Assembly: GCA_038046645.1 (NCBI GenBank)
Contig: JBBSVU010000016.1
Span: forward strand, 76,098-99,289
Source of the DNA: an archaeon
GTDB lineage: Archaea > Iainarchaeota > Iainarchaeia > Iainarchaeales > 0-14-0-20-34-12
Direction: 5' to 3'
Length of the DNA: 23,192 bases
Position 1 is the stretch's first letter. The number at the start of each line of letters is the position of its first letter. The notes below the pieces were generated by a model. That model was not told where the DNA came from. It did no database searches and was given only the letters and a program-made list of their open reading frames with translations. Below, piece after piece: positions 1 to 23,192 of this stretch. Both the position numbers and the translations under genes were made by a program.

Positions 1-365
1 ACTTTTACCAATCCATTAACAGCAACCCTTTTTACATTAAAAGTAGGATCCTTGCTTAATCTTTCCAATTCACGAATCCCTTTCTTACCCAAACCAACAT
101 AAACTTTTACCAATCCATTAGCTGCAGCCTCTCTCACATCCCACTCATAATCCCTGCTCATTCTCTCCAATTCACGAATTCCCTTCTTACCCAAACCAAC
201 ATAAACTTTTACCAATCCATTAGCTGCAGCCTCTCTCACCTCCCATCTATAATCCTTGCTTAATCTTTCCAATTCACGAATTCCTTTCTCACCTAACCTA
301 ACATAAACTTTTGCCAATTCATTAGCTGCAACTTTTTTCACATCCAAATCAGGATTCCTACTCAA
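1..365 (-). repeat. 102-bp (34-codon) coding tandem repeat, at least 3.5 units
   Basis: ACCAATCCATTA recurs at 7, 109 and 211 (period 102). On the minus strand the units start at 365, 263, 161 and 59. Confidence 0.95.
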
Positions 366-659
366 TTTCGCCAATTGTTTTGTAGTGAGGTATTTTGCAA
401 GCATGGATGGCTTTGCATTAACAATAGCCTGCCTTGCAAGCTGCTTTAGTACAATATCTTCGCTTTCAATCAATGAAAATGCATACCTTAAATTAATTCG
501 TTTCTTCTGAAATCGTCTGTATTCTGTATGCATTGGTGATAATTTTTTGCTAGGCACCAGAAAGGAAACACTTCCCCGAGGTTTGCGTTTTCTCAGTTCA
601 CTGGTTGCAGCACGCCTTTGTTCTCCAAATCTTTTGGGCCTTTGCCTTGGTCTTTGCAT
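1..659 (-). CDS. HEAT-like tandem-repeat protein with Arg/Pro-rich N-terminus (3' end outside window)
   Basis: Hand translation from ATG 659 is open to the window edge: MQRPRQRPKRFGEQRR...LSRNPDLDVKKVAANELAKVYVRLGEKGIRELER LSKDYRWEVREAAANGLVKVYVGLGKKGIRELER MSRDYEWDVREAAANGLVKVYVGLGKKGIRELER LSKDPTFNVKRVAVNGLVK. The LxxD..xVRxxAAxxL pattern is the HEAT/PBS-lyase signature. TATA-like TTTTAAAC lies ~25 nt upstream. Confidence 0.88.
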   Translation of the reverse strand, partial: MQRPRQRPKRFGEQRRAATSELRKRKPRGSVSFLVPSKKLSPMHTEYRRFQKKRINLRYAFSLIESEDIVLKQLARQAIVNAKPSMLAKYLTTKQLAKLSRNPDLDVKKVAANELAKVYVRLGEKGIRELERLSKDYRWEVREAAANGLVKVYVGLGKKGIRELERMSRDYEWDVREAAANGLVKVYVGLGKKGIRELERLSKDPTFNVKRVAVNGLVK

Positions 660-722
660 ACAAAATATATAATAAGTGCTTGTTTAAAATCTATATTATT
701 TGAACTAGAGTATTGCCTTGTA

Positions 723-1370
723 TCATTTGAATGATGGTATTATCTTTGCTTCTGCCCTTCTCAAGCATTCTTGGAATGAAGAAAGGCTTATTCTTGAAAG
801 TTTTGCCAATCCTTTAAGGCCAATCTTTCTTGGGAATACATAATATCCTTCATTAAGGGCTAATTCAAATGCCTTTTCCTGTTTTTCAGTAAGCATTGGC
901 ATGACCTTTGTGACAAAAACACTTTCAAGCTTTGATTTGGTTATTTTTTTAAGCTCGAACCTGATGCTTTTCTGCTTTTTTAATTCATCAAGGTAGTCCA
1001 ACAAGGTTTCCTTTTCAAAAGACGCCATTTCCCAATGTTCATAGCCTTTTTTGTCAATAAAAACCGGCTTGATGAAGAAAATTTTCTGGTTATAAATTCT
1101 TGCAGGGATTTTCAGGCCTTTATGCCCTTCCAAAACACATACAACATTGCCTTTCCTTTCTAATTTAAAAACAGAAGGGTCTTTTCTCAAATCCCTTATG
1201 AACAGATTCACATTTTTTCTATCGCCAATCAACGCATGCTGCCCAATAACATATTCATAATTGTCTTCTGTCCATTGCGTTAAAGGAAGCGAAAAGGTTT
1301 CGCAAGAGAATTTTTCACATCTGTTTCCAATAACGCAATCATGCTTGATTTTCAGCTCCAATAGCCACAT
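723..1370 (-). CDS. HTH-10 (bacterio-opsin activator-type HTH) transcriptional regulator
   Basis: C-terminal LTEKQEKAFELALNEGYYVFPRKIGLKGLAKLSRISLSSFQECLRRAEAKI matches the archaeal HTH_10 pattern. Start moved to ATG 1370, which has a GGTG RBS at 1377-1380. Confidence 0.88.
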   Translation of the reverse strand: MWLLELKIKHDCVIGNRCEKFSCETFSLPLTQWTEDNYEYVIGQHALIGDRKNVNLFIRDLRKDPSVFKLERKGNVVCVLEGHKGLKIPARIYNQKIFFIKPVFIDKKGYEHWEMASFEKETLLDYLDELKKQKSIRFELKKITKSKLESVFVTKVMPMLTEKQEKAFELALNEGYYVFPRKIGLKGLAKLSRISLSSFQECLRRAEAKIIPSFK

Positions 1371-1393
1371 GCTTAGCACCAATCATGCTTATT

Positions 1394-1561
1394 TTAATCA
1401 AAAACCCTATCTTCTTTTTTTCTTAGAAAGTTTTCCACATCATTTTTATAATAATCTAAGGAACCACTTTTATTAAGGCCCATTGTTTGCCCATACATAA
1501 ATTCTTCAAATTCTTCCCAACGTCCTTTTCCAATTTTTGCAATAACTTGTTTTTTGTTCAT
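1394..1561 (-). CDS. 55-aa hypothetical protein (not in ORF track)
   Basis: MNKKQVIAKIGKGRWEEFEEFMYGQTMGLNKSGSLDYYKNDVENFLRKKEDRVFD*. A GGGGAG RBS lies ~8 nt upstream, and the ORF fills the gap between two co-oriented genes. Confidence 0.75.
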   Translation of the reverse strand: MNKKQVIAKIGKGRWEEFEEFMYGQTMGLNKSGSLDYYKNDVENFLRKKEDRVFD

Positions 1562-1593
1562 GCTTTAATCTCCCCATATCCATTTACCATATA

Positions 1594-2274
1594 TTATAAC
1601 CCATCCAATATTCTTTCAAGCCTTTTTTTGGTATTCTCAAACATTTTTTCTTCTATTCTGCCGTATACGCCTTCTAATGCATTTTTGAATTGTTTTTCAT
1701 TAATCTTTGCTTTTATTTCTGTTATCTTTTCTTTTGGGACTTTTATCCCTTTATTTAATTCCCCTATCTTGCCTTTATCCAATTTTATTGCAGCAAGCAT
1801 TAAAATATCCCGTATGTCTGATTTCCTCCCAGTAATGCATTTCATTAAGAAAAGCAGTTCTGGCTCTACAATCCTTGCCTTTGCTTTTATTGGGTTTGCC
1901 TTGCCGGTGATTTCCATTACTTTTGAATTTTTAAAAATTAAAGTAGCAGGAATAGAAATGCCCGTAATCCTGTCCAGAACCTCTCCAATCAGCAAATCAA
2001 AGCTTATCTTTACCTCATTTTCTTTTTTCATTCTGATGAAATTGCCTTTATAATTGCCAGTATCTCCTTTATGCTCTATGAAAAACCCTTCTTTAATTAG
2101 AAAGTCTGAAACTTTTTTCCCTGCTTTATTATCTTTTAGAACAAGGTCACAATCAATTGAGAATCTTGGCAGAGTGTATGCATTGACAGCATAACCCCCA
2201 ATAAGCGAAAATTCATTCTTTGGAAGTTTTTGCAGGATTTCCAGTATTTGTTTTTCCCTTTTCTGCAGACTCAT
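1594..2274 (-). CDS. AbiEii-like nucleotidyltransferase (putative type IV TA toxin)
   Basis: LIGGYAVNAY..RFSIDCDLV (GG...RxSxDxD Pol-beta NTase motif), LLFLMKC and RKSDIRDI. ATGA overlap with the upstream gene. Confidence 0.8.
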   Translation of the reverse strand: MSLQKREKQILEILQKLPKNEFSLIGGYAVNAYTLPRFSIDCDLVLKDNKAGKKVSDFLIKEGFFIEHKGDTGNYKGNFIRMKKENEVKISFDLLIGEVLDRITGISIPATLIFKNSKVMEITGKANPIKAKARIVEPELLFLMKCITGRKSDIRDILMLAAIKLDKGKIGELNKGIKVPKEKITEIKAKINEKQFKNALEGVYGRIEEKMFENTKKRLERILDGL

Positions 2275-2915
2275 AATGCCTCACCAACCTTTTCTAAGAT
2301 TTCTTTTGAAGCATTGGTTTTTTTATGGTATTTCTTGGCTAAGTATGCCAATACATACTCAAAAGTATCAATATTTTTTTCACAAAAATCTATGGTTTCA
2401 TTTAATTGCATAACTGGTTTCCCATTTTTCTCAGCACAAGTAATCTCTGTTTTTGGAAACAACACTGTGAATTCGCCCAAAATATTTGAAGGCCGCTTAA
2501 TGAAGAAGCTTATGCCTTCTTTCTGAAAAAACTTCTTCCAAGCCCCTAAATCTCTTTCTAAAACTTCAATAAAATATGGGCTATATTCCCAGCTTCTCTG
2601 GATATAAGTATCATCTGACCATATTTCTGCAGCGCTTGCCCCAAAATAGCAGTATTTTAATCCACTGTCCTTTAATTTTTCTTCAATCCGTGATTCAAAT
2701 ATTCCACCAACTGCTTTTTCAGGGGTAGCGCATTTGTAAATGCCTCTTCCAGCCCTTTCCAACCATTTCGCTTTGCTCAAGTTGAATAAAATCTTCTTTA
2801 TCATTTGCTTGGAAAAGAACCACTTCAAAGTGTCTATGCCAAACGGTTTCAACCCATACTTGTTGTAGAAATAAGAATATACCTCAAACTCAGTTTTAGT
2901 AATAACTGAACTCAT
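2271..2915 (-). CDS. AbiEi-like wHTH antitoxin/regulator
   Basis: N-terminal wHTH ending LFNLSKAKWLERAGRGIY, then YCYFGASAAEIW. Coupled to the NTase gene. ATG 2915 chosen because a TATA box lies ~25 nt upstream and the longer frame runs through the operator. Confidence 0.72.
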   Translation of the reverse strand: MSSVITKTEFEVYSYFYNKYGLKPFGIDTLKWFFSKQMIKKILFNLSKAKWLERAGRGIYKCATPEKAVGGIFESRIEEKLKDSGLKYCYFGASAAEIWSDDTYIQRSWEYSPYFIEVLERDLGAWKKFFQKEGISFFIKRPSNILGEFTVLFPKTEITCAEKNGKPVMQLNETIDFCEKNIDTFEYVLAYLAKKYHKKTNASKEILEKVGEAL

Positions 2916-2935
2916 ACTAATATAATCTGCCAACC

Positions 2936-2967
2936 TATTTAAAAAGGTTACCATAATGGTAACCTTT
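2936..2967 (-). promoter_or_regulatory. TATA box plus perfect 12-bp inverted repeat (putative autoregulatory operator)
   Basis: AAAGGTTACCAT-A-ATGGTAACCTTT at 2943-2967 overlaps the minus-strand TTTTTAAATA (2936-2945). Confidence 0.75.
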
Positions 2968-3102
2968 ATTTCCAACCATAAAATCAGAAGATAACGAAAT
3001 TATTTTATTCATCAGTAATAGTTAGGGTGCACATTTTTCAGAAATTAGTTTTTGTGGACGGTAACTTTAAGGGTTATTCAACAAAGTTACTATTAGGGTA
3101 AC

Positions 3103-4902
3103 CTATTCCCACTCTATGGTGGCAGGCGGCTTGTTTGTCACATCATAGAAAACAGCTGAAATGCCCTTTAATTTCATTAATCTTTTAGCAATTTTGTTCA
3201 ATATTTTTGGATCCATTCTGTAGAAATTAGCAGTCATTGCTTCAGTGCTTTCAATAGGCCTTATGACAACTGCTTCTCCCTTGCCATTTACCTTTAATGG
3301 CAATAAAATAACCGGGCACTGCCATATTTCATAATAGATTTTGTTTTTTTCAAGTTCCTCGCGGACAATTGCATCAGCATTTCTCAATAATGAAATCCTT
3401 TCTTCCGTTAATTTTCCTTCAATCAGTTCAATCGAATCAATCTTTTGCGGTTCAATAGAATATACGGCCCTGTTAATATCAAATATTTCATTTGTTAATC
3501 TTGTGCTCAGGTTTCCAAGTTTTTCCCAATCCAATTTTCCTGAAAGCAAAATTGCGTGCCTGTATGTCCTTGAATCTCCCTGAACACCTACACTCTTCAA
3601 TGGCAGTATTTTTCCTTTGTATTCCGTTCCCTTTAATTTTTTTCCGGCTACTTTTTCTGTTTTCAAAATTGCTTCTTCTAAAACACCGTTAGAACATAAT
3701 ACCCTTATTGCCAACCCCGGGCCGGGAAATGGATGTTTCCACAATATCTTTTCCGGCAAACCTAATTTTTTGCCTAATTTCCTTACCTCGTCTTTGTAAA
3801 GCATATCTAATGGTTCAATCAGATATCCTTTTTCAATCAGTTCAATTATCTGCTCTACCCGGTTATGGTGTGTTTTAATTTTGTCAGCATGTTTGGTCCT
3901 TGCGCTTTCAATTGTATCAGGATAAATAGTTCCTTGGCAAAGCAGCCATTCTTCAGGGTTCATATTCAGCATTTTCAATTTTTTATCTTTAACAATAAGG
4001 AACATTTCCCCAATCATAATCCTTTTGTCTTCAGGATTCATTATCCCGCAGAGCGCTTCCCCAAATTCTTTTTTTGCATCAATTATCTGCAATTTGCAAT
4101 AGCCTAATTTATCTAATGCTTTCTGCACTTCCTTTGCTTCATTCTTTCTCATAAATCCATGGTCTATATGGAAAGCCAATATTTTTTCAGGCCCTATGGC
4201 TTTGCTTAAAATCGCTAAGCAAACTGTGCTGTCAACCCCGCCGCTTGCCAAGACCAAAACTTTTTTATCTCCTACTTGCTTTTTAATCTCTTCAATTTTT
4301 CCATCGATGAAATTTTCCATGCTCCAGTTTCTTTTGCATTTGCAGATTTCGATGAAATTTTCAAGTATTCTCATCCCGCTTTTTGTATGCACTACCTCAG
4401 GATGGAACTGCACACCATAAATTTTCTTGCCAGAGTTCCCAATTGCAGACATTTTGCAATTTTTTGTTGAGCCTATTATTTCAAACCCTTCTGGAAGTTT
4501 GCTTACCTTATCCCCATGGCTCATCCAGACAACCTGCTTCTTACCCAACCCTTTAAACAATTCATTTTCCTTTAAAATGTTCAGTTCAGCAATGCCGTAT
4601 TCTTTCTTTTCCCCTCTTTCCACGTTTCCCTTCAACAAATATGCTAGCAATTGATGCCCATAGCATATTCCTAGCACAGGAATCCCTAATTCAAGCAGTT
4701 TTTTCTCGATTTTTGGGGCATTTTTTTCATAAACCGAATTCGGCCCGCCGCTTAAAATAATGCCTTTTGCCCCTGCAAAGTCCTTTACAGGGCTTTCAGG
4801 CAGCTTTATCTCTGAATAAACACCCAAATCCCTTATTCTTCTGGCAATCAGATTGGCATACTGCCCGCCAAAATCAACCACTATAATTTTATCGTGCAGC
4901 AT
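3103..4902 (-). CDS. guaA: GMP synthase (glutamine-hydrolysing), fused GATase + ATPPase
   Basis: VDFGGQY, LGICYGHQ, GVQFHPE, ASGGVDS, QGTIYPD, IKTHHN, HPFPGPGL and C-terminal KPPATIEWE. ATG at 4902. Confidence 0.97.
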   Translation of the reverse strand: MLHDKIIVVDFGGQYANLIARRIRDLGVYSEIKLPESPVKDFAGAKGIILSGGPNSVYEKNAPKIEKKLLELGIPVLGICYGHQLLAYLLKGNVERGEKKEYGIAELNILKENELFKGLGKKQVVWMSHGDKVSKLPEGFEIIGSTKNCKMSAIGNSGKKIYGVQFHPEVVHTKSGMRILENFIEICKCKRNWSMENFIDGKIEEIKKQVGDKKVLVLASGGVDSTVCLAILSKAIGPEKILAFHIDHGFMRKNEAKEVQKALDKLGYCKLQIIDAKKEFGEALCGIMNPEDKRIMIGEMFLIVKDKKLKMLNMNPEEWLLCQGTIYPDTIESARTKHADKIKTHHNRVEQIIELIEKGYLIEPLDMLYKDEVRKLGKKLGLPEKILWKHPFPGPGLAIRVLCSNGVLEEAILKTEKVAGKKLKGTEYKGKILPLKSVGVQGDSRTYRHAILLSGKLDWEKLGNLSTRLTNEIFDINRAVYSIEPQKIDSIELIEGKLTEERISLLRNADAIVREELEKNKIYYEIWQCPVILLPLKVNGKGEAVVIRPIESTEAMTANFYRMDPKILNKIAKRLMKLKGISAVFYDVTNKPPATIEWE

Positions 4903-5150
4903 ATAATATACTTGCAACGTAGGCTATTTTAAGCAAATTGCTGTATCCTAAAAATTGCCATTTTGCTAATTTTATTATTGGATAAAATTAGAATTTTTAA
5001 AAAACCAAAACCCTTTTTCCCTTTAGGTAAAACCCGCGGTTTTACAACAGTCAAAAATCTAAAAGATTTTTTCCTTTTCCAAATTCTTTTTATAAAAAAT
5101 TATGTCTGCTCAGGAAATATATTTAAACCCAATTGATGATTAATAATATT

Positions 5151-5215
5151 GTGTGTTGGGAGTGGAGGGATAAGTTATACTGCTGAGCAGTTCCCTGACT
5201 TGTCCCTCAAAACAT
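5151..5215 (+). ncRNA. Candidate small structured ncRNA, family not recognised
   Basis: 13-bp stem GAGGGATAAGTTA(5165-5177)/TGACTTGTCCCTC(5196-5208) with two G-U pairs, inner stem ACTGC/GCAGT and outer GTGTT/AACAT. BRE+TATA (CAGGAAA TATATTTAAA, 5111-5127) upstream, T-tract at 5223-5228. Confidence 0.5.
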
Positions 5216-5344
5216 TTACTGATTTTTTGATTTAATTCCCGTCTTAATTACAGGTTTCTTTTTTAGGTCAATTTTTCAGCCGGAGAATGTCGGCAAAAGC
5301 CTTTTATATTCTCAGAACACAAGTACTATACGAGAGGGAATTTT

Positions 5345-5545
5345 ATGGAGGTTGTAGAAGCTAGCATCTCTGGTGGCTGTGACGGTCCTTTTGCTTATCA
5401 TGGTGGAGATTCGGATGAACCATATACACGAGGCCCTTTTGGGTCAGGAATTACCCTAACTATTATCATAAAAGCAGACGGTACAGACGAGGGCAAGGTT
5501 CGCAGATTAAGGGATGAAATCTTGAAATTAGTTCACCATATTTGA
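5345..5545 (+). CDS. 66-aa hypothetical protein
   Basis: ATG with a GAGGG RBS, TTTTATAT box at ~5302-5309, and a GCAAAAAG/CTTTTTGC hairpin just after the stop. No recognised motif. Confidence 0.5.
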   Translation: MEVVEASISGGCDGPFAYHGGDSDEPYTRGPFGSGITLTIIIKADGTDEGKVRRLRDEILKLVHHI

Positions 5546-5654
5546 ATATTGCAAAAAGGCTTTCTTTTTGCCTGCTTTTTTAAGACATATCCACAGATTT
5601 TTAGGTTGTAGTACTGTTTTAATAAGTTTGCGAGCATTTGTTTTTTTGAGTAGT

Positions 5655-5901
5655 GGTGGGATGGCGGAGCCCGGTTAAACGCGCCAGCCTTGAGCCGCCC
5701 TTTTTCTTTTCTTTGCTAAAGAAAAGAAAACCAAATAAAACTAAAGTTTTATTGGTCCCATAAAATTCCATAAGAATTTTATGAGGAAGTGTAGGTTGCC
5801 CAAAAAGAAAAGAAATAATATTTAAGAATACTTAAGGCAATCTTTTGTGCATGTGAGCTGGTTCTCGCAAGAGAGCACGAGTTCAAATCTCGTTCCCACC
5901 G
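5655..5901 (+). tRNA. tRNA-Ser(TGA), interrupted at 37/38 (exons 5655-5694 and 5856-5901)
   Basis: Acceptor GGTGGGA/TCCCACC plus discriminator G. Anticodon stem CCAGC/GCTGG with loop CT-TGA-G|A. Long variable arm TTCTCGCAAGAGAG. T arm ACGAG-TTCAAAT-CTCGT. TATA TTTTAATA at 5617-5624. No encoded CCA. Confidence 0.93.
5695..5855 (+). other. 161-nt tRNA intervening sequence with relaxed BHB motif
   Basis: Central helix CTTG(5689-5692)/CATG(5850-5853) pairs at 3 of 4 positions. 3-nt bulges AG|C and TG|A. Outer helix CGC/GTG. Four internal hairpins. Confidence 0.85.
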
Positions 5902-5908
5902 TTCCATC

Positions 5909-5943
5909 TTTTTTCTTTCTCTTTGCGAAAGAGAAAGAAAAAA
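5909..5943 (+). terminator. Perfect 16-bp pyrimidine/purine hairpin after tRNA-Ser (T-tract terminator or palindromic repeat)
   Basis: TTTTTTCTTTCTCTTT-GCG-AAAGAGAAAGAAAAAA, starting 7 nt after the discriminator base. Confidence 0.6.
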
Positions 5944-6060
5944 ATATAGGTTACAATTAAAATCCAAAAACGGATTTTAATGTACACTAAAACCAAAAGG
6001 TTTTAGTTGTATCAAAAAAGAAAGAGAAACTTTCGGAAGAAAAATAAAAAGGGGTTTAGC

Positions 6061-6615
6061 ATGAAGAATATTTTAGTTGTTTTTTTGTTTGTTTTAATAA
6101 TTTTATTTTCTGGTTGTATTTACCTAAATACACCTAATACTAATATTAAAAATTTGCAGGATATTAATGGAGGCAAAAACGTGTTGTCTGAAATTATTGA
6201 AAATGGAGATACTGTAAAGGTTGAGTATAAGGCATTTGTTGATAATGATGATATGGTTGATTCATCCGAAACCGCTGGCAAACCATTAGAATTTAAGGTA
6301 GGGGCAGGGCAAATGATAAAAGGATTTGATTCTGCTGTTTTAGGCCATAGATTGGGTGATGAATTTGAGGTAACAGTTTCTCCTGACAAAGCTTACGGTA
6401 ATAAGGACCCTAAATTGATAATGGAAATCCCAAAAGCTAACTTGCAGGGGGCAGATCAGGCGCAGAAAGGCATGACCTTGCTTTCTTCAGACAAAAAACT
6501 CTCAGGCATTGTTGTTGAAGTAAAAGAGTCCACAATTAAAGTAGATTTTAACCATCCTTTGGCAGGAAAAACAATGAAATTCTGGATTAAAATTGTTGGC
6601 CTGGAGAAAAAATAA
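6061..6615 (+). CDS. FKBP-type peptidyl-prolyl isomerase (SlyD-like) with lipoprotein-like signal peptide
   Basis: GDTVKVEY, PLEFKVGAGQMIKGFD, PDKAYG and VDFNHPLAGKTMKF. N-terminus MKNILVVFLFVLIILFSGC. ATG 6061 has an AGGGG RBS. Confidence 0.92.
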   Translation: MKNILVVFLFVLIILFSGCIYLNTPNTNIKNLQDINGGKNVLSEIIENGDTVKVEYKAFVDNDDMVDSSETAGKPLEFKVGAGQMIKGFDSAVLGHRLGDEFEVTVSPDKAYGNKDPKLIMEIPKANLQGADQAQKGMTLLSSDKKLSGIVVEVKESTIKVDFNHPLAGKTMKFWIKIVGLEKK

Positions 6616-6673
6616 AATCTAGCAAAAACTGAGGGGAAAATAAAATTTGCAAAATATTTTTTGTGGTGAAAAA

Positions 6674-7087
6674 ATGGAAGACTGCATTTTCTGCAAGATT
6701 GTTGAAGGGAAAATCCCTTCGGCAAAGGTTTTTGAGGATTCAAAAATTTTGGCTTTTTTGGATATTAACCCAATAAACAAAGGTCATATTCTGGTTATTC
6801 CAAAAAAACATTCAGAGAACATTTTTGACATTGCTGAAGATGATTTGAATGAAGTGATGCTTGCGGCAAAAAAGATTTCAAGTGCTTTGAAAAAAGCCAC
6901 AAAATGCACAGGCATTAACCTGATGCAAGGCAACGGAAAATCAGCTTCACAGGTAATAATGCATTTCCACATGCATATTGTCCCTAGATTTGACAATGAC
7001 AACCTTAGTTTCCATTGGGATTCAAAGAAATATGCTGAAAATGAGCTTGCTATTTACTCAGAAATGATTAAAAAAGAATTAAAATAA
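6674..7087 (+). CDS. HIT family hydrolase
   Basis: MEDCIFCKI, FLDINP..GHILVIPKKH and histidine triad HFHMHIV. GGTGA RBS before ATG 6674. Confidence 0.95.
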   Translation: MEDCIFCKIVEGKIPSAKVFEDSKILAFLDINPINKGHILVIPKKHSENIFDIAEDDLNEVMLAAKKISSALKKATKCTGINLMQGNGKSASQVIMHFHMHIVPRFDNDNLSFHWDSKKYAENELAIYSEMIKKELK

Positions 7088-7095
7088 CCGTTCAG

Positions 7096-7776
7096 CTATG
7101 CAAAAGATTTGGGGGATTTTTTCTGATGGACAAGTTCAAATAAGACTTGATATGCCTTCAACAGATCTTTTTCTTCCACAAATATAAGCATCTCAGGCAC
7201 ACAGCTCATAATCTCATGCACATTTACATTATTGAGCATCAATTCAGTTGTCAGAACCAATACTATGCCAGGTGTTTTGACTGCATCATCATGCAAATGT
7301 ATATTTATTTCGGCAAGATCCTCCTGCATCTTTATTATTATTTTTTTTGGGATGACTTTGAGTGATTTTTCCAGATTTTTTTCGTCAATAATTATTTTGA
7401 TTGATTCTTCGCCCTGAACTATCCTAAGGGCTTCGCCGCGTTCAAAATTAATTATTGAAAAAAGTTCTGATATGGCTTCTTGCGCTTCCCTGCCCTTAAT
7501 CAGGGCTATATTTACAAAGTGGCTTCTTGTGGATATTGCTGACTGTGATACTATTGCCTTTGCGTGCTCAAATCTGTTTTTGAATGCACTATCCTTTGGA
7601 TATCTCCTAATTGCACTTATAATTGCATCCTCTGTGGGATACCCCCCCTTTTCAGCAAGTTGTTTTCCAATATGCCTTGCCAGTGCCCTGACATTGATAA
7701 GGTCGCGTTGCAGATCTAACTGAATGCTTGGGTCTTTTTCTATTATTTTCCATATTTCAAAGGATAAATTTGTCAT
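7096..7776 (-). CDS. ACT-domain protein, predicted regulator of amino-acid metabolism
   Basis: N-terminal DPSIQLDLQRDLINVRALARHI...AIISAIRRY and C-terminal ACT-like TPGIVLVLTTELMLNNVNVHEIMSCVPEMLIFVEEKD. Divergent from the ilvE-leu operon. ATG 7776 lies ~25 nt from a TATA box. Confidence 0.75.
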   Translation of the reverse strand: MTNLSFEIWKIIEKDPSIQLDLQRDLINVRALARHIGKQLAEKGGYPTEDAIISAIRRYPKDSAFKNRFEHAKAIVSQSAISTRSHFVNIALIKGREAQEAISELFSIINFERGEALRIVQGEESIKIIIDEKNLEKSLKVIPKKIIIKMQEDLAEINIHLHDDAVKTPGIVLVLTTELMLNNVNVHEIMSCVPEMLIFVEEKDLLKAYQVLFELVHQKKSPKSFA

Positions 7777-7882
7777 ATTTAACCTAAATATGCCAAAAGT
7801 ATTATAAAAATGACGTTTATGCCACAACGTATTAATAAACAGAAAAACAAGTTTGATACAAATACGGTTTAGCGTGATTAAA

Positions 7883-8755
7883 ATGGCAAAAGTAAATATG
7901 ACTGGCAGCTTAGTTGATGAATCAGAGGCAAAGATTTCTGTATTTGACCATGGCTTGCTTTATGGCGATGGCGTATTTGAAGGGATAAGGGTGTATAATA
8001 AAACAATTTTCAAGCTGGAGGATCATTTGGAAAGGTTATATGCTTCAGCTAAATCAATAAAGTTGAAAATGCCCATAGGTAAAGAAACATTCAAAAAAGA
8101 AGTGATCAGAACCTGTAAGGAAAATAATATTGCTAGTGGATATATTCGGGCAATAGTTACGAGAGGAATAGGCGATCTTGGGCTGAATCCTTATATCTGC
8201 AGTGGCCAGAGTTATATTATTATTGCTAAGGAAGTTGACCCTCTGTTAGGGGAAAAATCAATAGGGCAAGGGGTTGATGTAATAACTTCATCAGTCAGGC
8301 GTGTAAGCAATTGTGCTTTAAACATAAGGGCAAAAACCCTTAATTACCTTAATTCGGTTTTGGCTTTAGCACAGGCAATAGACCTTGGCAGGCAGGAAGC
8401 AATCATGTTCGGAGAACATGGTTATGCAACTGAGGGATCTGCGGACAATTTATTCATAGTAACAAAGGATACTGTTAAAACACCCGCTAGCCATTTAGGG
8501 ATACTTGAGGGAATAACAAGGAATACTGTTATTGAAATTTGCAAGGATATTGGTTATAGCATAGAAGAGGCATCTATCAGCATGTACGATATTCTTACTG
8601 CAGATGAACTTTTCCTAACAGGCACACTTGCAGAAATAGTGCCAGTAAGAAGTATTGATGGAAGAATAGTGGGAGACGGAAAACCAGGCAAGATTACTAA
8701 GACGATTGCGGAGCAATATAAAAAAGTGACACAAAAAGAAGGGGCGCATTACTGA
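7883..8755 (+). CDS. ilvE: Branched-chain amino acid aminotransferase (class IV PLP)
   Basis: ISVFDHGLLYGDGVFEGIR, PLP lysine in AKTLNYLN, EGSADNLF, ILEGITR and ADELFLTGT. ATG 7883 has a GTGAT RBS. Confidence 0.93.
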   Translation: MAKVNMTGSLVDESEAKISVFDHGLLYGDGVFEGIRVYNKTIFKLEDHLERLYASAKSIKLKMPIGKETFKKEVIRTCKENNIASGYIRAIVTRGIGDLGLNPYICSGQSYIIIAKEVDPLLGEKSIGQGVDVITSSVRRVSNCALNIRAKTLNYLNSVLALAQAIDLGRQEAIMFGEHGYATEGSADNLFIVTKDTVKTPASHLGILEGITRNTVIEICKDIGYSIEEASISMYDILTADELFLTGTLAEIVPVRSIDGRIVGDGKPGKITKTIAEQYKKVTQKEGAHY

Positions 8756-10308
8756 TGAAACAGTCTCCAGATAACTATAATTTTATTGCTGATGTGAGAG
8801 GCCGCATGGATTTACCTGATGCAGTATTTGTTTTCGATACTACCCTAAGGGATGGTGAGCAAACCCCGGGAGTTTCTTTATCCGGCGCTGAGAAGATGCA
8901 TATTGCCGAACAGTTGGATAAGCTTGGGGTAGCTGTGATCGAAGCAGGATTCCCAATAAATTCCAACCCTGAAAAAGAAATAGTGAAACAAATAGCCGCA
9001 GCAGGGTTTAAGAGCAAGATATGTGCACTTTCCAGGGTTGTTGAAAATGATATTGATGCTTGCATTGACTGTGATATTGACATTATTCATACTTTTATCT
9101 CAACATCCGACATCCATATCAAATACCAAATGGATACTACGAGGGAAGAGGTAAAAGAAAGGGCAATTAAGGCTGTTTCTTATATAAAAAACCAGGGATT
9201 TGAATGCCTATTTTCTCCAATGGATGCGACCAGGACGGATTTAACTTATTTAATTGAAGTTTGTGAAGCGGTTTCGCAGGCAGGAGCTGACAGGATAAAT
9301 ATACCTGATACAGTTGGGGTGATGAATCCGCAGGCAATGAAATATCTTGTTTCTAAATTGAAAAGTTCATTAAAGGTTCCTATTGAAGTACATTGCCATA
9401 ATGATTTTGGATTGGCAGTAGCAAATTCTTTAGCAGGGGTTGAGGCAGGAGCCTCTTATGTCCAAGTAACCGTTAATGGATTAGGGGAAAGGGCAGGCAA
9501 TGCAAGCCTAGAGCAAACTGTAATGGGCTTGGAGAGCCTTTATAATATAAAAACCGGGATTAAAACAGAAATGCTCACTGAAACATCTAAACTTGTTGAG
9601 CGCTTTACGTTCATAAATATGCCCCCTAACACGCCCCTTGTCGGAAAGAATGCTTTTACCCATGAATCCGGGATACATGCTGCTGCAGTGCTAAAGAGCA
9701 ATATGACTTTTGAACCAATTGTTGCAGAAAGTGTTGGCCAAAGAAGTAGGCTGGTAATGGGAAAACACACAGGAAAACACGCAGTAGAAGATACTTTAAA
9801 AGGGCTGGGCTATTCTGCAAATGAAAAACAAGTTGAACAAATAACCGTGCGCATAAAGGATCTTGCTGAGAAAAAGAAAAAAATATTTGAGGAGGATCTT
9901 GCAGCAATTGCTGATGAGGTTATCGGCAATTTCTCTAATGTTAAAGATAGGGTAATATTGGAAGAATTCAATGTTTTTACAAGCAATAAATTGAAGTCAG
10001 TGTCCAGTGTGATTCTTTCAGTAGACGGGATTAAAAAAATTGGAGTCTCAAGTGGCGTTGGTTCAGTAGATGCTGCAACAAAAGCAATATTGTCGGCAGT
10101 TCCCTTAGACATGAGCCTCAAGGAATATAATTTAAAGGCGGTAAGTGGGGGGACAGATTCCCTTGCCAATGTCTTAATACGCATTGCAGATAAGCAAAAA
10201 AATGAGTATCAGGCAGAGGCTGTGCATGAGGATATTGTGCTGGCTTCAATAAATGCCCTGATTAAAGGCATGAATAAAATCATGGCAAATAATTCTAAAC
10301 AAGGTTAG
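8755..10308 (+). CDS. leuA: 2-isopropylmalate synthase (LeuA/CimA family)
   Basis: FDTTLRDGEQTPG, HCHNDFG, GLGERAGN, HESGIH and a C-terminal regulatory domain. TGATG coupling to ilvE. LeuA is preferred over CimA from operon context only. Confidence 0.82.
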   Translation: MKQSPDNYNFIADVRGRMDLPDAVFVFDTTLRDGEQTPGVSLSGAEKMHIAEQLDKLGVAVIEAGFPINSNPEKEIVKQIAAAGFKSKICALSRVVENDIDACIDCDIDIIHTFISTSDIHIKYQMDTTREEVKERAIKAVSYIKNQGFECLFSPMDATRTDLTYLIEVCEAVSQAGADRINIPDTVGVMNPQAMKYLVSKLKSSLKVPIEVHCHNDFGLAVANSLAGVEAGASYVQVTVNGLGERAGNASLEQTVMGLESLYNIKTGIKTEMLTETSKLVERFTFINMPPNTPLVGKNAFTHESGIHAAAVLKSNMTFEPIVAESVGQRSRLVMGKHTGKHAVEDTLKGLGYSANEKQVEQITVRIKDLAEKKKKIFEEDLAAIADEVIGNFSNVKDRVILEEFNVFTSNKLKSVSSVILSVDGIKKIGVSSGVGSVDAATKAILSAVPLDMSLKEYNLKAVSGGTDSLANVLIRIADKQKNEYQAEAVHEDIVLASINALIKGMNKIMANNSKQG

Positions 10309-10318
10309 GTGTGTTCCT

Positions 10319-11416
10319 ATGGTGGAAAAAAATATTGCTGTTTTACCTGGAGATGGAATAGGGTCGGAGATTACAAGAGAGGCAATCAAAATCATTGATG
10401 CAATCTCAGATAAATATGATCATATCTTTCATTTTCAATATGCTGATTTTGGCGGTGCCGCCTATGACAAGTATGGTAATCCTTTTCCAGAACAAACAAA
10501 AAAAATCTGTGATACTTCGGATGTAATCTTAAAAGGGCCAGTGGGCGCACCCAAATATGACTCAATTAAAGATCCGAATTTAAGGCCGGAACGTGGTGGA
10601 GTGCTTCAGTTTAGGGCAAGGTATAATATGTTTGCAAACTTTCGGCCGGTAAAACTTCCGCAATCATTATTATCTTTTTCTCCACTCAAGCTAGAGAGGG
10701 TTTCTTCAGGCCTTGATATTATGATAATACGTGAACTTTGCGGAGGCATATATTTTGGAAAAAAATATACTGGAAAAACAGAAGAAGGGCATAGTTATGC
10801 TTCAGATGTGATGGAATATGCTGAACCCCAGGTTGAGCAGATAGCAAGGGTGGCTTTTGCTGAGGCAGAAAAAAAACATTCAAAACTGCATAACATACAT
10901 AAATCAAATGTACTTGCGTGCAGTGTGTTTTGGAATGATATAATTGACAGAGTGCACGTAACTGAATTTCCTGATGTTTTGTTAGAGCATATGCTTGTAG
11001 ACAATGCCGCTTATCAATTAGTCATTAATCCTTGCCAATTTCAGGTAATGCTTATGGAAAATATGATGGGGGATATCCTTAGTGATGAGGCTGCCGGCCT
11101 TATTGGCTCATTAGGGTTAATGCCATCAGCATGTATTGGCCCGAAAAAATCATGCTTTGAACCAGCCCATGGCTCAGCGCCATCAATAGCAGGGAAAAAT
11201 CAAGCCAATCCTTATTCGATGATAGGGAGTGTTGCCCTTATGCTGGAAAAAGCCTTTTCTCTCCAAAATGAGGCTGATGATATTTGGCGTGCTTTATTTG
11301 AGGTATTATCCGAGGGGTATTATACTATGGACTTAATGGATAATCCGAATACAAATAAAACCGTTGTTTCAACTAGGGAATTTGGGAGTCTTGTCAGGGA
11401 ATCAATTTTAGGTTAG
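10319..11416 (+). CDS. leuB: 3-isopropylmalate dehydrogenase
   Basis: [39 protein letters not shown] and EPAHGSAP. Confidence 0.95.
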
Positions 11417-11432
11417 GTTTCTGGTGGCAAAA

Positions 11433-12845
11433 ATGTCTAAAGATACTTTATTGGATAAGATTTGGAAGCTTCACACTGTGAAGGAATTGCCTACAGGGCA
11501 GACCCAATTATTCATAGGTCTGCATTTAATTCATGAAGTTACAAGCCCACAGGCTTTTAGCGTGTTAAAAGAGACCAGTTTAAAAGTTGCTTTTCCAGAG
11601 AGAACATTTGCCTCAGTAGACCATATTGCACCTACGACTTCTTTGCATAGGCCGCTTAAAGATCCGATGGCTGAAAAAATGTTAGTGGCCCTTGAGAGGA
11701 ATGTGAAAGAATCCGGGATTAGGTTTTTCAATTTAGGCAATAAAAATAACGGCATTATCCATATAATAGGGCCAGAATTGGGTATTATCCAGCCAGGAAT
11801 GACCATTGCTTGTGGAGACAGCCACACAAGTACGCATGGTGCTTTTGGAGCTCTTGCTTTTGGAATAGGAACAAGCCTGGTTAAGGATGTGTTAGCTACT
11901 CAGACCATTGCAATAACAAAACCAAAAGTAAGAAAAGTAATTATTAATGGTAAAATACCAAAAGGAGTCTATGCTAAAGACATAATCCTTAAAGTAATAC
12001 AGAGGTTAGGGATTAATGGAGGCATAGGTTATGCTTATGAATATTCGGGCAAAACTGTTGAGCAGATGACTATGGAAGAAAGAATGACTTTGTGCAATAT
12101 GAGTATTGAAAGCGGGGCAATTATAGGATATGCAAATCCAGATAAGACAACCTTTAATTATCTTAAAGGAAGAGAATTTGCTCCAACCGGAATTGCTTTT
12201 GAAAAAGCTGTTGCATATTGGAAGTCTATCGCATCATCTTCCAATGCTTGCTATGATGATATTGTAAAAATAGACATATCTGCATTGGAACCTATGGTAA
12301 GTTGGGGTATCAATCCCGGCCAGTCAATAGGAATATCCGAAACTATTCCTCATCCTGATGAATTGCCTGAAGAAGCCAGGGAAAGTGCCAATCTCGCATA
12401 TGGACATATGGGATTTGCTCCGGGCCAGAAGTTGGAAGGAATAAAAATAGATGCCGCTTTCATCGGATCTTGCACTAATGGGCGTATTTCCGACTTTAAG
12501 GAAATTGCAAAGATTGTGAAGGGTAAAACTGTCGCAAAGGGCGTAAGAGCCATTATTGTTCCAGGGTCTAAAGAAGTAAAGAGGCAGGCTGAGAAAGAAG
12601 GCCTTGATAAAATTTTCATTGGTGCTGGATTTGAATGGAGAAGCCCTGGCTGTTCCCTTTGTATAGGGATGAATGGAGACAAACTAAATGGCAACGAAAT
12701 TTGCGCATCTTCATCTAATAGGAATTTTATAGGGAGACAAGGCAGCCCAAAAGGAAGGACAATTTTAATGAGTCCGGCGATGGTTGCAATTGCGGCCATA
12801 AACGGAAAGATAACTGATGTACGGAAACACTGGGGAATTAAATGA
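11433..12845 (+). CDS. leuC: 3-isopropylmalate dehydratase large subunit
   Basis: [41 protein letters not shown] and [13 protein letters not shown] 11433 has a GGTGG RBS. Confidence 0.96.
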
Positions 12846-13450
12846 ATGCTTTTAAGATAGATAAAATAAAAGGCCGATGCATACCCCTGCACGGCAATAA
12901 TATAGATACTGACAGGATACTTCCGGCAAGATTCCTGAAGGAAATAACCTTTGAGAATATGGGCAAATACTTATTTTATGATGAGCGATTTGATGGCATG
13001 GGAAATCCAAAGTGGCATATATTTAATGATCCAAAATTTTCTGGTAGTTCCATCCTAATAGTAAACAGTAATTTTGGGTGCGGCTCTTCAAGAGAACATG
13101 CAGCTCAGGCACTTAAAAGATTTGGCATAGCTGCAATAATCGGGGAATCATTTTCAACAATCTTTGCCTCAAATTGTCTTTCTCTAGGCATTCCTGCCCT
13201 AAAATTATCTTCTTTTGTTATCGAGTCAATTATGAAGTTAATTGAAGATAATCCCGCCCTGGAGTTGCATATTTCAATTTCTGAAAAAACTATTACTTTC
13301 GGAGATGAAAAAATAATATTTAATATCCCGTCTGATGTTGGGAAGATGCTTTTAACCGGTAATTGGAATTCAACAGAAATGTTATTGGATAATATCGGGT
13401 TGATTAAGATCACTGCTGCGAAATTGCCATATATAAATAATTTTAAGTAG
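12842..13450 (+). CDS. leuD: 3-isopropylmalate dehydratase small subunit
   Basis: [14 protein letters not shown] and [15 protein letters not shown] overlap with leuC. Confidence 0.96.
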
Positions 13451-13578
13451 CATGGGCATTTGTTGGGCTTGGCTTGTCTGCATAGCTTTTTTTGTATATG
13501 TGCTATTTTTCTTCTTGAACAAGCAGGGAAGATTTTAAAAGGCATTATTGATCCTTTACTATATTATAAGAGCTAATT

Positions 13579-13680
13579 GCAGGGTTACCGTAGCGGCCTA
13601 CCGGGCAAGGTTGAGGAATTTTAATAATGCAAAAGCCTTGTGGCTTAGTGCCTTCGGGGGTTCGAATCCTCCACCCTGCA
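13579..13680 (+). tRNA. tRNA-Leu(GAG) with 18-nt intron (13617-13634)
   Basis: Acceptor GCAGGGT/ACCCTGC plus discriminator A. Anticodon stem CAAGG/CCTTG with loop TT-GAG-G|G. Variable arm present. T arm GGGGG-TTCGAAT-CCTCC. Relaxed BHB (TTGA/GCAA, ATT/AAT). TATA TTTTAAAA ~40 nt upstream. Confidence 0.93.
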
Positions 13681-13772
13681 TTCCTGCTCAACCAGAGTTC
13701 CCCAACTTTACAGCATGATTATGCCGTAATCTACAACAAGCCATAAATAGTTCATAAAGAGGTAACCTAGTA

Positions 13773-14380
13773 ATGAACGGAAAAATAAAGTGTGTTTTTC
13801 TTTGCGTCATCTAGAAGCGGCTAAGCTATTCACAAAAAGAGCTCGTGAGATAGAATATTCTAACGACGCTGTGGCTCCTAATGTCCAGAAAGAACATGAT
13901 GCGTATGTAACCGCTGCTATCTTAGCTTCTGTGGCATTCTTGGAAGCACGGATAAATGAATTATTCTCTGATATTTGTGATAATGAATTGTGGGATATTG
14001 CTTCAGGCGCTGAGAAAAATAGAAAGCACCTAAAACAGATGTTTGGTTTTGTACCAAGTAAAAAAACTATGGAACACATAAAGCAAATGGAAACCTTATT
14101 AGAATTAAAAGAGAAACAATTTCCAGTTCTAAAAAAATATAATTTGTTGCTAGAATTGGCTGGAAAAAAACAATTTGATAAAGGTGCTAATCCATATCAA
14201 GACGCAGATTTACTAATTACCTTGCGTAATCGCTTAGTGCATTACAAACCAGAATGGATACCTATTGAAGGTTCCCACGAAGTTGAAAAACAGCTGAAAA
14301 GTAAATTTGAACCAAATCGCTTAATGGTAAAAGCAAAAAATCCTTTTTTCCCTAATAAATGTTTGGGATATGGTTGCGCT
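13773..14380 (+). pseudogene. HEPN-like (Rx4H) protein gene, probably frameshifted near its start and truncated at the 3' end
   Basis: AFLEARINE and LRNRLVHYKP (RNxxxH at 14225-14242). The ATG with a GAGGT RBS (13773) is out of frame with the long ORF and stops at 13814. After KCLGYGCA (14380) the translation reads like antisense of another gene start. Confidence 0.6.
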
Positions 14381-14494
14381 TCGCGGGAAAGTGGGAATGA
14401 TTTTCGTATTACTGCCTTTAAGCACATGCCTTGCTGTGCTCTTCTGGGCTTGCATTTGATTGGGCCTTTTCCTTGGAACTTTTGCAATTCCCAT
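14321..14494 (-). pseudogene. 5' remnant of a convergent gene with a basic N-terminus
   Basis: MGIAKVPRKRPNQMQAQKSTARHVLKGSNTKIIPTFPR.., with a GTGGT RBS and a TTTAAGTA box (~14549-14556) upstream. It runs into the HEPN gene at ~14380. Confidence 0.4.
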
Positions 14495-14595
14495 ATTACC
14501 ACTTTTTTATCCTGAACTATGTTCTCATTATACTTTATGCCCGTATATTACTTAAATTCTTCTCTGCCATAATTTATTGTGTTGTCCTGAATTAA

Positions 14596-14916
14596 TTTCC
14601 CTTTTGTGTTTTTGTTTGTAGTAATGTTTTTTTAGATACAATCAAAAAATATTTCGATACTCTCGAATCTGCTTTGAATGTGAAAACCAAAGACTGGTTT
14701 GATATGCTTATAACTCTAGATAAAGGGGTGATATGTAAGAACGAAAATTATTCTGATCTCTCATTAGGAAGAACGGAAGAATATATCTGTGAACCCAGAT
14801 TGAAGAAAAATTCTTTGCTTATTTTTTATCTCACTATGATGAGACATTTATCCAGAAATTCCGGGTTAACTGTTTATGACTTCTCGAAATATGTTGATAA
14901 ATTTAACTTAGAGTGA
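14596..14916 (+). pseudogene. C-terminal gene remnant (possibly DUF6602-like)
   Basis: The frame is open from 14596 with no convincing start: ..CVFVCSNVFLDTIKKY..FDMLITLDKGVI..NSLLIFYLTM..YDFSKY. The family resemblance is from memory only. Confidence 0.35.
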
Positions 14917-15000
14917 TTAAACTATTCTCTTGGTATACTACTATTTTATTTTTTAGCAGCCTTTTTCTCTCAGAACAACCCTCACGCTTTTGACATAGTT

Positions 15001-15072
15001 CTTTGTCATATAACTTAACTACATGACAAAAGATAGCTTTTAATACTTTGTCATATAAACTAATTACATGAC
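15001..15072 (+). promoter_or_regulatory. Two 27-bp direct repeats, each an inverted repeat GTCAT-N13-ATGAC, flanking a TATA box
   Basis: CTTTGTCATATAACTTAACTACATGAC (15001-15027) and CTTTGTCATATAAACTAATTACATGAC (15046-15072) are 24/27 identical. TTTTAATA lies at 15038-15045. The second copy covers ATG 15068. Confidence 0.8.
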
Positions 15073-15673
15073 CGGTATCACATTCGGAAAGGAAACTGAA
15101 AAAATAAGAAAAATAGTTCATAAGTCTATGCCAGCTTTGGCTATTATTGTTTGGGATTTGACCCCATTCATGTCTTTGCTTCACAATTGGAGAAAGAACA
15201 TAATTTTCATTGAATGCAATCGGGTAGCAGTAGATTCGCTTGTAGAACTTTTGGCAAAGGAATATCCTAGTTATGAAATTTACGCAGGAATAAAAAAACC
15301 CATTCTCAGAGTAAGATTAGTGGAAAAAGAAGCCAGCGTAGTCATCATTGCCAGAGAAGGAAAAACCAGAAGAGAAATTGAAGGCAAACATCCAAAACTT
15401 GAAAAATGCCTGGTTGATCTTCTTTATTATTCTGAAAAAGGACTTTTATCCATTTCATTGCATGATATCATTGATCTTTGGGAGCATTACCTGACAAATA
15501 CTGATCTTGTCAAATTTAATGAACTATATAGGTATTCTCTCAGAAGATATCTGGGATGGTTCGTTAGCATCTTTGCATATAAACTTTCCAAGAAAGCAAC
15601 CCTCAGGATTGACGAACGCCATTTCAAAAGTGGAATGAAAAATCTTGAGCTGATACAGCTGGTGAGCGAGTGA
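15068..15673 (+). CDS. Putative AbiEi-type antitoxin (DUF6577-like)
   Basis: IIVWDL..FMSLLH..IIFIEC and PKLEKCLVDL, as in AbiEi C-terminal domains. GTGA overlap with the downstream NTase gene. Confidence 0.62.
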   Translation: MTGITFGKETEKIRKIVHKSMPALAIIVWDLTPFMSLLHNWRKNIIFIECNRVAVDSLVELLAKEYPSYEIYAGIKKPILRVRLVEKEASVVIIAREGKTRREIEGKHPKLEKCLVDLLYYSEKGLLSISLHDIIDLWEHYLTNTDLVKFNELYRYSLRRYLGWFVSIFAYKLSKKATLRIDERHFKSGMKNLELIQLVSE

Positions 15674-16650
15674 ACAAAGAGTTTGAAAGACGAAGCAAGG
15701 AAGTTTTCGAAGTTCTCTCAATACTAGTGAAAATCGATAAACGCATAATCTTTCTCGGTGGCAGCGCTATTCAAGCAACTTTACCTGAACAGAAAAGACT
15801 GAGCATTGATTTGGATATTTCATATTCGGATGAAATAGATAAACTTATCCGTGGACTTGAGAATGCAGGTTATGTTGTTCTAAAACGAAAAAGTCGTAAT
15901 CCCATTTTTGTTTTTTACACAGTTACAAATAAGGATGTCATGGTAAAACTCGACATAACTCGTTTGTCAATTACCGAAACAGAAAAAAGACTTATTAAGG
16001 ATTTTGAAGTTCTATTGCCTACGCAACGTTATTTTCTTGCATCGAAGTTGTCCTCTCTTGCTTTTGGAACAATAGGTAGGCTGGCAGAAGAGCAATCCCA
16101 GATTATGAAAGATATCTTCGATATTAATTGTCTTCTTGATAACGAGCCGAGTTTGGAGAAGATGAAAGAAGATTGGCACAAGATTATCTCTGATCAAAAT
16201 AGGCTCAGAAATACAAACCACAAAGAGGTTCAATGCGCCGAAGATGTTCAAAAGACACTGTTAAAATGTATTGACGCTGTTCCTTTCCCATCATTTTTCA
16301 TAACTCAGAATTCACTCGGAAGTTTTCAGGATACCTTGGTAAAGGGCAAGGTGCTGCGTCAGGATCTAGCAACTATGTCAGCCAGGGCATTATTACTTTT
16401 AGCTAATATGGACAGCAATTTCTATGAATTCGAAGCACGTGTTTTATCTGGTGCAACCGACCCTAAAAAACTAGAAGAAGCTGAAAAAGTATTGCTGGCA
16501 AAACATATCACTAATGCGGATCAGTTACGTACTTTGAAGTTAATTGTTCCCAGGGCATTACTCTACTTATTTTATTGGATAAGAAAAAGGAGAGGGGATG
16601 ATCCAGTTACCACAAATACGGAAGGTGCGCATAATTCACGCTATTCTTGA
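15670..16650 (+). CDS. AbiEii/AbiGii family nucleotidyltransferase toxin
   Basis: IIFLGGSAI..KRLSIDLDIS, LASKLSSL and MKDIFDI motifs. Confidence 0.85.
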   Translation: MNKEFERRSKEVFEVLSILVKIDKRIIFLGGSAIQATLPEQKRLSIDLDISYSDEIDKLIRGLENAGYVVLKRKSRNPIFVFYTVTNKDVMVKLDITRLSITETEKRLIKDFEVLLPTQRYFLASKLSSLAFGTIGRLAEEQSQIMKDIFDINCLLDNEPSLEKMKEDWHKIISDQNRLRNTNHKEVQCAEDVQKTLLKCIDAVPFPSFFITQNSLGSFQDTLVKGKVLRQDLATMSARALLLLANMDSNFYEFEARVLSGATDPKKLEEAEKVLLAKHITNADQLRTLKLIVPRALLYLFYWIRKRRGDDPVTTNTEGAHNSRYS

Positions 16651-16824
16651 GAGCAATCTTTTTAAACTTCTCCTCTTAGAACAGCACTCACGTTTACGAA
16701 CTGAAAATTGGCGTTTGTAGGTATCTGCATATTCGTGCTTATACAAGCGTTTTTACGTTGGTGGAGAACTGAATCCAGCCAGATGGACACTTCCCCTGTA
16801 CTCCTATTTCTTTCTTTTCCTTTT

Positions 16825-16846
16825 TGGTGGGGGCAGGATTTAAACT
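16825..16846 (-). other. Isolated tRNA 3'-end-like fragment (possible att scar)
   Basis: The minus strand reads AG-TTTAAAT-CCTGC-CCCCACC-A: T loop, 5-nt T stem, 7-nt acceptor strand and discriminator. No 5' half is adjacent. Confidence 0.45.
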
Positions 16847-16919
16847 AATGTTTTCCTACTGCTAAAAATATCAGGCATATTCCTAATATAAACAGTTTTG
16901 TTGTTTTTATATTATTAAT

Positions 16920-17489
16920 ATGTTTCCTGACTGCAAAAAATTAGCATCTTTGCTCTTGATTTTTGGAACCTTGTTTTTTGTTTCAGCTTTATGGTATGCT
17001 GAATCAATTTATCCTAAGTATGATATTTTCCAAAATTATATCAGCGATTTGGGAGTTGGGACTGCTGCCTTTATTTTCAACAATGCAATAATGCTTGCGG
17101 GATTTTTCCTAATCATTATCTCATTTTTGCTTTTCAAGCAATTCAAAGATAAATTATTTCTTAGCCTTTTGGCTGTTACCGGAATCGGCGCTTTCGGCGT
17201 TGGACTCTTCCCTGAAAATGCAGGTTATTTGCATTCAGTTTTTTCTGCAATAACCTTTTTATTTGGGGCATTTTCGGCAATTTATTCAAGTAAATTTTCC
17301 AAAAAGCCATTTTCTTGGTTTTTTATCCAGCTTGGCTTGTTTTCCTTGGTTGCAACAATTCTTTTTGCAACAAACAATACCTTTGGTTTAGGGATTGGTG
17401 GAATGGAACGCTTAATTGTTTATCCCTTCTTGATATGGACTTTTGTTTTTGGGATTTATTTAATATTTTCAAAAGAAAATCAAAATTAG
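16920..17489 (+). CDS. DUF998-like membrane protein
   Basis: YPKYDIFQNYISDLG, GVGLFPE, LH..SAITF and GGMERL. About five hydrophobic segments. Confidence 0.85.
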   Translation: MFPDCKKLASLLLIFGTLFFVSALWYAESIYPKYDIFQNYISDLGVGTAAFIFNNAIMLAGFFLIIISFLLFKQFKDKLFLSLLAVTGIGAFGVGLFPENAGYLHSVFSAITFLFGAFSAIYSSKFSKKPFSWFFIQLGLFSLVATILFATNNTFGLGIGGMERLIVYPFLIWTFVFGIYLIFSKENQN

Positions 17490-17506
17490 AAAAATAGATC
17501 TGAGTT

Positions 17507-18301
17507 TTATTTAAAATAATCAGCAACATTCCTGAATATTTTCATGTTGATTGATTCTTCAGGCAGCTTTTTCCCTTCTCTTTTCAGTTTTTCCTTCAAT
17601 TTTGGCCAACCATAAATATTTGTGAATTCTAAAGCCCTTTCAGGGTGTGGCATTATTCCCAATACCTTGCCATTTTCTGATGTTATGCCTGCAATGTCTT
17701 CAAGTGCGCCATTTGGGTTATAGGGATAGAGGCCATTTGCGCTTGACAAATCTTCTTTCACATATTTGAATGCAATCATTTTTTTCTTTTTCATCTTTGC
17801 AAGAGTTTCTTTTTGGCAATAAAAATTTCCTTCACCATGCGCTACAGGGCAATAAATCTTTTCAATTCCTGCAGTCCAGAAATTATTTGCTTCAGGCTTT
17901 AATGTTACAAACCTGCATTCTAAAACACCGCGAGCATTGTTCATTAAGGCAACATCCCTTTTGTATTCATTGTTGAATGCGGGCAAAATCCCCAAATTTA
18001 CAAGAATCTGGAAACCGTTGCATATGCCCAAAACAAGGTTGTCTTTGTCCAAGAATTCTCTCAAATCTTCCATCAAATTGTTCTTCAATCTGTTAGCATA
18101 GCCATTTCCTGAGCCAGTGTCATCACCATAGGAAAACCCGCCAGGGAATACAAGTAAACGATAATCAATCATCTTATTTTTCCCTGCAATTAAATCATTG
18201 ATATGCACAATATCGGCTTTCATTCCTGCCCTTTCTAATGCAATTTTTGTTTCCATCTCCGAATTTATGCCATATCCGCTCATTATTAACGCTTTTTCCA
18301 T
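17507..18301 (-). CDS. purQ: FGAM synthase glutaminase subunit
   Basis: FPGGFSYGD, LGICNGFQ, AHGEG, NPNG and MPHPER. ATG 18301 has a GTGGG RBS. Confidence 0.95.
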   Translation of the reverse strand: MEKALIMSGYGINSEMETKIALERAGMKADIVHINDLIAGKNKMIDYRLLVFPGGFSYGDDTGSGNGYANRLKNNLMEDLREFLDKDNLVLGICNGFQILVNLGILPAFNNEYKRDVALMNNARGVLECRFVTLKPEANNFWTAGIEKIYCPVAHGEGNFYCQKETLAKMKKKKMIAFKYVKEDLSSANGLYPYNPNGALEDIAGITSENGKVLGIMPHPERALEFTNIYGWPKLKEKLKREGKKLPEESINMKIFRNVADYFK

Positions 18302-18342
18302 ATCAATAACCCACAAATCTTTGCCTGTACCCTTTTCCCATA

Positions 18343-21267
18343 TCAATACCCTGAAAATGTTTCCTTGTACGCTTTTTCCATTTCGCTGATTTTCAAATCA
18401 ACAATTTTTTTGCCATTTTTAATTATGAATCTGTTGCCTTTCACAATGCCGAGCAGTTGTGCATCATTTCCCATACTATTTTCAAATGCTTTTTTGTTTT
18501 TTGGGTTTATTGTTACAGCAAACCTTGCCATTGATTCTGAAAATAAATAATAATCAGCTCTCGTTGTGTTTGGAATTGTAATGTCAAGACCTAACCTGCC
18601 AGCAATAGCCATCTTTGCAAGTGCAATTCCCAATCCACCGTAATTTGTTGGATATGCTGCATCAATTAATTCATTTTCAATGGCTTTTTGCATTTTTCCA
18701 TATATCTCTTTTGCCTTTTTTCCATCTAGCTTTGGAACATTATTTCCTAGTGCACCAAGATAAGAAAAATATTCACTTCCGCCTAATTCTTCAGATGTCT
18801 CCCCCACAGCATACACAAGGTCATTTTCAAATTTAACATCCATTGAAACAGCTTTTTTCACATCTTCAAGTATGCCGATTGAAGAAATTAATAATGTGGG
18901 GGGAACAGAAATCTTTATTTGTTTATTTTCAGCATTATATCCCTTAAAATCATTGAACATGCTGTCTTTCCCAGAAATAAAAGGTGTGCCAAATAATATT
19001 GAGAAATCATAGCATGCTTTTGCTGCCCTCTTTAGTTGCCCCAACCTTTCTGCATCATCTGAAGAACACCAGCAAAAATTATCCAATAAGGCAATTTTAT
19101 CAAGAGAAACGCCCATTGCTATTAATCCTCTTATGGCAGTATCAATGCCTGCAGCAGCCATCCAATATGCATCAATGTCTGAATATGCCGGGTAAACGCC
19201 TTGTGATAATCCAACGGCTTTTTTGGAATCAAGCACAACCTTTGTTAATGAACCTATTCCTTGTACCCTTCCTTCTCCCTGCACAGGGCTTAAAACCTGG
19301 CCGCCTTGCACAGCATGGTCATACTGCGTAGAAATAAATTCCTTAGAGCATATATTTTTCCTTTTTAACATATTCAAAAATGCTTTGTTCAATTTGCCAG
19401 GGTATGGTTTTTTTGGTTCAGGGTTTTTCTTCTGCACGAATTTGCTTTTCAAATGTTTTTTAGGTAAGCCTTCATGCAAAAATTCCAAATCAATGTCCAT
19501 TATTGTTTTTCCTTTGTGTTGAACAACACATTTTCCTGAATCGTTAAATTCGCCGATTATCGTTGCTTCAACATCGTGCTTTTTCATTATGCCCATAAAT
19601 TTGTCCAAGTTTTGTGGCGGAATAGCCAAAGTCATCCTTTCCTGGCTTTCAGAAATCCATATTTCCCAGGGAGACATCCCAGGATATTTTAATGGAACTT
19701 TATCTAATTGCACAAAACAGCCATTGCTTTCCTTTGCCATTTCTGCAACAGAGCAGGATATGCCCCCAGCGCCATTGTCTGTTATGCTGTTATACAAACC
19801 TAAATCCCTGCATTCCTTTACAATTGCATCACTGAATTTTTTTTGTGTAATGGGATCGCCAATTTGCACTGCGGTTACAGGGCTGCCAGAATCCAAAGCT
19901 TCAGAGGAAAATGTTGCTCCATGTATTCCGTCTTTTCCAACTCTGCCACCTATAACAATAATTTTATCGCCTGCTTTTGCCTGCTTTTCATAAAGCTTTT
20001 TTCCGTTTAATTCAGCAGGCATTATTCCTACAGTGCCTACAAATACAAGAGGTTTGCCGCAATACCTGTATTCAAAATAGCACCATCCTTGCGGTGTTGG
20101 TATTCCAGAACAATTTCCGCCAGTATTTACTCCCTTTACTACTCCGTCAAGTATCTGCCTTGGTGCAATAATCGGATTTTTCTTATCCTTATTTCTGTAT
20201 AATTTAGGTTTTGTTTCAGGATCAGCAAAACAATAACCATAATAGTTAATTGCAGGTTTTGCACCTAATCCAAATCCAATAGTATCTCTGTTAACGCCGA
20301 CAATCCCTGTTACCGCTCCGCCAAAAGGGTCTAAGGCTGATGGCGAGTTATGGGTTTCAACCTTATGTGTTACCAAATATTTGTCATCAAATTTTATTGC
20401 GCCAGAATTATCTGTGAAAACAGAAATACAAATATCATTCTTTCCTTTTTCTTCCCTGATTTTATTTGTTGCTGCTTTTATATATGTTTTATACAAACCT
20501 GCAGGAACATCATCATCTAAAGAAGCGGCAAATATTGTGTGCTTGCAATGCTCGCTCCATGTCTGCGCCAATGATTCCAATTCTATGTCAGTCGGATTTC
20601 TGCCTTTCTCCTTGAAATAATCTTTAATTGCACTCAAATATTCCAAGTCAAGGGCTAACGGGCCTCTTCTTTGCCCGGTTTTTTTATCAAGAATTCCCTC
20701 CTTCCCTAATTTTACCAATTCTTCCTGGCTGATATTCAAATCAACCTCTTCAGCTTCAGGCATTTCATTTAATTTCACAGCAGGAATTACAATTCCCATT
20801 CCAAGTTTGCCATATTCTTCCCTTGTTTTTACATTAATCCTTTGAATCAGCGGATTGGCAAAGGTTTGGGCTAATTCATTCATTTTTTGTTTATGTAATT
20901 TTCCGTCAAATAAGAATAATTGTGAAGAATAAACCGCTTCATTCCCCCTAAAATTTGTTTTAAACAAATCCATAATTATTTGTTTTGCCGTATTTCCAAC
21001 ATTGTCTGTTACCCCTGGCAAAAACCCTACCTCAATTGCAAAATCAAATTTTTCTGCAGTCGCTTCATCTGTGGCATATTTTTGCATTACTGGATTGGAA
21101 AGTGATTCAGCGATTTTCACCAAATCATTTTTTCCAAATTGTTTATTGATAGTGTAACATTCAACAAGCCTGGCATTTTTGACTTTAAATCCTAGGCTGT
21201 TTAATTTTGCGGTTCGAAATTTAATGCGCGGATCCTTTTTATATGAAATTTCAATTCTGTGTGCCAT
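18343..21267 (-). CDS. purL: FGAM synthase subunit PurL with fused N-terminal PurS-like region
   Basis: QTWSEHCKH, KVETHNSPSALDPFGGAVTG, GKDGIHGATFSS, DNGAGG, SESQERM and ISGKDS. The N-terminal ~170 aa contain SNPVMQ, PGVTDNVG and ANPLIQ. Confidence 0.95.
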   Translation of the reverse strand: MAHRIEISYKKDPRIKFRTAKLNSLGFKVKNARLVECYTINKQFGKNDLVKIAESLSNPVMQKYATDEATAEKFDFAIEVGFLPGVTDNVGNTAKQIIMDLFKTNFRGNEAVYSSQLFLFDGKLHKQKMNELAQTFANPLIQRINVKTREEYGKLGMGIVIPAVKLNEMPEAEEVDLNISQEELVKLGKEGILDKKTGQRRGPLALDLEYLSAIKDYFKEKGRNPTDIELESLAQTWSEHCKHTIFAASLDDDVPAGLYKTYIKAATNKIREEKGKNDICISVFTDNSGAIKFDDKYLVTHKVETHNSPSALDPFGGAVTGIVGVNRDTIGFGLGAKPAINYYGYCFADPETKPKLYRNKDKKNPIIAPRQILDGVVKGVNTGGNCSGIPTPQGWCYFEYRYCGKPLVFVGTVGIMPAELNGKKLYEKQAKAGDKIIVIGGRVGKDGIHGATFSSEALDSGSPVTAVQIGDPITQKKFSDAIVKECRDLGLYNSITDNGAGGISCSVAEMAKESNGCFVQLDKVPLKYPGMSPWEIWISESQERMTLAIPPQNLDKFMGIMKKHDVEATIIGEFNDSGKCVVQHKGKTIMDIDLEFLHEGLPKKHLKSKFVQKKNPEPKKPYPGKLNKAFLNMLKRKNICSKEFISTQYDHAVQGGQVLSPVQGEGRVQGIGSLTKVVLDSKKAVGLSQGVYPAYSDIDAYWMAAAGIDTAIRGLIAMGVSLDKIALLDNFCWCSSDDAERLGQLKRAAKACYDFSILFGTPFISGKDSMFNDFKGYNAENKQIKISVPPTLLISSIGILEDVKKAVSMDVKFENDLVYAVGETSEELGGSEYFSYLGALGNNVPKLDGKKAKEIYGKMQKAIENELIDAAYPTNYGGLGIALAKMAIAGRLGLDITIPNTTRADYYLFSESMARFAVTINPKNKKAFENSMGNDAQLLGIVKGNRFIIKNGKKIVDLKISEMEKAYKETFSGY

Positions 21268-21337
21268 TTAAATGCAAATATATTGGATTAGAATAGCTTT
21301 AAATATATTTCCAGAATTCTTATTTTTTGGCACAAGC

Positions 21338-22000
21338 ATGAAAGAATCTGATGAAATTATAAACAAGCTGAAATCACTGTCAAATGCCAAAAATATTGAT
21401 GGAATGGCACGCTTTGGCATCAATCCAGAGAATACCTTGGGTGTTTCAATCCCCGCCCTGAGGGCAATAGCCAAGAAATACAAAAATAACCATAATTTAG
21501 CTCTTGAACTGTGGAACTCAGGGATTCATGAAGCAAGAATCTTAGCTGGCTTTATTGATGATCCAGCACAGGTTAGTGAAAAACAAATGGACTTATGGGC
21601 AAAAGATTTTGATTCGTGGGATGTTTGCGACCAAGTATGCGGCAACCTTTTTGACAAAACAGGATTTGCATGGCAAAAGGCTTTTGAATGGCCAAAAAGA
21701 AAAGAGGAGTTTGTGAAACGTGCTGGTTTTGTCTTGATGGCTTGCCTGTCGGTGCATGACAAAGATGCAGAAGATAAAGAAATATTGGACTTCTTTCCAT
21801 TAATAAAGCGCGAAGCAGTAGATGAAAGAAATTTTGTTAAGAAAGCAGTAAATTGGGCTTTGCGGCAGATTGGCAAAAGAAATAAAAAACTGAATAGGGC
21901 AGCGATTAAATGTGCCAAAGAAATTTTGAAGATTGATTCAAAAGCAGCAAAATGGATTGCAAATGATGCTTTACGTGAATTGAAAAATGAGAGGTTCTAA
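21338..22000 (+). CDS. DNA alkylation repair protein (AlkD-like)
   Basis: GVSIPALRAIAK, LWNSGIHEAR, FDSWDVCD and DERNFVKKAVNWALRQIGKRN. ATG 21338. Confidence 0.9.
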   Translation: MKESDEIINKLKSLSNAKNIDGMARFGINPENTLGVSIPALRAIAKKYKNNHNLALELWNSGIHEARILAGFIDDPAQVSEKQMDLWAKDFDSWDVCDQVCGNLFDKTGFAWQKAFEWPKRKEEFVKRAGFVLMACLSVHDKDAEDKEILDFFPLIKREAVDERNFVKKAVNWALRQIGKRNKKLNRAAIKCAKEILKIDSKAAKWIANDALRELKNERF

Positions 22001-22011
22001 TAATCTTCTTC

Positions 22012-22149
22012 GTGACGCTCCATGGGCTGAAGCCCATGGCGTCTTTATATTAGTGGGCTTCAGGCGGAAGCCCAATACAGAAAAAAATGAAATGGGTGCG
22101 CTCCTCTCCAACCTGAAGGTTGGAGCTTCCGCGCACCCATGGAGCGTCA
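22012..22149 (-). mobile_element. Non-autonomous IS200/IS605-family mini-element (PATE-like), 138 bp
   Basis: Minus strand: TCAC | left end ..GAAG-CTCCAACC-TTCA-GGTTGGAG ... right end GACG-CCATGGGC-TTCA-GCCCATGG-AGCG-TCAC. Both guide tetranucleotides fit TCAC cleavage sites under the IS608/ISDra2 pairing rule. No gene inside. Confidence 0.75.
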
Positions 22150-22175
22150 GTGAATATTGAATCAGAATTTTTTAT

Positions 22176-23192
22176 AAATATTAACCTTGTGAGCGAGAAA
22201 TCTGCAACTTTTAAGTTGTAGATGAAAGCGAACATACTTCAGGGGAAATCCACTCTCTCCAATTCTTTATAAAGCCCAAAAAGCTTTTATTTGTTCATGC
22301 TGCTCACATACAAATTCAGGATATATCCATCAAAGGAACAAGAACAAAAGCTATTTTTTGTTTTGGATAAATGCCGCCTTACATACAACAAACTGCTTGA
22401 AATATTAAACAAACAGGAAAAGATAAATCAGAATGAGATACAGGCAGCAATACCAAAACTAAAAGAACAATATCCAGAACTAAATGAAATATATTCCAAA
22501 ACTCTGCAGTATGAATGTTACAGATTATTTTCAAACCTAAGGGCATTATCAAGGCTGAAGAAAAATGGTAAGAACATAGGTTGTTTGCGTTTCAAAGGAA
22601 AAGACTGGTTCAAGACCTTTACTTATAACCAGTCTGGCTTTGTTCTTGAAATAAAGAACAGGAAATATAACAAACTGCATCTTTCAAAGATAGGTTCTCT
22701 TTCTATAAGAACCCACAGAATAATAAATGGAGAAATAAAGCAGGTGCAAATAAAGCGAGAATGTTCAGGAAAATGGTTTGCTTTATTATGCATCCATAAA
22801 AGGGAAGAAAAACCAAGAGTAAAAACAAACAAACAAATAGGCCTTGACTTAGGAACAATAAACTTCATATATGACTCAGATGGAAATCATATTAATCACC
22901 CAAAGTTCCTTAATAAATCACTGAAAAAGTTAGCAGCAGAACAGAGAAAACTCTCAAAGAAGAAGAAAGGTTCAAGCAACAGAATAAAGCAAAAAATAAG
23001 AGTAGCTAAAGTGCATGAAATAATCTGCAACCAAAGGAATGATTTCCTGCATAAGCTATCAAGAAAATATGTAAATAACTATGACTTTATGGCAGCAGAA
23101 GACCTTAACATAAGAAATATAATAGAAAAATCATATTCAGCAAGAAACATAATGGATGCTTCTTGGAACTCTTTTTTACAGATGTTAAGATA
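22176..23192 (+). mobile_element. IS200/IS605-family element with tnpB and no upstream tnpA (IS1341-like); right end outside window
   Basis: Left-end hairpin GAAA-TCTGCAACTT-TT-AAGTTGTAGA (22197-22222) lies upstream of tnpB. The left boundary is inferred to follow TTTAT (22171-22175). Confidence 0.75.
22297..23192 (+). CDS. tnpB: RNA-guided endonuclease TnpB (partial, not in ORF track)
   Basis: Hand translation: MLLTYKFRIYPSKEQ.., LRFKG, FTYNQSGF, LSKIG, GKWFA, RuvC-I IGLDLG (D at 22846), LSKKKKGSSNRIK, DFLHKLS, RuvC-II AAEDL (E at 23098) and IMDASW. Open to the window edge. Confidence 0.96.
   Translation, partial: MLLTYKFRIYPSKEQEQKLFFVLDKCRLTYNKLLEILNKQEKINQNEIQAAIPKLKEQYPELNEIYSKTLQYECYRLFSNLRALSRLKKNGKNIGCLRFKGKDWFKTFTYNQSGFVLEIKNRKYNKLHLSKIGSLSIRTHRIINGEIKQVQIKRECSGKWFALLCIHKREEKPRVKTNKQIGLDLGTINFIYDSDGNHINHPKFLNKSLKKLAAEQRKLSKKKKGSSNRIKQKIRVAKVHEIICNQRNDFLHKLSRKYVNNYDFMAAEDLNIRNIIEKSYSARNIMDASWNSFLQMLR

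Follow-up and report, generated by a model that had tools for sequence, protein, structure and literature searches.

A repeat-inflated, probably cis-spliced 161-nt intron in the tRNA-Ser(UGA) gene of an archaeon of the Iainarchaeales

The tRNA-Ser(UGA) gene of the archaeal genome GCA_038046645.1 (G000) is interrupted in its anticodon loop by a spacer of 161 nt, and this raises the question of whether the locus is one gene with a very long intron or two adjacent halves that are transcribed separately. A preliminary description of the locus had put forward both readings. Here we analyze the locus within the whole 23,192-nt stretch of DNA in which it lies (the window), together with orthologues from the order, including those of a same-genus genome (G001) and of a further orthologue-bearing genome of the order (G003). 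The sequence features described below suggest that tRNA-Ser(UGA) is probably one cis-spliced gene, giving one precursor, with an intron that has been inflated by a repeat.

The G000 assembly consists of 1.17 Mb in 25 contigs and is 89% complete. Its DNA is present in 20 public DNA runs, which are groundwater metagenomes; the run search listed no RNA run that contains it, a result with no bearing on expression. Comparison of four DNA runs (X7, X9, X10, and X12) at the locus showed no variant, indel, or joint, and the loose read ends in these runs matched paralogous tRNA-Ser genes and other copies of the hairpin module described below. By Pfam and homology, the flanking genes include a GMP synthase on the minus strand (3103-4917), which has 90% identity to a protein of a Candidatus Diapherotrites (DPANN) archaeon, an FKBP-type isomerase (6061-6615), and a HIT protein gene. 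Just upstream of the tRNA gene lies a 66-codon ORF (5345-5545) with no match in Pfam, and the region that contains it (5053-5649) has 77% identity to the same-genus genome.

Anatomy and splice motif of the tRNA-Ser(UGA) gene

Default ARAGORN and Rfam at gathering thresholds found no tRNA in the whole window, and a permissive Rfam scan of 4500-7500 returned chance-level matches only (best E = 0.46). The tRNAs of the window were missed because of their introns: with introns allowed, ARAGORN placed a tRNA gene at 5654-5902 with an intron of 161 nt, although under the label Thr(tgt), because both cuts were set 2 nt early. When the exons are joined at 5694|5856, ARAGORN recognizes the spliced 86 nt as tRNA-Ser(tga), in which the variable arm is long and G73 is present. 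The spliced anticodon loop, CTTGAGA, has 7 nt and is the same as in intronless orthologues. The 161-nt spacer at 37/38, as originally described, is recovered both by direct reading of the sequence and by ARAGORN. The gene is made up of a 5' exon (5655-5694; positions 1-37), identical in the same-genus orthologue, an intron at the canonical 37/38 site (5695-5855), which is also supported by its fold and by orthologous introns, and a 3' exon (5856-5901; positions 38-73), in which CCA is not encoded; these and all other features of the locus discussed here are on the plus strand. The tRNA-Leu(gag) gene at 13578-13681 does have the 18-nt intron previously assigned to it, put at 40/41 by ARAGORN, but it had been called a neighbor and lies 7.7 kb from tRNA-Ser(UGA); no hairpin module flanks it.

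A TATA matrix was derived from 31 tRNA upstream regions of G000 (consensus TTTTTAAATA), in which the distance from the start of the box to the mature end is 26-55 nt. Upstream of tRNA-Ser(UGA) the best match, at 7.0 bits, is the TATA-like box TGTTTTAATA at 5615-5624, about 30-31 nt before the mature 5' end, and from its score and position it is likely to be the promoter of the whole gene. Since tRNA promoters in G000 stand at variable distances, 5' leaders probably exist; a search of the 89%-complete assembly for archaeal RNase P RNA (RF00373) gave no match. According to the preliminary description, a second Ser(TGA) gene elsewhere, combined with a lack of mature spliced product, would make this locus a disrupted pseudo-tRNA. 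Neither ARAGORN nor a 14-nt pattern search of the assembly, which is 89% complete, turned up another Ser(UGA) gene, and TCA is the commonest Ser codon in the long ORFs of G000 (5104 of 14,935 Ser codons, 34%), so that the gene is almost certainly needed and used.

The BHB motif at the splice sites was assigned by hand. Its 5' strand (5689-5698) comprises a central helix (5689-5692), a bulge (5693-5695), and an outer helix (5696-5698), and its 3' strand (5847-5856) comprises the outer helix (5847-5849), the central CATG (5850-5853), and a bulge (5854-5856), with cut sites after 5694 and after 5855. In this hand reading the central helix (5689-5692/5850-5853) has Watson-Crick pairs at three of its four positions, U33 standing opposite U5852, and the outer helix (5696-5698/5847-5849) adds three pairs beyond the bulges; an unconstrained free-energy fold picks a slightly different register. 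The complementary flank at the splice site is therefore short, as had been reported. Most orthologous introns end in CAAG plus 2 nt, a perfect partner of the CTTG at bases 32-35, where G000 has CATG. In G003 the motif is fully canonical, with a central helix of 4 bp and an outer helix of 5 bp around an intron of 73 nt. Compared to the canonical 37/38 BHB intron, as set out in the accessible part of PMC4090602, the G000 intron is alike in position, in the presence of genes for EndA and RtcB, and, on the hand reading of the motif, probably in its two 3-nt bulges and a 4-position helix formed with bases 32-35; it is unlike it in its length of 161 nt, its central-helix mismatch, its outer helix of only 3 bp, and a body made of a dispersed repeat.

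The enzymes for such an intron are encoded in G000. There is a single EndA of 174 aa with the Pfam domains tRNA_int_endo_N and tRNA_int_endo, and an RtcB scoring 460.9 bits. According to the accessible text of PMC4090602, an EndA made of a single alpha-type unit demands a canonical motif in the canonical place. Such strictness would fit the position of the intron and would sit uneasily with its imperfect BHB helix, and the latter is a point against the reading as one cis-spliced gene. The RtcB frame (G000 contig C10:44114-45811) encodes 622 aa, and its Pfam match is split by a stretch of about 110 codons that may be an insertion or an intein. Inspection of the Ser(UGA) intron found no RUGAUGA or CUGA pair of a C/D-box guide.

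As a whole, the intron folds with -39.6 kcal/mol (z = -4.61), and none of 200 shuffled sequences folded as well. In the fold, the stem GGTTGCC/GGCAATC (5794-5800/5836-5842) closes a loop that contains a purine tract and a TATA-like box, both treated below. This stem is retained in a same-family orthologue (GTTGCC/GGCAAC) and, with G-U pairs, in G003 (GTTGCC/GGCGGC).

A dispersed hairpin module at tRNA exon edges

The intron carries a hairpin at 5701-5730, formed by a pyrimidine arm (5701-5714), a GCT loop, and a purine arm (5718-5730); its 13 bp (5702-5714/5718-5730) are 100% complementary and start 7 nt after exon 1. It is followed by the linker motif TAGGT (5792-5796), which is common to most modules, and by the purine tract AAAAAGAAAAGAAA (5802-5815), the parallel complement of the pyrimidine arm. 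The module thus consists, in order, of a pyrimidine/purine hairpin, a TAGGT-like linker, and a purine tract that mirrors the purine arm of the hairpin. A second module occupies the 3' trailer (5909-6029), with its hairpin at 5909-5943, TAGGT at 5947-5951, a mirror tract at 6014-6029, and inner hairpins at 5956-5981 and 5986-6007, for which BLAST found a few other copies in G000. Here the hairpin has 16 bp (5909-5924/5928-5943), again 100% complementary, and starts 7 nt after the discriminator (5901). The T-tract hairpins described earlier at 5702-5730 and 5909-5943, 6-7 nt after each exon, are accordingly both real and perfect. The trailer copy discriminates well between a mirror and a direct repeat (16 of 16 vs 13 of 16 positions); the intron copy does so weakly (13/13 vs 12/13), because its core T3CT4CT3 is itself symmetric.

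We scanned G000 for hairpins with a stem of at least 9 bp and sought a mirror tract within 220 nt of each. Among the 53 hairpins obtained, 24 have a perfect mirror tract and three a perfect direct repeat, compared to a mean of 4.2 and a maximum of 11 perfect mirror matches when hairpins and flanks were paired by permutation (200 permutations). Most of the hairpins (34 of 53) have a tRNA exon edge no more than 15 nt away and belong to long introns, leaders, or trailers. In 30 of these 34 the hairpin is the part nearer to the exon and the mirror tract the part farther from it; no violation was seen, and in the other four the mirror tract is unclear. Ten G000 tRNAs, Ser(UGA) included, have introns of 86-221 nt with such a hairpin starting 5-9 nt after exon 1. 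Nine of the hairpins stand 4-7 nt before a tRNA 5' end, and in these genes the best score in the usual promoter window is at most 3.5 bits; from this lack of a TATA-like box in the normal window we infer that the polymerase probably reads through such hairpins. The same module is also found after stop codons of protein genes.

The succession of pyrimidine, purine, and mirror-purine segments is that of a class II intrastrand triplex motif as given in the accessible part of Holder et al., 2015 (PMC4666352), and the module has this order; the three-stranded structure itself is a predicted one. The bacterial PIT elements, BoxC, and TMECO treated in the same source are similar in having a pyrimidine arm, a purine arm, and a reverse-Hoogsteen tract and in being dispersed in many copies. 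The modules of G000 differ from them in being A/T-rich and archaeal, in lying at tRNA exon edges and in introns, and in having expandable linkers. In the accessible text of PMC4666352 the word tRNA is absent and archaea are mentioned only in the description of the database, and our literature searches on triplexes with archaeal tRNA introns and on long tRNA introns of DPANN archaea gave no description of modules of this type in tRNA introns. A related situation is the occurrence of look-alike introns among the tRNAs of Thermoproteales, referred to as 'intron transposition' (Fujishima 2010, cited in PMC4090602, in the part accessible). As there, tRNAs of a single genome, here G000, have similar intron sequences although they differ in identity; unlike there, as far as that account goes, the shared unit also occurs in leaders, trailers, and mRNA 3' ends, and the introns we saw are at the canonical position only.

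A separate observation concerns GAGTAGATTTCCCCTGAAC, a box of some 20 nt that is conserved and lies directly beside five modules (G000 C6:8279, 27753, 121478, and 153974; C17:26668). It also adjoins a TATA-like box that belongs to a protein gene in divergent orientation, and it may be a regulator site.

Orthologous introns and the 57-nt cassette

Orthologues were surveyed in 196 genomes of the order with a 14-nt pattern that represents the anticodon arm on its 5' side. The pattern matched in 87 genomes, and 102 of the 104 listed matches were inspected, most of the extra matches being in coding DNA. This gave 70 candidate genes, which became 69, from 69 genomes, after removal of one false call in a coding region. 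In the order, 38 of the 69 Ser(UGA) genes are intronless and 31 have an intron of 13-161 nt at 37/38, of which that of G000 is the longest, followed by introns of 153, 122, and 121 nt. The pyrimidine-arm hairpin is present in 20 of the 31 introns, and 19 of these 20 have a mirror tract with a full match or one mismatch. In all 69 genes the exons are colinear and adjacent, and no orphan 5' half was found among the 102 inspected matches. A metagenome scan with the 17-nt exon/intron junction reported 119 stretches; the 80 loci read contained no relative, and among them was one unrelated tRNA-Ser-like gene with a short insert. The orthologous introns at the same site, the fold, and the spliced tRNA all support the first of the two original readings, that of a very long intron.

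The intron of G000 owes its length to a cassette of 57 nt in the module linker (5731-5787), which consists of two AT-rich hairpins (5734-5753 and 5759-5783) between the purine arm and the linker motif. The orthologue in G001 has an intron of 104 nt that lacks the cassette, and 103 of its 104 bases match the G000 intron minus 5731-5787. Apart from this single 57-nt cassette the two introns are 99% identical, and on that ground the indel looks recent. The exons are identical at 86 of 86 positions, and flanking coding DNA has 77-84% identity between the two genomes. The leader and trailer of tRNA-Ser(UGA) carry different modules in G000 and G001, and three other tRNA introns (Ser-GCT, Asp, and Tyr) are far more divergent between them, some modules having been exchanged for others and leader-type modules having been added. 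Among the tRNA introns compared, that of Ser(UGA) is thus exceptional in being nearly identical, and since the three others differ so much more, this near-identity may reflect recent exchange and not selection. By eye, related but diverged cassettes with two or four inner hairpins can be seen in the linkers of other modules, trailers included. The idea that the cassette is a high-copy element was abandoned, BLAST giving one other partial copy in G000 (36 nt, 92%).

Other introns of the two genomes were also noted in this comparison. Introns that are longer still occur in G001: the one in a Ser(GCT)-type tRNA has 239 nt, and those of the Asp and Ser(GGA) tRNAs have some 154 nt each (loci L264, L270, and L024), and several of the long G001 introns have a second, leader-type module before exon 2. 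In tRNA-Tyr, the last 75 or so nt of the intron are near-identical between G001 (L273) and G000 (C12:9859-10073), and the module part differs, which points to a second, non-repeat conserved element in this intron, as judged from the two sequences.

One precursor or two adjacent halves

Given the observed gene anatomy, repeat family, orthologues, and encoded enzymes, the proposed course of events for a single gene would be as follows. Transcription would start from the box at 5615-5624 and pass through the whole intron, the T5 tract being read through; the single EndA would cut the precursor at a relaxed BHB at 37/38, and RtcB would join the exons. The intron body would be one copy of the dispersed module, with the 57-nt cassette added to its linker or kept in it, and the T-tract hairpin after each exon would be the module's own hairpin, which in this lineage always adjoins the exon edge and leaves the mirror tract on the far side. 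Any role for the module could be assigned by inference only.

Two related alternatives have to be weighed against this. In the first, which we regard as unlikely, the locus would be in a mixed state: transcripts would mostly be read through and spliced in cis, and a fraction would stop at the T tract or start at the internal TATA-like box ATATTTAAG. Such a locus would be an evolutionary intermediate, as has been proposed for Aeropyrum pernix, and the halves may or may not be used. In the second, for which the chances are slim, the gene would be an adjacent split tRNA, with a 5' half that ends at the T-tract hairpin and a 3' half that starts at about 5847-5851 from the purine run and ATATTTAAG; the halves would pair through their acceptor and anticodon stems, as in A. 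pernix tRNA-Asp(GUC), and be spliced in trans. The points for and against the second apply to the first as well, and in neither case did we see a positive sign of an internal start or stop.

The candidate internal promoter is ATATTTAAG. Its location at 5818-5826 behind a purine run (5802-5815) was confirmed, as was its enclosure within a hairpin (stem 5794-5800/5836-5842, which surrounds both box and purine run). It stands 29 nt before exon 2, much as the likely promoter box stands 30 nt from exon 1, and it scores 6.0 bits, which beats 6 of the 31 tRNA promoters, the very set on which the matrix was trained. Yet 10.8% of random non-ORF anchors reach an equal score, so that ATATTTAAG is at chance level, and it has hardly any counterpart in the order: among 26 orthologous introns of at least 73 nt, only those of G000 and G001, of one genus, reach 5 bits, the other 24 scoring 4.5 bits or less. 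Within G000 there is a mild excess in favor of internal boxes, 4 of the 10 long introns reaching at least 5.9 bits in the equivalent window vs about 11% of null anchors. As a feature of the module, a TATA-like box after the mirror tract was rejected, since 12% of 49 modules have one of at least 6 bits, which equals the null. In G003, only 12 nt separate the mirror tract of a T5 hairpin module from exon 2, which leaves no room for an internal promoter.

A similar weighing applies to the T tracts. Oligo-T is a known termination signal in archaea, and a T5 run stands at 5701-5705, 6 nt past the end of exon 1; this run, together with the same module after the mature 3' end, would suit a 5' half and a 3' half that each end in this way. 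Against this, runs of at least five T occur once per 374 nt on the sense strand of long ORFs in G000 and are present in 546 of 594 ORFs, and orthologues that are certainly cis-spliced carry T5-T6: introns of 13 nt that contain T6 can be spliced only in cis, which indicates that such tracts are tolerated inside pre-tRNA in this order. The proposal that the locus consists of promoter-half-terminator units was therefore not borne out, as its hairpins belong to a genome-wide repeat found in leaders as well, ATATTTAAG is at chance, and T5 runs are common.

The arrangement of the halves was considered in the same way. A two-piece cofold of the putative halves gives about -10 kcal/mol at 37 °C, so that they could pair; this value neither supports nor excludes assembly in trans. 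In some introns a trailer-type module after exon 1 is combined with a leader-type module before exon 2, as in the tRNA-Trp and contig C14 tRNA genes of G000 and in Ser(GGA), Ser(GCT), and Asp of G001, and this head-to-head order resembles the flanks of two juxtaposed genes. The intron sequence itself argues for one gene: a split gene would leave most of it (about 5715-5846, some 130 nt) as untranscribed spacer, and this stretch is hairpin-rich and 99% conserved, in an intron with 103 of 104 bases retained.

The closest precedent is A. pernix tRNA-Asp(GUC), whose '121-nt intron' holds a strong promoter and for which northern blots show two adjacent transcripts (PMC3218864, in its accessible part). 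That case was verified by northern blot and RT-PCR, and the halves were accompanied by a read-through precursor of low abundance, which also gives the mixed state a parallel (PMC3218864). The two loci share an intron-like stretch of more than 100 nt at 37/38, a promoter-like box on the same strand, and halves lying side by side. They differ in that the internal promoter of A. pernix, as reported there, beat 63% of its tRNA promoters, whereas ATATTTAAG is at chance level, and in that A. pernix has a canonical motif continued by a GC-rich stem of 14 bp, and transcripts demonstrated to be separate, whereas the G000 locus has 3 bp beyond the bulges. The split tRNAs of Nanoarchaeum equitans likewise have their break at 37/38, resembling an intron cut in the loop, but according to the accessible parts of PMC4090602 and PMC3218864 their halves lie far apart, have their own promoters, and carry a long complementary leader and trailer. 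In the Iainarchaeales the halves are colinear in all 31 intron-bearing orthologues, and in G000 they are 161 nt apart. If tRNA-Ser(UGA) were split nonetheless, it would represent a second, independent lineage of adjacent split tRNAs.

A wider form of this idea would make the modules transcript-boundary devices, in which polymerase would halt at every exon-following hairpin and start anew from the AT-rich DNA beyond the mirror tract, so that tRNA-Ser(UGA) and, with it, at least ten long-intron tRNAs of G000 would be adjacent split genes assembled in trans. We consider this very unlikely; if true, it would be a mesophilic, genome-wide version of the A. pernix case, with introns turning into split genes. 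That the gene is a disrupted pseudo-tRNA, killed by insertion of a repeat, is scarcely credible, since the imperfect BHB and long insert that would fit this are outweighed by its being the only Ser(UGA) gene found in an assembly of 89% completeness, for the commonest Ser codon, by exons identical to those of G001, and by the retention of an intron at this site in a further 30 genomes.

If the reading as a single cis-spliced gene is correct, the locus has an ordinary intron at the canonical position but of unusual size, beyond the range of 11-129 nt (median 15) given in 2011 for archaeal tRNA introns in sequenced genomes (PMC3218864, accessible part). It would also be a clean example of a dispersed triplex-type repeat with a nested cassette inflating tRNA introns in small DPANN genomes. 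At this locus one could ask whether archaeal polymerases are stopped by oligo-T tracts that lie within structured RNA, and the introns of 104 and 161 nt provide two defined substrates on which to study a minimal EndA of the alpha type.

Two further tRNA genes of G000 with modules in their introns were noted. ARAGORN missed a tRNA on contig C14 (about 22530-22770) whose anticodon loop reads CCT; within its intron two modules stand head to head, and the hairpin of each adjoins an exon. The tRNA-Trp gene (C5:50018-50313, minus strand) has an intron of 221 nt with modules after exon 1 and before exon 2, and by eye a C-box-like AATGATGA can be made out between the modules, after which come bases that complement the beginning of the gene's own 3' exon. 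Such an arrangement recalls the C/D-box guide that is present in tRNA-Trp introns of other archaea.
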